In this document: positions 1-64,000 of the stretch, piece by piece
How positions within the stretch are numbered: position 1 is the first letter of the stretch
Layout of the letters: every line of letters starts with the position of its first letter
NCBI GenBank assembly: GCA_009780435.1
Contig: WRAB01000002.1
Location: forward strand, 62,420-126,419
From: Oscillospiraceae bacterium
GTDB taxonomy: Bacteria; Bacillota; Clostridia; Oscillospirales; Oscillospiraceae
Direction: 5' to 3'
DNA length: 64,000 bases
The notes under the pieces: generated by a model
Told to the model about the DNA's origin: nothing
Databases searched by the model: none
Seen by the model: only the letters and a program-made list of their open reading frames with translations
Made by a program: the position numbers and the translations under genes

Positions 1-1004
1 TCTTCATATTGTGCGGCTCTGACACGGGGGTCAATTAAGCCGTAGATGACATCCAGGATGAATACGGCCAACAAGACCATGACCGTAATAATCAGGGCAA
101 TGCCCGAGAGCAACGGGTAATCGCCCTCCCGGATCGCCTGCAAGAGTGTCGTCCCGAGACCTGGGTATGAGAAAATGATCTCGGCGACAAGTGCGCCGCC
201 CACCATGGCGCCGATGGAGAGGGCTAGGCCCGTCACTTGCGGCAACATGGCATTGCGGAAGACATATCCGACGATCTTGCGGTCTTTGATACCCATATAG
301 CGGCTGTATTTTACATAGTCAGCGTTTAGCTCATAAATAGACATGGAGCGCATACCGATGGCCTGGCCGCCGATGGAGATCAGCACAATGGACCAGAAGG
401 GGAGATGGTAGTGTTGGATGATCGAAAAGACGAATCGCCAGCTCATATGGGGGATGAGTCCCTGCTCAAACCCGCCCGCAATGGGAAAGAGACCGAGGTT
501 GAGCGAAAACACTGTCAGCAAAATGATGGCCATGCCGAAGGCCGGGATGCCGCCCATAAACAGCATAATGGGCATTAGGGCTTTGTCAAACCCCTTGCGA
601 ATATACGCCGCCAAAGCGCCCAGGACGTTCCCCAGAGTCCATCCCACCAGTATGGCGGGCAACTGTAGGCCGATGGTCCACGGCAGCGCATGGGCGATGA
701 TGTCAGATACCGGGCGGGGGTAGCGGGAGAAGGATAGCCCCAGGTCGCCCTGGAGCAAGTTGCCGACGTATATGAAAAACTGTTCGATCACCGGTCTGTC
801 CAAGCCAAACCGCTGCATGTAGCTCTCATACATCTGACGGAGCACGGCAGGATCGTTTATATTCTGTGCCACTCTGGAGATGATCATAGCCACCGGATCC
901 CCCGGCATGAGCCGCGGCAGGGCAAAATTGAGGATTATAGCCGCTACCAGTGTGATAAAAAACCAAATTATTTTTTTGGTAAAATATTTCCCATATCCCT
1001 TCAT
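1..1004 (-). CDS. ABC transporter permease, Opp/Dpp type; C-terminus runs off the left edge
   Basis: Own translation of the minus strand from ATG 1004 (RBS AAGGTGG 7 nt upstream) gives [37 protein letters not shown]... and reaches ...[12 protein letters not shown] at the window edge. It is multi-TM with a DppB/OppB-like N-terminus. It is missing from the ORF track because there is no stop codon in the window. Confidence 0.85.
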
Positions 1005-1043
1005 AGACAAACCACCTTATCCCCGTCGGGCTTTAATTTGAAT

Positions 1044-1078
1044 CTGTACGTTCCCCGCCGAAGGCGGGGAACGTACAG
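1044..1078 (-). promoter_or_regulatory. Intercistronic stem-loop between the binding-protein gene and the permease gene
   Basis: The arms ctgtacgttccccgcc / ggcggggaacgtacag pair perfectly over 15-16 bp, and no U-tract follows on either strand. The core TTCCCCGCCGnAGGCGGGGAA recurs at 23190 and 38153. Confidence 0.6.
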
Positions 1079-1126
1079 GCGGCCATGTACAATGGAACAT
1101 AGCCGCCTTCACAGGTCAGATTAGAC

Positions 1127-3040
1127 TTAGCCCACGAGCCTGATATTGAACAAATCTGCGATTGCAAACCCATTGACGGCGTTCAGCGGCGGCACATTGC
1201 GGCCGTCACCGTCTTCCGTGAATCCGGTCCAAACCGACTCGTTGACGGCGTGGAATTGGCCCGGACGGTACATGAGCGTGAAAGAGGGGACCTCGGTCAG
1301 GTAGATCTCGACCAGTTCGGTGTACAGCGCTCTGGTTGCCGCCTCGTTTGTTTCCAGCGGGATGAGCGCCAACAGTTCGTCTACACGTGGGTTGACGTAT
1401 TGTCCCCAGTTTCCGGACCAGTTGCTATCGTTTCCGACAAACTCGGCGGTCATCAAATTCCGGATCCGGCTCCAGGGCTGCGCCGGGGAGGCGTCGTCGG
1501 TCCACATCATAAAGATATCGTATTCGGTTTGCGAAGCGGCGGTCACGACAGTTTGATATACGCTCCAGTCGGGGAAGTAGGTGGTCATCTCAACACCAAT
1601 CGCCGCACCGGCGGCTGCCACGACCTCTATTGCGGCTTCCCAGTCACTCCACCCGAAGGGGGCGCTGACCACGAGAGACATTCGCTGACCGTTGTACACG
1701 CGCACGCCGTCAGGGCCTCTTGCGGCGCCGGCCTCGTCCAACATGGCATTTGCGCCGTCAATGTCATTGCCTTCCCACTGGAGATGTGCGACCTCTGCAT
1801 GGTTGAACATGGCCTGCTCGGGGGCGGTGGGATTCATAAGGGAACGGGGAACTTCTGCAAAGGTTGGGCTCTGGTTTGTCATGGCGTTTGCGATAATGAG
1901 ATCGTAGTTTACCGCCATGGCAATTGCCCGGCGGACCAGGGGATTAGCGATGGCTTCCTGTTCACTGTTCATGTTGAAAAATGCCGTGGGCAGACTGAGC
2001 GCTATGCCGAAAGGAGCTTCTTCCATAAACGTTGAGATGGGAAGGTCTTGTTCCAGCCACAGATCTTCAATGTTAGGAATAAAGACCTGGCTGACGTCTA
2101 TATCTCCTGCCATAAATGCAGCAGTATACGCGGCGTTGTCTTCCAGTAAGGGGTGTGCCAGGAATCTCGGTGCGGGCAATGTACCCCACATGGAGGGATG
2201 CTGACCCCAGTAGCCGTCGTCACGGATAAGTACGACGATGGAGTCGTCAAAGAAGAAGGGGGCAAAGGGGCCGGAAAATACAATGTCCTCAGCCGGATCG
2301 AGAAGCATTTCATCGCCGTTGCCATTGTGGCGCTCGCTTAAGGTTTCCAGCCAAGCTTTCTGCAGGATGTAGTTTTGTCCGAGGAAAGTGAGGATCATCA
2401 TGGGGTTGACCGGCTGACCGTCAGCAGTGAGAGCGGCGTGAATTACAACAGTCTCATCGTCCAGCGCTTCGATTCTGTCGATGACTGATGCGAATTGCGT
2501 GGCCATGCCGCTGTTGTATCTGAGGCCCGCCTCAAAGGTAAATGCCGCGTCATGGGCGGTGACTTTTGTCCCGTCGCTCCAGAATGCCGCAGGATTGATT
2601 CTATATGTCAGTTCGGTCCTGTCGGCGTTCCACGTGTATGGACCTTCCGCTAACAGCGGAATCAGAGAACCGTCCAGAGCGTTGAACATAAACGGGGTCT
2701 CAAACACGGGCAAACGTGCGCCGCGGCCAACTTGCTCTGACACCAAGGGGTTGTTCATGTTGCCTTCGCCGAATGCGTTCCAGCCGTTGGGGGGGCCCCA
2801 GTTAAAGCCCATGAAATACAGAGTCTCTTCTCTGGGCAGCTCCGTGACGATGGGCGGGCGTACAAAGGGTTCTCTGCCCAGTTGCGGCTCGTCGGGCGGA
2901 TCATCACCCGGATCGGGGTCGTCTGCGGGTGTAGCAGGTAGCGGCTCCGGAGTGGGGTCATCCGGTGTTCCGCAGGCGGCCACTACGGCCACAAGCATCA
3001 ACACCGCCAGGATGAGAGCAATCAATCGTTTGTTTTTCAT
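1127..3040 (-). CDS. Extracellular solute-binding protein, family 5 (OppA/DppA-like) lipoprotein
   Basis: 637-aa ORF. It has a signal peptide plus lipobox (MKNKRLIALILAVLMLVAVVAAC), followed by a Pro/Asp-rich linker. A GGAGG RBS lies upstream of the ATG at 3040, and a DppB-type permease follows downstream. Confidence 0.85.
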   Translation of the reverse strand: MKNKRLIALILAVLMLVAVVAACGTPDDPTPEPLPATPADDPDPGDDPPDEPQLGREPFVRPPIVTELPREETLYFMGFNWGPPNGWNAFGEGNMNNPLVSEQVGRGARLPVFETPFMFNALDGSLIPLLAEGPYTWNADRTELTYRINPAAFWSDGTKVTAHDAAFTFEAGLRYNSGMATQFASVIDRIEALDDETVVIHAALTADGQPVNPMMILTFLGQNYILQKAWLETLSERHNGNGDEMLLDPAEDIVFSGPFAPFFFDDSIVVLIRDDGYWGQHPSMWGTLPAPRFLAHPLLEDNAAYTAAFMAGDIDVSQVFIPNIEDLWLEQDLPISTFMEEAPFGIALSLPTAFFNMNSEQEAIANPLVRRAIAMAVNYDLIIANAMTNQSPTFAEVPRSLMNPTAPEQAMFNHAEVAHLQWEGNDIDGANAMLDEAGAARGPDGVRVYNGQRMSLVVSAPFGWSDWEAAIEVVAAAGAAIGVEMTTYFPDWSVYQTVVTAASQTEYDIFMMWTDDASPAQPWSRIRNLMTAEFVGNDSNWSGNWGQYVNPRVDELLALIPLETNEAATRALYTELVEIYLTEVPSFTLMYRPGQFHAVNESVWTGFTEDGDGRNVPPLNAVNGFAIADLFNIRLVG

Positions 3041-3131
3041 TCTAATACCTCCATAAATTTTTCGTTACTTATCGCCAAGGCTAAATCAGCCTATTGACGC
3101 CGTGGGGTGGGGTATCGATTTATGATAAGTC

Positions 3132-4031
3132 CTAAGCATTCTGCATTTCAAAAAAATGGTAAATGGCGCCCATCAATCCCGCCTCTTCTTTAAAGTGACA
3201 GAGTTCAACAGATACGTCAAAAAGTGCCCAGCTCGGCATTTGGCACAGATATTTTTCAAGATTCGTTGTCAGCTCTTCGCCTCTTGCACTGATACTGCCG
3301 CCGATCAAGATTTTTTGGGGATTTAGGGTGCACACTAAATTATAGATACCCTGGCTCAAGTGCAGGTACCAATCCTCAATGATCTGCTGTACGCCTGTAT
3401 CGCGCTTTGCCTGCTCAAACACCTCGATGCCTTCTATGAGAGTGTCTTTGGGTATATTCTTGTATTCTTTATACCTGCCGATTAAAGCGGACGTCGCACC
3501 GGTTCCGGACAGATCCGGAAACGTAACCGTACCCTTGTATGCGGCGGTGTTCATATAGCCAAATTCTCCCGCGCCAAAGGTATGTCCGCGATATATTTTC
3601 CCATTCACAAAAATACCGCCGCCTATGCCAGTGCCTACGGTTATGCACACAAAGTGTTCACAGTCCAGAGCGGCGCCCAGGAATTTTTCCGCCATGGCGA
3701 CACAGTTGGCATCGTTTTCAATTTCGATGGGCAAATCTGTGTGGGCTTGCAGTTGCGTTTTTATATTGGTGTCCCACATACAATCAATTGCCCCGGCTTC
3801 GCTGGCGAAGCCTGTATTGATGTCAATAAATCCAGGCATACTCAACGCAATGCCGTCTAATTGACAGGTTTTTTGATATGTTTCTACCACATCAATGATA
3901 CTGCTGATAAACACGTCTGCGCAATCTCTTATGGTGGGATATGCCCCCTTTGAAAGGATGTTCCCCGTCTCTGTAATCAGGGCGTGTTTTACATTTGTAC
4001 CCCCTACATCAAAGCAAGCTACGGTTTTCAC
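3132..4031 (-). CDS. ROK-family sugar kinase (candidate beta-glucoside/glucokinase)
   Basis: 299 aa. The N-terminal ATP-binding motif is FDVGGTNVK and a GTGIGGG motif is present. The start codon is GTG. The gene lies immediately downstream of the GH4 gene. Confidence 0.8.
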   Translation of the reverse strand: MKTVACFDVGGTNVKHALITETGNILSKGAYPTIRDCADVFISSIIDVVETYQKTCQLDGIALSMPGFIDINTGFASEAGAIDCMWDTNIKTQLQAHTDLPIEIENDANCVAMAEKFLGAALDCEHFVCITVGTGIGGGIFVNGKIYRGHTFGAGEFGYMNTAAYKGTVTFPDLSGTGATSALIGRYKEYKNIPKDTLIEGIEVFEQAKRDTGVQQIIEDWYLHLSQGIYNLVCTLNPQKILIGGSISARGEELTTNLEKYLCQMPSWALFDVSVELCHFKEEAGLMGAIYHFFEMQNA

Positions 4032-4041
4032 GCTATCCCCC

Positions 4042-5352
4042 CTAAAATTGCGGTAAATAGGCTCTGTGCGCTTCTAATAGCGCATCAAACACTTGGTTGG
4101 CAAGGGCATCGCTGGGACAGAGCGGGTTCATGTTCAAAGCGGCGATGGCCGCCGCCCTGTCCCCCTCTACGGCCGCCTTGACCGCCATGTGCTCAAAGGA
4201 TTTTATCATCTGAATGTAGCCGTTGATCTCTGGTTTTAGCGCACCCAGTGCAATGGCCTTGGGGCCATCTGCCGTTATGACACAGGCCGCCTCTACTACG
4301 CAATCATTTGGCAGATTTGTCACAGTTCCATTGTTTTTAATGTTGACGTACTGTATGTCCCCAGTGTTGTTATAGATGGAGTTGATCAGATTGCAAGCCG
4401 CGTCCGAGTATAGCGCCCCGCCGCGCTGTTCCAACTGCGCGGGCTTGCTGCTCAAACTGTGGTCTTTATAGAGTTCAAATAACGCATCTTCCGTTTTCTT
4501 TACGACCTCACCGCGGACCTCGTTGTTTTCATACTCCTTGTTCTGTTTGACCAGTTGATCCTGGGTATGGAAATAATAGTTATGGTACGGACACGGGATG
4601 GCGTTCAGCCCTTTGATCAGGTCGGCGGAATACTCTATACCGTCAATATTGCGCATAGAGGCATTGTCTTTATTGTCAATATAGGCATTTAACACTTGAT
4701 CGAACACAGATGCGCCATCTAAGAAAATATCGGTTGCAAAAATAAAATGGTTGGAGCCTTGGATCTCCATCCGCACTCTGGCGCGATCCACGCCCAACAG
4801 CTTTGCAAACCCGTTTTGCATCCCGATGGGGACATTGCACAGGCCAATTGACTTTTTATAATCGGTATACCGCACAATGGCTTCACTGATCATGCCGGCG
4901 GGATTTGAAAAGTTGAGCATATACGCATCTGGACAAAGTTCTTGTATATCTTTTACGATGTCCAGTATCACAGGGATTGTGCGAAAACCCTTAAACATAC
5001 CCCCGGCACCGTTGGTCTCCTGACCGATCATGCCGTTGGCAATAGAGATTCGCTCGTCTTTGATCCGGGCCTCTAACAGACCGACCCGCATCTGGGTTGT
5101 CACAAAATCTGCACCCTCCAGCGCTTCCCGCCGATTTAAGGTGGGAATAATCTGCAAAGGCAGACCCGCCTTTTCTACCATCCTCTGCGCCAGGGCGCTT
5201 ACGGTTTTAAGCTTTTCACGGCCCTCTTCAATATCTACGAGCCATAATTCCTTCACGGGCAATTTTTCGTAGCCGCGGATAAAGCCCTCCACCAGTTCTG
5301 GTGTATAACTGCTTCCGCCGCCTATGGTTGCAATTTTTAGATTCTTGTTCAA
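4042..5352 (-). CDS. Glycoside hydrolase family 4, 6-phospho-beta-glucosidase (CelF/ChbF-like)
   Basis: The N-terminus KIATIGGGSSYTPELVEGF... and the motif GQETNGAGGMFKGFRTIPV closely resemble E. coli ChbF as I recall it. The track start at 5370 contains the RBS GAGGAGG itself, so TTG at 5352 (MNKNLKIATIGGG) is preferred. Confidence 0.85.
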   Translation of the reverse strand: MNKNLKIATIGGGSSYTPELVEGFIRGYEKLPVKELWLVDIEEGREKLKTVSALAQRMVEKAGLPLQIIPTLNRREALEGADFVTTQMRVGLLEARIKDERISIANGMIGQETNGAGGMFKGFRTIPVILDIVKDIQELCPDAYMLNFSNPAGMISEAIVRYTDYKKSIGLCNVPIGMQNGFAKLLGVDRARVRMEIQGSNHFIFATDIFLDGASVFDQVLNAYIDNKDNASMRNIDGIEYSADLIKGLNAIPCPYHNYYFHTQDQLVKQNKEYENNEVRGEVVKKTEDALFELYKDHSLSSKPAQLEQRGGALYSDAACNLINSIYNNTGDIQYVNIKNNGTVTNLPNDCVVEAACVITADGPKAIALGALKPEINGYIQMIKSFEHMAVKAAVEGDRAAAIAALNMNPLCPSDALANQVFDALLEAHRAYLPQF

Positions 5353-5420
5353 TTTGTAGCCCCTCCTCAAAATGAAAGCAAATAGTTTATATCGCTATAG
5401 GCCCACTGCGCGTGAGCCTT

Positions 5421-6473
5421 CTACCATGTGTTTCCTCTGGCACGCCCCAACTGCACTTCTGTGAGCACATCTCGCACAGAGATTAAAAGTCCTCTTTCGT
5501 AGGCCGTTCTCTCGTCGGTCATGAGTTGGAAGACGGGAAGTGTCCAGAGGGGCAGATAGTGTTCACACAAATGCCGCAGATGCCGCAACATCTCTTCTGA
5601 AGCAAGGCTACCGCTAAAGGAAATCACCGGGGGGTTGAGCAGGCAGATGATATTGATGACCAGACTTGCAATTAACTGTGCCTTCTGGGGAATCCCCTCT
5701 GCCTGTTTCAGTAAATGCTCCAGGGTTTCCCCGTCTCGTTTCGTCCCGACCTCCTTGACCATATAAGCCGTCTCACCGGCAAAGCTGGAAAAGCCCCGAA
5801 TAATACGTCCGCCCATTACAATGCCGGCGCCTACACTTTTCCCGATGTGCATAAATACCATATCAGAGTAGGACTCTCCCATGCCGGAGGCGGCACTGCC
5901 CAGCGCGACTAAGTTCATGTCGTTTTCCACATGCACAGGGATTTTCAACTGCCCTTCCAGCACATGGCCCAACGCCACACCCTCTAAGCAAGGAATCTCC
6001 GGAATTGCATACAAGGCGCCCCCCGGCCCAACGACACCCGGCACGCCGATGCTAATCACCCGGATATCGTCATCTTGTTTCATCAGTGTTTGCAGCAACA
6101 CTTGTAGCGTTTCCAAAATGGAATCTGCGGGAGTAAGGGGCCATACATTGCGCCGAATCACCTCGCCGTCGGCGGTCAAGACAGCATGTTCTAACCCTTG
6201 CGGCAACACCCGGACAAGCGCCGCGCGCAAATCCTCGGTCTGCAAGATATAACACTTGGGCCTGCGTCCGCCAGCCGATACCGCAAAATTGCCGGGGCGC
6301 ACCACGCCATTGTGTTCTAACTCTTGCACAATGGCGTTCACTGTGGGTTGACTGAGCCCCGTACGTGCTGCCAACTGTTTGCGGGTGGCAGTTTTCATTT
6401 CAAGCAGTGTCTGTAATACCAGGTTGGCGTTCAACCCCTTGGATGGAGAAGAACCATTCTTTAGAGTAGCCAT
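5421..6473 (-). CDS. ROK-family transcriptional regulator (N-terminal winged HTH plus ROK sugar-binding domain)
   Basis: 350 aa. The HTH segment is TRKQLAARTGLSQPTVNAIVQELE, followed by a ROK core. It is the first gene of the minus-strand sugar cluster. Confidence 0.8.
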   Translation of the reverse strand: MATLKNGSSPSKGLNANLVLQTLLEMKTATRKQLAARTGLSQPTVNAIVQELEHNGVVRPGNFAVSAGGRRPKCYILQTEDLRAALVRVLPQGLEHAVLTADGEVIRRNVWPLTPADSILETLQVLLQTLMKQDDDIRVISIGVPGVVGPGGALYAIPEIPCLEGVALGHVLEGQLKIPVHVENDMNLVALGSAASGMGESYSDMVFMHIGKSVGAGIVMGGRIIRGFSSFAGETAYMVKEVGTKRDGETLEHLLKQAEGIPQKAQLIASLVINIICLLNPPVISFSGSLASEEMLRHLRHLCEHYLPLWTLPVFQLMTDERTAYERGLLISVRDVLTEVQLGRARGNTW

Positions 6474-6732
6474 ACGTTTCCTTTGCTATGTAAAATAAAA
6501 TTATTTTAAAATATTTTTTCTTTTATTTCATGTATATTCCGTGTATATTTTATGAAATCATTTTTTTATACGGAAGTAGACTTTTTCTATAATTAAATTA
6601 TTTTAAAATATACTCAAAATTATACGCGGCAGATAGTATCATGTCAAGGTGTCGTGTTTAACAAATTTATGAGAGATAAACTGTGAAATGTGAACAAGGG
6701 ACAACGTTATGTCGGGCGTTATCATACGTTTC

Positions 6733-6770
6733 CTTGCGGTTGACTTTCTTCTCGAAAAGTCAACCGCAAG
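6733..6770. promoter_or_regulatory. Perfect 15-bp inverted repeat (cttgcggttgacttt-N8-aaagtcaaccgcaag) abutting the XRE-gene promoter
   Basis: Read directly from the sequence. The repeat ends 5 nt before the -35 element TTTACA. Confidence 0.5.
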
Positions 6771-6774
6771 TCTC

Positions 6775-6803
6775 TTTACAGTTGACAAAGTTTCCGTTAC
6801 AAT
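6775..6803 (+). promoter_or_regulatory. Sigma-A type promoter of the XRE/ABC operon
   Basis: TTTACA, a 17-nt spacer, then TACAAT, about 20 nt upstream of the coding start. Confidence 0.5.
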
Positions 6804-6816
6804 CAAGCTATAGGGG

Positions 6817-7944
6817 GTGATTGCCTTGAAAGAACTCAATTTGGCAGAAGTTTTAGTTGGGAAACGCCGGGAGAAAGGCATCACGCAAGATGAACTCGCC
6901 GCACATGTGGGCGTGTCCAAGGCGTCGGTGTCCAAGTGGGAGAACGGGAACAGTTATCCCGACATCACCCTCTTGCCGGTTTTGGCCACCTATTTTGACA
7001 TCAGCATTGACCGGCTTATGAACTATTCCCCCCAGTTGTCCGAGGAAGAGATCACAAAAACCCATGCACAGTTAGCGGCAAATTTTGCGTCGGAACCCTT
7101 TGAAGCCGTAATTGCAGAGTGCGAAGCGCTTGTAAAAAAATATTACTCCTGCTATCCGTTTTTGCTGTACATCGTTTTGCTCTATATCAACCACGCGCCG
7201 ATGGCGGAATCGCCTGCGCGCAAAGGGCGGATATTGCAATCCGCTATCGGGCTCTGTAAACGGGTAATCAACAATTGTCGAGATGCAAACGCAGTGCGTG
7301 AGGCGACAATATATCAGGCCGTGTGTCATCTCTCTATCGGCGAGTCCCAAGAGGTGCTTGCACTTCTGGGTGAGGGTGCAGAATCTCCCCCATTATCCGG
7401 CGACTCCATTATTATTCAGGCCCATCAAATGTTGGGGAATACCGAGAAAGCGATAGAAGTTGCGCAAGTTGATCTCTATCAGGCTCTTTTGGAACTATTT
7501 GAAGGGTTGCTTGCGTATATCCAGCTAAACTTAGGCAACTTTGAAGCGGCACAAACCGCTTTTGAGCGAGCAGAAAGCCTATCGGAACTGTTTCACATAC
7601 GCCACCTCAATGCCAATGGCGTTGCAATTTTGTATTTTTTGGGTGCGCATCTGTATCAGGCTGCCGGAAAAAGCGACGAGACGATCAACATGCTCGGCAA
7701 GTACGTAGACGTCTGTATACACGGCTTTTTCCCATTTGCGGCGCGAGGCGACTCATTCTTTGACAGGATTGACGATTGGCTCGACAAAAATATCAAGAAC
7801 AGACCGATGCCACGCAATGAGATTGTGGTCAAAGAGAGTATGCTCAACGACGTACTGCTTAACCCCGCCTTCGACAGTTTACACGGTTCCCCCGCATTTG
7901 CCGATCTCATACAAAAACTTAGAACTTTTATAGGAGGAAACTAA
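6817..7944 (+). CDS. XRE-family HTH transcriptional regulator with a C-terminal helical (TPR-like) domain
   Basis: The HTH segment is GITQDELAAHVGVSKASVSKWENG. The long alpha-helical C-terminus is RNPP-like in architecture. TTG at 6826 is an equally plausible start because its spacing from the GGGGG RBS is better. Confidence 0.75.
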   Translation: MIALKELNLAEVLVGKRREKGITQDELAAHVGVSKASVSKWENGNSYPDITLLPVLATYFDISIDRLMNYSPQLSEEEITKTHAQLAANFASEPFEAVIAECEALVKKYYSCYPFLLYIVLLYINHAPMAESPARKGRILQSAIGLCKRVINNCRDANAVREATIYQAVCHLSIGESQEVLALLGEGAESPPLSGDSIIIQAHQMLGNTEKAIEVAQVDLYQALLELFEGLLAYIQLNLGNFEAAQTAFERAESLSELFHIRHLNANGVAILYFLGAHLYQAAGKSDETINMLGKYVDVCIHGFFPFAARGDSFFDRIDDWLDKNIKNRPMPRNEIVVKESMLNDVLLNPAFDSLHGSPAFADLIQKLRTFIGGN

Positions 7945-7945
7945 A

Positions 7946-8146
7946 ATGCCAGAAAACATGATGGACTTCTTACCGTTCTTAATCCCGGTGATTGTAATCC
8001 AGGTTGGTTTGACCCTTGCATCTCTAATCCATGTGCTAACACACAAGACCTACCGCCGGGGCAACCGGATCCTCTGGGTGTTGGTCAGTTTCATCAGCAT
8101 TATCGGCCCAGTGCTATATTTTACCCTGGGCAAAGGGGACGAGTGA
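7946..8146 (+). CDS. Small membrane protein, PLD-nuclease N-terminal (PLDc_N) family
   Basis: 66 aa with two TM segments. The tail motif ILWVLVSFISIIGPVLYFTLGK is typical of PLDc_N proteins. It is translationally coupled to the neighbouring genes. Confidence 0.65.
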   Translation: MPENMMDFLPFLIPVIVIQVGLTLASLIHVLTHKTYRRGNRILWVLVSFISIIGPVLYFTLGKGDE

Positions 8147-8147
8147 G

Positions 8148-8963
8148 ATGAATACCCTTGAAATTCGCAACCTCTCCAAGCGTTTCGGTTTGCACAAAGT
8201 CATTGACAACATCTCTTTCTCCGTACCGGAAAACTGTGTGTTTGGATTCATCGGCGCAAACGGCGCCGGCAAGACCACCACAATGAAGATGATCTTGGGG
8301 CTCCTCCGGGCCGACGGCGGGGAAATTATCGTGTGCGGTGAACGTGTCCGCTTCGGTGCGACGAAGACCAACCGTCTCATCGGCTATCTCCCCGACGTGC
8401 CGGAGTTCTACAATTACATGCGTCCAAAGGAATACCTGCGGCTCTGCGGAGAAATTGTCGGATTGCGCGATAAGACGATCAAAGCCCGCTCGTCAGAGCT
8501 ATTGGCCCTTGTGGGCCTATCTGATGTCAACAAAAAGATCGGCGGTTTTTCCCGGGGCATGAAACAGCGGTTAGGGATGGCCCAGGCCCTCCTCGGCGAA
8601 CCGAAACTGCTCATCTGCGACGAGCCAACCTCCGCCCTCGACCCGTTGGGGCGCAAAGAGGTCTTGAATATCCTACAGCAGATCAAAGGCAAGACCACCG
8701 TGATATTTTCAACTCATATCCTGTCCGATGTGGAGCGGATTTGTGATCGGGTGGCGGTGTTGCACAAGGGGAGCATCGTCCTGGAGAGCGCCATGGGCGA
8801 TCTGAAGTTCCAGCACAAAACCAAAGCGATGACAATCGAGTTTGGGCATGAGGTGGATTCGGACGAAGTGATGAACGTGCTAAGGGAAAATCACTTTGCG
8901 CCTACAAGCTATGAAACCCCGGCAGCCTCTATTGAGGACATGTTTTTGGAGGTGGCGAAGTGA
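8148..8963 (+). CDS. ABC transporter ATP-binding protein
   Basis: Walker A GANGAGKTT, signature FSRGMKQR and Walker B LLICDEPTSALD are all present. Confidence 0.9.
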   Translation: MNTLEIRNLSKRFGLHKVIDNISFSVPENCVFGFIGANGAGKTTTMKMILGLLRADGGEIIVCGERVRFGATKTNRLIGYLPDVPEFYNYMRPKEYLRLCGEIVGLRDKTIKARSSELLALVGLSDVNKKIGGFSRGMKQRLGMAQALLGEPKLLICDEPTSALDPLGRKEVLNILQQIKGKTTVIFSTHILSDVERICDRVAVLHKGSIVLESAMGDLKFQHKTKAMTIEFGHEVDSDEVMNVLRENHFAPTSYETPAASIEDMFLEVAK

Positions 8964-9727
8964 AGCAGTTTATCGCGTTTACGAAAAAAGAATTTCACGA
9001 GAGTGCGGCGACGTTCCGGCTCTATATTCTCCTTGCAATCTTTCTACTCTTTGGCATAATGGGTCCGCTCATGGCGCTCCTCACACCGACCATTCTGGAA
9101 AGTCTGGCGGGAGGTGATTCCGGCATTGTCATCACCATGCCGGATCCCACGGCGACTGACGCCTGGGCGCAATTTTTCAGCGGCGTTGTGGAGATGGGGA
9201 TGCCCATCCTCGCCATCATCTTCTGCGGGATCATGTCCAATGAGTTCAGCAGGGGGACGCTGGTCAATCTGCTGACGAAAGGCCTCAAGCGCCACACGAT
9301 CATTCTGTCTAAATTCATTAGTGCGGGCATTTTATGGGCCGTCAGCTTTCTGCTCGCAGTTGGAATCTGCTATGTGTACACGGCGTTTTATTGGGACACA
9401 GAACCCATGAACTATGTGCTGCTTACCTTTGGCGCACCGTGGTTATTCGGCCTGTTTATGATCTCACTGCTCATGTTCGGGGGGACGCTGTTCGGCAATT
9501 TTTACGGCAGCCTGTTCACCTGTCTCGGCGCGGTTCTGGCATTGATGCTTGTCAATGTTATCCCCAATGTGGCGAGGTACAACCCCACCTCCCTCACGGG
9601 GACACTCTCGCTGATTAACGGCACGGGGGATCCGTCGGATTTTATTCGCCCCCTGATCATCTGCGGGGTCGCGATTGTCGCGTTAATCGTGGGATCAATC
9701 GCCGTGTTTAATCGGAAAACAGTGTAA
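8960..9727 (+). CDS. ABC-2 type transporter permease
   Basis: 255 aa with about 6 TM segments. Its start overlaps the ATPase stop by 4 nt. Confidence 0.75.
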   Translation: MKQFIAFTKKEFHESAATFRLYILLAIFLLFGIMGPLMALLTPTILESLAGGDSGIVITMPDPTATDAWAQFFSGVVEMGMPILAIIFCGIMSNEFSRGTLVNLLTKGLKRHTIILSKFISAGILWAVSFLLAVGICYVYTAFYWDTEPMNYVLLTFGAPWLFGLFMISLLMFGGTLFGNFYGSLFTCLGAVLALMLVNVIPNVARYNPTSLTGTLSLINGTGDPSDFIRPLIICGVAIVALIVGSIAVFNRKTV

Positions 9728-9741
9728 AGGAGATATGCTTT

Positions 9742-10662
9742 ATGATTGAAGAAAAAATTGTCGTCGGCAGTGAATTCCCGTTAAATGGCCTATTGACGAT
9801 CCCAGACGGTGGAAGCGGCCCATATCCAGCGGCTGTTCTCGTACACGGCTCCGGCCCCTCTGATATGAACGAAGCCGTCTACGGCGTCAAACCGTTCCAG
9901 GATCTTGCCGCGGGCCTGGCGCAGCATAATATTGCGAGTATCCGCTATGATAAACGTACATTTGCCCACGCCAAACAGATGGCAAAATTAAAACAGATCA
10001 CAGTAAAAGAAGAGACCATTGAAGATGCGATTCTGGCCACGGATATCCTGAGAAATGACCCCAAAATTGATCCCAATCGAATTTTCATTATCGGCCACAG
10101 CATGGGCGGTATGCTGGCCCCCCGCATTGACGTGGAAGGTGGCAACTATGCCGGGCTGGTTATTTTAGCCGGTACCCCCAGAAGGCTGGAAGAGGTCATG
10201 TTGTCACAAAATGAGGAGTTTTTACAAACAGCCAATCCCGTAGTCAAGTGGATCGGCAAGAGACAAGTGAAAAAACTATTTGCAAAGTTTGAACACCTCT
10301 ATGATATGAGCGATGAAGAGGCGAGAAAGACCCCCGTACTCGGAAAACATGTGATGGCGATCTATTTCAAAGACATGGGCAAAAAGCAGGTGCGTGAATA
10401 TTTGGAGGCGAGTACGAAGCCCGTTTTCGTCCTGCACGGCGAAGGGGATTTTCAAGTCACCGTGAAAGATGACTTTGCGTTATACAAAGACATCTTAAAA
10501 AACCACCCAAACGCCACATGCAAACTCTATCCCGGCTTGAACCATATGCTCATGCCCGTTGTCTACGGTGATATCAGGAAAGCAAAGAAAGAGTATTCCA
10601 AACCGCAACACATGGCAGAGTACGTCATCGCCGATATAGCGGCATGGATTCACAAAATATAA
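9742..10662 (+). CDS. Alpha/beta-fold serine hydrolase
   Basis: The nucleophile elbow GHSMGG is present, along with HG near the N-terminus and a late His (NHML). Confidence 0.8.
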   Translation: MIEEKIVVGSEFPLNGLLTIPDGGSGPYPAAVLVHGSGPSDMNEAVYGVKPFQDLAAGLAQHNIASIRYDKRTFAHAKQMAKLKQITVKEETIEDAILATDILRNDPKIDPNRIFIIGHSMGGMLAPRIDVEGGNYAGLVILAGTPRRLEEVMLSQNEEFLQTANPVVKWIGKRQVKKLFAKFEHLYDMSDEEARKTPVLGKHVMAIYFKDMGKKQVREYLEASTKPVFVLHGEGDFQVTVKDDFALYKDILKNHPNATCKLYPGLNHMLMPVVYGDIRKAKKEYSKPQHMAEYVIADIAAWIHKI

Positions 10663-10679
10663 GCTATTTTAGTCCATAA

Positions 10680-10720
10680 AACTACCCGGCATCTGCCCTG
10701 GAGGCAGATGCCGGGTAGTT
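10680..10720. terminator. Bidirectional intrinsic terminator between the hydrolase gene and adhE (convergent)
   Basis: An 18-bp perfect stem (aactacccggcatctgcc / ggcagatgccgggtagtt) with a 5-nt loop, flanked by an A-run on one side and a T/G-run on the other. Confidence 0.8.
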
Positions 10721-10751
10721 TGGGGTTATTTCAGCGCTATTTCAGCACTAT

Positions 10752-13352
10752 TTACGCTCCATCAAACGCCTGTAAATACATCTCACGGATCTCCGCCATG
10801 AGTGGATAGCGAGGGTTTGCGCCAATGCACTGGTCGTCAAACGCCTGCTCAACCATGTCGTCCAAGCGGGCCTTGAAGTCCTGTGCGGAGATGCCATAGT
10901 CTTTGATGCTGGGCAGAATTCCCACATGGGCCTTGAGCGTTTTGATCTTCTCAATCAGGCGTTCGATCTTCTCCGCCTTCGTCTTACCGCCCAAGCCCAA
11001 GGCGTCGGCGATGGCCGCATATTTATTGGATGCATGGGGGTGGGTGTACTGGGAGAACGTCCCCATCTTCGCGGGGGAGTCGTCCATGTTGAACCGGATG
11101 ACCTGCTCAATCAAGAGTGCATTGGCCACACCGTGGGGCAGTTCAAACATGGCCCCCAATTTATGGGCCATGGCATGGCAGACACCCAGAAAGGCGTTGG
11201 CAAATGCCATCCCCGCCATGGTGGATGCGTTAGCCATATTCTCTCTCGCCTCGGGATCGTTTGGCCCGTTGTCATAGGCCCGCTCCAGGCTACCGAAGAG
11301 GAGTTTAAGGGCCTCCAACGCCATCCCATCCGTATAGGGTGTGGCGAGGAGGGAGACATAGGCCTCCAGCGCGTGGGTCAAGACGTCTAACCCGGATGCC
11401 GCCGTGAGGTTCTTGGGCATGTGCATCATCAAATCCGCATCCACAATGGCCATCTGTGGGAGCAGTTCATAGTCGGCGATGGGATACTTTGCACCGGTCT
11501 TCTCGTCGATGATAACCGCAAAGGGTGTGACCTCTGATCCCGTCCCCGCCGTGGTGGGAATGGCGATGAAATACGCCTTCCCTCCCATCTTTGGGAACGT
11601 GTACACCTTCTTGCGAATATCCATAAAGCGCATGGCCGTATCCAGAAAATCCGTCTCCGGGTGCTCGTAGAGGAGCCACATAATTTTTGCCGCGTCCATG
11701 GGTGAGCCGCCGCCGAAGGCGATGATGCAGTCCGGCTCGAATAAGCGCATCTGCGCCGCGCCCTGCCGGGCGCTCTCCAGCGTGGGATCCGGCTCTACGT
11801 CGAAGAAGGTGGCGTGTTGTATGCCCATTTCATCCAGCTTATCTGTGACGGGTTTCAGATTTCCGTTTTTATATAAGAATCCATCCGTCACGATGAACAC
11901 TTTTTTCTTGCCCAACACTGCCCCCAACTCGTCTAAGGCGATGGGCAAGGAGCCTCTCTTGTGGTAGACTTTCGGCGGCGTGCGGAACCAGAGCATATTC
12001 TCTCTCCTCTCGGCGACGGTTTTGATGTTGAGCAGATGTTTGACCCCCACATTGTCAGAGGTCGAGTTCTTCCCCCAATAACCGCACCCTAAGGTGAGGG
12101 ATGGCGGCAGACTAAAGTTATACAAATCCCCAATGGCCCCGTGGGAGGAGGGGGTGTTGAGTAGAATCCGACAGGTCTTCATCCGCTGCTGGAACTGCGC
12201 ATATTTCTCAGGTTCCACCAGGGGATCAATGTAGATAGACGCAGTATGTCCCAATCCGCCGTCTCCGATGAGTTTCTCGGCGATATCCAGCGCTTTTTCA
12301 AAGGTCTTCGGCCGGTACATGGCCAAAACCGGAGAGAGTTTCTCATGGGCAAAGGGCTCTTCCATGGTGTAGTCGGTGACCTCGCCGATCAGAATCTTCG
12401 TCCCCTTCGGCACTGTAATCCCAGCCAGCTCTGCGATGTCACAGGCGCTCTGACCTACGATTTTCGCATTCAGGTTGCCGTTAATCAATATGATCTTCCG
12501 CACCTGTTCCGTCTCGACTTTCGTCAGGATATGGCACCCACGATCCTGAAACTCCTGCTTGGCCGCGTCATAGACCTCATCCACAATGATTACAGCCTGC
12601 TCTGAGGCACAGATCACGCCGTTGTCAAAGGTCTTGGATAAAATGATGGAGTTGACCGCCGTCTTGATGTCCGCCGATGCGTCTACAATAGCGGGGACGT
12701 TCCCGGGGCCGACACCCAGGGCGGGTACGCCGCTGGAATAGGCCGCTTTTACCATCCCCGGCCCGCCTGTGGCGAGGATCGCATCTGTCTCTTTCATCAC
12801 GGCGTTGGTCAGTTCCAGAGATGGCACGTCAATCCAGCCGATAATCCCCGCCGGCGCCCCTGCCGCAACGGCGGCCTCCAGGAGTATTTTCGCCGCTGCA
12901 ATGGTGCATCCCTTGGCTCTCGGATGGGGGCTGATCATAATGCCGTTTCTGGTCTTTAACGCGAGTAAAATTTTAAAAATGGTCGTAGATGTGGGGTTGG
13001 TCGTGGGGATCACAGCGCCAATGACGCCCAATGGCTCTGCAATCTTTTTAATGCCAAAAGCGATGTCCGATTCGATGATCCCACAGGTCTTGGTATCCTT
13101 GTATTTGTTGTAGACATACTCTGCGGCATAATGATTTTTAATTACCTTGTCTTCCACGATCCCCATACCCGTCTCTTCCCGCGCCAGTTTCGCCAGGGGA
13201 ATCCGGGCTCGGTTCGCCGCCATGGCGGCGGCTTTGAATATTTCATCTACTTGCACCTGGGAGTAGGCAGAAAACTTCTTCCCCGCCTCGCGAATTGTGT
13301 TTAATCCCTCTTGCAAGCTCTGCACACTATCAATTGTCCGATATGTTACCAT
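10752..13352 (-). CDS. adhE: Bifunctional acetaldehyde-CoA / alcohol dehydrogenase
   Basis: Roughly 870 aa, with an N-terminal aldehyde dehydrogenase domain and a C-terminal iron-type alcohol dehydrogenase domain. The start MVTYRTIDSVQSLQEGLNTIREAGKKF matches typical AdhE N-termini. An AAGGTG RBS lies 9 nt upstream of ATG 13352. The track start at 13385 would lie inside the promoter/Rex box. Confidence 0.95.
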   Translation of the reverse strand: MVTYRTIDSVQSLQEGLNTIREAGKKFSAYSQVQVDEIFKAAAMAANRARIPLAKLAREETGMGIVEDKVIKNHYAAEYVYNKYKDTKTCGIIESDIAFGIKKIAEPLGVIGAVIPTTNPTSTTIFKILLALKTRNGIMISPHPRAKGCTIAAAKILLEAAVAAGAPAGIIGWIDVPSLELTNAVMKETDAILATGGPGMVKAAYSSGVPALGVGPGNVPAIVDASADIKTAVNSIILSKTFDNGVICASEQAVIIVDEVYDAAKQEFQDRGCHILTKVETEQVRKIILINGNLNAKIVGQSACDIAELAGITVPKGTKILIGEVTDYTMEEPFAHEKLSPVLAMYRPKTFEKALDIAEKLIGDGGLGHTASIYIDPLVEPEKYAQFQQRMKTCRILLNTPSSHGAIGDLYNFSLPPSLTLGCGYWGKNSTSDNVGVKHLLNIKTVAERRENMLWFRTPPKVYHKRGSLPIALDELGAVLGKKKVFIVTDGFLYKNGNLKPVTDKLDEMGIQHATFFDVEPDPTLESARQGAAQMRLFEPDCIIAFGGGSPMDAAKIMWLLYEHPETDFLDTAMRFMDIRKKVYTFPKMGGKAYFIAIPTTAGTGSEVTPFAVIIDEKTGAKYPIADYELLPQMAIVDADLMMHMPKNLTAASGLDVLTHALEAYVSLLATPYTDGMALEALKLLFGSLERAYDNGPNDPEARENMANASTMAGMAFANAFLGVCHAMAHKLGAMFELPHGVANALLIEQVIRFNMDDSPAKMGTFSQYTHPHASNKYAAIADALGLGGKTKAEKIERLIEKIKTLKAHVGILPSIKDYGISAQDFKARLDDMVEQAFDDQCIGANPRYPLMAEIREMYLQAFDGA

Positions 13353-13383
13353 GTCATAGTTCACCTTTCCTATGTTATCGAGC

Positions 13384-13401
13384 ATGTTAAAATTTTAACA
13401 C
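13384..13401. promoter_or_regulatory. Rex operator 1 (aTGTTAAaattTTAACAc), overlapping the adhE -10 element
   Basis: It matches the clostridial Rex consensus TTGTTAA-N4-TTAACAA at 12 of 14 half-site positions. Confidence 0.65.
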
Positions 13402-13421
13402 ACTTCTCCGTCACTTTTCAA
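13392..13421 (-). promoter_or_regulatory. adhE promoter
   Basis: On the minus strand: TTGAAA, an 18-nt spacer, then TGtTAAAAT (extended -10). The inferred leader of about 33 nt contains the RBS. Confidence 0.5.
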
Positions 13422-13442
13422 GGCTGGAAACCACCAAGAATA

Positions 13443-13460
13443 TTGTTAAAATTTTAACGA
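13443..13460. promoter_or_regulatory. Rex operator 2 (TTGTTAAaattTTAACGA)
   Basis: 13 of 14 half-site matches to TTGTTAA-N4-TTAACAA. It lies 59 bp from operator 1. Confidence 0.65.
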
Positions 13461-13513
13461 TATTGTGCACGTTGCCAACACCAGCAGTTGCACGCCTCTT
13501 TCAAAATTCACGT

Positions 13514-13550
13514 AAAAAGTCGCAGAAAACGTTGTCTCTGCGACTTTTTT
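13514..13550 (-). terminator. Intrinsic terminator of selO
   Basis: Stem gtcgcag/ctgcgac, flanked by A5 on one side and T6 on the other. It begins 14 nt after the selO stop. Confidence 0.7.
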
Positions 13551-13563
13551 GCAATTGCGTTCT

Positions 13564-15009
13564 TTAAGTCCCGCAAAATGTTTTATAGTTGCACACGGTT
13601 GGCTCGGGCGTTGCGGTGTATCCTTCCGATGCCTCATAGGGCTTGCTCAGCGCATGGAGCAGATTGTCCATGACTGAAAAATCTCCCAGTTCCGCCGCAA
13701 TCAACGCCTCTTCCACGCGATGATTTCTTGGGATTACTGCCGGGTTGTGCTGTTTCATCCGTTCTACGCCCCCATTGATCCCCTGGGGCTGCCGATTTAA
13801 TTTGGCCTGCCATTTTTTCTGCCAGAGATGCCCTTCGGACACCTCAAATAATGGCGACACGTTTGGATCAGGAGCGGATAGGGCGCGAAATGTGTTGGTG
13901 TAGTCCAGTTGATGCCGCTCCATCAAATCTAGCAGTTCTTCAATCAGATCCATATCCTCCGGCTCTTCGTGAACGATCCCCAGCTTGGACCGCATTCCGG
14001 CAAGCCAGGCGTTGTTATAGCATGTCCAATACGTTTCGATCTCTCTTTGGGCCAGATTGATGGCGTTCTCTCTGCTCTCATGGAGCAGGGGCAAGAGAGA
14101 TTCTGCGAATCTGGACAAATTCCAGAACCCTGCCATAGGCTGATTTTTATACGCATACCGACCCGCCGTGTCAATGGAGCTGAACACCGTGTTCGGGTCA
14201 TAGGCATCCAGAAAGGCGCAGGGGCCATAGTCGATGGTCTCCCCGGAAATCGCCATGTTATCTGTATTCATCACGCCGTGGACAAAACCCACCAACTGCC
14301 ATTTGGCGATCAAATCCGCCTGGAGCCGGACGACTTCCCGAAAAAACAGCAAATATTTGTTTTGATCCTGATAATCTGGATGTTCCAACCAGGGGAAATG
14401 CCGCCGAATGCTGTAGTCTGCCAGTTTGCGTAGACCGTCCTCCGTACCGAAAACCGCGATATAGTGAAATGTCCCCACCCGGATGTGGCTGGACGCCACC
14501 CGTGTCAACACAGCCCCCTGTAGCACCGTCTCCCGAATCACATTTTTTCCGGTCAAAACAACTGCCAGAGAGCGGGTTGTGGGGATCCCCAGGGCGAACA
14601 TGGCCTCGCTGATGATATACTCTCGGAGCATAGGTGAGAGGGCCGCCTGCCCGTCCCCCTGCCGGGAATAAGGGGTTTTGCCAGAACCCTTCAACTGGAC
14701 ATCAAATCTGCGTCCGTCCGGCGTGATCTGCTCACCCAGCAGGACTGCCCGCCCATCTCCCAGCATGGCGAAGTGGCCGAATTGAAATCCGGCATAGGCC
14801 TGGGCGATGGGCTTTGCACCCGAAGGCAACTCTGTGCCCGCGAATATTTCCGGGGCATTTTTCAATTGATCTACGTTTAACCCCAATATCTGGGCGAGCC
14901 CCTGATTAAACACAACCATCTCCGGCGCGGGGGCGGCCGTCGGCGTTTGACATCGGTAAAATATTTTAGGCAGCGCTGCATAGGTGTGCTCCAACTTCCA
15001 ACCGTCCAT
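13564..15009 (-). CDS. selO: Protein adenylyltransferase SelO (YdiU/UPF0061 family)
   Basis: The sequence has family-typical content (for example [10 protein letters not shown] and HGVMNTDNM). ATG 15009 is preceded by a GGAGAGGAGGG RBS. The longer track ORF starts further upstream and has no RBS. Confidence 0.88.
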
Positions 15010-15212
15010 AGCCGCCCTCCTCTCCGCCGTGAGTTTATATAGGAGTATTCTTTCGTAAATCATTATAATCTATACCACACCGAGATGCAAAGTTGCATTG
15101 GAATTTTGGGACAGGTTGTGGTAAAATTGATAAAAACACGACAACGCGCCTATAGGGGCGGGGTCCGCCCCCGTCCGTGTATAGCACCAAACTCGAAAGG
15201 AACGATACCGAC

Positions 15213-15896
15213 ATGGAGAAACAAATGCCCACCTACAACAGTATGATCGACCACACACTGCTCAAAGCCGCCGCTACGGCGGCGGATATCAAGACACTGT
15301 GCGCCGAGGCACGGGAACACCAGTTCGCCTCTGTCTGTGTCAATCCGTCTTATGTAGCGCTTAGTAGTGAATTTCTCAGGGGTAGCGGTGTAAAAGTCTG
15401 CACCGTGGTCGGATTTCCCCTGGGGGCCACCACCTCAGAAACCAAGGCATTCGAGGCGGGGGAGGCCATCAAAAATGGTGCGACGGAAGTGGACATGGTC
15501 CTCAACGTTGGCGCCGTAAAATCTGGTGACTGGGATCTGGTCGAGCGCGATATCGAGGCGGTGGCCACCGCTGTACGGGACAAGGCGCTACTCAAGGTGA
15601 TTTTTGAGACCTGCTTGCTCACAGACGAGGAAAAGATACAGGCCTGTGCGATCTGTAAGGCTGTTGGCGTCGATTTTGTTAAGACCTCCACAGGGTTTTC
15701 CACCGGCGGCGCCACGGTGGCGGACATTCGACTTATGCGTCGAGCCGTAGGTTCTGAGATGGGCGTCAAGGCCTCCGGTGGGGTGAAGACCGCGGCGGAC
15801 GCCAAAGCCATGGTCGAGGCGGGTGCAACCCGGCTGGGTACCAGTTCCGGCGTCGCCATCGTGTCAGGCGGACCCGAAACAGGCGGAACGTATTAG
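15213..15896 (+). CDS. deoC: Deoxyribose-phosphate aldolase
   Basis: IDHTLLK..., VCVNP and the Schiff-base region FVKTSTGF are present. The start is ATG 15213, preceded by an AAAGGAA RBS. Confidence 0.92.
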
Positions 15897-15916
15897 GACA
15901 AGATTTGTCACAATAT

Positions 15917-15957
15917 AAAAAGCCGAGGGTACAGTCTCTGTTCTCCTCGGCTTTTTT
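15917..15957 (+). terminator. Intrinsic terminator of deoC
   Basis: Stem agccgagg / cctcggct followed by TTTTTT. Confidence 0.8.
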
Positions 15958-16066
15958 GCGGGACGATGTGGGAATCATTCTACAGTGTACAACACGGGCG
16001 CACATTGTGCGCCCCTACGAACACTGCAAATAGTCATACATTGTGGGACAATGTGGGCATCGTCCT

Positions 16067-16240
16067 CTACTTTTTCCAAGTCTGATAAAGGGCGATAATC
16101 TTGGCGAACTTATTGCCGCCGCCTTGTCCCATCTGGCTTAAGATCACTTTTTCTAGCCCCTCCAACACCTGCTCTGTCGTCTGTACATCCACGCCGCCGG
16201 CCGCCCGGGCGACCATTTGATTAATTGCGTCCCTGTCCAT
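16067..16240 (-). CDS. Small 57-aa protein resembling only the N-terminal helical arm of HU/IHF-type proteins
   Basis: Below the ORF-track cutoff, so I translated it myself: MDRDAINQMVARAAGGVDVQTTEQVLEGLEKVILSQMGQGGGNKFAKIIALYQTWKK. A strong AAAGGAGG RBS lies 6 nt upstream of the ATG. The HU similarity is judged by eye only. Confidence 0.5.
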   Translation of the reverse strand: MDRDAINQMVARAAGGVDVQTTEQVLEGLEKVILSQMGQGGGNKFAKIIALYQTWKK

Positions 16241-16416
16241 CTCTTGCCTCCTTTTTCAATAGTATCTCATATCAGCTTATTCTGATATCCGGAGGGCTAG
16301 AAGTCAGTAGGCGGTTCACAGAATTATTTCCATTCTTTATGAAATATTCATCTGCCATTGCATATGGAATTTCCCGACAAGCACCTTGAGCGCTTGGAAT
16401 CTTTGGGTTTTACACA

Positions 16417-16437
16417 TTATCCACATAGTTTTCCACA
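16417..16437 (+). promoter_or_regulatory. Two tandem DnaA-box-like 9-mers (TTATCCACA and TTTTCCACA)
   Basis: A perfect consensus box at 16417-16425 and a one-mismatch box at 16429-16437, in the same orientation and 3 nt apart. Confidence 0.4.
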
Positions 16438-16514
16438 ATAACTTTTTGGAAAATCAGGTCAGATTATGCATGTACCTTTGACATAATGTCGAAGTCCATC
16501 GGATTTTGCGGAGA

Positions 16515-17279
16515 TTAAGAGAGCTTCCGCTTGTACAGTTGCACGGCAATGGTAAACGTGACAACGATAAGACCCACACTCCAAATCAATGCAATCGGCA
16601 ATGCATTGCCTGTCGGCGTACCCAGCATAAGGGCCCGGAGACTGTCAATAATGGGCGTCATGGGCTGGTGCTCGGCAAACCACCGAATGCTGTTGGGGAG
16701 CGTCTCAATGGGTGCAAAACCGGAACTGATATATGGCAAGAGGAAGAGGAGGAACGGATAGGTCCCGGCGCTCTCCGGCGCCTTTGCAATCAGCCCGCAA
16801 ATGACCCCGATCCAGGTGATGGCCAGGATAAACAGCGCCAGGATGCCTATGATGACCAGCCAGTCCGCAAAACTCGCCTGGGGTCGGAATCCGATGAGGA
16901 CGGCAATCCCAATAGCCACGGCGGCTGTAATCATGCTCCGCACCAGTGCGGCGATTACATGGCCTGTCAGCACGGCGGATTTGGAGATGGGCATGGAGCG
17001 GAACCGGTCTATAATTCCTTTCATCATGTCGTTATTGACATTGATCGCCGAAAACGTGACGCCCTGGGCAATGGTCTGTAATATAATTCCAGGCACGATG
17101 AAGTCGATCACAGTATAGCTGCCCATATCCATCACATTGTTAAATACAAGACCAAACAGCAACATCACAAACGCCGGCACGATAATCGCCGCACCAAAGG
17201 CCTCTGGGTTCCGAAATGTGATGCGCAGGCTGCGCTTGGACATGGTCCAAGAATCGAATAATACGTTTGATTTTCTCAT
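16515..17279 (-). CDS. ABC-2 type transporter permease (DrrB-like exporter)
   Basis: 254 aa with 6 TM segments, immediately downstream of a DrrA-like ATPase gene. Confidence 0.85.
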   Translation of the reverse strand: MRKSNVLFDSWTMSKRSLRITFRNPEAFGAAIIVPAFVMLLFGLVFNNVMDMGSYTVIDFIVPGIILQTIAQGVTFSAINVNNDMMKGIIDRFRSMPISKSAVLTGHVIAALVRSMITAAVAIGIAVLIGFRPQASFADWLVIIGILALFILAITWIGVICGLIAKAPESAGTYPFLLFLLPYISSGFAPIETLPNSIRWFAEHQPMTPIIDSLRALMLGTPTGNALPIALIWSVGLIVVTFTIAVQLYKRKLS

Positions 17280-17282
17280 TGT

Positions 17283-18245
17283 CTAATCATTCTCCTTTTT
17301 CTCGCCAATCAGGGTGAGGAACACATCTTCCAGTGAGGGCTGTTTTTGTGTAAAGCGGGCAATGGAGACGCCTGCGCTGTTCAATCGGGTCAAGACATCG
17401 GCAAACTGTCTAGCACTGCCATCTGTGGACACGTCAATGGAAGTTTCCGAACGCGCGCCGTTGTCGCCGGTTTTATTCTGTTTGACACGATACCCGTTCA
17501 ACAGTTCCCAAGCTTTTTTCGCATCGGCACGATTGTGGAAGTCCAACTGGATGCTCCCCTGGGGCAAAACCGTCTTCAGCTCGTCCGGTGTTCCCTCTGC
17601 GGTGATGACCCCCTCGTGGAGAATGGCGATATGGTCGGCCAGATATTCTGCCTCCTCCAAATATTGAGTGGTGAGAAAGATCGTTGTGCCGCCTTTCGCC
17701 AAGGCTTTGATCATATCCCACATGGCGATCCGATTTTGGGGATCCAGGCCCGTGGTGGGCTCGTCCAGGAAGATGACCTGGGGATTGCCCGTCAGGCTCA
17801 TGGCGATGTCCAGCCGACGGCGCATCCCGCCGGAATAGGTGGCGGCGGGGCGATCTGCGGCATCTTCCAGCCGGAAGGTAGCGAGCAGTTCCTCGGCCCG
17901 CTCTTTCACGTTGGGCAGGTGGTTGAGGTCGCCGATCAGTTGGAGATTTTCTCTCCCCGTCAGCGCCTCGTCCACGGCGGCGTATTGGCCCGTCAGGCTG
18001 ATGCACTCCCGCACACGATCCGCCTGGTGTACCACATCATAGCCGCAGATGCTGGCCGTGCCGCCGTCCAGCTTGGATAAGGTGGCAAGGATCCGAACGG
18101 CAGTTGTCTTTCCCGCCCCGTTGGAGCCTAAGAGGGCGAAGATGCTCCCCTTTTTAACCGTAAAATTGACCCCTTTCAAGACGTGTAGGCGCTTGAACGA
18201 TTTTTCCAGATGTTTGACTGCGATAATGTGCTCTGTCTGTTGCAA
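17283..18245 (-). CDS. ABC transporter ATP-binding protein (DrrA-like)
   Basis: Walker A GSNGAGKTT, signature YSGGMRRR and Walker [13 protein letters not shown] are present. Confidence 0.9.
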   Translation of the reverse strand: MQQTEHIIAVKHLEKSFKRLHVLKGVNFTVKKGSIFALLGSNGAGKTTAVRILATLSKLDGGTASICGYDVVHQADRVRECISLTGQYAAVDEALTGRENLQLIGDLNHLPNVKERAEELLATFRLEDAADRPAATYSGGMRRRLDIAMSLTGNPQVIFLDEPTTGLDPQNRIAMWDMIKALAKGGTTIFLTTQYLEEAEYLADHIAILHEGVITAEGTPDELKTVLPQGSIQLDFHNRADAKKAWELLNGYRVKQNKTGDNGARSETSIDVSTDGSARQFADVLTRLNSAGVSIARFTQKQPSLEDVFLTLIGEKKEND

Positions 18246-18313
18246 TGGTATATCCTCCTCAATTTATATACGTGGTGAATGTATGTATTTCGTCAAAAAA
18301 ATGTGCCTTTTGC

Positions 18314-18982
18314 TCAGGGTGTGTCAGGGCTGGAAGATACCCCTAAAAACTCGGCAAATACCTCGCCTTTTTCTAAGAAAGCATCGTCCATAATGGGCAT
18401 CCCTAGATTGTCAAAAATTTGCTTGATGAGCATGGCTTTTTCCTCAAACTCGGTCTCGTCCATGGGAAAAAAGGCGGGGACCATCCAAACTTGGAACAGT
18501 ACCGCAATCAGCTCTGACATCAGTTTGGCGTTGCCGGGCTGGATGGAACCGTCTGCCATACCCTCCTCAACCAGAGGTTGCACCATCTTGGCCATCTCCA
18601 GATTATCTTTAAAATGCTGGGCCAAAAAGTGCGGGCTGGATAATAAGGGCATGGCTATCTTACTCACTGCAATACGCTTTTCATCTGCGTAATCCTCCGT
18701 GCTGTATTGCATGACCATTTGGATTTTCTGCAGGCCGTTTAGATCTGTTTCCTCCTGCACTTTTTGAAAGGGATTATCCTCCTGGAACAGCTTATCCAGT
18801 AGGGCGTCAAACACTTCTTCTTTGGATTTAAAGTGGTGATAGAATGCGCCCCGGGTCATCCCGCCCATGCCGTTGACAATGTCCAGGATGGTGGTCTGCT
18901 CATATCCCTTTTTGAGGAACAGATCCATAGAGGCTTTTAGAATTTTCTGGACGGTCTCTTCCGGGTACTTATTCCGTGGCAT
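18314..18982 (-). CDS. TetR/AcrR-family transcriptional regulator
   Basis: The N-terminal HTH is FLKKGYEQTTILDIVNGMGGMTRGAFYHHFKSKEEV. It is the first gene of the tetR-ABC-ABC2 unit. Confidence 0.9.
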   Translation of the reverse strand: MPRNKYPEETVQKILKASMDLFLKKGYEQTTILDIVNGMGGMTRGAFYHHFKSKEEVFDALLDKLFQEDNPFQKVQEETDLNGLQKIQMVMQYSTEDYADEKRIAVSKIAMPLLSSPHFLAQHFKDNLEMAKMVQPLVEEGMADGSIQPGNAKLMSELIAVLFQVWMVPAFFPMDETEFEEKAMLIKQIFDNLGMPIMDDAFLEKGEVFAEFLGVSSSPDTP

Positions 18983-19017
18983 ATGGGCTCACCTCCGCTG
19001 TGTAATTCCAAACATAC

Positions 19018-19030
19018 ATACATCATGTAT
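19018..19030. promoter_or_regulatory. 13-bp perfect palindrome ATACAT-c-ATGTAT upstream of tetR (candidate operator)
   Basis: Read from the sequence, about 40 nt upstream of the tetR start. A related half-site, ATGTATGTAT, occurs at about 18281 upstream of the ATPase gene. Confidence 0.3.
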
Positions 19031-19278
19031 TTATGATAGCAGATGTATATTCTGCTGTCAATACTTTTTTTGAAAGTTTATGTTACAAAGAGTGGCGACG
19101 GTTGTTTTCGTGTCCCTGCAACACGTTTCTTGCCCGTCTGGTGAAGTGGACTTTTTAGCTGTAGGATTTTTCAAACGGAGAGCGCACTTGACATTTTTAT
19201 TTTTCTATACTATCATAATGGAAAGTTTGCTTTCCGTTTGGAAAAGGAGGGTGTAACGAATTTTTATTTGAGGAGGGT

Positions 19279-19866
19279 ATGTCCATGTCAAAGTATCAGA
19301 AAATAAAAAACGCAATCGAAGCATTCCAGCCGGACGGTGCAAATGTGCCTATTTTGTATTCTACTACAGAAGTGAATGAGAAAGGGTTTAACGCACTGAC
19401 CGGCAGAAAGCTTAAATTGTGGTCTTCGCGGACAACCATAGCAGTGGTGGTATGCGTTATTTTCCTCATAGCGATTTCAGCTGTCGCCACATTTCTTACC
19501 GGATCGGGGATGGCGTCGGCTCCTGCTGCTTTTGTGCCCCTGTTTATCGCCCTCCTGTTTCGCACGACCCCTATCGCCATCAGGGATGACGGCCTGGATT
19601 TTTATTTTTTAGAATCCAGACTTGATTTTAAATATGTTGTGTCTGATAAACTTAGTTTGCCCTATGACAGGATAAGCAATGTGAAGATGAAAACAGGAAG
19701 CGTATTCAAAAATAATAGGTATTTTACATTTGAGTTCTTGCATAACGATAAGAAATACAGAATAAAAACCTCTATGTCTAATAAAAAGAGAAAAATGAAA
19801 GAGCAAGAAGAAAACCTGAAATACCTGCTTGAGGTGCTTGAAAAGAAGCAAATAAAATCTAATTAA
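19279..19866 (+). CDS. Hypothetical membrane protein (2 TM plus a Lys-rich C-terminal domain)
   Basis: 195-aa ORF in a low-GC pocket with a GAGGAGGG RBS. I do not recognise a family. Confidence 0.55.
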   Translation: MSMSKYQKIKNAIEAFQPDGANVPILYSTTEVNEKGFNALTGRKLKLWSSRTTIAVVVCVIFLIAISAVATFLTGSGMASAPAAFVPLFIALLFRTTPIAIRDDGLDFYFLESRLDFKYVVSDKLSLPYDRISNVKMKTGSVFKNNRYFTFEFLHNDKKYRIKTSMSNKKRKMKEQEENLKYLLEVLEKKQIKSN

Positions 19867-19925
19867 ATCGACACAGAGACGGCACATAGTTGAACCCCCG
19901 CCCAATGGCAGGGGAGAACATAAGA

Positions 19926-19965
19926 AATCTGCGATGAAAGCCCTGTTTGTCTTTCATCGCAGATT
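19926..19965. terminator. Bidirectional terminator between convergent genes
   Basis: A 15-bp perfect stem, aatctgcgatgaaag / ctttcatcgcagatt. Confidence 0.7.
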
Positions 19966-19976
19966 CAATTTGTAGG

Positions 19977-20201
19977 CTATACGGTGTCGTCAATGGCGCT
20001 TCTCTCCCGGAAGAGCAGAGAGACGCACCACAGGGCGCCCAGGCCCACCAGCGTGTAAATCACCCGACTAATGGCCGCGGACTGCCCGCCGAAGATGGCG
20101 GCAATGATATCAAAACCAAAGATACCTACGCTCCCCCAGTTGAGACCGCCGACAATGACCAAAATCAATGCGATTCGATCCATAATCATAAGAATGTCCA
20201 T
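19977..20201 (-). CDS. DUF378-family small membrane protein
   Basis: The motif GGLNWG and two TM segments are present. The start is uncertain among ATG 20201, 20186 and 20180. Confidence 0.7.
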   Translation of the reverse strand: MDILMIMDRIALILVIVGGLNWGSVGIFGFDIIAAIFGGQSAAISRVIYTLVGLGALWCVSLLFRERSAIDDTV

Positions 20202-20307
20202 TCCTTTCACACAGTTTCTGTGAGACTTCACGCAGAAAGTACAAATAGTACACCGTTACTATGTCCCGTTGCGGAAAGAAATATGCGGGGGCGTTGAAAA
20301 TTTTTCA

Positions 20308-21192
20308 TCATTTTTTCGTTTTCGGCCTCTCCCCTACCACCAGGCGATAAAATCCCTCGCCGGCCACTTCGTTGGACTCCAATACGATGGTGAACGCTCT
20401 GGGATCTCTGGCCTCTACGGCTTTTTGGACGCTGTACATCTGCTTGCGGTCACAGGCGCACATGACCACCTGCCGGGGGAGCCCCTGATAGCCGCCCTGG
20501 GCCTGCCAGACGGTACAACCCCTGCCGCTGGTCTCCTCAATGGTCTCCCGGATGGGTAGGTAGTCGTCCGTGACAATAAGGAGTAGTTTCCCCGCATTGA
20601 TCCCGTACATGAGCCGGTCGATCACCTGAGAGAATAAAAAGGCGATAATCAGTCCGTAGAAGATGCCGTTGATATCCTGGAACAGGAGGCCGCCCATGAC
20701 CACCACAGCGCAGTCGGAGAAAATGATAATCCGCCCCAGGGACAGATGGGGCCGCTTCGCCTTGATGGCCATGACGATAAAATCAGCGCCGCCGGAAGAG
20801 GCGTTTTGCATATAGATCAGGGCAAAGCCCGCCCCGGCGATGACCCCGCAGGCCAGGGCCGCCAAAAGGGGTTCCCCGTGGTAGACGGGGAAAAACGGCG
20901 CCACGTAGTCAAACAGTAGGGACGTGACGATCATACATCCGATGGAGTGGAGGAAAAACCGCCTGCCCAACAGCCGCCAGCAGAGGATTGCCACCGGGAT
21001 ATTGAGCACGATAAGAGACCAGCCGATGGGAATGTCCCACAACCGGTTGATGATGAGCGCAATCCCCGTAAAGCCCGCCATGGGAAACTCCGCCGGGACG
21101 GCGAAACCGGCGATGCCGATTACAACCAAAACACAGCCGACAAATTCCAAAATGTACTTCATAAAAGAGCGGCGGAGAAAATGTCTTTTCAT
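20308..21192 (-). CDS. YitT-family membrane protein (with a C-terminal DUF2179-like domain)
   Basis: 294 aa with five TM segments followed by a soluble C-terminal domain, which is the typical YitT architecture. Confidence 0.8.
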   Translation of the reverse strand: MKRHFLRRSFMKYILEFVGCVLVVIGIAGFAVPAEFPMAGFTGIALIINRLWDIPIGWSLIVLNIPVAILCWRLLGRRFFLHSIGCMIVTSLLFDYVAPFFPVYHGEPLLAALACGVIAGAGFALIYMQNASSGGADFIVMAIKAKRPHLSLGRIIIFSDCAVVVMGGLLFQDINGIFYGLIIAFLFSQVIDRLMYGINAGKLLLIVTDDYLPIRETIEETSGRGCTVWQAQGGYQGLPRQVVMCACDRKQMYSVQKAVEARDPRAFTIVLESNEVAGEGFYRLVVGERPKTKK

Positions 21193-21277
21193 AACTTGTA
21201 GTGTGCCTCGTTTCCTTTGAATTATAGTTGGCGATTTTCGTGATCAGCAACTATATGGCCAATATGTAATTTTTCTG

Positions 21278-21306
21278 TTGACAGGACTGCTTTCACGTGC
21301 TATAGT
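21278..21306 (+). promoter_or_regulatory. csp promoter
   Basis: TTGACA, a 17-nt spacer, then TATAGT. Confidence 0.7.
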
Positions 21307-21335
21307 GAACTGTGTCATCTGTTCGTACCAATTGC

Positions 21336-21396
21336 TCACATGTTTTTGTAAGTCATTGATCGTTTCGATGTCTCACAAAAACATGTGATCTTTTTT
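21336..21396 (+). promoter_or_regulatory. Terminator-like attenuator hairpin inside the csp 5-prime leader
   Basis: A perfect 14-bp stem, tcacatgtttttgt (21336-21349) pairing with acaaaaacatgtga (21375-21388), followed by TCTTTTTT. It lies between the promoter and the RBS. Confidence 0.55.
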
Positions 21397-21439
21397 GGGA
21401 TCAGGTCAGATACAACTTATTTTTTCAGGAGGCTTTTAT

Positions 21440-21652
21440 ATGAATCAGGGTACAGTCAAATGGTTTAACGCAGACAAGGGTTTTGGGTTCATCTCCAACG
21501 ACGAGGGCGGCGACGACGTGTTTGTGCATTTCTCCGCAATCCAGTCCGAGGGATTCAAAACGCTGGAAGAGGGCCAGAAAGTCGTTTACGACATCGAACC
21601 CGACCCCAAAAACAGCTCCAAGAGCAGAGCTGTCAACGTCAGCCCCCAATAA
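21440..21652 (+). CDS. Cold-shock protein (CspA family)
   Basis: [18 protein letters not shown]...VFVHFSAI carries the RNP1 and RNP2 motifs. An AGGAGG RBS is present. Confidence 0.95.
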
Positions 21653-21668
21653 CCTGACAATGGCCCGA

Positions 21669-21704
21669 CGAGCAAGGAGCAATTTCCTTGCTCGTTTGCT
21701 ATTT
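21669..21704 (+). terminator. Intrinsic terminator of csp
   Basis: Stem cgagcaagga / tccttgctcg followed by a T-rich tail. Confidence 0.75.
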
Positions 21705-21821
21705 CCCCACAGAGCTGCGCTCTGCGGGGGCCCCATTCATTTAATCTCCTCGGCAAAGCAAAGCTCCGCCGGTATCGAGATTTTCGCTTTGCGAAAATGC
21801 TCGGACGCCGGATTCCCGGCG
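21705..21821. repeat. Cluster of three GC-rich hairpins in the intergenic DNA
   Basis: Hairpins at 21705-21729 (ccccacagagc/gctctgcgggg), 21776-21803 (cgagattttcgc/gcgaaaatgctcg) and 21807-21820 (gccgg/ccggc). Confidence 0.5.
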
Positions 21822-21846
21822 GCGCATGGGCTTTAGAATGCCTGGC

Positions 21847-21908
21847 ATCTATTGTACCACACTTTATCTCGTAAATCTATTGTACAAACCATGTATTTGT
21901 GCTATAAC
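21847..21908 (+). promoter_or_regulatory. rbr promoter region with a direct 11-mer repeat, ATCTATTGTAC x2
   Basis: Repeat copies at 21847-21857 and 21875-21885. TTGTAC (21880), a 17-nt spacer, then TATAAC (21903). Confidence 0.45.
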
Positions 21909-21951
21909 TAGCTTATACGATTCCCATCCAATTAAGAGAGGAGCGACCACT

Positions 21952-22488
21952 ATGCCAGAATTAAAAGGAAGCCGAACCGAACAAAACTTGAAGGCTGCAT
22001 TTTCCGGTGAATCCGAGGCCAGAAACAAGTACACTTATTTTGCCAGCGTGGCGAAAAAAGAGGGCTACGAGCAAATCTCCGCTTTCTTCTTAGAGACGGC
22101 CGAAAATGAAAAAGAGCACGCCAAGCTCTGGTTTAAGCATCTGAACGGCGTCGGCAACACGAAAGAAAATCTGAACGCCGCCGCAGAGGGTGAAAACTAT
22201 GAGTGGACCTCCATGTACAAGGAATTTGCACAAGTGGCCCGGGAAGAGGGCTTCACCGACATCGCCGACCAGATGGACGGCGTGGCCGCCGTGGAAAAAC
22301 ACCACGAGGAGCGGTATCTCAAGCTCCTGCAAAACCTGGAGCTAGACAAAGTGTTCCAGCGGGAAGAGACCGAGGCCTGGATCTGCCGCAACTGTGGCCA
22401 CATCGAAGAGGGCGATAACGCACCGGATCTCTGCCCCGTCTGCTTCCATCCCCAAGCTTATTTCCAAATTCACGTGGAGGCCTACTAA
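21952..22488 (+). CDS. rbr: Rubrerythrin
   Basis: [27 protein letters not shown] marks the diiron four-helix domain. The C-terminal rubredoxin-like motifs are CRNCG...CPVC. An AGAGAGGAG RBS is present. Confidence 0.92.
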
Positions 22489-22500
22489 TCAACTCCACTA

Positions 22501-22531
22501 AGGGCCGCCGCTTCATGCGACGGCCCTTTTC
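22501..22531 (+). terminator. Intrinsic terminator of rbr
   Basis: Stem agggccg / cggccct followed by TTTT. Confidence 0.65.
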
Positions 22532-22548
22532 CGTTTGACAAAATAATC

Positions 22549-22576
22549 GGAAGGCTTGACATCAGTCAAGCCTTCC
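22549..22576 (-). terminator. Terminator of the reverse-rubrerythrin gene
   Basis: A 12-bp perfect stem, ggaaggcttgac / gtcaagccttcc. The minus strand continues GATTATTTT. Confidence 0.7.
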
Positions 22577-22600
22577 GTCTCTATCTCTATAGAGAAGTCC

Positions 22601-23146
22601 TTAGAAATACCGTTTCAACAGACCACTGAATCCGCAGCCGTGACGGGCTTCGTCTTTGGCCATCTCGTGGACTGTGTCGTGGATGGCGTCGTAGTTGAGC
22701 TCTTTGGCCCGTTTGGCCAGTTCAAATTTTCCGTTGGTCGCTCCCATTTCAGCCTCTGCCCGGAGTTCCAGGTTCTTTTTGGTGCTGTTGGTCAGGCACT
22801 CACCCAAGAGCTCGGCGAATTTCGCGGCGTGCTCAGCTTCCTCGAATGCGTAACGCTTGAACGCCTCGGCGATTTCGGGATACCCTTCTCTGTCGGCCAC
22901 CCGGCTCATGGCCAGATACATACCCACTTCGGCGCATTCGCCGTTGAAGTTGTCCACTAGGCCTTTGTATACATCGGGTTCCACCTTGTCTTTTGCGCCG
23001 GCGCCCAGTTCGTGCTGGGTGGCGTAGGTCATCTCGCCGGTGACTTCGGCAAATTTTTCAGGGCCGACCTTACAGAGCGGGCATTGTGCGGGAGGGGCGT
23101 CGCCCTCGTGGATGTAACCGCAGACTTTACAGACAAATTTTTTCAT
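22601..23146 (-). CDS. Reverse rubrerythrin (N-terminal rubredoxin-like domain plus a diiron domain)
   Basis: The N-terminus is [25 protein letters not shown], followed by a ferritin-like domain (EAEHAAKF). Confidence 0.9.
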
Positions 23147-23189
23147 GGTGATTTTCTCCGTTTCTTGTAAAATAATTTTTTATTGCCCT

Positions 23190-23220
23190 GTGTTTTCCCC
23201 GCCGTAGGCGGGGAAAACAC
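23190..23220. repeat. GC-rich stem-loop between perR and the reverse-rubrerythrin gene (core TTCCCCGCCGtAGGCGGGGAA)
   Basis: A 14-bp perfect stem, gtgttttccccgcc / ggcggggaaaacac. No U-tract follows it in the direction of transcription. Confidence 0.6.
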
Positions 23221-23237
23221 AAAAAACTTTTATGCGC

Positions 23238-23624
23238 TTATTTTAAACAGGTTTTGCAAGTGCCGTAGACTGTCAGATCGACCCGCTCTACCTGAAATCC
23301 TTGGGATTTCTCCAAATAAGACTCCATCTCCAAATGCTCCGTGGGCGCGTCGATGTCGATGACCGCACGGCAAGTCCGGCAGATGAAGTGTCCGTGGGGT
23401 TCCACGTTCCCGTCAATCCGCTCCTGCCCGGCCACGGTGGCAACTGTGCAGATGAGCCCATCGTCTTTGAAGAGGCCGATATTGCGGTACACGGTACCCA
23501 AACTCAAGTCGGGATATGTGCCCTTTAACTCCTGATATACCCACTCCGCCGTCGGATGACTCTTGGTGGAGCGAACCTTGGCCAAGATGGCCTCTCGCTT
23601 TTGACTGTAGTTTCTGGTTTTCAT
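23238..23624 (-). CDS. perR: Fur-family peroxide-responsive regulator (PerR-like)
   Basis: The fold is Fur-like, with HxH and two CxxC pairs (CRTC, CKTC). It sits next to two rubrerythrin genes. The start is ATG 23624, preceded by a GGAG RBS. Confidence 0.8.
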   Translation of the reverse strand: MKTRNYSQKREAILAKVRSTKSHPTAEWVYQELKGTYPDLSLGTVYRNIGLFKDDGLICTVATVAGQERIDGNVEPHGHFICRTCRAVIDIDAPTEHLEMESYLEKSQGFQVERVDLTVYGTCKTCLK

Positions 23625-23651
23625 GGGGGCCGCTCCGTTGCTTGAAATCAA

Positions 23652-23703
23652 TAATAATTCTCATTACTGATTTTGAGTATAGCATATGCCTTTTTGCTTG
23701 TAA
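23652..23703 (-). promoter_or_regulatory. perR promoter with an AT-rich imperfect dyad just downstream of the -10
   Basis: On the minus strand: TTACAA, a 16-nt spacer, TATACT, then AGTAATGAGAATTATTATT (a weak Fur-family 7-1-7-like dyad). Confidence 0.4.
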
Positions 23704-23743
23704 AGCCTTTTTCAAAAAAATTTTATATTTTTTGAAAAAAAGA

Positions 23744-23764
23744 CGGGCGGCCATTGGCCGCCCG
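23744..23764 (-). terminator. Intrinsic terminator for minus-strand transcription leaving the low-GC pocket
   Basis: The palindrome cgggcggcc-att-ggccgcccg is followed on the minus strand by TCTTTTTTT. Confidence 0.65.
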
Positions 23765-24031
23765 CTGTGTTTCGTTATACAGGATCTATGTGGTGCCGAT
23801 CTGATTGCCGGCAATCTTGAATATCATCAACAAGCACTGTCTTTTCTGCAATTTGATAGACAATTGGATGCCGTCCCTCTTTCAATCGCTTGTCGCATAC
23901 GGCTTTCAAATTCATCAGTTGTACATGTAGCGAGCTACAACTTCGCCTGTCCAGGCGCAGCGGAGTTGTTGGACGTCGCCCTGGAGATTTAGTATGACGT
24001 TTTTTGCGCAGACAGGGTTTTTGAAGCCTAC

Positions 24032-24538
24032 TTACTCAACGACCTGCTTTTCGTCTGTAGGTTCCTCACCGCTTGGTACTTTCATAGCATCTTGCTCTAA
24101 AGTGGAAATGAAAAATGTCCCTGAAATAATAGTAAAGCCCAAGCAAAAAAGCACAGCAGAGGGAGAAAGCCTATCGAACAAACCTGTAAAAAACATTAAA
24201 AGAAATAGAAATACAAAAACGCTTGCAGTGAAAATAATAAGCCTGATCGTCATTTCCATGTGAGATCTGTTCTTTCGTACAGCTCTATCTTTTTTCGATT
24301 GGAAACTTTGGAAACTGTTTATTTTAGCTAAAACAGATTCTAAAAAATTTACAAAAATGATACCACCGCTCACCACAAAAGCCATCTCAAGGATTATGTT
24401 ATCAAAAAATCGAGAAAATGCTCTTATCACAAACAAAAAAGCAACTATATTCACATGAAAGAGAATGCGTGTATTTTTTATTCTCACAATATCGCTCCTT
24501 GTTATGGGGATTTTATCAACTAAAATATAAAAGCTCAA
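24032..24538 (-). CDS. Hypothetical membrane protein (about 4 TM)
   Basis: 168-aa ORF in a clearly AT-rich pocket. I do not recognise a family. Confidence 0.45.
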   Translation of the reverse strand: MSFYILVDKIPITRSDIVRIKNTRILFHVNIVAFLFVIRAFSRFFDNIILEMAFVVSGGIIFVNFLESVLAKINSFQSFQSKKDRAVRKNRSHMEMTIRLIIFTASVFVFLFLLMFFTGLFDRLSPSAVLFCLGFTIISGTFFISTLEQDAMKVPSGEEPTDEKQVVE

Positions 24539-24635
24539 TGAGAATGAAAAAAGCCAGTTAAAAGCCAGCCAGCAAATTTACCCGCTGGAACTAATTAGGA
24601 TGCTGTCTCAACTGCCGACAACGCTCTTTTCCGCC

Positions 24636-26036
24636 CTAATACGCAATCACATTGGCAATATAGTCCCGCAGTTCGTCGATCTTGATCCGCTCTTGCGCCA
24701 TGCTGTCCCGGTGGCGGACGGTGACGCAGCCGTCTTCTACGCTGTCGAAGTCGTAGGTCACGCAGAGGGGGGTGCCGATCTCGTCCTGGCGGCGGTAGCG
24801 CTTGCCGATGGAGCCGGCGTCGTCGTATTCTGCCATAAAATGCTTCTGAAGGTCCTGGTAAATCGCTGTGGCGCCCTCGCCCAGCTTCTTTGATAGGGGT
24901 AATACCGCACACTTGATCGGCGCTAAGGCCGGGTGGAACCGCATGACGACTCGGATATCGCCTTTTTCCTCGTCCACCACTTCTTCGTCATAGGCGTCCA
25001 CGAGAAAGGCCAGGGTGACCCGGTCAGCACCCAGGGAAGGTTCGATGACGTAGGGGATATACCGCTCGTTCGCCTCTTGGTCGAAATATTCCATGTTTTC
25101 ACCGCTGGCGTTCTGGTGGGCGGTTAGGTCAAAATCCGTGCGGTCTGCGATGCCCCAGAGTTCGCCCCAGCCGAAGGGGAACAGGAACTCAAAGTCCGTG
25201 GTGGCCTTGGAGTAGTGGCTCAGTTCTTCCGCTGCGTGATCTCGGAGTTGAAGATTTTCCGGCTTGATGGAGAGCCCCAGGAGCCACTGGTGGCAAAATT
25301 CCCGCCAGTAGGAGAACCACTCCAAATCTGTCCCCGGCTTGCAGAAGAACTGTAGTTCCATCTGCTCAAACTCCCGTGTGCGGAAGGTGAATTGACCCGG
25401 CGTGATCTCGTTGCGGAAACTCTTACCTACCTGGGCGATGCCGAAGGGAATCTTCCGGCGAGAGGTGCGCTGGACATTCTTGAAGTTGACGAAGATGCCC
25501 TGGGCCGTCTCCGGGCGGAGATAGACCTCGGCGGCGGAGTCCTCGTTGACGCCTTGGAAGGTCTTGAACATCATGTTGAACTTGCGAATGGGTGTAAAAT
25601 CCCGCTTGCCGCAACTGGGGCAAGGGATATTTTTCTCCGCCATGTAGGCGGCCAGTTGCTCGTTGTCCATGGCCTCGACCAGAACCCCGGTGATCTCCTG
25701 TTCGGCGTTGAAGTCCTCGATCATCTTATCGGCCCGGTGGCGCATTTTGCAAGATTTACAGTCGATGAGGGGGTCGTTGAAGTTGACCACGTGACCCGAG
25801 GCCACCCAGACCTCCCGATTCATGAGAATGGCGGCATCCAGCCCTACGTTATACGGACTCTCTTGGACAAACTTCTTCCACCAGGCCGCCTTGACGTTGT
25901 TCTTCAACTCCACGCCCAAGGGGCCGTAGTCCCAGGTGTTTGCAAGGCCGCCGTATATCTCGCTGCCGGGGTAGACAAACCCGCGCCCCTTACACAGGGC
26001 GACGATTTTTTCCATTGTCTTATCTGTATTTTGCAT
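24636..26036 (-). CDS. glyQS: Glycine--tRNA ligase (homodimeric class II type)
   Basis: [23 protein letters not shown] and other GlyRS hallmarks are present. GGAGG lies 6 nt upstream of ATG 26036. Confidence 0.95.
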
Positions 26037-26166
26037 AACCATCCTCCGCTTTGCTTTTTCAATAGCTGTATTATACTATACATCAGCCCTGTGGACAAGG
26101 GCTTTTCCGCCTTGGCTTTTTTGCCAATATGCGATATAATTAAGCCCAGCGTTATTCTATGAAAGA

Positions 26167-28080
26167 ATGGTCATACACATGGACACACCAATGGAATTTT
26201 TAGCCCAGAGCTACGATATTGCCGTTATCGGTGCGGGACACGCCGGGATTGAGGCCGCTTTGGCGGCCGCGCGGATGGGGCACTCGACTATCTGCTTTGC
26301 GCTGAATCTGGACGCGGTAGGCAATATGCCCTGTAATCCGGCCATCGGCGGCACGGGGAAGGGCCAACTCGTCCGTGAACTGGACGCCCTGGGCGGCGAG
26401 ATGGGCAGGGCCGCCGATCTCTCTTGTATCCAATATCGGATGCTGGGGGCCAGCAAAGGCCCCGCCGTCCGCTCCCTGCGGGCTCAGGCGGATCGACGAT
26501 TATACCAGCAGATTATGAAGCGCACCCTGGAACAGCAGGAGAATCTCACCCTCAAACAGGCGGAGATCGTCTCCATCGGCATCGCAGATGGCCGTGTGAC
26601 CCAGGTGGTGACCCGGGCCGGGGCCGTCTATCCCTGCCGCGCCGTGATTATCGCCACAGGCACCTATCTCCAGGCCCGGACGATTACGGGTTCCGCAGTC
26701 CAAGAGGCCGGACCCGATGGCATGTTCGCAGCAGGGCCTTTGACGGACAATCTCATCGCCCTGGGACTCCCCTTACAGCGCTTCAAGACGGGGACCCCTC
26801 CACGAGTCAGCGCGAAAAGTGTGGACTTTGACGAAATGGAAATTCAGGCTGGAGACGATCATCCGGAGCCTTTTTCTTTCTCCACCAAAGATCCGCCCCG
26901 CAACCAAGTGGTGTGTCATCTAACCTATACCAACGAGGAGACCCATGCAATTATCCGAGAGAATCTCCACCGAAGTCCTCTCTATGGCGGGGTCATTTCG
27001 GGGACAGGTGCACGCTATTGCCCTTCTATTGAAGACAAAGTGGTGCGCTTTGCCGATAAAAAACGGCATCAGCTCTTTGTCGAGCCCATGGGCCTGGACA
27101 CGGACGAACTCTATATCCAGGGCTTTTCCTCTTCCCTGCCGGAGGACGTGCAGATCCAGATGCTCCGCACCGTCCCCGGCTTACGCCGCGCGGAGATTAT
27201 GCGTCCGGCCTATGCCATTGAATACGACTGTCTCGACCCCACGGCCCTCTATGCCACCATGGAGACGAAAAGCATCGACTATCTCTATGGGGCCGGGCAG
27301 TTCAACGGCTCCTCTGGATACGAGGAGGCGGCGGTACAGGGCTATGTGGCAGGGGTCAACGCAGCGTTGAAATTACAGGGCGCCCCGCCCTTGATCATTG
27401 ACCGGAGCCAGGGGTATATCGGGGCCCTCATCGACGACCTGGTAACCCGTGGCACCAGCGAACCCTACCGTATGATGACCAGTCGCTCCGAGTATCGCCT
27501 CCTCCACCGGCAGGACAACGCCGACCAGCGCATGACCCCCTTGGGCCATAGAGTCGGCCTAGTGGATGACGATACTTTGCGGACAGTAGAGGAGAAATAC
27601 GCCGCCGTGGAGCGGGAAGTTGACCGGTTGGCCAACACCCATCTGCCGCCCTCGGCGGCCCTCTCAGATTTTCTGGAGTCAAAAGGTGCCGCCGCCCCTG
27701 CTTCCGGCATCAGTCTACAGGCCCTCATCCGCAGGCCGGAACTCACCTATGACGACTTGGCCCCCTTTGATTCAAATCGCCCCTCCCTTGATCGGGCTGC
27801 GCGGGAGCAGGTGGAACTTGCGATCAAATACGAAGGCTATATCACCCGACAACTGCGGCAGATAGAGGCCTTCGCCAGGGCAGAGCACCGGGTTATCCCG
27901 CCGGATATCGACTACCACGCCATCCAGGGCCTTTGCCTAGAGGCCCGACAAAAGCTGGATCAGATTCGCCCCCAGAACTTGGGGCAGGCCGGGCGGATAT
28001 CCGGCGTCAGCCCCTCGGATTTGACTGCTTTGATGATCTGGCTGGAACATGGCCGGGGAAAAACTGTAACAAAATCGTAA
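26167..28080 (+). CDS. mnmG: tRNA uridine 5-carboxymethylaminomethyl modification enzyme MnmG (GidA)
   Basis: The FAD motif YDIAVIGAGHAGIEAA and a conserved MnmG body are present. The exact start is uncertain (ATG 26167, 26179 or 26191). Confidence 0.95.
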   Translation: MVIHMDTPMEFLAQSYDIAVIGAGHAGIEAALAAARMGHSTICFALNLDAVGNMPCNPAIGGTGKGQLVRELDALGGEMGRAADLSCIQYRMLGASKGPAVRSLRAQADRRLYQQIMKRTLEQQENLTLKQAEIVSIGIADGRVTQVVTRAGAVYPCRAVIIATGTYLQARTITGSAVQEAGPDGMFAAGPLTDNLIALGLPLQRFKTGTPPRVSAKSVDFDEMEIQAGDDHPEPFSFSTKDPPRNQVVCHLTYTNEETHAIIRENLHRSPLYGGVISGTGARYCPSIEDKVVRFADKKRHQLFVEPMGLDTDELYIQGFSSSLPEDVQIQMLRTVPGLRRAEIMRPAYAIEYDCLDPTALYATMETKSIDYLYGAGQFNGSSGYEEAAVQGYVAGVNAALKLQGAPPLIIDRSQGYIGALIDDLVTRGTSEPYRMMTSRSEYRLLHRQDNADQRMTPLGHRVGLVDDDTLRTVEEKYAAVEREVDRLANTHLPPSAALSDFLESKGAAAPASGISLQALIRRPELTYDDLAPFDSNRPSLDRAAREQVELAIKYEGYITRQLRQIEAFARAEHRVIPPDIDYHAIQGLCLEARQKLDQIRPQNLGQAGRISGVSPSDLTALMIWLEHGRGKTVTKS

Positions 28081-28162
28081 TCTACAGCCTGTTGGCAAAG
28101 GGGCCAAAATATGGTATGATATTTTTGTAGAGTTGTATCTTGCTCGTATTGGGAGGGGTTCC

Positions 28163-29341
28163 ATGAAACGATACCGCATAGTTTGTCTGCTTTTGGCAAT
28201 CATCTTGCTGTTCAGTCTAGTGCCCGTGGCCGGGGGCTCGGCGGAGGTCGTCTTCACAATGATCAACGGCAACGCCCCGGAGCAGCTCCAGGCCCGGACG
28301 ATGCCTGTACAAATCAACGGTGTCATGCACGTACCCTTGTCAACCTTAGAACGGCTGGGAGTCACTTTTTCACTCCTGCCCGAAGACGAATCCAGCTTCC
28401 GTTTGACCCGGGGTGCCGATGTGTATGTAGAGTTTGATCTATATAGTCAGACTAATATCACCCATCAAGGAGACACTCTCGCCGTTGCCCCGATCCACCG
28501 CCATGGTACGCTGTTCTTCCCTGTCAGCCTCACGCCCACCGTGCCAGGGCCTCTCGCGTCCTTCTTTGGTGCGAATTATCAATTCATCCAAATGGCACCG
28601 GCTCCAGTTCTCAGACTGTACTACGATTTAGGCGGCATCAGCCACGAGACCCTTGCACAAGAGGGGGAACAACTCTTCGGTTTAACAGAGCGACTCAACA
28701 CCTTTACCGGTAGCCCCGTCGGCGGCGGTGGCCCGATTGGTGGCGGTACCGTTGTAGTTCCCCCGTCCCCGCCACCTCCCCCCCCACCGCCTCCACCGCC
28801 GCCATCCCAAGTGGAGGAAGAAGACCTGGAGCCCGTAGATTTAGACTCCCTCCCCGTCCATCAAGTCTATCTCAGTTTCATCGGACTGACTGAAGAGACG
28901 GAGGCCTTACTGAATCAGCTTTCCCGCGCCCGGATCCCCGCCGGATTCTTCGTCACCGCCGCAGATGTGGAGACGTTCCCCGACCTCGTCCGCCGTATCC
29001 ACGGAGAGGGACACCAGTTGGGTATCTATCTGGCAGAAGACGCCGAGAGAGAGTTTGCCGCCACCTCTCGCGCCATCTTTGACGCGGCCCGCTTACGGAC
29101 GGTTCTCGTGGCGGCCCGGACAGATGACGTGGCCCGGAATGCCGACGACCTCGGATTCATTGTCTATGAGACCCCCATTCTGCGAGAATTCAGCGGCGCA
29201 GACGGATCCGTCCGTCTGTCCGGCGACCTCTTGGTGGACAGCGGCAGTGTGACCGCCTATACCCTGACCGCACTGACTGATCGGCTCCGCAGCAATGCCT
29301 ATCGGGCTCTCCGAATCGTGGATTCTATCTTTGCATTTTAG
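28163..29341 (+). CDS. Secreted protein: signal peptide, N-terminal beta-rich domain, Pro13 linker and a C-terminal domain that may be related to polysaccharide deacetylases
   Basis: The signal peptide is MKRYRIVCLLLAIILLFSLVPVAGGSA. The linker PPSPPPPPPPPPPPPS is encoded at about 28765-28810. A GGGAGGGG RBS is present. The domain calls are made by eye only. Confidence 0.65.
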   Translation: MKRYRIVCLLLAIILLFSLVPVAGGSAEVVFTMINGNAPEQLQARTMPVQINGVMHVPLSTLERLGVTFSLLPEDESSFRLTRGADVYVEFDLYSQTNITHQGDTLAVAPIHRHGTLFFPVSLTPTVPGPLASFFGANYQFIQMAPAPVLRLYYDLGGISHETLAQEGEQLFGLTERLNTFTGSPVGGGGPIGGGTVVVPPSPPPPPPPPPPPPSQVEEEDLEPVDLDSLPVHQVYLSFIGLTEETEALLNQLSRARIPAGFFVTAADVETFPDLVRRIHGEGHQLGIYLAEDAEREFAATSRAIFDAARLRTVLVAARTDDVARNADDLGFIVYETPILREFSGADGSVRLSGDLLVDSGSVTAYTLTALTDRLRSNAYRALRIVDSIFAF

Positions 29342-29373
29342 GATATATTGCTACTGTAAGGAGTTTTTTACGA

Positions 29374-30111
29374 ATGATAAAAGCCGTTGTCCTCGCCGCC
29401 GGAAAAGGTACCAGATTGCAGACCGAAGGTTCAGATTTGCCCAAAGTCATGCGCACCGCCCTGGGGGAACCCCTGCTCCACTACGTGCTAGACGCCATTT
29501 CCTTTATCCCGCCCAAGGATACAATCCTCGTGGTGGGCTATCAGAAGGAGATGGTGATCTCTCACTTCACAGGATACGTCTTCGCCGAACAGACAGAACA
29601 ACTCGGCACAGGACACGCTGTTATGGCGGCCAAAGACGCCTTGGGCACGGAGGAGTTCCCCGTCCTGATCTGCTACGGCGACATGCCCTTGCTCCGCCGG
29701 GAGACTTATGAGGATCTGATGGCGACCCATCTACGGGATCAAAACGCCTGTACGATTCTCACCGGCACCACCCATCTGCCCCTGGCCTTTGGCCGGATTG
29801 TCCGGGACGAGGCAGGCCGATTTCTGGAGGTCGTAGAGGATCGGGACTGCACATCGGAGCAAAAGGCCATCACCGAACTCAATGTCGGGGTTTATGTATT
29901 TCAATCCGGCGCCTTGCTCCCGGCGCTAGATCAACTGGGTTGTCACAATAGCCAGGGGGAATATTATCTGACCGACGTCCCTGCCATCCTCCGGGAGGCA
30001 GGCGCCCGTGTCGGCATCTGCAAACGGGAGTTGGGCGATGAGCTCATCGGAGTAAATACGGTAGTGGAGTTACAGCAGGTGGAGCAGTCACTGGCCAGAC
30101 GGGCTGTGTAA
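29374..30111 (+). CDS. Sugar-phosphate nucleotidyltransferase (GlmU N-terminal-domain-like, with no acetyltransferase domain)
   Basis: The motif is MIKAVVLAAGKGTRL...LGTGHAV...YGDMPL. Confidence 0.8.
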   Translation: MIKAVVLAAGKGTRLQTEGSDLPKVMRTALGEPLLHYVLDAISFIPPKDTILVVGYQKEMVISHFTGYVFAEQTEQLGTGHAVMAAKDALGTEEFPVLICYGDMPLLRRETYEDLMATHLRDQNACTILTGTTHLPLAFGRIVRDEAGRFLEVVEDRDCTSEQKAITELNVGVYVFQSGALLPALDQLGCHNSQGEYYLTDVPAILREAGARVGICKRELGDELIGVNTVVELQQVEQSLARRAV

Positions 30112-30143
30112 TTGTTCCGCTGTAATTCTTGCATAAAGGCTGC

Positions 30144-30172
30144 TTGACAAAAGGCGTAAAACACACTATAAT
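30144..30172 (+). promoter_or_regulatory. Consensus sigma-A promoter of the tRNA pair
   Basis: TTGACA (30144-30149), a 17-nt spacer, then TATAAT (30167-30172). Confidence 0.8.
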
Positions 30173-30192
30173 TGCAAAGTGCCTATGTAGTT

Positions 30193-30228
30193 AGCCGGTT
30201 GCTCTAGCGGTATAAAAGCCGGTTGCTC
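30193..30228 (+). repeat. Perfect 12-nt direct repeat AGCCGGTTGCTC x2 in the tRNA leader
   Basis: Copies at 30193-30204 and 30217-30228. Confidence 0.7.
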
Positions 30229-30263
30229 AAAGTGACGAAATGCTGTATTTTCAAAGGCTACGT

Positions 30264-30340
30264 GGGCCTTTAGCTCAGTTGGTTAGAGCATCCGGCTCAT
30301 AACCGGACGGTCCTGGGTTCAAGTCCCCGAAGGCCCACCA
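30264..30340 (+). tRNA. tRNA with a CAU anticodon (elongator Met, or lysidine-dependent Ile2; the GGGCC/GGCCC acceptor stem looks Ile-like)
   Basis: 77 nt. Features are GGGCCTTTAGCTCAGTTGGTTAGAGC..., an anticodon loop CTCATAA, GGTTCAAGTCC, and an encoded CCA. Confidence 0.9.
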
Positions 30341-30343
30341 GAT

Positions 30344-30419
30344 AGGGGTATAGCTCAGTTGGTAGAGCAGCGGTCTCCAAAACCGCGTGCCGAGGGTTCA
30401 AGTCCTTCTGCCCCTGCCA
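30344..30419 (+). tRNA. tRNA-Trp (CCA anticodon)
   Basis: 76 nt. Features are AGGGGTATAGCTCAGTTGGTAGAGC..., an anticodon loop CTCCAAA, a T-arm GGTTCAAGTCC, and an encoded CCA. Confidence 0.92.
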
Positions 30420-30424
30420 AAAAT

Positions 30425-30462
30425 CCCGCAATCCTTGTAGTTTCAATGGGTTGCGGGTTTTG
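30425..30462 (+). terminator. Terminator after the tRNA pair
   Basis: Stem cccgcaa / ttgcggg followed by TTTTGCTTT. Confidence 0.6.
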
Positions 30463-30667
30463 CTTTCCCACCGTGTACGAATTATGTACGAATGAGTTTT
30501 CAGAACCTCTAGTCGATGCCTCTAAAAATAACAAATGATGACCATACTTTTTGTAGTGTGGTCATCATTTGTTTATGCGATTGTGTTCAAAATATCAACC
30601 GCGTTTTCTTCCTCTCGTGAATACAAGTGGCTGTATGTATTCCATGTTTCACTCGTACCATATTTAA

Positions 30668-30706
30668 CGAATATGACATGCTATTGTCACATTCGTGTGG
30701 TATACT
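30668..30706 (+). promoter_or_regulatory. Operator copy 1 plus the -10 box, upstream of the WYL regulator gene
   Basis: cgAATATGACA-tgctat-TGTCACATTcg forms 11-bp arms with 1 mismatch. TGgTATACT follows at 30698-30706. Confidence 0.65.
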
Positions 30707-30723
30707 AGTTCTGGGTGATAACA

Positions 30724-31626
30724 ATGCAAACAAGCCGATTATTTGAAATCATATATCTGCTTCTAAACAAAGACCGTGTAACCGCAAGGGAGCTGGCGGA
30801 GCGTTTTGGCGTTTCCACACGGACAATTTACCGAGACATTGACACAATCAGTTTGGCGGGAATCCCTGTTTACACAGAAAAAGGAAAGGGCGGCGGCATC
30901 AGCTTATTGCCTGATTTTGTGCTGAATAAATCTATTTTAAGCGAAGAGGAGCAGAGCGAGATACTTGCCTCTTTGCAAGGGCTTACACAAATTCAATCCG
31001 CCGATGCTGACCATGTTTTGCAGAAACTATCTACCGTATTCAATAAGACTGCCGTCAAATGGCTGGAGGTGGATTTTTCTGACTGGAGTTTCCATAGGCA
31101 AGATATTTGGGGCGGGTTCAAATCTGCCATTTTGCAAATGCGAATTGTGGAGTTTGACTATTACAGCTCCTATAGCGAAAAAACCCGCCGCCGTGTCGAG
31201 CCGATTCAGCTTTGGTTTAAGTCAAGGGCTTGGTACTTGAAAGCCTACGATCTAACCAAGCGTGACATTAGATTATTTCGACTAAGCCGTGTGCAAAATA
31301 TGAATGTGACTGATAAAACTTTTGCCGAACGAAATCTGCTCATGGAGGAAACAATCAGCTCGCCATCAACGAAGCAAAAGCCTGATGTTACATTGAGGCT
31401 TCGGATCAAATCGGAAATGGCGCACAGGGTACTTGATGAGTTCGCAAGCGTAGTCGAGAAGCAAGAAGCAGACGGCAGCTATATTGTCTCACTCTGTTGG
31501 CCGGAGGATCATTGGGTTTATGGCACAATACTCTCTTTCGGAGAATATATCGAAGTCCTTGGGCCGAAGCATATCCGAGAGATCATTCGGGATAAGGCAA
31601 AGAAAATTTACGAACAATATTCATAA
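30724..31626 (+). CDS. WYL-domain transcriptional regulator (YafY/PafBC/CapW/BrxR-like: wHTH, WYL and a C-terminal extension)
   Basis: The HTH is MQTSRLFEIIYLLLNKDRVTARELAERFGVSTRTIYRDIDTISLAGIPV. The WYL core is RRRVEPIQLWFKSRAWYLKAYD...RLFRLSRV. Confidence 0.85.
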   Translation: MQTSRLFEIIYLLLNKDRVTARELAERFGVSTRTIYRDIDTISLAGIPVYTEKGKGGGISLLPDFVLNKSILSEEEQSEILASLQGLTQIQSADADHVLQKLSTVFNKTAVKWLEVDFSDWSFHRQDIWGGFKSAILQMRIVEFDYYSSYSEKTRRRVEPIQLWFKSRAWYLKAYDLTKRDIRLFRLSRVQNMNVTDKTFAERNLLMEETISSPSTKQKPDVTLRLRIKSEMAHRVLDEFASVVEKQEADGSYIVSLCWPEDHWVYGTILSFGEYIEVLGPKHIREIIRDKAKKIYEQYS

Positions 31627-31662
31627 TATGACACAGCGTTGTCGTATTTAGCGTGATACGCT
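31625..31662 (+). promoter_or_regulatory. Operator copy 2 plus a TAnnnT box, upstream of the Fpg/Nei-like gene
   Basis: AATATGACA-cagcgt-TGTCGTATT (31625-31648), then TACGCT at 31657-31662. It overlaps the stop codon of the WYL gene. Confidence 0.6.
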
Positions 31663-31690
31663 TAAGAGAAACGATAAAAGGAGTTCTAAT

Positions 31691-32521
31691 ATGCTTGAAA
31701 TACCGGAAGCCATTGTAATATCCCGGCAGCTGGATCAAACTGTAAAAGAGAAACGTATCAAAGAAGTCGTCACGGCTGCGTCCCCGCATAAATTTGCTTG
31801 GTACTTCGGCGAGCCGTCTGAGTATGACGCGCTCTTATGTGGGCGCACGATTAAGACCGCTTTTTCCTATGGTGGCCGCATTGAAATATTGGCGGAGGGC
31901 GCGGCTTTGCAGTTCGGTGATGGTGTGAATTTGCGATATTATGAAGCCGATGAAAAGTACCCGGCGAAACATCAACTGCTTCTTGTGTTCGACGACGATT
32001 CCGCATTGGCTGCAACGGTGGCAATGTATGGAATGCTATTCGCCTATCCGTCTCACACCAACCTGGACGACGATTTTTACTATACAGCGGCCAAAGAAGC
32101 TGTGTCGCCCTTGTCCGACGGATTTGATTACCCATATTTCCAGACACTCTTTCATGAAAAGGGACTCAAAATGAGCGCGAAAGCGTTCTTGGCCACAGAG
32201 CAACGGATTCCTGGGCTTGGAAACGGTGTTCTACAGGATATTCTGCTGAATGCAAACGTTTATCCAAAGAAAAAGATGGGCAACTTATCAGAAGCGCAAC
32301 GCCAGGGATTATTTTACAGCTTAAAATCCACGCTTGTGGAAATGACCAATGCCGGCGGTCGTGATACCGAGCGGGATTTGTTTGGCAATCCGGGAGGCTA
32401 TAAAACGAAACTAGGCAAAAACAACAAGCTACTTATCTGCCCAAATTGCGGCGGGTCAGTCAAGAAAGAGGCCTATATGGGTGGGAGTATTTACTTTTGC
32501 GAACAATGCCAAGAGAGATGA
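31691..32521 (+). CDS. Fpg/Nei-family (H2TH plus zinc-finger) DNA glycosylase-like protein with a non-canonical N-terminus, MLEIPE
   Basis: The N-terminus MLEIPEA compares with canonical MPELPEV. The H2TH segment is QRIPGLGNGVLQDILLNANVYP. The C-terminal zinc finger is CPNCGG...FCEQCQ. An AAAGGAG RBS lies 8 nt upstream of the ATG. Confidence 0.8.
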   Translation: MLEIPEAIVISRQLDQTVKEKRIKEVVTAASPHKFAWYFGEPSEYDALLCGRTIKTAFSYGGRIEILAEGAALQFGDGVNLRYYEADEKYPAKHQLLLVFDDDSALAATVAMYGMLFAYPSHTNLDDDFYYTAAKEAVSPLSDGFDYPYFQTLFHEKGLKMSAKAFLATEQRIPGLGNGVLQDILLNANVYPKKKMGNLSEAQRQGLFYSLKSTLVEMTNAGGRDTERDLFGNPGGYKTKLGKNNKLLICPNCGGSVKKEAYMGGSIYFCEQCQER

Positions 32522-32562
32522 GCGAGAACCTTTCTCTTGGGTTGAAAATTTATAGTAGTTTA

Positions 32563-32600
32563 AATAAGACACACTGTTGTCCTGTTTTCTGTGGTATGAT
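32563..32600 (+). promoter_or_regulatory. Operator copy 3 plus the -10 box, upstream of lhr
   Basis: AATAAGACA-cactgt-TGTCCTGTT (32563-32586), then TGgTATGAT at 32592-32600. The ATG lies 6 nt after the -10. Confidence 0.6.
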
Positions 32601-32606
32601 ATTGTT

Positions 32607-35600
32607 ATGAACACCCCTACCCCTTACAAGAAAATATTCCAAGTGCCAACCAGTTCGTGGTTTGAGCGCACTTTGGGCGCGCCTACCGACGTGCAGCGGG
32701 AGGCTTGGCCTGCCATCGCCTCCGGCAAACATGCGCTCGTCTCTGCACCCACCGGGACGGGCAAGACGCTGTCGGCCTTTTTGGTGTTCATCGACCAAAT
32801 GATGGCCGAGGCGCGCGCAGGCGCTTTAGAGCCGGGGCTACAGGTCGTTTACATTTCGCCCTTAAAGTCCCTCGCCGGGGACATCCGCGAGAACTTATAC
32901 CGCCCCTTGGACGGTATCGCCGGCAAGGACGGTAGCCCGCTCACCATCGCCGTTCGCACGGGGGACACCTCCCCGGCTGAGCGGCAGAAGATGGCGAAAA
33001 AACCGCCGCATATTTTAATCACCACCCCGGAGTCTTTATATTTACTGCTCACCTCCGGTTCGGGCCGGAACATGCTGAAGACCGCAAGGGCTGTGATTGC
33101 AGACGAGTTGCACGCCATGATTGACAGCAAGCGGGGCGCACATTTCATGCTCTCCCTCGCGCGGTTGGATGTTTTATGCGGCCGCCCTTTGCAGCGGGTG
33201 GGCCTCTCCGCCACCATTGAGCCGCTTTCCCTTGCGGCGGATTATTTGTCCAACGGCGACACGCCTGTGGAGATCATTGCACCCGCCATGCACAAGGAGT
33301 TTGAAATCCAAATCGCAAACCCCTTTCCCGGCGGGATTTTGCCGGAGGGTACCATCTGGCCGGAGATTGCCCAGAAAGTAATCGAGGCGTGCCGGGGCGC
33401 CCGAAGTGTCATCGCCTTCACCGAAGGGCGCCTGATGGCAGAACAACTGGCCTACTACGTAAACCAGGCGGAGGGCGAAGGCTTTGCTCGCACCCATCAT
33501 GGCAGCGTGTCGAAAGAGCAGCGTTTTGAGGTGGAACACGACCTCCGGGCCGGACGGCTCCGCCTACTCTGTGCCACCTCTTCCATGGAACTGGGCATTG
33601 ACGTGGGCGAGATTGACCTGGTGTTGCAGGTCGCCTGTCCAAACTCCATCGCCAGCCTCATGCAGCGGCTGGGACGGGCGGGACATAATCCTGGGCGGAC
33701 AAGCCGATTGATTATGTTCCCGCGCATGGTGTCGGAAAACTTGTACTCTGCCCTAACCGCACAAGCGGCCCGGGAGGGTGGCATTGAACAAGCTCGCCCG
33801 CCGCGCCTGTGCCTGGATGTGCTGGCACAGCACTTGGTCTCCATGGCGGCCAGTAGCGCATACACCGTGGATGACGTCATGGCTCTGCTGCCCCATGCAT
33901 ATCCCTTCCGTGGTGTGTCACGTGAGGATGTGTACACTGTTTTGCAGATGCTGGCGGGCGATTATGAACACGAGCGCGACTTGCCCGTACGCCCACGCCT
34001 CTATTATGATCGTATCCACCAGCGCGTGGAGGGCGATGCCTACAGTCGGATGCTCGCCACGTCGGCACCCGGAACCATCCCGGACACGGGTATGTACGCG
34101 GCGAAAACCGAGGGCGGCGTGAAAATCGGCGACTTAGACGAAGAATTTGTCATTGAGCAGCGGGTCGGGTTTAAGTTTCTGCTGGGTTCATTTGCGTGGC
34201 GAATCGCGGCAGTGGATAAGGACACGGTCACTGTGGTGCAATCTTCGCCGGAAGGCGCACGGCCGGCGTGGTGGCGGCACGGGGGCCAGGGGCGCGACAC
34301 CCAGACCGGCCTGATCTTCGGACGGCAGATGCGGCAACTCGCCGAGGCGGCACAGGCCGGAGAACTGCTCTCCAGACTTGAACGCTTAGGACTCGAAGCC
34401 CCCGCCGCCAGAGACACCGCGGACTTTATCGAACGACAGGCGGCGGCCACGGGGATTTTACCCGATGACCGCAACTTGATTGCAGAGCATTTCTGTGACG
34501 AGGTGGGGTTACATCAGGTGATGATCCATTCCATTTATGGACGCCGGGTGAATGCGCCACTGGCCATCTTATTGACGCTCACGGCGAAACACCTGACCGG
34601 CATGGATGTGGATGCCTATGACGATGACGACGGCATTTTACTCATGGCCCGGGGCGAGCGCACCCTGCCGGAGGGCTTGCTCCAAGCGATCCGGCCCGAA
34701 ACGGCCAAGTCTATTTTAGAAGCGGCCCTGCCGGGTACGCCGCTGTTTAACACCAGTTTCCGCCACAACGCCGGGCGTGCGCTGATGATGGGCGTGCGTA
34801 AACATACACGGAACCCCCTTTGGATCCAACGAGTACGGGCCAGCGAGATGATGGACGGCGCCATCCGCCACCCAGATCATCCGCTGATCCGCGAGACAAA
34901 ACGGGAGTGTTTAGAAGACACTTGGGACTTGCCGGGACTGGAACGCTTGCTCTCAGATATGCAATCCGGTACGGTGCAGGTACGCGAACTATATCTGGAC
35001 GATCCCTCGCCCATGTCCCTGCCGCTGCGTCGGCAGGCGGAAGTCGATTTGGTTTATGCCTACACCCCCACCACGGAGAATATCCTCACCGCCGCGGCGG
35101 AGGCCGCCCAGACCGCTGTGAACGAGGCGATCAAACCGAATACCAATCAACTCACACGGGTTTCCCAGCGGCAAAAACTGCCTGAGGACGTGCGGAGTTT
35201 GCACACGACGCTTATGATCGAGGGAGATTTGATCGCCGGAGAATTGCCCGTACCCTTGGAGTGGTTTGAGACCTTAGCCGAGGCGGGGCGCTGTCTTTAC
35301 ATTGAACCCGGGCTGTGGATCGCGGCGGAGCATGAGGCCGTCTACCAAGCCGCTTTGGAAGAGGGCGGGGCGGAAGCACGTCAAACTATGGTGCGGCGCG
35401 CCCTACGCTATCGCGGCGCGATGGATGCCGTAGAACTCGCCAAGCGCTATTTCTGGCCCCGGGAGACGGCACAGGTTGTGCTGGAAGCGCTCTGCGAACA
35501 GGGCAGTGTCATCCTAGACGCAGGCCTATACTACCACGCCGAACTCTACGAGCGCGCTCGCCGTGCCACCATCACGGAGCGGCGGCAGGTGCAGACGGTG

Positions 35601-36740
35601 CCGGCCTCACATTACGCCGCCCTCATGGCGGAACGCGTGCGGACATTTGCGCCAACCGGCGAACAATTGAAGCAGGCCGCCCTAATCCTGGCTGACCGAC
35701 CGGCACCCGCCGATTTTTGGGAGGCGGGCCTGCTCCCCGCCAGAGTAAACGCCTACCGCCCGGAACTTCTTGACAAATTGCTGGCAGAGGGCCAGGTGTT
35801 TTGGCATCTGAACGAGGAAGGCCTTCGTTTTCACGCCCATGCGGACGTGGATTGGGACGCGGACATTGACGCGCTTTTGGCCCAGATCGAGTTGAACCCG
35901 GACGAGGAATTGGTGATGCAGACCTTGCGGCGGCGCGGGGCGTCTTTCCTCTCCGCTTTGTCTGTGGAGCCGCAGACCCAGGGGTCTTTGCAAGATGTGC
36001 TGTTTTCGCTGATGGAAAAGGGCCTCATCTATGCGGACAGCTTCATACCCGTGCGCATGTGGCTTAAGCAGGATAAGGACAAAAAAGCCACCGTCCGCCG
36101 CCGGGTCGCAGCGCGGGTGGCGACCACGAGTTCGGGTCGCTGGGATATTCGGCGGCCCCTTAAGCCGCAAAGCATGGAAGAACGGCTTGATCGCGCTTTT
36201 GAGAAAGTCGGTCTGCTCTGCCGTGAAACCGCCGGCCCTCTCTTGGGTGTCTCCTGGGCGACGGCGCTGGAGGCCTTGCGCGTTTGGGAATATACCGGCC
36301 GCGCACGACGGGGCTATTTTGTAGAGGGTCTGTCCGGTGCGCAATATATCCGCTCCGAGGCCTATGCCGCCACGATCCACGGGCTGGCGCACCCCGCGGA
36401 TGAGATCCTCTGGCTGGCGGCGCCGGACCCAAATCAGGTCTGGGGCAAGGCCCTCGCCCACGAGCCGGGGCGACAGTTCACCATCGTCGCCGGCACCGTG
36501 GTCGCGCTCAAACGCGGTGTGCCCATTGCGGTATTTGAGCGGCAGGGACATACTTTGCGGGTGTTTGACCAGGCCGCACTCCCGGAAGCACTGGCCGCCT
36601 TTGCAACAGATTTTCGCAAACAAACGATCTTCCCAGCTCGAAAGCGGCTGACTGTCAAACAATACCCCGAAGCTACAGCGGAGGTTTTAGCCGCTGCCGG
36701 ATTTAAGCAAGTGATGTTAGACTACGTGCTCTACCGGTAA
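32607..36740 (+). CDS. lhr: Lhr-type large ATP-dependent SF2 helicase (long form with a C-terminal extension)
   Basis: 1377 aa. Helicase motifs present are APTGTGKT, DELH, SAT and QRLGRAGH. The long C-terminal region contains RRGYFVEGLSGAQY, which is typical of Lhr. Confidence 0.9.
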   Translation: MNTPTPYKKIFQVPTSSWFERTLGAPTDVQREAWPAIASGKHALVSAPTGTGKTLSAFLVFIDQMMAEARAGALEPGLQVVYISPLKSLAGDIRENLYRPLDGIAGKDGSPLTIAVRTGDTSPAERQKMAKKPPHILITTPESLYLLLTSGSGRNMLKTARAVIADELHAMIDSKRGAHFMLSLARLDVLCGRPLQRVGLSATIEPLSLAADYLSNGDTPVEIIAPAMHKEFEIQIANPFPGGILPEGTIWPEIAQKVIEACRGARSVIAFTEGRLMAEQLAYYVNQAEGEGFARTHHGSVSKEQRFEVEHDLRAGRLRLLCATSSMELGIDVGEIDLVLQVACPNSIASLMQRLGRAGHNPGRTSRLIMFPRMVSENLYSALTAQAAREGGIEQARPPRLCLDVLAQHLVSMAASSAYTVDDVMALLPHAYPFRGVSREDVYTVLQMLAGDYEHERDLPVRPRLYYDRIHQRVEGDAYSRMLATSAPGTIPDTGMYAAKTEGGVKIGDLDEEFVIEQRVGFKFLLGSFAWRIAAVDKDTVTVVQSSPEGARPAWWRHGGQGRDTQTGLIFGRQMRQLAEAAQAGELLSRLERLGLEAPAARDTADFIERQAAATGILPDDRNLIAEHFCDEVGLHQVMIHSIYGRRVNAPLAILLTLTAKHLTGMDVDAYDDDDGILLMARGERTLPEGLLQAIRPETAKSILEAALPGTPLFNTSFRHNAGRALMMGVRKHTRNPLWIQRVRASEMMDGAIRHPDHPLIRETKRECLEDTWDLPGLERLLSDMQSGTVQVRELYLDDPSPMSLPLRRQAEVDLVYAYTPTTENILTAAAEAAQTAVNEAIKPNTNQLTRVSQRQKLPEDVRSLHTTLMIEGDLIAGELPVPLEWFETLAEAGRCLYIEPGLWIAAEHEAVYQAALEEGGAEARQTMVRRALRYRGAMDAVELAKRYFWPRETAQVVLEALCEQGSVILDAGLYYHAELYERARRATITERRQVQTVPASHYAALMAERVRTFAPTGEQLKQAALILADRPAPADFWEAGLLPARVNAYRPELLDKLLAEGQVFWHLNEEGLRFHAHADVDWDADIDALLAQIELNPDEELVMQTLRRRGASFLSALSVEPQTQGSLQDVLFSLMEKGLIYADSFIPVRMWLKQDKDKKATVRRRVAARVATTSSGRWDIRRPLKPQSMEERLDRAFEKVGLLCRETAGPLLGVSWATALEALRVWEYTGRARRGYFVEGLSGAQYIRSEAYAATIHGLAHPADEILWLAAPDPNQVWGKALAHEPGRQFTIVAGTVVALKRGVPIAVFERQGHTLRVFDQAALPEALAAFATDFRKQTIFPARKRLTVKQYPEATAEVLAAAGFKQVMLDYVLYR

Positions 36741-36760
36741 ATTATGATGATCCCACATGG

Positions 36761-36799
36761 AAACGCTGTCGATTTCTATCGACAGCGTTTTCTTTTTTT
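36761..36799 (+). terminator. Intrinsic terminator of lhr
   Basis: A 13-bp stem, aaacgctgtcgat / atcgacagcgttt, followed by TCTTTTTTT. Confidence 0.85.
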
Positions 36800-36838
36800 A
36801 GTATAATGAAGTCAATTCTGGAAAGGGGCTAAAGTGAT

Positions 36839-38020
36839 ATGTGTCGTAGAGTATTTGTCCTGCTTCTTGCGTTTTTATTGATTCTCCCCATAAGTGCCAC
36901 TGCGTACGCCCAAAGCACGCTTGTCAGCGACCCGTACGATATTTTAGTTTTAGTAAACCGAGACAATCGGTTGAGCCAGGACTTTTGGCCGGGAGATATG
37001 ATCCCCGTGGGGAACGGACAGCTCATGCGGTATCGGGCGGCGAATGCATTTTTATCCATGCAGCGCTCTATGAACGCAGATGGACTATTCTTAACCGTGC
37101 GCTCCGGATTTCGCAGCTATGAGACACAGCGCACCATATTCAACAATGCCGTGCGCAATCAGGGGCTGGCATCTGCCGAGAGATGGATCGCCCGGCCCGG
37201 GCACTCAGAGCACCAGACCGGTTTGGCGGTGGACATTCTACAGCGTGGGTTCACGGGGTCGCCCCTGAGCAGTGCTAGGTTCCAAACCACGCCGCAATTT
37301 GCGTGGCTGCACCGACACGCCCACACCTATGGGTTCATCATGCGATACCCGGGCGAATATGAGCACATTACGGGATTTGCCTTTGAGCCTTGGCACTGGA
37401 GATACATCGGCGTGGAATCCGCCACCTATATGTGGGAAAACGGGTTCCGGGTCTTTGAGACATACATAGAACACCGTGCGGCGAGACCGCCCGCCCCCCC
37501 CGAACCCACCGGCCCCAGCCACTGGGCGGTGGAGCAGGTAGAGGCGGCCATCACAGCGGGGCTTGTGCCGGCGCATCTACAATCATACTATACACAGGTC
37601 ATTACCCGTGCGGAGTTTACGGCCCTGGTGGTCACACTGTATGAGAGTATGCGGGGTGAAATAACGGGGCGCAGCACATTCACCGACACGGATGATGAGA
37701 ATGTCCAAAAAGCGGCATATATCGACGTTGTGAGAGGCGTGGGCGAGAATCGCTTCGCCCCAGAGGAGGGACTGTCCCGGGAACAGGCGGCAGTTATCCT
37801 GTCCCGCCTGGCAGACGCTATGGATCAACCGCTCCCGAGAGAGGCGGCGACCTTTGCGGACTTCGACAGCGTCTCCGATTGGGCGGCGGATGCAGTGGGC
37901 CACGTACAGGCCGCCGGCATTATGAGAGGCGTGGGGGATAACAACTTTGCGCCCCAAGTGGTACACACCCGGGAAGAGGCGATTGTCACCATGTTGCGGT
38001 TGTTTTATTTGGAGTGGTGA
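36839..38020 (+). CDS. M15B (VanY-type) D-alanyl-D-alanine carboxypeptidase with C-terminal SLH-like repeats
   Basis: A signal peptide is present. The motifs SGFRSYETQ, GHSEHQTGLAVD and EPWHWRY are VanY-type. The C-terminal half has repeats resembling S-layer homology domains. Confidence 0.8.
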   Translation: MCRRVFVLLLAFLLILPISATAYAQSTLVSDPYDILVLVNRDNRLSQDFWPGDMIPVGNGQLMRYRAANAFLSMQRSMNADGLFLTVRSGFRSYETQRTIFNNAVRNQGLASAERWIARPGHSEHQTGLAVDILQRGFTGSPLSSARFQTTPQFAWLHRHAHTYGFIMRYPGEYEHITGFAFEPWHWRYIGVESATYMWENGFRVFETYIEHRAARPPAPPEPTGPSHWAVEQVEAAITAGLVPAHLQSYYTQVITRAEFTALVVTLYESMRGEITGRSTFTDTDDENVQKAAYIDVVRGVGENRFAPEEGLSREQAAVILSRLADAMDQPLPREAATFADFDSVSDWAADAVGHVQAAGIMRGVGDNNFAPQVVHTREEAIVTMLRLFYLEW

Positions 38021-38056
38021 GTTTTTTCCGTGCCACGTATTTTAGCTTGCGCTACG

Positions 38057-38090
38057 CTCCCTGCAATCGAACGAATTGCAGGGAGTTTCT
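38057..38090 (+). terminator. Intrinsic terminator of the carboxypeptidase gene
   Basis: An 11-bp stem, ctccctgcaat / attgcagggag, followed by TTTCT. Confidence 0.7.
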
Positions 38091-38152
38091 ATGTTCAAAC
38101 ACTGGCCTTTTTCGGGCAACTGTGTTACAATATCAGTAATATCCCATTATTT

Positions 38153-38176
38153 TTCCCCCGCCGCAGGCGGGGAGAA
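38153..38176. repeat. GC-rich stem-loop in the leader of the CNNM/CorC gene (core TTCCCCCGCCGcAGGCGGGGAG)
   Basis: Stem ccccgcc / ggcgggg with loop gca. This is the third copy of the recurring core. Confidence 0.55.
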
Positions 38177-38233
38177 TGCGAAAAAACGTTATTGCTTTTT
38201 CGTGCGGGAGCAATCCCATAGGAGCGTGTTATT

Positions 38234-39577
38234 TTGTTACACAGTATCGTCATACTGGTCGTGCTGACCTTGATTAGTGGTGTATTATCGGCCTCTGAAA
38301 TTGCCCTGAGTTCCGCTAACCGCAACCGGGTAAGATTGCTGGCGGAGTCGGGGGATCAAAAGGCGGCCCGGTTGCTTGCTGTCATGGATGAGCCGAATAG
38401 CTTTTTTGCCACGACCCAGTTGTACATCACATTTATCGCCTTTTTTTCCGGGGCCTTTGCCGCAAACGCGTTCACAGGCCCGCTTTTGGCATGGATCGGG
38501 CGGGTGGGGTTGCCCCTGTCCTCGTACGCCGCCGAGCCCGTGGTGTTTATGGTCATTACGGCGCTGCTCACTTATTTTACCCTGATCTTCGGGGAGCTTG
38601 TACCCAAGCGGATCGCCTTGCAACATGCGATTCCCTTTGCCCTGCGGGCCATCTATCTGCTGCGGGTGCTCTCCATTCTCGCCCTGCCTTTTGTGAAGTT
38701 TTTGTCTTTCTCCGCCAAACTGGTGTTGCGGCTAATCGGTATTCGGGGCGAGAAGCCGGAGGAAGATGTCACAAAAGAGGATATCCGCCTCATGGTGGAG
38801 TCGGGCAGTGAACACGGCCACATCGCAGAGAGCGAACAGGGGATGATCGAAAATATCTTCACCTTCGACACCCTGACCGCCGCCGAAATCTGCACCCACC
38901 GGATCGACGTGATCGCACTGCCCATAGACGCCGATTTTGAAACCGTCATCGCCCTGTTGACCGATGAGAACTACACCCGTGTGCCGGTCTATGAGGAGAG
39001 CCTGGACCACATCCAGGGGATTTTGCACTTCAAAGATGTGATGCACTATATGGCAAGCCATCCCGACGGCGCAGATTTTGATCTAAAGCCCCTGCTCCGT
39101 GAGCCGTATTTTGTCCCCTCCTCCAAGAAGATCGGCGAGCTGTTTCAGGAGATGCAAAAAGAACGCACCTATATGGCTGTGGTCATCGACGAATACGGCG
39201 GCACCCTGGGAATTGTCACCATGGAGGACTTAGTCGAGGAAATCGTAGGCGGCATCCAGGACGAGTACGACACGGACGAGGTGCCGGACATCGTCCCCCT
39301 GGACGAAAACACATTTGAGATCCAAGGCGGGACCTATCTGGAGACAGTGGGGGACTTTTTCGAGGTCGAATTGCCCCTTGGCGAATACGATACCCTGAGC
39401 GGATTCTTGGTGGGACAACTGGGCTATATCCCCACAGAAGACGAAAAGCCGGAAGTCGTATTTGAGGGCCTCGCCTTCCAGATCGAACACATACAGGAGA
39501 AACGGGTGGTCACGGCAAAGGTGACCAAGTGTCCTGTAGAAGAGGAGAGAGAGCCCGCCTCTGACGATGCGGAGTAA
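38234..39577 (+). CDS. CNNM/DUF21 - CBS pair - CorC_HlyC domain membrane protein (haemolysin-family / Mg/Co efflux-like)
   Basis: 447 aa. The N-terminal 4-TM DUF21 domain, the CBS region and the C-terminal transporter-associated domain are all present. The start is TTG with an AGGAG RBS. Confidence 0.85.
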   Translation: MLHSIVILVVLTLISGVLSASEIALSSANRNRVRLLAESGDQKAARLLAVMDEPNSFFATTQLYITFIAFFSGAFAANAFTGPLLAWIGRVGLPLSSYAAEPVVFMVITALLTYFTLIFGELVPKRIALQHAIPFALRAIYLLRVLSILALPFVKFLSFSAKLVLRLIGIRGEKPEEDVTKEDIRLMVESGSEHGHIAESEQGMIENIFTFDTLTAAEICTHRIDVIALPIDADFETVIALLTDENYTRVPVYEESLDHIQGILHFKDVMHYMASHPDGADFDLKPLLREPYFVPSSKKIGELFQEMQKERTYMAVVIDEYGGTLGIVTMEDLVEEIVGGIQDEYDTDEVPDIVPLDENTFEIQGGTYLETVGDFFEVELPLGEYDTLSGFLVGQLGYIPTEDEKPEVVFEGLAFQIEHIQEKRVVTAKVTKCPVEEEREPASDDAE

Positions 39578-39595
39578 TAAGGTCTATACAAAAAA

Positions 39596-39628
39596 GAACC
39601 GCTGTCGATTACAATTCGACAGCGGTTC
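39596..39628. terminator. Bidirectional terminator between convergent genes
   Basis: A 13-bp stem, gaaccgctgtcga / tcgacagcggttc, with an A-run upstream and a T-rich tail downstream. Confidence 0.8.
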
Positions 39629-39675
39629 TCTTGTTTGCAACGGCGCTCCGAGCGTGCCGCGTCCTATAGAATGAA

Positions 39676-40740
39676 CTAGCTTTCTTCAGTTTGTTCTTCT
39701 TGTGCTTTTTCTTGCGGCTCTTCCGGTACTTCCGTCGGGGCATCTTCTTGCGCTTCTTTCTGTAGACGGGCCCGATCCAGTATTTCTTGCCGCCGCAACC
39801 GCTCTTTCTTTGGCGTGCGCAGGGCGAGCCAGATCACGAGTGCGACGATTCCCAAGATCGGGAGCCAGGGAAGGACGGCGACCAGAACCATCAAAGTGCC
39901 TCGGGCGAAGGCGGCCAGTGCGCTGAGACTGTTTGAGCCGATCTGACCAAGCCGTTCGAGGAATGTCGGCGGATCAACCGGAGGCACATCTTGTGGGAGA
40001 AATGCTTCAAACAGCGAGATCTCTACGGTTGAGTAAATCACACGATCTGTAATTGTCGCCTGGGTTCTCTCCTGTTCTCGGATGAGGCGGCGCACTTCGG
40101 TCAATCTGGTTTGCAGGGCGAGCTGCTCGTCGCCCTCCGCGTCTTCCAGCTGATCGACCAGTAAGCTCTCTTCTTCGCGCAGATCATCTAGGGTTCCGGC
40201 AGTCTGCTGGTAGCGCTCGGTCTCATCCACTGTTCTCTGCCGCAACCACCAAATGTTGTAGGTGTTCTCGACCATCACGATGAAGTCCTCGAGAGTTTCG
40301 GTGGGAACCCGGAAGACAAAGCTTGCATGTCGATCCAGGCTCGGGGGGACCCGCATATCGTGTCCGTGTATTTCCATGTCTGTGAGATAGCCCCTCAGGC
40401 TGCCCACCTCATTGAGGAGTGTGCGCACCCCCGGCAGGAAGCTATCTGTTTGCAGATGCATCGTGACGGTATAGACCATCTGCCGGCCCCGATCATCCGA
40501 AGGGGTTAAAATCGGAAGAGGCAGAAAACTCTCATCGTCGGTGGGCCAATGTATGGACTCGGCGGCAGAGTACACGGCATCCCAATCCGCTGCCTCCTCG
40601 AATACAGGAGCCGCCGCGGGAGCGGGTGGCGCTGTCGCGGCAGGTGCTTCTACGGCGGGCGCGGGCATGTCGGAGCCGCCGCAAGCCGTCACAGTGAGCA
40701 GAAGCAGTATGGCGAGAGCAAATAGAGCAAGTTTTCGCAT
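39676..40740 (-). CDS. DUF4349-family lipoprotein
   Basis: The lipoprotein signal is MRKLALFALAILLLLTVTAC. The protein has a coiled-coil middle, a C-terminal TM segment and an acidic tail. The internal AAAGGAGG makes the second ATG (40740) the likely start. Confidence 0.7.
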   Translation of the reverse strand: MRKLALFALAILLLLTVTACGGSDMPAPAVEAPAATAPPAPAAAPVFEEAADWDAVYSAAESIHWPTDDESFLPLPILTPSDDRGRQMVYTVTMHLQTDSFLPGVRTLLNEVGSLRGYLTDMEIHGHDMRVPPSLDRHASFVFRVPTETLEDFIVMVENTYNIWWLRQRTVDETERYQQTAGTLDDLREEESLLVDQLEDAEGDEQLALQTRLTEVRRLIREQERTQATITDRVIYSTVEISLFEAFLPQDVPPVDPPTFLERLGQIGSNSLSALAAFARGTLMVLVAVLPWLPILGIVALVIWLALRTPKKERLRRQEILDRARLQKEAQEDAPTEVPEEPQEKAQEEQTEES

Positions 40741-40897
40741 AGGTAGGTTCCTCCTTTTCATTGATATCCTCTTATCATCTTTTGCCGGACTTACCCGTTT
40801 AGACGGAAACCCTACGGGTTTGTTCCCATTGTTGCATAAAATGTCGAAAATGGCAAGCGGTGCAGATCATTGGCCGCACCGCTTGCTTTGTAGGAAC

Positions 40898-41089
40898 TCA
40901 CTTGAGGCCTCTGTCCTCGTCGCTGATTGGAATCTCCCCGTGGGCCGACTCGTATTCTTCAATGCAAGTTTGGGCGAGAAATTCCAACTGCGCGTTTAGA
41001 GAGCGTCGATTGCGTTTAGCGATATACGTTATTTTGATAAGCATATCTTCTTCCAAGCGAAGACCTGTTTGTACTTTTGTTGTTGCCAT
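40898..41089 (-). CDS. Ribbon-helix-helix (Arc/CopG-like) DNA-binding protein
   Basis: MATTKVQTGLRLEEDMLIKITYIAKRNRRSLNAQLEFLAQ fits the beta-strand/helix/helix pattern of RHH proteins. Confidence 0.65.
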   Translation of the reverse strand: MATTKVQTGLRLEEDMLIKITYIAKRNRRSLNAQLEFLAQTCIEEYESAHGEIPISDEDRGLK

Positions 41090-41197
41090 GATAACACCTC
41101 GCAATTATTGTGTTATCACTATAATAAGATAAATTTTATTGACCGAATGCGGACAAAATGATACCATGGTGCTACCGAAACGAAGGAGGTTGATTTC

Positions 41198-41434
41198 ATG
41201 GCAAACTATAGGCCCAATTTTGAAAAAATGTATTTTATACAGGTCCGCGCCTTAGAGAAGGCGATCCGCACGTTACAAGTGTCCCAAGGACAGATCGGGC
41301 GCACGATCTGCATGTTGCAGGCGGCCCAGGCCCAAGCCGAGCAATTGTACATTGACGCAGAGCCATCCGTGGTCACGCTTTCGTTTTTGAGAGACGGAGA
41401 GAAAAGAGAAGATGAGGCCGCCACAGAGAAATGA
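41198..41434 (+). CDS. Hypothetical 78-aa helical protein
   Basis: A strong GAAGGAGG RBS is present. The gene is divergent from the RHH gene. I do not recognise a family. Confidence 0.5.
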   Translation: MANYRPNFEKMYFIQVRALEKAIRTLQVSQGQIGRTICMLQAAQAQAEQLYIDAEPSVVTLSFLRDGEKREDEAATEK

Positions 41435-41526
41435 CGAGGGGATGGGTACAGGGCGGCCCGTTTCCAACAATTTGCCGCCGGATTGATTTTCTGCTATACT
41501 ATCTTGGGATGAAAGGAGTGCTGACC

Positions 41527-42504
41527 ATGGAGCATCAATCAATCAAGCGAGTCGGTGTGCTGACCAGCGGCGGAGATGCGCCGGGGATGAATGCCGCCAT
41601 CCGAGCTATCGTGCGCTCGGCTGCAACCCGTGATATCTCTGTACTGGGCGTCCGTCGCGGGTTTAGCGGTCTGTTAAATGGTGATATGGTGGAGCTGTCG
41701 GGCCGCGGCGTAAACGGCCTTTTGCCCCGAGGCGGCACCATGCTCTACACGGCCCGCTGCCCGGAGATGCATACAGATGAAGGGCTGGAGAAAGCCGCCA
41801 ACATGTGCCGCTACATGGGGATGGACGGCCTTGTGGTCATCGGCGGCGACGGCAGCTTCCGAGGCGCGCTGGCCCTCTCCCAGAAAGGGATTCCCACTGT
41901 GGGGGTTCCGGCAACCATTGACAACGACATCGTCTGCACCGACTACACCATCGGCTTTGACACGGCCTGTAATACGGCCATTGATTGTATTGACAAACTG
42001 CGGGACACCATGCAGTCCCACGAGCGCTGTTCCGTCGTCGAGGTCATGGGGCGCAAGGCGGGACACTTGGCCCTCCACGTGGGTGTGGCCGTGGGCGCGA
42101 CGTGCACCCTCCTGCCGGAGCACGATACGGATTTTCACTCCGCGGTCATTGAACCCATCCGCATGGGTCGCTTAAACGGGCGGAATCACCACGTTATCAT
42201 CGTCGCCGAGGGCTATGGCCACGCCCAGGACGTAGCGACACAGGTGGAGGCGGCCACAGGCATCGACACCCGTGTGACGATCTTGGGACACATCCAGCGG
42301 GGCGGCACCCCCAGCGCCCAGGATCGGGTTATCGCCACCCAGATGGGCTACCACGCCGTGAAAATCCTCATGGATGGAAAAAGCCAGCGCGTCGTGGCCT
42401 ACGAGGGCCGCAGCGTGACCGATTACGATATCGAAGAAGGCCTCTCCAGAGAAAAGCACTTAGACCTGGACCTCTTTGAGGTGGAACAGACGGTGGCGAC
42501 ATAG
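41527..42504 (+). CDS. pfkA: ATP-dependent 6-phosphofructokinase
   Basis: IKRVGVLTSGGDAPGMNAAIRAIVR, GGDGS and PATIDND are present. A GAAAGGAG RBS precedes ATG 41527. Confidence 0.95.
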   Translation: MEHQSIKRVGVLTSGGDAPGMNAAIRAIVRSAATRDISVLGVRRGFSGLLNGDMVELSGRGVNGLLPRGGTMLYTARCPEMHTDEGLEKAANMCRYMGMDGLVVIGGDGSFRGALALSQKGIPTVGVPATIDNDIVCTDYTIGFDTACNTAIDCIDKLRDTMQSHERCSVVEVMGRKAGHLALHVGVAVGATCTLLPEHDTDFHSAVIEPIRMGRLNGRNHHVIIVAEGYGHAQDVATQVEAATGIDTRVTILGHIQRGGTPSAQDRVIATQMGYHAVKILMDGKSQRVVAYEGRSVTDYDIEEGLSREKHLDLDLFEVEQTVAT

Positions 42505-42522
42505 AAGGTCATCGCTGAAAGA

Positions 42523-43629
42523 CTACTTTTTAAACCCCTCCTGTATCCGCCCCCGAATTTCCTTTCGGACAGTTTTTGCCAACTTGCCGGAGGCGACTTT
42601 CGTTTCTTTCTCTGACTTTGCCAAAGCCATAAGAACAGAACCAAAACTGCCAACGCCGCCCTTTGGTACATCAAAAATGCTTTTTGCTCCACTTGCGCCA
42701 AGTGCATGAAAGAAGTGATTGGTGAACGCTTTGCGCTCTGCTACGTCCATATCCTCCAACCATTCGCTTATTATCGTATTTAATGTTTTGCTATCGGGAT
42801 GCAGATCATCCACAGTGACAAAACGATCTCTGTTTACAACCCAGCTCATGGAGTCATGTTGCAAAATGCCGTATGTATCACTTTTTACAATCTGTTTTTC
42901 TGAATCATTTTCAAACAGCATCCCAATGACACAGAACTGTGGAACAATCCGCTGTATTTTGTTTTTGATTTGGCTATATTTTTCTTCAACAAGGATTTCC
43001 TTGCTCAATCCGGGGCCGTCGTTGTTATAAATTGCAATCATTTGGGGGTTTAGCTCATCCCGGCACATCATGGCGGCATAGACGGCAAGATTTCCGCCTT
43101 TGGAGTGGCCTCCGATACGATACATTTCGTCTGGCAGCATCGCCTTTTCCAAATAGCGAACCGCTTCCACCTGTGCAGGGATGAGTTGAAAGGACGTGGA
43201 AAAATCCTCCCGCCAACCGATAATGGTTTGGTCTGTGCCGCGAAAGGCAATATAGGTTGTGTTATCGTCTAATTCAATGCACATGGCGGCAAATTGCATC
43301 TGCCGAATCTCGTCATAGATATCCACAAGGCGCGAAAGCCTTGCGCCACCAAATCTATCAGATGCCGCCAGCTTTTCCAAAAGAGAGGTATATACATCTG
43401 AAAAACGGTTCCCTTTTGTTGCAGTAACTTTTTCGCTGCGCGACCTTATTTTTTTATAGGCATCCCGTATTGTAGTGCTGCGCGAACCGGGGGTACTGAT
43501 ATCCGGGACAATGTCCATAAAATCAATATAGACCAACTCGCAAAGAATCAGGTTATCAACACTGTTAAATCCGCGCTCTGCAAAGGTGATATCACCGCGC
43601 CAGTCAAGATAGGTTAAGATATTATGCAT
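42523..43629 (-). CDS. Mbeg1-like / DUF2974 alpha/beta hydrolase (lipase-like)
   Basis: The N-terminus is MHNILTYLDWRGDITF, and GGHSKGGNLAVYAAM is the nucleophile elbow. GC is lower than in the flanking genes. Confidence 0.75.
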   Translation of the reverse strand: MHNILTYLDWRGDITFAERGFNSVDNLILCELVYIDFMDIVPDISTPGSRSTTIRDAYKKIRSRSEKVTATKGNRFSDVYTSLLEKLAASDRFGGARLSRLVDIYDEIRQMQFAAMCIELDDNTTYIAFRGTDQTIIGWREDFSTSFQLIPAQVEAVRYLEKAMLPDEMYRIGGHSKGGNLAVYAAMMCRDELNPQMIAIYNNDGPGLSKEILVEEKYSQIKNKIQRIVPQFCVIGMLFENDSEKQIVKSDTYGILQHDSMSWVVNRDRFVTVDDLHPDSKTLNTIISEWLEDMDVAERKAFTNHFFHALGASGAKSIFDVPKGGVGSFGSVLMALAKSEKETKVASGKLAKTVRKEIRGRIQEGFKK

Positions 43630-43828
43630 AACACACCGTCCCCTGTTACTCATGCGTTTTTGATCAACTTTCATTATCTGCAATTATACCGTATAGATAT
43701 CAATAAAACAACCAGACCATCATGCCGCCGTAAGACAAGGCGGCTTTGGTATTATGGGTACGTGTGTAGGGCGTGGCACCTCACAAGCCGTTTGGTACAA
43801 TTTTTTGAAAAATGTTTATATTGTTTTG

Positions 43829-43857
43829 GTTGAAATCAATGCAAAAAATCTGTATAA
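43829..43857 (+). promoter_or_regulatory. Strong sigma-A promoter of the activase-like operon
   Basis: TTGAAA, a 17-nt spacer ending in TG, then TATAAT. Confidence 0.7.
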
Positions 43858-43895
43858 TGATATGATTGTCTTTTACCCAATGGAGAAAGGTTTCT

Positions 43896-46838
43896 ATGAG
43901 CATACGAATCGGAATTGACATAGGCAGTACCACGGTCAAAGTGGTGCTGTTGGACGAGCAGAATCAACTGCTCTATCACTCTTATGAGCGCCACTACTCC
44001 AAGGTGCGCGAAAAAGCGGCGGAGCAATTGCGCCAAGTGGCAGATCGTTTGGCGGGCCGAGAAGTCCACGCAGTGATCACCGGATCGGCGGGCCTGGGCG
44101 TCTCTAAGGCGTCTGATATCCCCTTCGTCCAGGAGGTCTACGCCACCGCTGCCGTAGTCCAGGCATATATTCCCGACGCCGACGCCGTCATCGAATTGGG
44201 CGGCGAGGATGCGAAGATCATCTTCCTGACCGGCGGCCTGGAAGAGCGGATGAACGGGTCCTGCGCCGGCGGCACCGGCGCATTTATCGACCAGATGGCC
44301 ACCCTGTTGGACGTATCTGTGCCGGAACTGGACGCCCTCTGCTTGCAACATGAAAAAATCTACCCCATCGCCTCCCGTTGTGGCGTTTTTGCCAAGAGCG
44401 ATATCCAGCCCATCTTGAATCAGGGGGGGCGTCGAGCGGATATCGCCGCGTCCATTTTCCAGGCCGTGGTGGATCAGACCGTTGGGGGCCTGACCCAGGG
44501 CCGGGAGCTGACGGGGAAAATCGTCTTCCTCGGCGGCCCATTGACCTTCCTCACAGGCTTGCGCCAGCGATTCGTAGAGACATTGGAACTGGACGCCCAC
44601 CACGCAATTTTCCCGGAACACGCCGAGTGCTATGCCGCCATCGGTGCGGCCCTCTGTGCCGGAGATAAAGCGCCCGTCCTGTTTGAGGACATGTTGCGGC
44701 GATTAGAGGAATCCGTGGAAGATGTGGGCCCCACCGATATCATGGAACCCCTCTTTGCCTCTGCTGATGAATACGAGGCATTTAAACGCCGCCACGGGGC
44801 CGCCGCACCGGAACCTGTAGACGCGGAAAACTATCACGGCGCGGCGTATCTCGGCATCGACGCCGGGAGCACCACTACGAAACTGGTGCTCATCACCCCG
44901 GACGGGGGGATTTTATACAGTTATTACGGCTCCAACAAAGGCAGCCCTGTGACCATTGTCTTGGAGGAGCTCAAAAAGCTCCGCACATTCTGCGGAGACC
45001 GGATCGCAATCGCCGCAAGCGCCGTCACGGGCTACGGCGAAGACCTCATGCGGCACGCCTTTTCCATCGACGCGGGGCTGGTGGAGACCGTGGCCCACTA
45101 CCGGGCGGCCCGGCATTTTAATCCCCGGGTGGATTTTATTATCGACATCGGCGGCCAGGATATGAAGTGCTTCAAAATCCGCGGCGGGGCCGTGGACAGC
45201 ATCCTGCTCAACGAGGCCTGTTCCTCCGGATGCGGTAGCTTTATTGAGACATTCGCCAAGGCGTTGGATTACGACATCGCCGACTTCGCCACCCTGGGCA
45301 TCTTGGATCAGACTCCGACAAACTTGGGCAGCCGCTGTACCGTATTTATGAACTCTAGTGTCAAGCAGGCCCAGAAAGAGGGGGCCGGCGTGGAGTCCAT
45401 CTCCGCCGGACTATCCCTGTCCATTGTGAAAAATGCCATCTACAAGGTGGTTCGGGCGGCCAGCGCCGACGATCTGGGGCGGCATATTGTCGTCCAGGGG
45501 GGGACGTTCCTCAATGACGCCGTCCTCCGGGGCTTTGAGCAGGAAATCGGCAGAGAGGTGACCCGGCCCACCATCGCAGGGCTCATGGGGGCCTACGGAG
45601 CGGCTCTGGCGGCCAAAGATTTGGATCCCGGTATCAGCGGCAATCTACTGGACCTCTCCGCGCTAGAGGCCTTTACCCACACGGCGAACCCCAGCGCCTG
45701 TAAGGCGTGTACCAATCGGTGCAGTCTCACAGTCAACACCTTTGACGGCGGGCGGCGGTTCCTCTCCGGCAACCGGTGCTCCGTCCCCTTGGGGGGCGAA
45801 AAGGGCGGGGAGCCGAATCTCATGGCGTATAAATACCAGTCCCTCCGGGCCATGACGGGCAGAGGCGACGGCACCGGGATGCGGGGGACAATCGGAATTC
45901 CTTTTGGGCTGAATATGTATGAGAATCTGCCCTTCTGGTATGCATTTTTTACGAAGCTGAACTTTGAGATCGTCCTGTCCCCCGAATCCAGTAGAGACCT
46001 GTACGTGAAAGGCCAGCGGACCATCCCCTCGGACACGGTCTGCTACCCGGCGAAACTCCTCCACGGCCATGTGGAACACTTAATCGACATGGGGGTGGAC
46101 GCTATCTTCTATCCCTGTATGTCTTACAACTTTGACGAGGGCAAGGGGGACAACCATTTCAACTGTCCCGTGGTGGCCTATTATCCGGAATTGTTGCGGG
46201 CCAACATCGCCAGGCTGGACGGGGTCAAATACATAGATACATATTTTGGTCTCCACAGGCCCAAGGGCTTGGAGAAGGTGGCATCGGCGTATTTTTTATC
46301 CGAGTTTAATATCCCCAAAAAAGAGACCGCCTCTGCCATCCGTGCGGCGTATCAGGCCTATGAGCAGTACCGCCAAGATATCCGTGCCGAGGGGGCAAAG
46401 GCCATCCGATACGCACGGGAGCACGGCAAGCGGATTCTCGTCGTGGCGGGGCGGCCCTATCACATCGACCCGGAGATCAACCACGGCCTGGATGAGATGA
46501 TTACTTCCTTCGGCCTGGTCTTGATCACCGAAGACGCCATCGACCACTTGGTCGGCCCGGAGAAGCGCCGGGTACTCAACCAGTGGACGTATCACGCCCG
46601 CATCTACGACGCGGCCCGGTATGTCTGCACCCAGCCGGACATGCAGTTACTCCAACTGGTCAGCTTCGGCTGCGGATTAGATGCCATCTGTACCGACGAG
46701 GTGCGGGATATTTTAGAGCGATCTGGCAAACTCTACACCCAGATCAAAATTGATGATATCTCCAACCTGGGTACGGCACGGATTCGCATCCGCAGTCTGA
46801 TCGCCGCAGCGGAATATTTAGACGGGGGGGCGTTGTAA
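43896..46838 (+). CDS. BadF/BadG/BcrA/BcrD (HgdC-type) double ATPase fused to a DUF2229-like domain ('CoA-substrate-specific enzyme activase' family)
   Basis: There are two actin-fold ATPase modules (IGIDIGSTTVK and LGIDAGSTTTK), a Cys cluster CKACTNRC, and a long C-terminal domain. Confidence 0.8.
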   Translation: MSIRIGIDIGSTTVKVVLLDEQNQLLYHSYERHYSKVREKAAEQLRQVADRLAGREVHAVITGSAGLGVSKASDIPFVQEVYATAAVVQAYIPDADAVIELGGEDAKIIFLTGGLEERMNGSCAGGTGAFIDQMATLLDVSVPELDALCLQHEKIYPIASRCGVFAKSDIQPILNQGGRRADIAASIFQAVVDQTVGGLTQGRELTGKIVFLGGPLTFLTGLRQRFVETLELDAHHAIFPEHAECYAAIGAALCAGDKAPVLFEDMLRRLEESVEDVGPTDIMEPLFASADEYEAFKRRHGAAAPEPVDAENYHGAAYLGIDAGSTTTKLVLITPDGGILYSYYGSNKGSPVTIVLEELKKLRTFCGDRIAIAASAVTGYGEDLMRHAFSIDAGLVETVAHYRAARHFNPRVDFIIDIGGQDMKCFKIRGGAVDSILLNEACSSGCGSFIETFAKALDYDIADFATLGILDQTPTNLGSRCTVFMNSSVKQAQKEGAGVESISAGLSLSIVKNAIYKVVRAASADDLGRHIVVQGGTFLNDAVLRGFEQEIGREVTRPTIAGLMGAYGAALAAKDLDPGISGNLLDLSALEAFTHTANPSACKACTNRCSLTVNTFDGGRRFLSGNRCSVPLGGEKGGEPNLMAYKYQSLRAMTGRGDGTGMRGTIGIPFGLNMYENLPFWYAFFTKLNFEIVLSPESSRDLYVKGQRTIPSDTVCYPAKLLHGHVEHLIDMGVDAIFYPCMSYNFDEGKGDNHFNCPVVAYYPELLRANIARLDGVKYIDTYFGLHRPKGLEKVASAYFLSEFNIPKKETASAIRAAYQAYEQYRQDIRAEGAKAIRYAREHGKRILVVAGRPYHIDPEINHGLDEMITSFGLVLITEDAIDHLVGPEKRRVLNQWTYHARIYDAARYVCTQPDMQLLQLVSFGCGLDAICTDEVRDILERSGKLYTQIKIDDISNLGTARIRIRSLIAAAEYLDGGAL

Positions 46839-46839
46839 T

Positions 46840-48105
46840 ATGGCCGAACTCATCTACGACAAAGACGGTAGACTCCTCTTCACCAAGGAAATGAAACGGG
46901 AGTATACCCTCCTCATGCCCACCATGCTCCCGGTGACCTTTACCTTGATGAAAAAACTCCTGGAGTTGGACGGCTACAAGATCGATCTGCTGGAGACCAC
47001 GCACCGGGGCATTGTGGACACGGGGTTAAAATACGTCCACAACGACACTTGCTATCCGGCCCTGCTGGTCATCGGCCAATTGATGGAAGCCATCAACAGC
47101 GGCCAGTATGACAAGCGCAAAATCGCCCTTATGATCTCTCAGACTGGTGGCGGGTGCCGGGCGTCCAACTATATCCATCTGCTCCGAAAGGCTCTGGAGA
47201 AGGCGGGACTAGACTATGTCCCTGTGGTCTCTATCAATATGTCGGGGCTGGAGAAAAACCCCGGATTTTCTTTTAATGTGCGCACCGTGCGCCGCCTGGT
47301 GCCGGCTATGATCTACGGGGATATCCTTGTCCATCTGGCCAATCAGTGCCGTCCCTATGAGAAAACCCTCGGCGAGACTGACAAGCAAATTGACCGCTGG
47401 ACAAACCATCTGGTCGATCTCTTTTCTAAGGGCCGGGGTCTGCGGAAGAAGGAGATGCAAACGGTGATGACTGCCATCGCCGCCGGGTTTGCGGAGATTC
47501 CCCTGGAACAAATAGACCGGCCTCTGGTGGGTGTGGTGGGCGAGATTTACGTGAAATTCGCGCCCTTGGGCAACAATAATTTGGAGGATTTCCTCTTGTC
47601 CGAGGGCTGTGAAACCATTGTGCCGGGCCTGACGGACTTTCTGCTGTTCAAAATCGACAACCGGATCGAGGATGTGGATCTCTACGGAGGGCGATATCTG
47701 AAAAAGAAACTGGCACAGTTTCTCAAAAGTTACATCGAGAGCCTCCAACAGTGTATGATCAACGCCGTCAAAACCCAGCCGAACTTCCGAGTCATGGAAC
47801 CCTTCTCCGCCCTAAAGTCCGGCGTCGCCGGATACCTGGGCTACGGCAACAAGATGGGCGAGGGCTGGCTTCTCACCGCCGAGATGATTGAGCTAATCCA
47901 CGCCGGGATCACCAATATTGTCTGCACCCAGCCCTTTGGCTGTCTGCCCAATCATATTGTGGGCAAGGGCATGATCCGCAAGCTCAAAGACGACTTCCCG
48001 GACTCCAACATCGTGGCCATCGACTACGATCCCGGTGCGACAAAGATAAACCAGGAGAACCGGATTAAACTCATGTTGTCCAATGCAGGACGCAGGGCCG
48101 TGTAG
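46840..48105 (+). CDS. 2-hydroxyacyl-CoA dehydratase-related protein (partner of the activase-like gene)
   Basis: 421 aa. It is translationally coupled, starting 2 nt after the upstream stop. Conserved Cys residues are present (NDTCYP, GGGCRASN). Confidence 0.7.
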   Translation: MAELIYDKDGRLLFTKEMKREYTLLMPTMLPVTFTLMKKLLELDGYKIDLLETTHRGIVDTGLKYVHNDTCYPALLVIGQLMEAINSGQYDKRKIALMISQTGGGCRASNYIHLLRKALEKAGLDYVPVVSINMSGLEKNPGFSFNVRTVRRLVPAMIYGDILVHLANQCRPYEKTLGETDKQIDRWTNHLVDLFSKGRGLRKKEMQTVMTAIAAGFAEIPLEQIDRPLVGVVGEIYVKFAPLGNNNLEDFLLSEGCETIVPGLTDFLLFKIDNRIEDVDLYGGRYLKKKLAQFLKSYIESLQQCMINAVKTQPNFRVMEPFSALKSGVAGYLGYGNKMGEGWLLTAEMIELIHAGITNIVCTQPFGCLPNHIVGKGMIRKLKDDFPDSNIVAIDYDPGATKINQENRIKLMLSNAGRRAV

Positions 48106-48156
48106 GGCTTATAGACAGAGAGTGTAAATGTGCATGTGGAAGGATGGTGACTTATC

Positions 48157-50616
48157 GTGACAACAGATGCGTTCAGAGACGAAGTGAAAAGGCGAATAAA
48201 AGATTTTTCTTATGAGGAAACTATTTATTTCGCATGGCTTTGCGCTGTACGGGTACTACCTTTTTTGAGTGCGGAAAGGAAATTCAAATATTGGGAAGAA
48301 CAGGATAGGCAAAAACATCTGTTTTCAATATTTCGAGCGATTGATACCGCCGCCATCGCCGACGACGCCGACGTTGCCGCCATCGCCGACGTTGCCGCCG
48401 ACGCCGCCATCGCCTCCGCCTCCGCCATCGCCTCCGCCGCCGACGTTGCCGACGCCGCCTTCTTTGCCGCCACCGTCGCCGCCGACGTTGCCGCCACCGC
48501 CGACGATGCCGCCATCGCCGCCACCACCGCCTTCTTTGCCACCACCGTCGCCGCCGCTGACGACGTTGCCGCTACCGTCGCCAATAACCAAAAAGAATTT
48601 TCCGTTGTAATACTTTCTGATATAGATGCCATTACGGCAAAGGCCCGAAAAACATATCATAATGATGTAAGTATATATGGCGAGATATGGCATCACTTTT
48701 TAGCTGACCTGCGAGGAATCGGCTGTGGATATTGGGCAAATCTATATGAAGAGTTATTTAGAAATGGCTTTGTTGTAGATGAAGAAGAACTGGAACGCCG
48801 CCTCAATGTGCCAGACGAAATAAAAGCACAGGGTGCAGCGGCTGTTGGGCAATATTTGGAACGTCTGGGGGACGACACAGAGCGGCTGAATGAGGCCCGT
48901 ATCATTATCCTGGGCGAAAAAGGCGCTGGCAAGACGAGTATTGCACGTAAGCTGATCGACATAGACGCAGATTTGCCGCAGGAGCATGAGAGCACACCGG
49001 GGGTCTCCGTTTTGGGCTGGCGATTAGAAGATAACCAGGGCGGGGACGCCATGAACGTCCACATATGGGACTTTGCCGGTCACGCCATTACCCATGCCGC
49101 ACACCGCTGTTTCATGTCTTCACGGTGTCTGTATATTTATGTCTATGATGGGCGAGGCGAACACGCCAACCGGCCCGACTATTGGCTGGAACAAATTAGA
49201 GTCTACGGGGGACAGTCCCCTGTTCTCTTCCTGATTAACGAAAAAGACGACCACAGGCCAAATGTTGAGCGTAAGACACTACAAAATCGTTACCCGTCTA
49301 TTCAGGACTATTACAGTTTTGACATATGGAGCGAGGATCAGGAAAAACTGAAATCCTTCCGTGGAGCCGTGGCAGACCTGCTCCGCAACAATCCGGCTTG
49401 GAACCGGCAGGAAATATCCGCCGATGCATACCGAATTAAGGAGGAGCTACGCACTCATTTTGAGAACAACAGGGCGGATTCTATCACCCGAGAACAGTTT
49501 GACGAAATTGCGGAAAAAACCGATGCGTCACCTGAAATGCACGGGAAAATATTAGAAGATTTACATACCCTGGGCATTTGTCTCTGGTATAACACAGAAG
49601 ACATGCGAGATTTCAACCAGTTGGTATTGAATCCTGACTGGATTTCCAATGGTATCTATAAGATAATTAATTGGGGGGACAAAAAAGAAAAACATATCAT
49701 GTCAGTTGATGATGTGACAGAGATTTTCACCGGAGAGGATAAGCCCCGTTATCCAAGAGATAAAATCCGGTTTCTATTTAAACTGATGAACGTGTACGAA
49801 TTGGCATTTTTCAAAGATAGTCAAATTTTTGTTCCGATTCTGCTGCCCGCTGACCGTCCCGACACTTTTCCGGATTTTCCGGATGATGAACGCTTGACTA
49901 TGTGCTTTCATGTAGAAAAAGCCTTGCCGCCAAACGTTGTTTCACGGTTAATTGTGCGCCACAACGAAGAACTTGGTGACGAAAACGAGGTCTGGCGCAA
50001 AGGTGCGGTGCTGCGCTATTGTAGCGGAGATGCCATTGCACTGGCAATAGAAGATGAGCGGAGCATTCATGTGCGGGTCAAGGGAGCGGACAAAACACAA
50101 TACATTTCGCACTTGCGTGATACTTTGAAAGCTATTTTTGAAAGCTACAAAGAGATGCACCCCGACGTGCTCTATGAGGTTCTGGTTCCGGAAGAGATAA
50201 ATGTACCCATTCCTGTGCGTAGAGAACCACTTCTGCTAAAAGGGGAGACTATTCTCGCACATTTACGTGCGGGGCGTCCATACCTTGACGAGTTTAGCGG
50301 CAAAGACATTACATTGGTAGCGATAGGGGACTATTATGATTTGAGAACTATAACCAATGGATTTACAGGCTCCGAACTTTTAGGGTTAATTGCCGAAATT
50401 CGGAATCACGCCTGGGAATCCCCTGATGAGTTCAAAACAATAGCTGAAAGCCTCAAAACAATAGAAAATGAGTTGACGCAACAAAATGAAAAAAGCCCTG
50501 GCCTTTTGAAAAAAACCCTTTCGGGGCTACGGGCAGTGAATGATACAAAAAAATTTGGCACTACGGTTCATTCTTTAGCTCAATCTCTCCAAACATTTTT
50601 GGAGACATGCTCTTAA
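48157..50616 (+). CDS. Roc-COR (ROCO-type) GTPase with an N-terminal helical segment and an Ala/Asp-rich hexad-repeat tract
   Basis: 819 aa with a GTG start. The P-loop is ILGEKGAGKTS, the switch II motif is WDFAGH, and the G4-like motif is LINEKDD. COR-like stretches are LEDLHTLGICLWY, LVLNPDWISNGIYKIIN, VYELAFF...FVPILLP and VWRKGAVLRY. GC is lower than in the flanking genes. Confidence 0.8.
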   Translation: MTTDAFRDEVKRRIKDFSYEETIYFAWLCAVRVLPFLSAERKFKYWEEQDRQKHLFSIFRAIDTAAIADDADVAAIADVAADAAIASASAIASAADVADAAFFAATVAADVAATADDAAIAATTAFFATTVAAADDVAATVANNQKEFSVVILSDIDAITAKARKTYHNDVSIYGEIWHHFLADLRGIGCGYWANLYEELFRNGFVVDEEELERRLNVPDEIKAQGAAAVGQYLERLGDDTERLNEARIIILGEKGAGKTSIARKLIDIDADLPQEHESTPGVSVLGWRLEDNQGGDAMNVHIWDFAGHAITHAAHRCFMSSRCLYIYVYDGRGEHANRPDYWLEQIRVYGGQSPVLFLINEKDDHRPNVERKTLQNRYPSIQDYYSFDIWSEDQEKLKSFRGAVADLLRNNPAWNRQEISADAYRIKEELRTHFENNRADSITREQFDEIAEKTDASPEMHGKILEDLHTLGICLWYNTEDMRDFNQLVLNPDWISNGIYKIINWGDKKEKHIMSVDDVTEIFTGEDKPRYPRDKIRFLFKLMNVYELAFFKDSQIFVPILLPADRPDTFPDFPDDERLTMCFHVEKALPPNVVSRLIVRHNEELGDENEVWRKGAVLRYCSGDAIALAIEDERSIHVRVKGADKTQYISHLRDTLKAIFESYKEMHPDVLYEVLVPEEINVPIPVRREPLLLKGETILAHLRAGRPYLDEFSGKDITLVAIGDYYDLRTITNGFTGSELLGLIAEIRNHAWESPDEFKTIAESLKTIENELTQQNEKSPGLLKKTLSGLRAVNDTKKFGTTVHSLAQSLQTFLETCS
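48346..48582 (+). repeat. Internally repetitive, very GC-rich coding tract (Ala/Asp/Val/Ile/Thr/Phe only)
   Basis: GCCGCCATCGCCGAC occurs twice and GACGTTGCCGCC several times. Two units of about 40 nt carry GCCTTCTTTGCC(G/A)CCACCGTCGCCGCCG. All six reading frames stay open across the tract. Confidence 0.85.
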
Positions 50617-50641
50617 TTAACAAAATCCCCAAGGAGACACT

Positions 50642-53470
50642 ATGCAAAACAGCATCTACATCAAAGGCGCCAGAGAGAACAATCTGCGAAATGTTGACAT
50701 CCGAATCCCCAGAGATCAACTGGTGGTATTTACGGGGATTTCCGGGAGCGGGAAGAGTTCTCTGGCTTTCGATACAATCTATGCAGAGGGGCAGAGACGG
50801 TATGTGGAGTCTCTGTCCGCCTACGCACGGCAATTTTTGGGCCAGATGGAGAAGCCCGACGTGGACTACATCGAGGGCCTCTCTCCCGCCATCTCCATTG
50901 ACCAGAAGACCACCAGCAAAAACCCCCGCTCCACCGTGGGGACGGTGACGGAGATATACGACTATCTGCGTCTGCTCTGGGCCAGAGTGGGGTCGCCCCA
51001 TTGTCCCGATTGCGGCAAGGAGATTCAACAACAGACCATCGACCAGATCATCGACCAGGTGCTGGCCCTGCCCGCAGAGACGCGGATTCAGGTGCTGGCC
51101 CCCGTGGTCAGGGCCAGAAAGGGCGAACACGTCAAAGTCTTTGAAGACGCCCGGAAAAGTGGGTACGTCCGTGTCCGTGTAGACGGGCATATCTATGATC
51201 TGACGGAAGAGATCAAACTGGAAAAAAACAAAAAACACAGTATCGAGGTAGTCGTCGATCGGTTGGTCATCCGGGAGGACGTGGCCAAGCGGTTGGCGGA
51301 TTCCGTGGAGACCGCCTCCGGTCTCTCCGGCGGGCTGGTGATTATCGACATAACGGAGACGGGCCAGGAACTGCTCTTCTCCCAGAATTACGCCTGTGAG
51401 GACTGCGGCATCTCCATCGAGGAACTGACGCCCCGGATGTTCTCGTTTAACAACCCCTACGGGGCCTGCGCCGCCTGTACAGGCCTGGGCCACATTATGC
51501 GGGTGGATCCGGATATTATCATCCCCAACCAAGCGTTGAGCATCGAGGAGGGGGCCGTATCCGCCTCCGGCTGGGGGAATGTCCGGGGGGACTCCATCTC
51601 CCGGATGTATTTTGACGCCTTGGCCAAGAAATACAAGTTCAAACTCTCAACCCCCGTCCGGAACCTGCCGCCTGAGGTGTTGGATATTATCCTCTACGGC
51701 ACCAAAGGAGAAAAACTCTCCCTCAACTACGACAGAGAGCGGGGCGTAGGCACATTGAGCCAGCCCTTTGAGGGGATCGTGAATAACCTGGAACGTCGCT
51801 ACCACGAGACCCAGAGCCCATCTATGCGGTGGGAGATCGAACAATATATGTCCCGCTATCTCTGCCCCGACTGCGACGGCCGCCGCTTGAAAAAAGAGGC
51901 CCTGGCCGTCACTGTGGGGGAGATCAACATCGCCGACATGACGGAAAAAAGCGTCACCCAGGCGTTGGAGTTCGTGGAACAGTTGCGCTTGGACGAGACC
52001 AAAATGCTGATTGCCGAGCGGATTCTCAAAGAGATTCGGGAGCGGTTGGGTTTTCTCGTCAGCGTGGGGCTTACTTATCTGACCCTGGCCCGTCAGTCTG
52101 GCAGTTTGTCCGGTGGGGAGAGTCAGCGGATTCGTCTGGCCACCCAGATTGGATCGAGCCTTATGGGTGTGTTATACATCTTAGATGAACCCAGTATAGG
52201 GCTCCATCAGCGGGATAATGAGAAGCTTTTAGCCACCCTCTTTCGCCTTCGTGACCTGGGTAATACCTTAGTTGTCGTGGAGCACGACGAGGACACCATG
52301 CGGGCGGCAGATCACATTGTCGATGTAGGCCCCGGCGCCGGTGTCCACGGCGGAGAGATTATCTTTTCCGGGACCCCGGCGGAGATTTTACAATGTGAGG
52401 ATTCCATCACGGGTCAGTATTTATCGGGAAAGAAAATGATCCCCGTACCGAAGACCCGGCGGGTACTGGACGGTCCGCGGTTGGAGATTCTAGGGGCCGC
52501 GGAGAACAATCTCCAAGACATCGACGTGGCCTTTCCCCTGGGGGTTATGACCTGCGTCACCGGGGTTTCCGGCAGCGGAAAGAGCTCTCTGGTCAACGAG
52601 ATACTATACAAGGGGTTGGCGGCGGAGCTGAACCGGGTGAAAGTCAAGCCGGGCAAACACCGGGTCATCCGGGGCATGGAGTTTTTGGACAAGATCATCA
52701 ACATCGACCAGAGTCCCATCGGCAGGACACCCCGCTCCAACCCGGCCACCTATACCAGCCTGTTCAACGACGTGCGGGATCTATTCGCCTCTACCCAGGA
52801 GGCAAAAGCCCGTGGCTACGGGCCGGGCCGGTTCTCTTTCAACGTCAAGGGTGGGCGTTGCGAGGCCTGCTCCGGGGACGGACTATTGAAGATCGAAATG
52901 CACTTTTTGCCCGATATCTACGTCCCCTGTGAGGTCTGTAAGGGCAAGCGGTACAACCGGGAGACCCTGGAGGTGCGCTATAAGGGCAAAAATATCAGCG
53001 AAGTGCTGGATATGACCGCCGCAGAGGGCCTGGGCTTTTTTGAGAATCTGCCCAAGTTGAAAAATAAGCTGCAGACCCTGTGTGACGTGGGGCTGGGATA
53101 TATCCGGCTGGGACAGCCCTCCACCACCCTGTCCGGCGGAGAGGCCCAGCGGGTCAAATTGGCCACAGAGCTCACCAAGCGGGCCACGGGCCGCACCATT
53201 TACGTACTGGATGAGCCCACGACGGGCCTCCACGTAGACGACGTGGCAAAACTCCTAGACGTTCTGGCCCGACTGGTGGATGCGGGCAACACGGTGGTGG
53301 TCATTGAGCACAACCTGGACGTAATCAAGACGGCGGATTATATACTAGACCTGGGCCCCGAGGGGGGCGACGGCGGCGGACAACTCCTCTGCCAGGGTAC
53401 GCCGGAGGAGATCATCCAATGCCCGGAGAGCTATACGGGACAGTTTTTACGTAAAATCTTAGCGCCTTAG
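50642..53470 (+). CDS. uvrA: Excinuclease ABC subunit A
   Basis: 942 aa. [45 protein letters not shown] is followed by two ABC modules and zinc fingers. Confidence 0.97.
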
Positions 53471-53484
53471 AGGAGAGCAGTCAT

Positions 53485-53994
53485 ATGGCAGAGTTTTTTT
53501 TCGAACTATTCGCATTTTTGGGCGATACCCTGGCGGGTCGGATTTTGCAGACGTTTTTTCTCTCCCTGCTCCCCATAGTGGGTCTACAGGCGAGTTTGCC
53601 CTACAGCATAGTACACCTGGGACTCCACCCTTTGCTAGCCCTTGCGGTCTGTGTGGTGGGTAACATTGTGCCAGTGCCGTTTATTATCCTGTTCATTCGG
53701 AAAATCATCGACTGGATGAAAGAGCGGAGCCATATCTTTCAACGTTTGGCGGATAGGTTAGAAGCCAAGGGGAACAAGAATATTGGAAAGATACAAAAGT
53801 ACCAGATGTTCGGCCTCTATCTTCTGGTATCCACCCCTCTCCCCGGCTCCGGCGCCTGGGGCGGATCATTGGCGGCGGCCCTGTTGAATATGCGCCTGCG
53901 CCGTGCATTCCCCATTATCGCCATCGGCATCCTCACCTCCGGGACGATTGTTCTGATTATTACCCTGGGAATTGCGGCGATGTTTGCGTTTTGA
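53485..53994 (+). CDS. Small multidrug-export-like membrane protein (COG2426 family)
   Basis: 169 aa with 4-5 TM segments. The motif LLPIVGLQASLPY is typical of this family. Confidence 0.65.
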   Translation: MAEFFFELFAFLGDTLAGRILQTFFLSLLPIVGLQASLPYSIVHLGLHPLLALAVCVVGNIVPVPFIILFIRKIIDWMKERSHIFQRLADRLEAKGNKNIGKIQKYQMFGLYLLVSTPLPGSGAWGGSLAAALLNMRLRRAFPIIAIGILTSGTIVLIITLGIAAMFAF

Positions 53995-54001
53995 TGATGT
54001 A

Positions 54002-54086
54002 GGGGCGGCAACCTGCCGCCCGCATATTGTTTCCCCCCAACGTATGGCCGGTATATTTTCCACCCCGGGCGGCAGATTGTCGCCCC
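54002..54086. repeat. Pair of related GC-rich palindromes forming 24-nt inverted arms (GTAGGGGCGRCAAYCTGCCGCCCG)
   Basis: Copies at 54002-54021 (ggggcggcaacctgccgccc) and 54067-54086 (gggcggcagattgtcgcccc). The arms match at 22 of 24 positions as an inverted repeat, with a spacer of about 43 nt. Confidence 0.7.
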
Positions 54087-54138
54087 TACGCTTAGAATGA
54101 CAATTCCTCCGCTCCCTGCATAGAATGGTGCAAGGAGT

Positions 54139-54492
54139 GTGGACAGTTTGCCTATTTTCTTGCAAATCACAATTGCCGTCCTGGCGGCGGTGTGTATTTT
54201 TGGGATCTTTTGGGCCGCCTTTGGCACCATGCGTACGCCGGTGCGCTGTGGCAAGGGGTGTGCCTTGAGCACCATCGTGTCTGTGCGGGGATCGGCCCCG
54301 GAGTTGGAGCAGACGCTGAAAGGGCTCATCTGGCTCCAGGAGAACGGGGCGCTGACGGGGCAGATTCTCATCGCCGACTGCGGTATGGATGAGGAGGGCC
54401 AGGCCCTGGTCCGGCTGGCGGTGAAAAAATACGAGAAAATTGCCTTTTGCAGGGCGGAGGACGTGACGCAGTGGATCGTGGAGACGCCGTGA
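54139..54492 (+). CDS. Hypothetical membrane-anchored protein upstream of recD2
   Basis: 117-aa ORF with one N-terminal TM segment. The start is ambiguous (GTG 54139 or TTG 54148). Its stop overlaps the recD2 start. Confidence 0.5.
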   Translation: MDSLPIFLQITIAVLAAVCIFGIFWAAFGTMRTPVRCGKGCALSTIVSVRGSAPELEQTLKGLIWLQENGALTGQILIADCGMDEEGQALVRLAVKKYEKIAFCRAEDVTQWIVETP

Positions 54493-56696
54493 GAGAAAAT
54501 CAAGATACAACCGAGATAACCGGTGCTGTGACCGCCGTGATCTACCAGAGCCAGGAGAGCGGCTATACCGTCTTGCGCCTAGATGTAGGCGGCGGGGAGC
54601 CGGTGACGGCGGTGGGGACTCTGCCCTTTGCCGCCCCGGGAGAGACACTGACTTTGACCGGTACTTGGAGTACCCACCCCAGCTATGGGGATCAGTTCAA
54701 AGTCCAGTGGGCGACCCGTACTTTGCCCACGACGGAGAACGCCATCTATGACTACCTGGCCTCCGGCGCCGTCCGAGGCGTGGGTCCTGCCACGGCACAG
54801 GCCATAGTGGATCGCTTTGGGGCAGATTCTCTGGCGGTCATGGAGGAACACCCGGAACAACTGGCCGCTCTCAAGGGGATTACTATCAGAAAAGCCCGGG
54901 AGATCGGAGCCGCTGTCCGTCGGCAGGCGGCCCTGCGGCTGTTGATCGAATTTCTCACCCGCCACGGGTTGTCTCCAGCCCTTTCGATCAAGCTATACCA
55001 GGGCTTCGGCGACAACGCCCTGGAGGCCGTGCGGGACGACCCCTATCTCCTGGCCGACTCCTTTTTCGGCGGCGACTTCCACGTGGCGGATCAACTGGCC
55101 CTCCAGATGGGGGTGGACGGAGATAGCCCCCGGCGGCTCATGGCGGCCACACGGTTTACCTTGGAGCATAATTTACAAAATGGCCACTGCTTTATTCCCC
55201 GGGACAAGCTCACCGGGGCCACGGCCCGGCTATTGGAAGTCCCCCGGGATTTGGCGGAGGACGCTTTGGACGAATTGACCGGGCAGGGCAGAATCATCTC
55301 GGACACACTGCGGGGGATTGCTGTCTGTTATCTCGACCACCTCTACGAGGCGGAGGTTGCAGTGGCGGCGAAGAGTCAGGCCCTGGCGGATGAGGTGGCC
55401 GAGGGGCAGGCGGATATAGCAAGTCTAATCCGGCAGGTGGAGGCGGACACGGGCATCACCTACGCACCGGAACAACGGCAGGCGGTAGAAGCGGCGGCTC
55501 TGGGCCATCTGCTGGTGATTACCGGTGCGCCGGGGACGGGCAAGACCACGGCGGTGCGGGGGATTCTCGGTCTCTTTGATCGGCTGGGGTTGAAAACCCT
55601 TTTGGCAGCCCCCACGGGCCGGGCCGCCAAACGGATGAGCGAGCTGACAGGCCGTGACGCCTTCACTATTCACCGGCTCCTAGGGGCTGGGTATTCCGGT
55701 GAGGATGACGCCCTCTGTTTTGAGCGAGACGAGTCCAATCCTCTGGAGGCCGACGCCGTGATCTTGGACGAGACCAGTATGGTGGACATTCTCTTGGCCC
55801 AGGCCCTCTTTCGGGCGCTGCCGCCCAATTGTCGGCTGGTACTGGTAGGGGATGCGGATCAGCTTCCCTCCGTGGGGCCGGGGAACGTGTTCTCCGATCT
55901 CATCCGCAGCGGGACCGTACCCGTGGTGCGGTTGACAGAGATTTTCCGCCAGGCCAAAGACAGCGGGATCGTCCAAAATGCCCATAAGATCAACCGGGGC
56001 GAGCAGATGGATCTCATGAAAAAAGAGGCGGATTTTTTCTTCCTCCAGCGGAGCGGTGCCGCCAAGACGGTGGAGACGGTGACAGACTTGGTGGCCCGCA
56101 GATTGCCGGAGAATATGTCTATCCCCGCGCAAGAGATTCAGGTTCTCTCCCCCTTTAAGCGGGGGGAGGCGGGGACCATCAACCTCAACCGGCGGCTTCA
56201 GGAGGCCTTAAATCCCCCCTCTGCCCAAAAATCGGAGCGAAAATTCGGGGATTTTGTCCTCCGCTGTGGCGATAAAGTGATGCAAATTCGCAACAACTAT
56301 GATATACTATGGAAATCTCCCGACGGCGGGGTCGGTCAGGGGATATTCAACGGGGACATCGGCCATATTCTGGCCATTGACCCCAAAGCGGATACCCTCA
56401 CCGCCGATTTCGACGGGCGAGAGGTGGTTTACACCGCCGATCAGGTGAGTGAACTGGAACTGGCCTACGCCATGACCGTGCACAAGAGCCAGGGCAGTGA
56501 GTACCGGGCGGTGATCTTCGTGGCGGAACGGGGGCCCTCTATGCTCCTGGCCAGAAAAATCCTCTATACCGGGATCACCCGGGCGAAAGAACTTCTGATC
56601 CTGGTGGGAGACGGGAAAATTGTAGAGACCATGACGGCGAATGATCGACAGCAGAAGCGGTACAGCGGCCTAAAATTACGATTGGCAGGTGAATAG
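54489..56696 (+). CDS. recD2: RecD2-type SF1B ATP-dependent DNA helicase (RecD/TraA family)
   Basis: The motifs are ITGAPGTGKTT, VLVGDADQLPSVGPG and the C-terminal AMTVHKSQGSE. The GTG start overlaps the upstream TGA (GTGA). Confidence 0.9.
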   Translation: MRENQDTTEITGAVTAVIYQSQESGYTVLRLDVGGGEPVTAVGTLPFAAPGETLTLTGTWSTHPSYGDQFKVQWATRTLPTTENAIYDYLASGAVRGVGPATAQAIVDRFGADSLAVMEEHPEQLAALKGITIRKAREIGAAVRRQAALRLLIEFLTRHGLSPALSIKLYQGFGDNALEAVRDDPYLLADSFFGGDFHVADQLALQMGVDGDSPRRLMAATRFTLEHNLQNGHCFIPRDKLTGATARLLEVPRDLAEDALDELTGQGRIISDTLRGIAVCYLDHLYEAEVAVAAKSQALADEVAEGQADIASLIRQVEADTGITYAPEQRQAVEAAALGHLLVITGAPGTGKTTAVRGILGLFDRLGLKTLLAAPTGRAAKRMSELTGRDAFTIHRLLGAGYSGEDDALCFERDESNPLEADAVILDETSMVDILLAQALFRALPPNCRLVLVGDADQLPSVGPGNVFSDLIRSGTVPVVRLTEIFRQAKDSGIVQNAHKINRGEQMDLMKKEADFFFLQRSGAAKTVETVTDLVARRLPENMSIPAQEIQVLSPFKRGEAGTINLNRRLQEALNPPSAQKSERKFGDFVLRCGDKVMQIRNNYDILWKSPDGGVGQGIFNGDIGHILAIDPKADTLTADFDGREVVYTADQVSELELAYAMTVHKSQGSEYRAVIFVAERGPSMLLARKILYTGITRAKELLILVGDGKIVETMTANDRQQKRYSGLKLRLAGE

Positions 56697-56699
56697 CGC

Positions 56700-57359
56700 A
56701 TGGGGTTCCGATCTCTGATACTGGACTTGCTCTTTCCCCCTAGGTGTGTCTTTTGCAGAAGCTTTCTCAAAGGGGAAAAGGTTCTCGTCTGCGCCGATTG
56801 CGTGGATACGCTGCCCTATTGCGAGGAGGAGCGGGCCATCCAGCCGGGGGAGTTCTACACCTATTGTATCTCGCCCCTCTACTTTGATGGCCACGTGCGA
56901 AAAAGTCTCCACCGCTTCAAGTTCGAGGATGCCAGAGACTACCGCCGGGCCTACAGCGCTTTTCTGGCCGACTGTGTTCGTACCCATTACAAGGACAAAT
57001 ACGACATGATCAGCTGGGTGCCCGTCAGTAGAGAGCGGCGAAAAAAGCGGGGCTATGATCAGGCCATGCTTCTGGCTTTGGCTACGGCCTTAGAGTTGGA
57101 CGACGTGGCGGCAGAGACCCTGCGCAAAGTCAAAAACGCAGCGCCCCAATCGGAACTGGGCGGACGCGACGAGCGGCGGGCCAACATCTCCGGGGCCTAC
57201 GAGGTCACGGATGAGGAGCTCATCGCCGGGAAGCGGATTTTGCTCATTGACGACGTGGTGACCACGGGGGCCACCCTGTCGGAGGCGGCCCGCAGTCTTC
57301 TCATGGCCGGTGCGGATCAAGTCCTGTGCGCCACTCTGGCCCGGTCGTTGGAGGATTAG
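56700..57359 (+). CDS. comFC: ComF-family protein (phosphoribosyltransferase-like, ComFC)
   Basis: An N-terminal Cys4 motif (CVFC...CADC) and the PRT motif ILLIDDVVTTGATL are present. Confidence 0.85.
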   Translation: MGFRSLILDLLFPPRCVFCRSFLKGEKVLVCADCVDTLPYCEEERAIQPGEFYTYCISPLYFDGHVRKSLHRFKFEDARDYRRAYSAFLADCVRTHYKDKYDMISWVPVSRERRKKRGYDQAMLLALATALELDDVAAETLRKVKNAAPQSELGGRDERRANISGAYEVTDEELIAGKRILLIDDVVTTGATLSEAARSLLMAGADQVLCATLARSLED

Positions 57360-57447
57360 GTGGAGAATAACACAAGGCCATCTCTTTTGCCGACGGTTTA
57401 AAACAGAAAAAAACTGCCAATACTGAGCAGTGGAGGAATTATTGGCT

Positions 57448-58473
57448 ATGGTATTTGGACGCGACATTGGAATCGACCTGGGAACCGCCACGGTTCTGGT
57501 CTTTATCAGGGGAAAGGGCATCGTACTTAGAGAACCCTCTGTGGTGGCAATGGATAAGAACACTGGGCGGCTCTTAAAAGTCGGCGAGGAGGCCCAGCGG
57601 ATGTTGGGCAGAACCCCCGGCAACATTGTGGCCATCCGCCCCCTGCGAGAGGGCGTCATCTCCGACTATGACATGACAGAGCGGATGCTCCGGGAGATTA
57701 TCCGGAAAGTGACGACATTTTCTCTGTTTAAGCCCCGTCTCGTCATCTGTGTACCCAGCGGTATCACGGAGGTGGAGGAACGGGCGGTCATTGACGCGGG
57801 AATCCAGGCCGGGGCGCGCAAGGTCTTTTTGATTGAAGAGCCTGTGGCGGCGGCCATTGGGGCGGGGCTTGACATCTCCCGGCCCGAGGGCCATATGGTC
57901 GTAGACGTGGGCGGCGGCACGACGGATGTGGCGGTGATCGCCCTGTCTGGCGTAGTCACGTCAGAGTCCATTAAAATCGCCGGGGACAGTTTTGATGAGG
58001 CCCTGATCAAATACATCAAGCGCAGGCACAATGTTCTCATCGGCGAGAATACGTCGGAGGAACTCAAACGTACCATCGGGTGCGTTTTCCCCCGGCCGGA
58101 GATCGAGACCGTGGAGGTCAAGGGACGCTGTCTCATGACGGGCCTGCCCCGGATGGTGTCCATCAACTCCAACGACATGATCGAGGCCTTTGAGGAGGTC
58201 TCTGAGCGGATTTTGGAGACGATTCATCAGGTGCTGGAGAGCACCCCGCCGGAACTGGTGGCGGATATCTCCAACAATGGGATCGTGATGACCGGCGGCG
58301 GGAGCCTTATTTGGGGTTTTGATAAGTTGGTGGAATCCCGCACCAGTATTGAGACCCATATTGCCGACGATGCCATCTCCTGCGTGGCATACGGCACGGG
58401 GAAGACTTTGGATTGGGTCAGTGACATGCAGGATGGGACGATTAACTTGTCGAGACGGCGACAGATGAATTAA
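57448..58473 (+). CDS. mreB: Rod-shape-determining protein MreB
   Basis: MVFGRDIGIDLGTATVLVF... shows the actin fold with conserved MreB motifs. Confidence 0.93.
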   Translation: MVFGRDIGIDLGTATVLVFIRGKGIVLREPSVVAMDKNTGRLLKVGEEAQRMLGRTPGNIVAIRPLREGVISDYDMTERMLREIIRKVTTFSLFKPRLVICVPSGITEVEERAVIDAGIQAGARKVFLIEEPVAAAIGAGLDISRPEGHMVVDVGGGTTDVAVIALSGVVTSESIKIAGDSFDEALIKYIKRRHNVLIGENTSEELKRTIGCVFPRPEIETVEVKGRCLMTGLPRMVSINSNDMIEAFEEVSERILETIHQVLESTPPELVADISNNGIVMTGGGSLIWGFDKLVESRTSIETHIADDAISCVAYGTGKTLDWVSDMQDGTINLSRRRQMN

Positions 58474-58493
58474 ACGGTTATATCTTTTCAAAT

Positions 58494-58518
58494 GGGCGCA
58501 CACTGTGCGCCCGTTTTT
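58494..58518 (+). terminator. Intrinsic terminator of mreB
   Basis: gggcgcacactgtgcgccc followed by GTTTTT. Confidence 0.8.
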
Positions 58519-58599
58519 GATTTTATCAAACCCTTGCGAATTGCCGGGTTTTGTAATACAATAAAGTGGTCAATATTATACTGACAGGGGGATTTTTTT

Positions 58600-59550
58600 A
58601 TGGAGAGACCCAAGGGCATAAAGCTATCGAAACTAGTGGATCATTTCGGGCTCGCAGTATTACACAAGCCGGAGGCCTATGATACAATCCGGGTTCAGAC
58701 GGCGGATTTGAACAGGCCGGGATTACAAGTTGTAGGGTTCTACGACTACTTTGCTCCGGAACGGCTCCAGGTTTTGGGGATGATGGAGCACACCTTCTTG
58801 GCGGGGCTGACCTCCCAGGCGCGGCGAGAGACCTTTGTCCGGCTGTTTGCCACGGGAATCCCGGCCCTCATCTTTTGCCATCAGATCGAAGTCTTTTCCG
58901 AGTGTCTGGAAGCGGCGGCGGAGCAAGGCGCCACGGTTTTGGAGAGCCCGCGGGATACCTCAGATTTTATGGCCGCCTGTATCGCCTGGCTCAAGGTGGA
59001 GCTGGCCCCTTGCATCACCCGCCACGGCGTCTTTGTAGAGGTCTACGGCGAGGGACTCCTGCTCGTGGGGGAGAGCGGCGTGGGGAAGAGTGAGACGGCC
59101 ATTGAACTGGTCAAGCGGGGCCACCGGCTCATCGCCGACGACGCGGTGGAGCTCCGGCGGACCTCAGATACGGCCCTGGTTGGCACCGCCCCGGAGAGCA
59201 TCCGGCACTATATCGAGCTGCGGGGCATCGGGGTCGTCAACGTGCGGCGGCTGTTCGGTATCGGGGTTGTCAAGTCCACGGAGAAGGTAGATTTGGTCAT
59301 CCACCTGGAAGAGTGGAAGGACGGCGCGCTCTATGACCGGCTGGGGTTAGACGCCCAGTTCACGGAGATATTGGGGATCCAAGTACCCAGTTTGACCATC
59401 CCCGTCAAGCCGGGCCGGAATCTGGCCGTTATCATTGAGGTGGCCGCCATGAACAACCGCCAGAAGCGGATGGGTTACGATTCGGCCCTGGAATTCACCA
59501 AGCAGATCAACAAATACTTCGAGGCGAACGCCGCAGGACAATATGAGTGA
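58600..59550 (+). CDS. hprK: HPr kinase/phosphorylase
   Basis: The Walker A motif is GESGVGKSE and the signature is IELRGIGVVNV. Confidence 0.93.
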   Translation: MERPKGIKLSKLVDHFGLAVLHKPEAYDTIRVQTADLNRPGLQVVGFYDYFAPERLQVLGMMEHTFLAGLTSQARRETFVRLFATGIPALIFCHQIEVFSECLEAAAEQGATVLESPRDTSDFMAACIAWLKVELAPCITRHGVFVEVYGEGLLLVGESGVGKSETAIELVKRGHRLIADDAVELRRTSDTALVGTAPESIRHYIELRGIGVVNVRRLFGIGVVKSTEKVDLVIHLEEWKDGALYDRLGLDAQFTEILGIQVPSLTIPVKPGRNLAVIIEVAAMNNRQKRMGYDSALEFTKQINKYFEANAAGQYE

Positions 59551-60457
59551 TATGAATTTACAATCTGTCTTATCGGAACTAAATCAATTCGGCGTATCCA
59601 TCGCCTGGGATGAGCCTATGCAACACCACACCTCTTTTCGCATTGGTGGCCCTGTGCGAGCCATGCTGTTTCCGGTGGGGGAGGACCAGCTGATCCATAC
59701 CGTCCGGCAGTTGGAGCAGATCGGTTGTACGCCCCTCTTAATCGGCAACGGCAGCAATCTATTGGCCGCAGACGGCCCCATTGACCGGGTGGTCATCAAG
59801 ACTCACGATGGCCTGTCGGGGTGTGAGCAGGTAGACGACCACACCATCTATGCGGCCTCTGGGACGCTACTCTCCCGGGTGGCGGTATTCGCCCAGAGCC
59901 TCGGGCTTGCGGGACTAGAGTTCGCCCACGGAATCCCCGGCACCCTGGGCGGGGCATTGGTCATGAACGCCGGGGCCTACGGCGGGGAGATGGCCCAGGT
60001 GACGGCAGAAGTGCGCTATTTAGACGACTCCCGCACCCAGCAGACGGTTTCCGGTGCGGACTTGACCTTCTCCTACCGCCACAGCCGCTTTTCCGGCACA
60101 GATGATGTAATTTTAGGCGCTACACTGATCCTCTCTCCCGGCGACCCGGTGGTGATCCAGGCCAAAATGGAGGAACTGGCGCAGAAGCGCAGAACCAGCC
60201 AGCCCCTCAATCTCCCCAGCGCGGGCAGTATCTTCAAGCGGCCAACAGGCGGCTACGCCGCCGCTCTCATCGATCAGGCGGGCCTCAGAGGCTTCGCCAT
60301 GGGCGGGGCACAAGTGTCGGAGAAGCACGCCGGATTCGTCGTCAACCGCGGCGACGCCACCTGCGACGACGTGCGCCGGCTCATGGCGCATGTGCAAGAG
60401 ACGGTGCTCCGACAATCGGGTATCGCGCTGGAGCCGGAAGTGCAGATGATTACGTAG
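59543..60457 (+). CDS. murB: UDP-N-acetylenolpyruvoylglucosamine reductase
   Basis: TSFRIGGP, GNGSNLL and the C-terminal MurB domain are present. It overlaps hprK by 8 nt. Confidence 0.92.
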   Translation: MSDMNLQSVLSELNQFGVSIAWDEPMQHHTSFRIGGPVRAMLFPVGEDQLIHTVRQLEQIGCTPLLIGNGSNLLAADGPIDRVVIKTHDGLSGCEQVDDHTIYAASGTLLSRVAVFAQSLGLAGLEFAHGIPGTLGGALVMNAGAYGGEMAQVTAEVRYLDDSRTQQTVSGADLTFSYRHSRFSGTDDVILGATLILSPGDPVVIQAKMEELAQKRRTSQPLNLPSAGSIFKRPTGGYAAALIDQAGLRGFAMGGAQVSEKHAGFVVNRGDATCDDVRRLMAHVQETVLRQSGIALEPEVQMIT

Positions 60458-60559
60458 GGGACGCGAACAGTATTCGCCCGACATGTGTCCAAAGCGGGCG
60501 AACACTGTTCGACCCGACGGCATACATTTCCCACCCACCACGAAAGGGGGACCACCCAT

Positions 60560-61438
60560 ATGGAATTTGTCATTATCTCCGGAATCAGCGGCGCAGGGAA
60601 GAGCCGGGCGGCCGATATTTTGGAGGATCTCAACTTTTATTGCGTAGACAACTTGCCGGTGGCACTTATCCCCCGCTTCGCCGAACTCTGTCTCGCCACC
60701 GACCAGTACGAGCGGGTGGCGCTGGTCACAGATGTGCGGGGCGGACAAGATAGCTTTGCGCAGTTGTTCTCCGCCCTGGATGAGATGCGCACCATGGGGT
60801 GTTCCTATAAAATCCTCTTTGTGGACGCCTCTATTGAGACCCTGGTGCGGCGCTATAAGGAGACTCGCCGCCGCCATCCCCTGGATCCAGACGGCAGGGG
60901 GTTGGAGGAGGCCATCCGGCGGGAGAAAAAACTGCTCATGCCCGTCAGGGATCGGGCCAACTATATTGTGGATACCTCCGGCCTGACCCTCGGCCAGTTG
61001 CAGCGGAAGCTGTATCAACTTTTTATGCCCGCCCAGGCCAGCGACAATCCCATCCACGTCAATGTGGTGTCTTACGGCTTTAAATACGGCATCCCCATGG
61101 ATTCCGATCTCGTCTTTGACGTGCGGTATCTGCCCAACCCGTTCTATCTGAAAGAACTGCGGGAGTTGAGCGGGATGGACGCCCCTGTGAAGGACTTCGT
61201 CTTTTCCCATCCCCAGGCGGTGGAGTTTATGCGACATCTGGAGAATATGGTGAAGTTCCTTTTGCCCATGTACATTGAGGAGGGCAAACCCTCCCTCACC
61301 ATCTCCATCGGCTGTACCGGCGGTAAACATCGGAGCGTGGCCATCGCCCAGGCGCTGACAGAGTGTATCGCAGCCCACAGCTATCAGGTGGAGACCATCC
61401 ACCGAGACCTGGAAAAAGGACGCCACGGAAGCGGGTAA
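60560..61438 (+). CDS. rapZ: RNase adapter protein RapZ (YvcJ)
   Basis: MEFVIISGISGAGKSRAADILEDLNFYCVDNLP is the N-terminus, with CTGGKHRSV near the C-terminus. A GAAAGGGGG RBS is present. Confidence 0.92.
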   Translation: MEFVIISGISGAGKSRAADILEDLNFYCVDNLPVALIPRFAELCLATDQYERVALVTDVRGGQDSFAQLFSALDEMRTMGCSYKILFVDASIETLVRRYKETRRRHPLDPDGRGLEEAIRREKKLLMPVRDRANYIVDTSGLTLGQLQRKLYQLFMPAQASDNPIHVNVVSYGFKYGIPMDSDLVFDVRYLPNPFYLKELRELSGMDAPVKDFVFSHPQAVEFMRHLENMVKFLLPMYIEEGKPSLTISIGCTGGKHRSVAIAQALTECIAAHSYQVETIHRDLEKGRHGSG

Positions 61439-61454
61439 AGAAAGGGGCGATGGC

Positions 61455-62360
61455 ATGACCTTTTCATCGAGTGCCAAAGCAGAGATATGCAAACAGCCCA
61501 TCGAGAAACCGTGCTGTGCCGTGGCGGAAGCCTACGGCATCTTTCTGTACGGCAACACCTTTTCAGCCGGTGAGATCAAAATCGTAACCGAGTGCCGCCC
61601 CCTGGGTGGCCGGCTTTCGGCGTTGCTCCAGACGGGGTTTGACCTGACTTTTGACGGCATCCCCCCCGACGCCGTCGAGGACAAGCAGTCCTATGTCATA
61701 AACGCACCCGACAAGTTGGAGCGTATCGCCGCCACCATCGGATACGACAGCGGCGGCGTCTTAGCCCACCATATCAATTTTGGTATCTTAGAGGAGTCCT
61801 GTTGCGGTGTCTCTCTGATCCGGGGTGCATTTTTGGCCGGCGGCTCCGTCACAGATCCGGACAAGGGATATCACCTGGAACTCACCACCAGCCGCCGGAG
61901 TGTGTCCCGCTCCCTGTTCACCCTGCTGATGGAACTGGAGTTCTCCCCCAAGGACGCCATGCGCCGGGGGAACTACGTCATCTATTTTAAACAGTCCGGT
62001 GTGATCGAGGACTTTCTCACCACCATCGGCGCGCCCCAAGCGGCCATGTCCCTGATGACCGCTAAGGTGGAAAAGGATATGCGAAACGCCATCCAGCGGC
62101 GGGTCAACTGCGATACGGCCAACGTGGACAAGAGCGTCGAGGCCGCCCAGACCCAACTGGCCGCCATCCGCCGCATCGAGCAGGGGCAGGGACTGGAGAC
62201 TCTGCCGGACAAACTCCACCAGACGGCCCTATTACGGATCGTCAACCCCGAGGCCAGCCTCGCCGAACTCTCCCAACTGGCAGACCCGCCCGTGACCAAG
62301 TCCTGTATGAGTCATCGGCTCAAGAAGTTGATTGCACTGGGGGAGGAAGTGGTTTTGTAG
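61455..62360 (+). CDS. whiA: DNA-binding protein WhiA
   Basis: MTFSSSAKAEI is the N-terminus. A LAGLIDADG-like body and a C-terminal HTH (SCMSHRLKKL) are present. Confidence 0.9.
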   Translation: MTFSSSAKAEICKQPIEKPCCAVAEAYGIFLYGNTFSAGEIKIVTECRPLGGRLSALLQTGFDLTFDGIPPDAVEDKQSYVINAPDKLERIAATIGYDSGGVLAHHINFGILEESCCGVSLIRGAFLAGGSVTDPDKGYHLELTTSRRSVSRSLFTLLMELEFSPKDAMRRGNYVIYFKQSGVIEDFLTTIGAPQAAMSLMTAKVEKDMRNAIQRRVNCDTANVDKSVEAAQTQLAAIRRIEQGQGLETLPDKLHQTALLRIVNPEASLAELSQLADPPVTKSCMSHRLKKLIALGEEVVL

Positions 62361-62375
62361 GAACGCTCCCCAGCT

Positions 62376-62585
62376 CTCCCCCAGTCCTCCCCCAGTCAGG
62401 CTACGCCTGACAGCCCCCTCAAAACGAGGGGGCCGAAGGTCAAGGGCAACGCTGAGGCCAACTGCCCCAAAGCCTCCCTCAATTTGAGGGAGGTGGCAGG
62501 CGCAGCCTGACGGAGGGAGTTTATGCGTCGCAGGTCAAGGGCAATCCTCAGTCGGCTCCGCCGACAGCTCCTTTAAAAAAGGAGC
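62376..62585. repeat. Dense cluster of short GC-rich hairpins and direct repeats in the whiA / AI-2E-transporter intergenic region
   Basis: A tandem CTCCCCCAGTC x2 lies at 62376-62397. Hairpins lie at 62395-62411, 62413-62433, 62473-62493, 62497-62509, 62551-62565 and 62567-62585. The direct repeat AGGTCAAGGGCAA occurs at 62437 and 62532. Confidence 0.75.
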
Positions 62586-62630
62586 CCGTGTCCGTTATGC
62601 GTACATATTCGAAAATTTAGGAGGCCCACC

Positions 62631-63815
62631 ATGACCAAATCACCTATGGAAAAATTCAAAACCCTATTGCCCTATTTCTTGCTGGCCGTGGCGATTATTG
62701 CGGCGTATCGGATTTCCGGCGAGATGGGGATTTTCTTTGACTTCCTCCGGCGGGCCTGGGGGGTTGTGGCCCCGTTTTTCTACGGATTTTTACTGGCGTA
62801 TATATTCAATATCCCCTGCGGCAGTATCCAGAAACTCCTGGTGAAGACAAAAAATAAGTTTATCATCAAGCGGAGAAACGTGATCAGCCTTCTGATTGTG
62901 CTTCTGCTCTTTGTGCTCCTGATCGTTTTGGTTTTAAATATCGTGATCCCCGCCATCGCCAACAGTATTGCGTTCTTTATCGCCAACCTCCCCGTCTACT
63001 GGGATGGCGTCCTGCGGCTGATCAATGAGTTCAACAATCTGGAGTTGTTCGGATTACATATCAACGCAGAGGCGATCCTCGGTCAGTTGAGTGGTGCGTT
63101 TGAGAACTTTAGTATCGACACGCTCTGGGCGCCGATCAATGCGATCATGGGTGCGGCGACGGCGGTGTTCAGCGGCGCAATTGCGTTTATCTCGTCCATC
63201 TATATTTTGATTGAAAAAGAAAACTGCAAGGCGTATTTGAACAAACTGCTCAAGGTCTTTGCCTCTGACCGGGTGCGCGTTACAACCATAGACATTTTCA
63301 GTAAGTTGAACAAAAATTTTCGACAGTATATCCACACCCAGACCATTGATGGAATGATCCTTGGCACCATGGCGACGGTGGCGCTATTTATCATGCGCTC
63401 TCCCTTTGCCCTTGTGCTGGGCCTCATGCTGGGGATCGTCAACTATATCCCCTATTTCGGCTCCATATTCGGCACCCTTGTGGCAGTCCTGGTGGTGACC
63501 TTTACGCAAGGGCTCACCATGGGGCTGATTGCGGCTGTGGCGTTGTTTGTCATCCAGCAGATTGACGCCAATATTATTCAGCCAAAATTGATGAGCGGTT
63601 CCTTTGCGCTGAGCCCCCTGCTCGTCATTATCAGCATCACCATCGGCGGGGCCTTTGCGGGGATTTTCGGCATGATTATTGCCATCCCCATCATTGCGGT
63701 ACTGAAAGACCTGTTAGACGATGTTGTCGCATACGTTGCACACAAGAAGTCGGGTGTGTCAGACGAGTTGGAGGGACAGGTTGAACTAGACTTCCAAGAG
63801 GCGGACCAGGAGTAG
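62631..63815 (+). CDS. AI-2E family transporter (PerM/UPF0118)
   Basis: 394 aa with about 8 TM segments. An AGGAGG RBS is present, and the C-terminal IPIIAVLKD-type motif is there. Confidence 0.85.
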   Translation: MTKSPMEKFKTLLPYFLLAVAIIAAYRISGEMGIFFDFLRRAWGVVAPFFYGFLLAYIFNIPCGSIQKLLVKTKNKFIIKRRNVISLLIVLLLFVLLIVLVLNIVIPAIANSIAFFIANLPVYWDGVLRLINEFNNLELFGLHINAEAILGQLSGAFENFSIDTLWAPINAIMGAATAVFSGAIAFISSIYILIEKENCKAYLNKLLKVFASDRVRVTTIDIFSKLNKNFRQYIHTQTIDGMILGTMATVALFIMRSPFALVLGLMLGIVNYIPYFGSIFGTLVAVLVVTFTQGLTMGLIAAVALFVIQQIDANIIQPKLMSGSFALSPLLVIISITIGGAFAGIFGMIIAIPIIAVLKDLLDDVVAYVAHKKSGVSDELEGQVELDFQEADQE

Positions 63816-63833
63816 CAAAGCGAGGAGCATACC

Positions 63834-64000
63834 ATGGCATTTACCCACTTACACGTACACAGCGAATTTAGCCTCCTAGACGGGGCCTGCCGGATTGCCG
63901 ATCTGCCCAGGCGGGCAAAGGAGATCGGGCAGACGGCGCTGGCCATTACAGATCACGGCTCCATGTACGGAGTTGTGGCCTTTTACAAAGCCTGTGTCCA
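63834..64000 (+). CDS. dnaE: DNA polymerase III alpha subunit, N-terminal PHP domain (partial; continues past the right edge)
   Basis: Own translation gives MAFTHLHVHSEFSLLDGACRIADLPRRAKEIGQTALAITDHGSMYGVVAFYKACV. A GAGGAG RBS is present. Confidence 0.9.
   Translation, partial: MAFTHLHVHSEFSLLDGACRIADLPRRAKEIGQTALAITDHGSMYGVVAFYKACV

Follow-up and report, generated by a model that had tools for sequence, protein, structure and literature searches.

Three dyads, which precede in turn the genes for a WYL regulator (WYL1), an Fpg/Nei-like protein and Lhr, are confirmed as genuine predicted operators for WYL-type regulators, conserved phylogenetically. With moderate confidence, the best overall explanation is that these are damage-responsive WYL operators of two classes, from which regulators triggered by single-stranded DNA (ssDNA) would activate transcription at the -35 position. 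The locus would then be an uncharacterised clostridial relative of the known PafBC, DriD and SiwR damage regulons, and not one self-contained regulon. An earlier, sequence-only reading of the same DNA, in which one WYL protein uses one operator three times, is partly supported.

Within the window (the whole stretch of 64 kb that was analysed), the coordinates and sequences of all three dyads are exactly those reported in the sequence-only reading. Operator 1 (30670..30693) is AATATGACA-tgctat-TGTCACATT and covers the -35 position in the promoter of the WYL1 gene itself. Operator 2 (31625..31648) is AATATGACA-cagcgt-TGTCGTATT and starts right after A 31624, the last base of the WYL1 stop codon (TAA, 31622-31624), while operator 3 (32563..32586) is AATAAGACA-cactgt-TGTCCTGTT. 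The 24-nt dyad AATATGACA-N6-TGTCATATT, with up to three mismatches allowed, is present in the window at these three sites only, where 0.04 are expected. The core GACA-N6-TGTC occurs four times compared to 0.68 expected, and none of 100 shuffles reached four; the fourth copy, at 6700, is a chance occurrence, because it has neither the flanks nor a -10 in the right place, and its score is under 8 with a 26-nt position weight matrix (PWM) derived from orthologous loci. Operators 2, 1, and 3 have PWM scores of 30.8, 27.7, and 24.1, respectively, and every other position in the window stays below 8; the highest score among 20 shuffles was 16.9. Neither operator class was found elsewhere in the window by PWM and class scans, which agrees with the earlier observation that the regions upstream of uvrA, recD2, and dnaE do not have the motif.

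Eighty genomes with orthologues of the WYL regulator were used for comparison. In 1.11 Mb of orthologous loci the exact core has 88 occurrences, compared to 17 expected, and 67 of these are in one of two fixed places around the WYL gene. PWM sites are found upstream of the WYL gene in 42/80 loci (30-120 nt, mostly 47-54 nt, ahead of its start) and just past its stop codon in 50/80, with only nine elsewhere. The GACA/TGTC core and the flanks are invariant across orthologues, while the 6-nt centre is variable. Clostridia and some Bacilli share the conserved operator-promoter cassette, which tracks the regulator gene. The cargo downstream is varied, including Fpg/Nei-like proteins, Tag, radical-SAM proteins of the PA0069/Rv2578c family, GyrI-like/Cass2, DinB/YfiT-like, ClbS-like, DUF1706, VOC, AlkZ-related, and HhH-GPD proteins, and targets at dispersed places bear their own operator-promoter cassette. 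The theme suggested by this cargo is DNA repair and detoxification, and a defence role is unsupported. Of the repair (or defence) theme proposed earlier, the cargo is consistent with repair, while both the cargo and PADLOC argue against defence. The proposal of a self-contained regulon does not stand, since lhr adjoins the WYL1 gene in none of the 80 orthologous loci, the cargo varies, and the dispersed targets have cassettes of their own.

A scan for consensus -35/-10 promoters found no -35 element in the three promoters and did not call the WYL1 promoter. The dyad is in the place of the -35, and the hexamers TATACT (30701), TACGCT (31657), and TATGAT (32595) are 12, 13, and 13 nt past TGTC, respectively. 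This arrangement, recognized in the sequence-only reading, is shared by the orthologous loci, in which TAnnnT is 12 or 13 nt past TGTC at 115 of 120 distinct sites. Missed in that reading was the TGn preceding all three hexamers, which makes each an extended -10 (TGnTAnnnT). On the forward strand these are TG-g-TATACT for WYL1 (30698..30706), TG-a-TACGCT for the Nei-like gene (31654..31662), with a weak hexamer, and TG-g-TATGAT for lhr (32592..32600). The TG extension is present in 74/111 gene-ward cases among orthologous sites. Autoregulatory promoters have TG in about 90% of cases and mostly match TATAAT at 5-6 of 6 positions, and many cassette promoters have a near-consensus extended -10 (TGnTATAAT); some cargo hexamers are weak, for example TACGCT here and TATCCT in Ruminiclostridium. 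The extended -10 of lhr is conserved in three orthologous lhr loci (L081, L082, and L083) and ends only 6 nt ahead of the ATG, which implies that the predicted lhr transcript is a leaderless mRNA. The spacing from TGTC to TAnnnT in the cassette equals that in the PafBC consensus tGTCgg-N10-tAnnnT (PMC8635444), so the resemblance to PafBC promoters noted earlier holds. A terminator scan found none separating the WYL gene from the Nei-like gene or the latter from lhr, and transcription may therefore read through from the first gene to the last. The sole strong terminator-like site downstream of operator 1 is an intrinsic terminator at 36759..36792 on the forward strand (15-bp stem with a T run); the other matches have stems of 5-9 bp, are all inside coding sequence (nei-like or lhr), and are about as frequent as expected by chance.

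The gene calls of the sequence-only reading (WYL regulator, Fpg/Nei-like, lhr) proved correct by domain search. WYL1 ('YafY family', 300 aa; 30724..31626, forward strand) has the wHTH, WYL, and WCX domains in one polypeptide of about 300 aa, with Pfam matches to HTH_11 (5e-17), WYL (2e-18), WCX (6e-17), and HTH_PafC (4e-8). It has full-length similarity to PafBC (3e-22) and PafC (4e-15), while BrxR and CapW resemble it in the WYL domain only. S31, R33, Y36, and R37 of the recognition helix are invariant in the family alignment; R33 and R37 are four residues apart like PafB R46/R50, an equivalence drawn by analogy and without alignment. The arginines R186 and R189 (of RLFRLSR) align with PafC R201/R204, so that the residues reported to contact ssDNA in PafC (and R211/R214 in PafB; PMC11804915) are conserved; throughout the WYL1 family residue 189 is R, and residue 186 is either R or K. 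The RWHVR motif of CapW and BrxR, as defined in PMC11662680, is absent, and WYL1 has SRAWYLK. The cassette of WYL1 has a GTC-core operator at a fixed distance from the -10 and no -35. WYL1 is a single gene, the only one for a WYL protein in the window, and is predicted to be a member of the wHTH-WYL-WCX lineage that includes PafBC, DriD, and SiwR.

The Fpg/Nei-like protein (276 aa; 31691..32521, forward strand) matches the Fpg models over its full length, with 71 bits compared to a cut-off of 212, and aligns to PDB Fpg chains across residues 2-276. It has the H2TH domain and a C-terminal CxxC...CxxC zinc finger, the latter being kept in 118/120 homologues. The sequence starts MLEIPE and has neither the Pro2 nor the NEIL3-type Val2 nucleophile; Glu3 is retained. 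A start of M-[LI]-E-x-P-E is found in 112/120 homologues (79 with Leu and 33 with Ile at position 2), and two have M-F-E-I-P-E. An orthologue without a neighbouring WYL gene (L178/L179) retains the operator at -64, and its promoter in L178 is TGaTACGAT. Lhr (1377 aa; 32607..36740, forward strand) has the core of DEAD, Helicase_C, WH_Lhr, and DEAD_assoc domains with C-terminal WH3_Lhr and WH4_Lhr, and scores 653 bits against NCBIfam PRK09751, which is under the equivalog cut-off.

The operators can be assigned to classes by their regulators. WYL1 has the helix V-S-x-R-T-I-Y-R-D and the operator AATATGACA, while WYL2, a paralogous regulator, has V-N-R-R-T-I-G-R-D and the operator AACA[CG]GACA; two recognition-helix residues co-vary with the operator class. 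All 92 WYL1-flanking sites have a log-likelihood ratio (LLR) above 0 (+1.6 to +22.2), and all 12 WYL2-flanking sites are at or below -7.7, the WYL2 class being defined from only these 12 distinct sites. In the window, operators 1 and 2 (+15.2 and +10.3) are assigned to the WYL1 class. Operator 3 has an LLR of -4.6 and appears to be a hybrid: the distal half has AATA, as in WYL1 sites, but the promoter-proximal half, AAACAGGACA, is a perfect WYL2 half-site. Contrary to the earlier claim, this is not one operator used three times. Since homology to the orthologous lhr loci L081-L083 starts exactly at the dyad, site 3 is predicted to be the native operator of lhr, inherited with that gene. The presence of the motif ahead of orthologous lhr and nei genes had been set beforehand as a refutation check, and it is there in 22 of 39 close lhr orthologues, as well as at the Nei-like orthologue described above. 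The lhr operators are mostly of the WYL2 class and accompany lhr in unrelated gene contexts. In the loci whose lhr operators are orthologous to site 3, no WYL1 gene was found in up to 4 kb of upstream sequence, and in L085 and L099 a WYL2 gene is directly upstream of lhr. The WYL/Nei-like segment has 42-46% GC, compared to 55-63% for the flanks including lhr, and the three-in-a-row layout therefore looks like a juxtaposition; Nei-like/lhr adjacency was seen in this genome only among 160 loci examined. WYL2 could not be assigned to this organism: three contigs of its sample carry a WYL2 gene, but their GC content is 41-46%, compared to 55% for the contig here.

It is possible, but doubtful, that WYL1 alone binds all three dyads and that WYL, Nei-like, and Lhr form the self-contained unit proposed in the sequence-only reading. 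The core is invariant and the geometry is the same at the three sites, no terminators separate the genes, and site 3 scores on the WYL1 matrix as genuine WYL1 sites do (these span about 18-39), so that binding by WYL1 is possible, as the AATA of the distal half would also suggest. Relatives with pure WYL1-class lhr promoters (L157 and L096) or with lhr and a WYL1 gene about 1 kb apart (L091) point the same way. Against a single regulator, the LLR of site 3 is outside that of every WYL1-flanking site and its proximal half belongs to the other class, its orthologues are in loci where WYL1 was not found, lhr does not adjoin WYL1 in the orthologous loci, and the GC content breaks between the WYL/Nei-like segment and lhr. 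Control by WYL1 of itself and the Nei-like gene is consistent with the cognate class of the first two sites, while the lhr site seems to have been inherited separately. In the explanation preferred here, homodimeric wHTH-WYL-WCX factors of the PafBC/DriD/SiwR lineage would bind the three dyads, each cassette consisting of a dyad centred near -32, a gap of 12-13 nt, and an extended -10 without a -35. Because sites 1 and 2 are of the WYL1 class, the adjacent WYL1 most likely controls its own gene and the Fpg/Nei-like gene; because site 3 is the inherited hybrid, the main regulator of lhr is probably a WYL2 paralogue whose gene is elsewhere, and WYL1 may cross-bind. The WYL domain would sense ssDNA arising after damage, and the dimer, in the place of sigma region 4, would recruit or adapt sigma-A RNA polymerase and so activate transcription, a mode modelled on DriD, SiwR, and PafBC. 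The outcome would be that cells respond to DNA damage and genotoxins independently of LexA, with the variable repair and detoxification genes as its targets.

We infer the sign of regulation from geometry and relatedness only; ssDNA-triggered activation is most likely, and repression is its main rival. A WYL dimer over the -35 and spacer could instead block RNA polymerase at extended -10 promoters that are active by themselves, and release by post-damage ssDNA would derepress WYL, Nei-like, and lhr. This is a tentative alternative, with a precedent in CapW and BrxR, wHTH-WYL-WCX repressors that vacate their palindromes on binding ssDNA (PMC11662680). Negative autoregulation typically involves an operator in the promoter of the regulator gene itself. 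Near-consensus extended -10s can be active in Firmicutes with no -35 present, as would be fitting for a repressor, and the autoregulatory promoters have strong extended -10s. However, WYL1 has its full-length affinity with PafBC and PafC and has SRAWYLK in place of the RWHVR of the repressors, and some cargo promoters have weak hexamers. The spacing, constant to +/-1 nt in 120 promoters, two paralogous families, and the PafBC motif, fits a stereospecific contact with polymerase, while simple occlusion would not need such constraint. It is very improbable that the locus is an anti-phage island in which a CapW/BrxR-type WYL protein controls an Lhr-like defence helicase such as DpdJ or BrxHI. The N-terminal half of Lhr does match PADLOC DpdJ (457 bits) and BrxHI (256 bits), and the WYL protein matches generic PADLOC WYL models; but these helicase-core matches have no partner genes, no other Dpd, BREX, or CBASS components are nearby, WH3 and WH4 complete the housekeeping architecture of Lhr, PADLOC gives no match for the Nei-like protein, and more than 80 loci have repair and detoxification enzymes as cargo instead of defence systems. 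Least credible of all is that the dyads are chance repeats, which the core counts, dyad search, and PWM scan exclude, or RNA hairpins of a terminator or attenuator in place of protein-binding sites. Site 1 has a folding energy of -12.3 kcal/mol (z = -3.7) and site 2 directly follows a stop codon, but sites 2 and 3 (-8.6 and -4.5 kcal/mol) fold no better than shuffles, no T run follows any of the dyads, and conservation is in sequence, with a variable 6-nt centre and no compensatory changes.

Among known systems, CapW and BrxR have the same architecture, a palindrome of roughly 20 bp in the adjacent operon's promoter, and an ssDNA ligand, but they are repressors with CBASS or BREX cargo, while the genes here are repair genes. 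A defence-associated regulator of this type was rejected given the Nei-like and Lhr neighbours, the absence of RWHVR, and the repair/detoxification cargo in 80 loci. In mycobacteria lhr is linked with nei2 in the lhr-nei2 operon. As here, full-length Lhr adjoins an Fpg/Nei-family gene, and the damage regulator is, as predicted for the one here, LexA-independent and WYL-type; however, the order here is reversed (Nei-like upstream), each gene has its own promoter, and the Nei-like protein does not have Pro2. Mycobacterial lhr is a PafBC-dependent gene (PMC8682763). PafBC of Actinobacteria is the best full-length match to WYL1 and shares the TGTC-TAnnnT spacing (12 nt), promoters without a -35, and the WYL arginines, but its two tandem paralogues form an obligate heterodimer, which reads one half-site, while the single gene here is paired with a full palindrome conserved in both halves and is unlinked to any proteasome or pup locus. 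PafBC proper was rejected, there being no tandem paralogue or fusion and no lone asymmetric half-site (the -26 element). Nearest to the system here are not PafBC itself but DriD and SiwR, both homodimers that bind palindromes. DriD of Caulobacter crescentus is a homodimeric, ssDNA-switched activator of an SOS-independent damage regulon, and its palindrome, ATACGAC-N7-GTCGTAT, extends over the -35 position and keeps a fixed distance to the -10 (PMC13004042). The pseudo-palindrome with GAC/GTC cores over a missing -35 and the constant -10 distance are the same here, but the similarity of DriD to WYL1 is weak and confined to WYL-WCX (E about 1e-3), the half-sites are spaced GAC-N7-GTC compared to GAC-N8-GTC here, DriD is alphaproteobacterial with a different regulon, and no paralogous specificity classes like the two here have been described for it. 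SiwR of Mycobacterium smegmatis is a homodimer that binds ssDNA, is induced by genotoxic stress, and activates neighbouring DinB-like genes from a palindrome at -26 (PMC10693628). It differs in its key element, a GGA triplet, in its confinement to fast-growing mycobacteria, and in its target, which is divergent or adjacent only, a dispersed regulon not having been shown for SiwR; nevertheless, it has in common with the loci described here an imperfect palindrome between the -35 and -10 of the adjacent operon and DinB/YfiT-like cargo.

The three dyads of the window lie at 30670-30693 (AATATGACA-tgctat-TGTCACATT) before WYL1, an HTH_11+WYL+WCX regulator gene (30724-31626), at 31625-31648 (AATATGACA-cagcgt-TGTCGTATT) before the gene for an Fpg/Nei-like protein (31691-32521; a full-length match with a low score), and at 32563-32586 (AATAAGACA-cactgt-TGTCCTGTT) before a complete gene for the Lhr helicase (32607-36740); the coordinates that the sequence-only reading assigned to them were exact on re-checking. 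They are followed by TATACT, TACGCT, and TATGAT at 12, 13, and 13 nt after TGTC, respectively, and TGn before all three hexamers makes each an extended -10. None of these promoters was called in a scan of the window for consensus -35/-10 elements, so they have no -35. The GACA-N6-TGTC core occurs four times in 64 kb (0.68 expected), while the 24-nt dyad with up to three mismatches occurs only at the three sites (0.04 expected). A 26-nt position weight matrix built from orthologous loci scores 27.7, 30.8, and 24.1 at dyads 1, 2, and 3 and no higher than 8 elsewhere in the window. The fourth core copy (GACAACGTTATGTC, 6700-6713) is attributed to chance, having no AATAT flanks, a matrix score below 8, and a -10-like hexamer at the wrong offset. 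Downstream of operator 1, one strong terminator-like site was found, at 36759-36792, 3' of lhr; the few short-stem matches inside coding sequences occur at about chance frequency. Rfam reported two tRNAs and no other RNA in the window.

WYL1 orthologues with 43-85% identity were fetched in 80 genome loci from Oscillospiraceae, Defluviitaleaceae, Lachnospiraceae, Ruminiclostridium, Clostridium, Tepidibacter, Christensenella, and Paenibacillus. An unbiased search of these loci for the exact core gave 88 matches in 1.11 Mb, compared to 17 expected, and 67 of them are at two fixed places relative to the WYL1 gene: 40-100 nt (mostly 47-54 nt) upstream of its start, and 880-1100 nt (mostly about 900-940 nt) past its start, which is directly after the stop codon. 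With the matrix, a site is found upstream in 42 of the 80 loci and directly downstream in 50, and nine sites are elsewhere. The core and flanks are invariant across sites and the central 6 nt are variable. When 160 loci and the window are taken together, 115 of 120 distinct sites show TAnnnT at a distance of 12 or 13 nt from TGTC on one side or both; the spacing toward the gene is 12 nt at 43 sites and 13 nt at 68, with the TG extension present at 74 of them. An interpretation of the dyads as RNA hairpins or terminators is rejected, as their folding as RNA is weak; together with the conservation at the sequence level, this marks the dyad as a candidate binding site for a protein and ties it to the WYL regulator. 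In the window the WYL1 stop codon (TAA, 31622-31624) is directly abutted by ATATGACA, and in many other loci, which read ..TAATATGACA, the stop likewise borders on the downstream operator's left edge or overlaps it; in about 35 loci the core lies at +906, counted from the start of the WYL gene. Because the stop codon abuts the operator, the WYL1 gene and the cargo promoter form one compact module with variable cargo behind it. Orthologues of 50-61% identity are also present in MAGs assigned to other phyla: L027, L043, L048 (Treponema), L054 (Coriobacteriia), L030 (Bacteroidales), and L044/L050 (Erysipelotrichales/Turicibacter). Four of the five MAGs are from termite guts and the Bacteroidales one is from another source, a pattern that suggests either that the module has been transferred horizontally or that the MAGs contain binning errors.

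The cargo behind the downstream operator varies between loci and includes radical-SAM proteins of the PA0069/Rv2578c family (12 loci), GyrI-like/Cass2 proteins (10 loci), Tag 3-methyladenine glycosylase and GNAT-YoaP (7 loci each), as well as Zn_ribbon_2, DinB/YfiT-like, VOC/glyoxalase, DJ-1, RidA, and DUF1706 proteins. The Fpg/Nei-like family of the window is found within 4 kb of WYL1 in 14 loci. A WYL1 orthologue with 89% identity has Zn_ribbon_2 cargo instead. GyrI-like proteins hydrolyse cyclopropane genotoxins and DUF1706 is the ClbS family, so the predicted theme of the cargo is repair of DNA and resistance to genotoxins. A Nei-like orthologue (87% identity, L178/L179) without an adjoining WYL gene has a WYL1-type operator at -64 and the -10 sequence TGaTACGAT. 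Since the operator is kept before this solitary gene, the WYL1 regulon is probably dispersed, each target having its own operator-promoter cassette. The self-contained regulon of WYL, Nei-like, and lhr genes proposed in the sequence-only reading fits poorly with this dispersal and with the varied cargo, and lhr adjoins WYL1 in none of the 80 loci. Three other loci (L175-L177) have a decayed operator at -64 before the Nei-like gene, with the left half (AAACACGACA) kept, the right half lost, and a TGtGATATGAT -10 retained; this looks like a promoter that has escaped WYL control.

In 80 fetched metagenomic loci with Lhr orthologues, the operator is present within 800 nt upstream of 22 of the 39 close orthologues (at least 67% identity) and of none of the 41 more distant ones. 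Absence of the motif before orthologous lhr and Nei-like genes had been named as fatal to the original proposal; the motif is present before these 22 close lhr genes and before the Nei-like gene of L178/L179. The closest lhr relatives (L081-L083, 88-93% identity) have unrelated upstream neighbors (one locus has a type I restriction gene there, a second has AraC-type genes), and their homology to the window starts at the left edge of the dyad and runs through TGgTATGAT to the ATG 6 nt on. Homology that starts at the dyad edge in unrelated contexts marks site 3 as the native promoter of lhr. Most lhr operators are flanked by AACA[CG]GACA...TGTC[CG]TGTT and not by AATATGACA. In the window (32595-32609) the lhr -10 hexamer ends 6 nt before the ATG without a Shine-Dalgarno sequence, an arrangement kept in L081, L082, and L083, which implies a putatively leaderless lhr mRNA. 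Proteins of about 165 amino acids (MAK[HY]QF[KD]DFL...), with no match in Pfam, NCBIfam, or PADLOC, are encoded by a conserved ORF family that lies between a WYL-type operator and lhr in three loci (L085:2835-3323, L086:3427-3948, and L157:355-852) and is apparently co-operonic with lhr. L091 (5280-5417) has a WYL1 gene with its own operator about 1 kb downstream of lhr; there lhr has a Shine-Dalgarno sequence, and no operator was found in the 151 nt of upstream sequence examined.

The regulator upstream of lhr in L085 (1602-2504) is 34% identical to the WYL1 of the window, is flanked by AACAG-type dyads, and belongs to a paralogous family, WYL2, that is large in the same communities. In 11 further WYL2 loci (L164-L174) the 12 distinct flanking operators all read AACA[CG]GACA-N6-TGTC[GC]TGTT, and an extended -10 again follows after a gap of 12-13 nt. 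WYL2 cargo includes AlkZ-related (5 loci), HhH-GPD, PC4, PNPOx-like, glyoxalase, and GNAT genes, which again points to repair; the gene order in L099 is WYL2 (1-270), AlkZ-related, lhr. A second WYL gene was sought in the window and none was found. The three WYL2 contigs from the shared sample ERZ27257297 have a GC content of 41-46%, compared to 55% for the contig of the window, which makes other organisms their more likely source.

The WYL2 matrix, built from 12 sites, has low specificity (1 of 30 shuffles reached 25.6), so class assignment is based on a half-site log-likelihood ratio, positive for the WYL1 class and negative for the WYL2 class. This cleanly separates 92 WYL1-flanking sites (+1.6 to +22.2) from 12 WYL2-flanking sites (-16.2 to -7.7). 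In the window, sites 1 and 2 score +15.2 and +10.3, while site 3 scores -4.6, with +3.4 for its distal half (AAATAAGACA) and -8.0 for its proximal half (AAACAGGACA). The recognition helices co-vary with operator class, being V-S-x-R-T-I-Y-R-D in WYL1 (117 sequences, with S and Y in 100%) and V-N-R-R-T-I-G-R-D in WYL2 (120 sequences, with R in 98% and G in 86%); the two arginines common to both would match the common GACA/TGTC core. From the score split and this co-variation, sites 1 and 2 are predicted to be cognate to the adjoining WYL1 regulator and site 3 to be a hybrid leaning to the WYL2 class. The idea of one operator used three times thus survives for sites 1 and 2, but not for site 3, with its WYL2-class proximal half. 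Hybrids with a WYL1-like distal and a WYL2-like proximal half are found at the lhr sites of the window, L081, L087, and L138, and the reverse in L096; four to one is too few to claim a consistent polarity.

Fpg/Nei glycosylases are defined by a Pro2 nucleophile. The N-terminus of the Nei-like family (window 31691-31708; P0241-P0360; L007-L031) is M-[L/I]-E-[I/L]-P-E in 112 of 120 homologues, with good ribosome-binding sites upstream, and with this start the family is without Pro2. The family retains Glu3, the H2TH domain, and the zinc finger, and the database name for these proteins is "endonuclease VIII." Met-Leu and Met-Ile starts are not expected to be processed by methionine aminopeptidase, so the chemistry of this family probably differs from that of Fpg/Nei.

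The contig originates from a metagenome and its nearest relatives are Oscillospiraceae MAGs, many from termite-gut metagenomes. GC content is 42-46% over the WYL1 and Nei-like segment (30400-32600), whereas both flanks, including lhr, have 55-63%; the individual genes have 44.6% (WYL1), 47.9% (Nei-like), and 60.6% (lhr). This contrast suggests that the WYL1/Nei-like pair has a different history from lhr. WYL1 genes in L001 are likewise somewhat GC-poorer than their flanks, and the case for a foreign inserted module is only suggestive. The low-GC segment starts immediately 3' of a tRNA-Met (30264-30340) and tRNA-Trp (30344-30419) pair, which is driven by a perfect consensus promoter (TTGACA-17-TATAAT, 30144-30172). 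The GC step and the tRNA-adjacent position are consistent with two separately evolved cassettes brought side by side, although they are no proof of it.

By sequence, WYL1 is closest to PafBC (3e-22) and PafC (4e-15), with full-length similarity, whereas matches to DriD, BrxR, and CapW are confined to the WYL or WYL-WCX parts. R186/R189 of WYL1 align with R201/R204 of PafC, which are ssDNA-binding arginines (PMC11804915), and the RWHVR motif of CapW/BrxR is absent. PafBC promoters have tGTCgg-N10-tAnnnT without a -35 and are contacted at -23 to -28 (PMC8635444); DriD has a palindrome over the missing -35 at a constant distance to the -10 (PMC13004042); and SiwR, a homodimer with a palindrome at -26, switches on neighboring DinB-like genes under genotoxic stress (PMC10693628). 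The geometry of WYL1 promoters matches that of these activators, so activation, with ssDNA triggering the WYL regulator at the -35 position, would be the favored mechanism, held with moderate confidence. The main rival is repression by occlusion, which draws support from the strong extended -10 in many of these promoters and is regarded as possible, if rather improbable. Under activation and repression alike, the predicted output is damage-induced expression.

For site 3, a single-regulator model would have WYL1 act there as at sites 1 and 2, and is considered doubtful. Very improbable is a two-paralogue WYL network in Clostridia with WYL1:WYL2 heterodimers reading the hybrid operators; if true, it would stand as a living intermediate that links homodimers on palindromes (DriD, SiwR) to the obligate PafB:PafC heterodimer, and the TGTC-N12-TAnnnT grammar (sigma adaptation) would be ancestral to Gram-positive bacteria. 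A role in defense, or a defense island, is not supported: Lhr matches the helicase models of DpdJ and BrxHI, but their partner genes are absent and the cargo survey speaks against it.

LexA is the textbook regulator of the damage response in Firmicutes. The literature searched describes no Firmicute member of the WYL damage-response kind, no operator for the WYL1 family, and no WYL regulator linked to GyrI-like, Tag, or Nei-like cargo. The locus and about 120 orthologous sites provide a ready-made operator, a fixed promoter grammar with PafBC-identical spacing, and two classes of specificity together with the residues that are candidates for determining it. Predicted targets are lhr, the proline-less Fpg/Nei-like family, and Tag, AlkZ-related, ClbS-like, GyrI-like, and DinB-like genes. 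Cultured carriers include Ruminiclostridium cellobioparum, Paenibacillus motobuensis, Clostridium oceanicum, Tepidibacter mesophilus, and Anaerotaenia torta, and the system offers a cross-phylum test of the conservation of WYL-factor activation from the -35 position and of its promoter grammar. The finding is well supported and directly testable, but conceptually anticipated. The system of the window is of the same kind as DriD, SiwR, and PafBC and is set apart from the defense regulators CapW and BrxR. It differs from PafBC in having a single regulator gene and a full palindrome. There is a notable parallel in that lhr is PafBC-dependent in mycobacteria (PMC8682763) and a WYL-class operator stands before lhr here.

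What the first reader, a model, noticed from the sequence alone, without database searches (positions are those of the whole stretch)
48157..50616. Single-gene low-GC island encoding a Roc-COR (ROCO) GTPase with no recognisable effector domain: a candidate NTPase-type conflict or defence gene
An 819-aa ORF is wedged between the conserved activase/dehydratase-like pair (52 nt upstream) and uvrA (26 nt downstream). No terminators flank it, and its GC content is clearly lower than that of its neighbours. The central part reads as a Ras-of-complex (Roc) GTPase, with GEKGAGKTS as the P-loop and WDFAGH as switch II. The G4 position reads NEKD rather than NKxD. It is followed by sequences typical of COR domains: LHTLGICLWY, LVLNPDWISNGIYKIIN, VYELAFF...FVPILLP and VWRKGAVLRY. 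In bacteria, Roc-COR modules are usually attached to LRR or other repeats. Comparative-genomic work has proposed them as cores of NTP-dependent conflict systems, but to my knowledge none has been functionally characterised. Here the flanking parts do not resemble any effector or sensor domain I can recognise. Those parts are the first 65 aa (a helical segment), the hexad-repeat tract, aa 150-250, and the last 170 aa (also helical).
Basis: partly seen in the sequence, partly recalled or inferred. Interest (0 to 1): 0.75.

Follow-up and report, generated by a model that had tools for sequence, protein, structure and literature searches.

The report
Horizontally acquired modular Roc-COR GTPase gene
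A gene inserted between two housekeeping genes of a gut Oscillospiraceae bacterium encodes a LRRK2-type GTPase switch with an undescribed helical N-terminal module and a small C-terminal module shared with a candidate anti-phage system, so it looks like a one-protein immune sensor, though nothing about its function has been tested.

Summary
An 819-aa ORF (48157-50616, +) encodes a genuine Roc-COR GTPase. Roc, COR-A and COR-B all pass Pfam cut-offs, and the protein matches MbRoco2 (E 3e-43) and CtRoco (E 1e-36). GC3 is 0.485 against 0.71-0.73 in the neighbours. In the five nearest syntenic relatives uvrA directly follows the dehydratase-like gene, so this is a single-gene insertion.

The N-terminal 216 aa are not variable. 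They form one conserved all-alpha module (AF2 pTM 0.83, no PDB or viral fold match) that defines a family of more than 100 metagenomic proteins from scattered bacterial and archaeal phyla. That module contains a hypervariable Ala-rich hexad tract.

The variable slot is the tail after COR-B. Relatives carry TIR, SIR2_2, PNP, TM helices or a second Roc-COR there. The query carries a four-helix module of about 85 aa that is the C-terminal domain of the PADLOC candidate PDC-M14B. No PDC-M14A partner is present.

Between tandem paralogues the Ala tract and the tail diverge fastest.

Best reading: a sensor-switch-output conflict protein, a non-LRR variant of the AP-GTPase/COR systems of Kaur et al. 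2021. The function is inferred. The locus itself is not a defence island.

The parts
48106..48156 (+). Left junction: 51-nt spacer after the DUF2229/dehydratase-like gene. It holds the RBS-like GGAAGGA of the Roc-COR gene.
   Evidence: No terminator-like site. The equivalent empty sites in relatives have a total spacer of only 19-64 nt.
48157..50616 (+). Roc-COR GTPase gene: 819 aa, GTG start, TAA stop.
   Evidence: An identical protein, P0001, is on a 135-kb ENA contig.
48157..48351 (+). N1 (aa 1-65): first conserved helical part of the N-terminal module, with the FAWLCAVRxLPFLS...YW..RQKHL motif.
   Evidence: F25, W27, C29, R32, L34, W46 and L55 are >=90% conserved; P35 and D63 are invariant in at least one of the two alignments. 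The AF2 model has helices here with pLDDT 86-92.
48352..48591 (+). Ala-rich hexad tract (aa 66-145): the hypervariable insert inside the N-terminal module.
   Evidence: TRF periods of 9/18/27 nt. Lag-6 autocorrelation 0.41 and 39 of 49 Ala codons are GCC. Identity to the family is 0.22 with 30% gaps. Identity is 30-47% between tandem paralogues whose cores are 75-100% identical. Modelled as helices at pLDDT 53-72.
48592..48804 (+). N2 (aa 146-216): second conserved helical part of the N-terminal module, with the YGxxWxxF...GCxYWAxLYxxLFxNGF motif.
   Evidence: D155, Y174, W178, F181, L185, C190, Y192, W193, Y197, F201 and F205 are conserved. pLDDT 86-97. No fold match in the PDB or BFVD.
48805..48891 (+). 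Pre-Roc linker helix (aa 217-245), shared with other prokaryotic Roco proteins.
   Evidence: Alignments to 4WNR, 3DPU and 6HLU start at aa 217-219. It has the highest identity to the query of any region in the family, 0.62.
48898..49248 (+). Roc GTPase domain (Pfam envelope aa 248-364). G1 is at 48913-48939, switch II/G3 (DFAGH) at 49066-49083, and G4 (NEKD) at 49237-49248.
   Evidence: Pfam Roc E 4.7e-22. G1 GxxGxGKT is 97-100% conserved, AGH 95-100% and D364 99% in the family.
49432..49845 (+). COR-A domain (aa 426-563).
   Evidence: Pfam PF16095 E 3.9e-19. Aligned to MbRoco2 4WNR through aa 560.
49891..50205 (+). COR-B domain (aa 579-683). This is the dimerisation domain in characterised Roco proteins.
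   Evidence: Pfam PF25497 E 1.6e-11. Aligned to CtRoco 3DPU/6HLU through aa 662.
50206..50340 (+). Post-COR linker (aa 684-728), partly conserved in the family.
   Evidence: BLAST alignments of most homologues end at aa 680-735. Identity 0.27.
50341..50607 (+). C-terminal four-helix tail module (aa 729-817), equal to the C-terminal domain of PADLOC PDC-M14B. It occupies the family's variable output slot.
   Evidence: PADLOC PDLC04451 E 7.4e-9. A local HMM built from 72 carriers scores E 1.3e-21. The exhaustive profile search finds 365 representative clusters. The AF2 model has four helices with mean pLDDT 74.
50617..50641 (+). Right junction: 25-nt spacer holding the uvrA RBS (AAGGAGA).
   Evidence: No terminator-like site.

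Best explanation
The gene encodes a stand-alone, single-polypeptide conflict (probably anti-phage or anti-mobile-element) protein built as sensor, switch and output.

- Sensor (inferred): the N-terminal all-alpha module (aa 1-216) with its fast-evolving Ala-rich helical tract takes the place of the LRR sensor of other prokaryotic Roco proteins. I infer that it is the ligand- or invader-recognition surface.
- Switch: the Roc-COR tandem (aa 217-683) is shown to be homologous to CtRoco, MbRoco2 and LRRK2. Its switch behaviour is inferred from what is known of CtRoco, where guanine-nucleotide state is coupled to a COR-B-mediated change in oligomeric state.
- Output: the tail after COR-B is the output slot. 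In relatives it holds TIR, SIR2 or PNP enzymes, or TM helices. In this protein it holds an ~85-aa four-helix module shared with the PADLOC candidate PDC-M14B. I infer that this module either acts directly (for example on the membrane or by homotypic assembly) or recruits an effector encoded elsewhere.

The gene reached this Oscillospiraceae genome by horizontal transfer into the 19-64-nt gap between the dehydratase-like gene and uvrA. With no terminator in either spacer, it may be co-transcribed with them.
For: Shown:
- Roc, COR-A and COR-B pass the Pfam cut-offs.
- The protein matches 4WNR at E 2.6e-43, 3DPU/6HLU at E 1e-36 and LRRK2 at E 2e-14.
- G1, G3 and G4 residues are 95-100% conserved across the family.
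- The N-terminal module is conserved in the homologues examined and is confidently all-alpha.
- In relatives the slot after COR-B holds TIR_2 (P0042 aa 745-840), SIR2_2 (P0101 aa 830-960), PNP_UDP_1 (P0029, P0034), TM helices or a second Roc-COR.
- The query tail equals the PDC-M14B C-terminal module. An LRR-Roc-COR protein (P0166) and AbiTii-, AbiEi- and PD-(D/E)XK-containing proteins also carry it.
- Canonical PDC-M14 sits next to PDC-S34 in L087.
- In two tandem paralogue pairs the cores are 75-100% identical, the Ala tract 30-47% and the tails 10-40%.
- The gene is absent from all 80 related Oscillospiraceae loci. uvrA abuts the dehydratase-like gene in the five that keep synteny.
- GC3 is 0.485 against 0.71-0.73 in the neighbours.
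- The best non-self homologue is only 58% identical, and homologues come from Bacillota, Bacteroidota, Fibrobacterota, Cloacimonadota, Planctomycetota, Bathyarchaeota and Nitrososphaerota MAGs.

Precedent: Kaur et al. 2021 (PMC8195603) describe LRR + AP-GTPase + COR proteins with at least 24 alternative C-terminal effectors or EADs and with paralogue expansions.
Against: - No experiment exists for any member of this family or for PDC-M14.
- The locus is not a defence island. Every neighbour within +/-10 kb is a housekeeping gene.
- Across the 8 family contexts examined, defence or mobile genes are nearby in only 3. These are L002 (HipA, PDC-S33-like), L093 (recombinases, MTase) and L095 (SIR2_2, transposase).
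- The query itself has no enzymatic effector.
- Its tail has a polar last helix (KD -0.04 against a 1.29 mean in carriers), so a membrane role is weaker here.
- No partner carrying the same module, and no PDC-M14A, is encoded in the 64-kb window or next to homologues.
- The sensor role of the N-terminal module rests only on its position and variability.
- Neither unassigned module has an informative fold match.
Confidence: 0.6

Rival explanations
1. It is the receptor and adaptor half of a split system. The four-helix tail is an effector-associated (EAD-like) homotypic interaction domain that recruits a separately encoded effector carrying the same module, such as one of the small PDC-M14B-like proteins with variable N-termini, located elsewhere in the genome.
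For: The module is always C-terminal and is attached to many different N-terminal domains, including AbiTii, AbiEi and PD-(D/E)XK. It also occurs on another Roco subfamily (P0166). Kaur et al. 2021 list 'different EADs' among the occupants of the C-terminal slot of AP-GTPase proteins. The query's tail is polar rather than membrane-like.
Against: No second copy of the module is found in the 64-kb window or within +/-9 kb of P0105, P0073, P0117 or P0111, whereas EAD partners are typically adjacent. No fold similarity to Death-like domains was found.
Confidence: 0.25
2. It is a cellular signalling or regulatory GTPase, a 'bacterial LRRK2-like' protein with a physiological role such as stress response or cell-envelope regulation, and has nothing to do with defence. 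The variable tails would be alternative regulatory outputs.
For: The locus is housekeeping and the gene may be co-transcribed with uvrA. Several homologues also sit among metabolic genes (L004, L090, L096). No biological role is reported for CtRoco in the papers consulted here.
Against: The gene is absent from all related genomes at this site and has a foreign GC3. The family is spread patchily across bacterial and archaeal phyla. TIR, SIR2 and PNP tails are hallmark abortive-infection effectors. The tail is shared with a defence-candidate family. Tandem paralogues have hypervariable modules.
Confidence: 0.1
3. It is a decaying or non-functional passenger: a recently transferred gene that has lost its original effector and kept only a vestigial tail.
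For: There is no enzymatic effector. The tail is more polar and more divergent than in typical carriers (16-34% identity; polar H4). The gene is solitary with no partner.
Against: The 819-aa ORF is intact and all G motifs and family-invariant residues are preserved. The tail still scores E 1.3e-21 against the module HMM over its full length. Four other family members share this short tail type.
Confidence: 0.05

Closest known systems
Prokaryotic AP-GTPase (Roc)-COR conflict systems of Kaur, Iyer, Burroughs & Aravind 2021 (eLife 10:e70394; LRR + AP-GTPase + COR + variable C-terminal effector or EAD)
   Same: Both have a Roc-COR core. Both have a C-terminal slot filled by interchangeable conflict effectors (TIR and others) or small non-catalytic modules. 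Both have a rapidly evolving repeat region N-terminal to the GTPase. Both form paralogue expansions and have a sporadic distribution.
   Different: The N-terminal LRR is replaced by an all-alpha module with an embedded Ala-rich hexad tract. That module has no Pfam match and no PDB or BFVD fold match. SIR2_2, PNP and the PDC-M14B tail are not among the examples that paper names in its text. The family comes mainly from anaerobic gut-type MAGs, including archaea, rather than from filamentous or multicellular bacteria.
Structurally characterised prokaryotic Roco proteins: Chlorobium tepidum CtRoco (3DPU, 6HLU, 8R4B) and Methanosarcina barkeri MbRoco2 (4WNR)
   Same: Clear sequence homology over pre-Roc linker, Roc, COR-A and COR-B (E 1e-36 to 3e-43, aa 217-662). 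G1, G3 and G4 are conserved.
   Different: There is no LRR. Switch II reads DFAGH rather than DxxGQ (H309 is 95% conserved). The protein has an extra N-terminal alpha module and a C-terminal tail module. No biochemistry is available.
Runella bacterial gasdermin-activating protease (Roc-COR-CHAT; Johnson et al., bioRxiv 10.1101/2021.06.07.447441)
   Same: A bacterial Roc-COR protein that sits upstream of a cell-death effector, showing that Roc-COR modules are used in prokaryotic cell-death and defence pathways.
   Different: The query has no CHAT or caspase-like protease domain, and no gasdermin gene is nearby.
PADLOC candidate system PDC-M14 (M14A double zinc-ribbon protein + M14B)
   Same: The last ~85 aa of the query are homologous to the C-terminal module of PDC-M14B.
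   Different: Only profile positions 178-260 of 261 match. The N-terminal part of M14B is absent, and no M14A is encoded in the window. PDC-M14 is itself only a computational candidate.
STAND-NTPase immune sensors (Avs/NLR-like, bNACHT)
   Same: Same design logic: a variable repeat sensor, an NTPase switch and a swappable effector in one polypeptide.
   Different: A different NTPase superfamily: a Ras-like TRAFAC GTPase with COR rather than a STAND ATPase. Only the P-loop gives a weak nSTAND3 hit (E 0.033).

Membership tests
Roco (Roc-COR) GTPases | Ras-like Roc GTPase domain with G1 (GxxxxGK[ST]), G3 (DxxG) and G4 (N/TxxD) motifs | tested here: met
   Pfam Roc E 4.7e-22, above the gathering score. 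GEKGAGKT, DFAG(H) and NEKD are present. G1, the AGH of G3 and D364 are 95-100% conserved in the family, and the G4 N is >=90% conserved.
Roco (Roc-COR) GTPases | COR-A and COR-B directly C-terminal to Roc | tested here: met
   PF16095 E 3.9e-19 (aa 426-563) and PF25497 E 1.6e-11 (aa 579-683). A contiguous alignment to CtRoco RocCOR 3DPU covers aa 218-662.
Roco (Roc-COR) GTPases | GTP binding and hydrolysis coupled to COR-mediated dimerisation | not testable with these tools
   Needs biochemistry. Only motif conservation is available.
AP-GTPase/COR conflict systems (Kaur et al. 2021) | [quoted passage not shown] | tested here: not met
   No LRR Pfam hit. The N-terminus is an all-alpha module. 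A functionally analogous hypervariable repeat, the Ala tract, is present.
AP-GTPase/COR conflict systems (Kaur et al. 2021) | Variable C-terminal slot holding conflict effectors or EADs | tested here: met
   Family members carry TIR_2, SIR2_2, PNP_UDP_1, TM helices, a second Roc-COR or helical modules after COR-B. The query carries the PDC-M14B module.
AP-GTPase/COR conflict systems (Kaur et al. 2021) | Several paralogues per genome with different effectors | tested here: inconclusive
   Seen for homologues: P0012 and P0020 on one contig. P0013 and P0015 are both reported on an 8,462-nt contig, but this was not confirmed by look-up. Only one copy is present in the 64-kb window, and the whole genome is not available.
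PADLOC PDC-M14 | Full-length M14B protein | tested here: not met
   Only profile positions 178-260 of 261 match aa 732-814.
PADLOC PDC-M14 | Adjacent M14A (double CxxC zinc-ribbon) gene | tested here: not met
   phmmer of an M14A sequence against the six-frame window gives no hit better than E 1.4. The canonical arrangement is seen in L087.
Gasdermin-associated Roc-COR-CHAT proteases | CHAT or caspase-like protease domain and a neighbouring gasdermin gene | tested here: not met
   No such Pfam hit. The neighbours are housekeeping genes.
Defence-island resident gene | Recurrent co-localisation with known defence systems | tested here: inconclusive
   Three of the 8 family contexts examined have defence or mobile neighbours and 5 do not. 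The sample is too small for statistics.

The most novel reading that the evidence does not exclude
The conserved N-terminal all-alpha module with its in-frame, expandable Ala-rich hexad tract is a new class of intracellular pattern-recognition domain. It replaces LRRs in a Roco-type GTPase immune receptor family that moves between bacteria and archaea of anaerobic gut communities. The PDC-M14B-type four-helix tail is a new, portable cell-killing or effector-recruiting output module shared by several otherwise unrelated defence proteins.
Probability: 0.3. Interest if true: 0.8.

Novelty: new variant of a known kind. Interest (0 to 1): 0.55.

Why it matters
Roco GTPases are studied intensively because of LRRK2 and Parkinson's disease, but the papers I could search give no native role for the prokaryotic model proteins.

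This family is compact (~820-900 aa) and lacks LRRs. Some members end in TIR, SIR2 or PNP effectors, which would give an easily read output such as NAD+ depletion or cell death. That output could be used to ask what activates a Roc-COR switch and how nucleotide state is passed through COR to a C-terminal domain.

For prokaryotic immunity the finding adds three things:
- a non-STAND, GTPase-based single-protein receptor family;
- a sensor-like module with no match in the PDB or BFVD;
- a link between that family and the uncharacterised PADLOC candidate PDC-M14 through a shared, portable C-terminal module.

It also shows that such genes can sit silently between core genes such as uvrA, outside defence islands, where guilt-by-association screens will miss them.

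Tried and rejected
1. **Fold searches.** Foldseek of the N-terminal model against the PDB (best E 3.3, TM <=0.25) and BFVD (best E 0.8), and of the tail model against the PDB (best is UPF0147 2QSB, E 1.0, TM 0.53-0.60), gave no informative relatives.
2. **N-terminal module outside Roc-COR proteins.** A spliced N1+N2 query found only 16 candidates and one partial hit. A 24-sequence N-terminal profile was swamped by Ala-rich words and returned 2 truncated family members. Both searches were uninformative, so the question is still open.
3. **EAD-type partner.** HMM scans for a second tail or N-terminal copy in the window and around four homologues were negative.
4. **PDC-M14A in the window.** Negative.
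5. **Homology between the majority 'GLPQVPKPFL' tails and the PDC-M14B-type tail.** hhalign gave probability 44% and E 2.4e-4 over the first two helices only. This is inconclusive.
6. **Mobile-element carriage.**
   - tblastn against PLSDB found only distant LRR-type Roc-COR genes (22-28% identity, core only).
   - There was no hit in phage genomes.
   - There was no confirmed hit in IMG/VR.
7. **Recombinase-driven shufflon in L093.** The inverted arms are only 73-86% identical, so this is not supported as a classical shufflon.
8. **Names for the tail module.** NCBIfam and PHROGs gave none, apart from phrog_16834 (unknown function) for one carrier.
9. **RNA genes.** An Rfam scan of 46500-52000 on both strands found nothing.
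10. **Class III cyclase tails (P0049, P0056).** This annotation comes from JGI only and was not confirmed by Pfam at E <=1e-4.
11. **Insertion scars.** No flanking direct repeats or recombinase genes were seen at the junctions.
12. **Literature.** No paper in the searchable library describes this family or PDC-M14.
Full report
**1. The observation**

The window holds an 819-aa ORF at 48157..50616 on the + strand, with a GTG start and a TAA stop. The GTG is the first in-frame start after a stop and follows a GGAAGGA RBS. It also lines up with the N-termini of homologues.

The ORF lies 51 nt after a DUF2229/dehydratase-like gene and 25 nt before uvrA. No terminator-like site lies in either spacer, and no Rfam family matches on either strand.

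The compositional anomaly is clearest at third codon positions. GC3 is 0.485, against 0.71-0.73 for the four flanking genes. The hexad tract is real, with TRF periods of 9, 18 and 27 nt and a lag-6 residue autocorrelation of 0.41.

**2. Roc-COR identity**

Pfam finds all three domains above the curated cut-offs:
- Roc, aa 248-364, E 4.7e-22
- COR-A, aa 426-563, E 3.9e-19
- COR-B, aa 579-683, E 1.6e-11

phmmer against PDB sequences aligns aa 217-662 to several solved Roco structures:
- MbRoco2 (4WNR), E 2.6e-43
- CtRoco (3DPU, 6HLU, 8R4B), E about 1e-36
- LRRK2, E about 2e-14

G1 (GxxGxGKT), G3 (DFAGH) and the N and D of G4 are at least 90% conserved in the family. NEKD keeps the canonical N(i)/D(i+3) spacing, so it is not a degenerate G4. 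Membership in the Roco family is therefore met at the sequence level.

**3. It is a lineage-specific insertion**

The host is an Oscillospiraceae bacterium. The flanking DUF2229 protein is 73-74% identical to Sporobacter-like genomes.

Of 80 related loci with the activase/DUF2229 pair, none encodes the Roc-COR gene. In the five that keep this synteny (L006, L007, L008, L010, L072), uvrA follows directly. The spacer is 19-64 nt in four of them and about 520 nt in L007.

Together with the GC3 gap, this shows horizontal acquisition of a single gene. The junctions show no repeats or recombinase genes. Everything within +/-10 kb is a housekeeping gene, so the locus is an island of one gene and not a defence island.

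**4. The family and its architecture**

The protein database holds at least 250 homologues. The best non-self hit is only 58% identical. Named sources span Lachnospiraceae, Defluviitaleaceae, Bacteroidales, Fibromonadaceae, Cloacimonetes, Bathyarchaeota and Nitrososphaerota MAGs.

Nearly all the full-length members examined start with the same N-terminal segment (FAWLCAVRALPFLS...YW..RQKHL), followed by an Ala-rich tract, and have the P-loop at about residue 230-300. BLAST and MAFFT show that conservation runs from about aa 5 to about aa 680-735, after which the sequences diverge.

Clustering of the post-COR tails gives several helical tail types. It also gives tails with TM helices, a second Roc-COR, and enzymatic domains. 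Pfam places the enzymatic domains C-terminal to COR-B:
- TIR_2 in P0042 (aa 745-840)
- SIR2_2 in P0101 (aa 830-960)
- PNP_UDP_1 in P0029 and P0034

The N-terminus is the constant, family-defining part, and the extreme C-terminus is the variable output slot.

**5. The N-terminal module**

With a 106-sequence alignment, AlphaFold2 models aa 1-245 as one all-alpha domain (mean pLDDT 81.8, pTM 0.83). The Ala-rich tract forms three helices at lower confidence (pLDDT 53-72). Foldseek finds nothing significant in the PDB (best E 3.3) or in BFVD.

The flanking sub-regions N1 and N2 carry near-invariant aromatic and Cys residues. The tract is the least conserved part of the core, with 0.22 identity and 30% gaps. 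In the query, 39 of its 49 Ala codons are GCC and its GC3 is 0.85, which points to recent in-frame tandem expansion.

Residues 217-245 are the pre-Roc linker shared with other Roco proteins.

**6. The tail**

PADLOC matches aa 732-814 to the C-terminal third of PDC-M14B (E 7.4e-9).

An exhaustive profile search with the five short-type tails finds 365 representative clusters (182 at E <=1e-10). In the 150 best, the match is almost always at the extreme C-terminus, mostly of proteins of 100-500 aa with unrelated N-termini. All 94 carriers that were scanned hit PDC-M14B. Occasional N-termini are AbiTii, AbiEi, PD-(D/E)XK, YjcQ or HEAT. One carrier is an LRR-Roc-COR protein from another Roco subfamily (P0166), and one equals a phage protein family of unknown function.

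In L087, the canonical PDC-M14 is a 162-aa double zinc-ribbon M14A overlapping M14B, with PDC-S34 next door.

AF2 models the query tail as four helices with mean pLDDT 74, and there is no informative fold match. In carriers, H2 is acidic (-5.2), the loop and H3 are basic, and H4 is hydrophobic (KD 1.29). The query's H4 is polar (-0.04).

No M14A, and no second copy of the tail or of the N-terminal module, is found in the window or beside four homologues. The query is therefore not a PDC-M14 system. It borrows only that system's C-terminal module.

**7. Evidence on evolutionary mode**

Two paralogues, P0012 and P0020, lie head-to-head on one contig. P0013 and P0015 are both reported on an 8,462-nt contig, which I treated as a second tandem pair.

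In both pairs the N2-Roc-COR core is 75-100% identical, while the Ala tract drops to 30-47% and the tails to 10-40%. The two modules that diverge fastest are the ones I propose as input and output. This is the pattern expected of an immune-receptor family.

Contexts of the family members examined share no partner gene. L093 has two recombinase genes plus a methyltransferase fragment, L095 has SIR2_2 plus a transposase, and L002 has HipA plus a PDC-S33-like gene. The other five contexts have no defence or mobile genes and are mostly metabolic or housekeeping.

The family is absent from PLSDB (except distant LRR-type Roco genes), from phage genomes and from IMG/VR.

**8. Mechanism**

Shown:
- homology to Roc-COR switches
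- a modular sensor-like, switch and output layout
- an effector-type slot at the C-terminus
- horizontal mobility

Inferred:
- The N-terminal alpha module, through its variable Ala-rich helices, recognises an invader-derived or stress-derived ligand.
- This changes the Roc nucleotide state and COR-B-mediated oligomerisation, as in CtRoco (my own knowledge of the Roco literature, not tested here).
- The change activates the C-terminal module.

For TIR, SIR2 and PNP relatives the outcome would be NAD+ or nucleotide depletion. For this protein, the four-helix tail either acts directly or recruits an effector encoded elsewhere. My evidence does not separate these two options.

**9. Comparison with known systems and novelty**

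The closest description is the LRR + AP-GTPase + COR + variable C-terminus conflict system of Kaur et al. 2021. The present family shares the core, the effector slot and the paralogue expansions. It fails the LRR criterion, because an unrelated alpha module with a new kind of variable tract stands in place of the LRR.

A functional precedent for bacterial Roc-COR in cell-death pathways exists in the Runella Roc-COR-CHAT gasdermin protease.

I found no paper on this family or on PDC-M14 in the searchable library. I therefore rate it a new variant of a known kind.

**10. Verdict**

The finding is real and moderately interesting. A defence or conflict role is the best-supported reading (confidence about 0.6), but it rests entirely on comparative evidence. 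The specific activity of this protein's tail is unknown.

Noticed in passing
L093:6163-15130 (also L094): Two family paralogues (P0020 on the - strand, P0012 on the + strand) lie head-to-head with a tyrosine recombinase gene between their 5' ends. A second recombinase and an N6-methyltransferase fragment lie downstream. The inverted cores are 73-86% identical, while the Ala tracts and tails are unrelated. This is too divergent for a classical shufflon, but recombinational exchange of modules is not excluded.
   Followed up: partly
window 48352-48591: The Ala-rich tract has GC3 of 0.85 and uses GCC for 39 of its 49 Ala codons, inside a gene whose other parts have GC3 of 0.33-0.58. The long ORFs in other frames and on the other strand (48225-48632 -, 48269-48610 +, 48325-48696 -) are by-products of this tract.
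   Followed up: partly
L091:452-1483 and L091:4997-5494: The homologue P0073 is flanked by a 343-aa and a 165-aa protein. They share a two-TM segment followed by a 'KTARQ..IQI.YF..LKQIEI' helix, which might be SLATT-like membrane effectors. Neither has a Pfam or PADLOC hit.
   Followed up: no
L015, L016, L048, L052 (Methanocorpusculum MAGs): The activase/DUF2229 (BcrAD_BadFG + DUF2229) gene pair upstream of the insertion has 63-68% identical counterparts in methanogen MAGs, as close as many Oscillospiraceae. This suggests inter-domain transfer of the pair, or bin contamination.
   Followed up: no
L007:7369-7889: In one relative, the same DUF2229-uvrA gap holds a different ~520-nt insert with coding potential, so this intergenic slot has accepted insertions more than once.
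   Followed up: no
L095:1-6398: The homologue P0072 (on a 3.1-Mb contig) lies downstream of a 1236-aa SIR2_2 protein, a DDE transposase and a pentapeptide-repeat protein, and upstream of a Ser/Thr kinase. This is a variable, defence-like neighbourhood, unlike the query locus.
   Followed up: no
L087:574-1840: The canonical PDC-M14 pair consists of M14A, a 162-aa protein with two CxxC...CxxC zinc-ribbon motifs, overlapping M14B by 14 nt, with PDC-S34 immediately downstream. P0129 (411 aa) appears to be an M14A-M14B fusion.
   Followed up: partly
and record names: Many homologues and the nearest host relatives come from MAGs whose isolate codes (Nm470, Nc350, Po218, Pcl387, Md513) and locus tags look like those of termite-gut projects. 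The family may be enriched in that habitat across bacterial and archaeal phyla. This is a recollection and was not tested.
   Followed up: no
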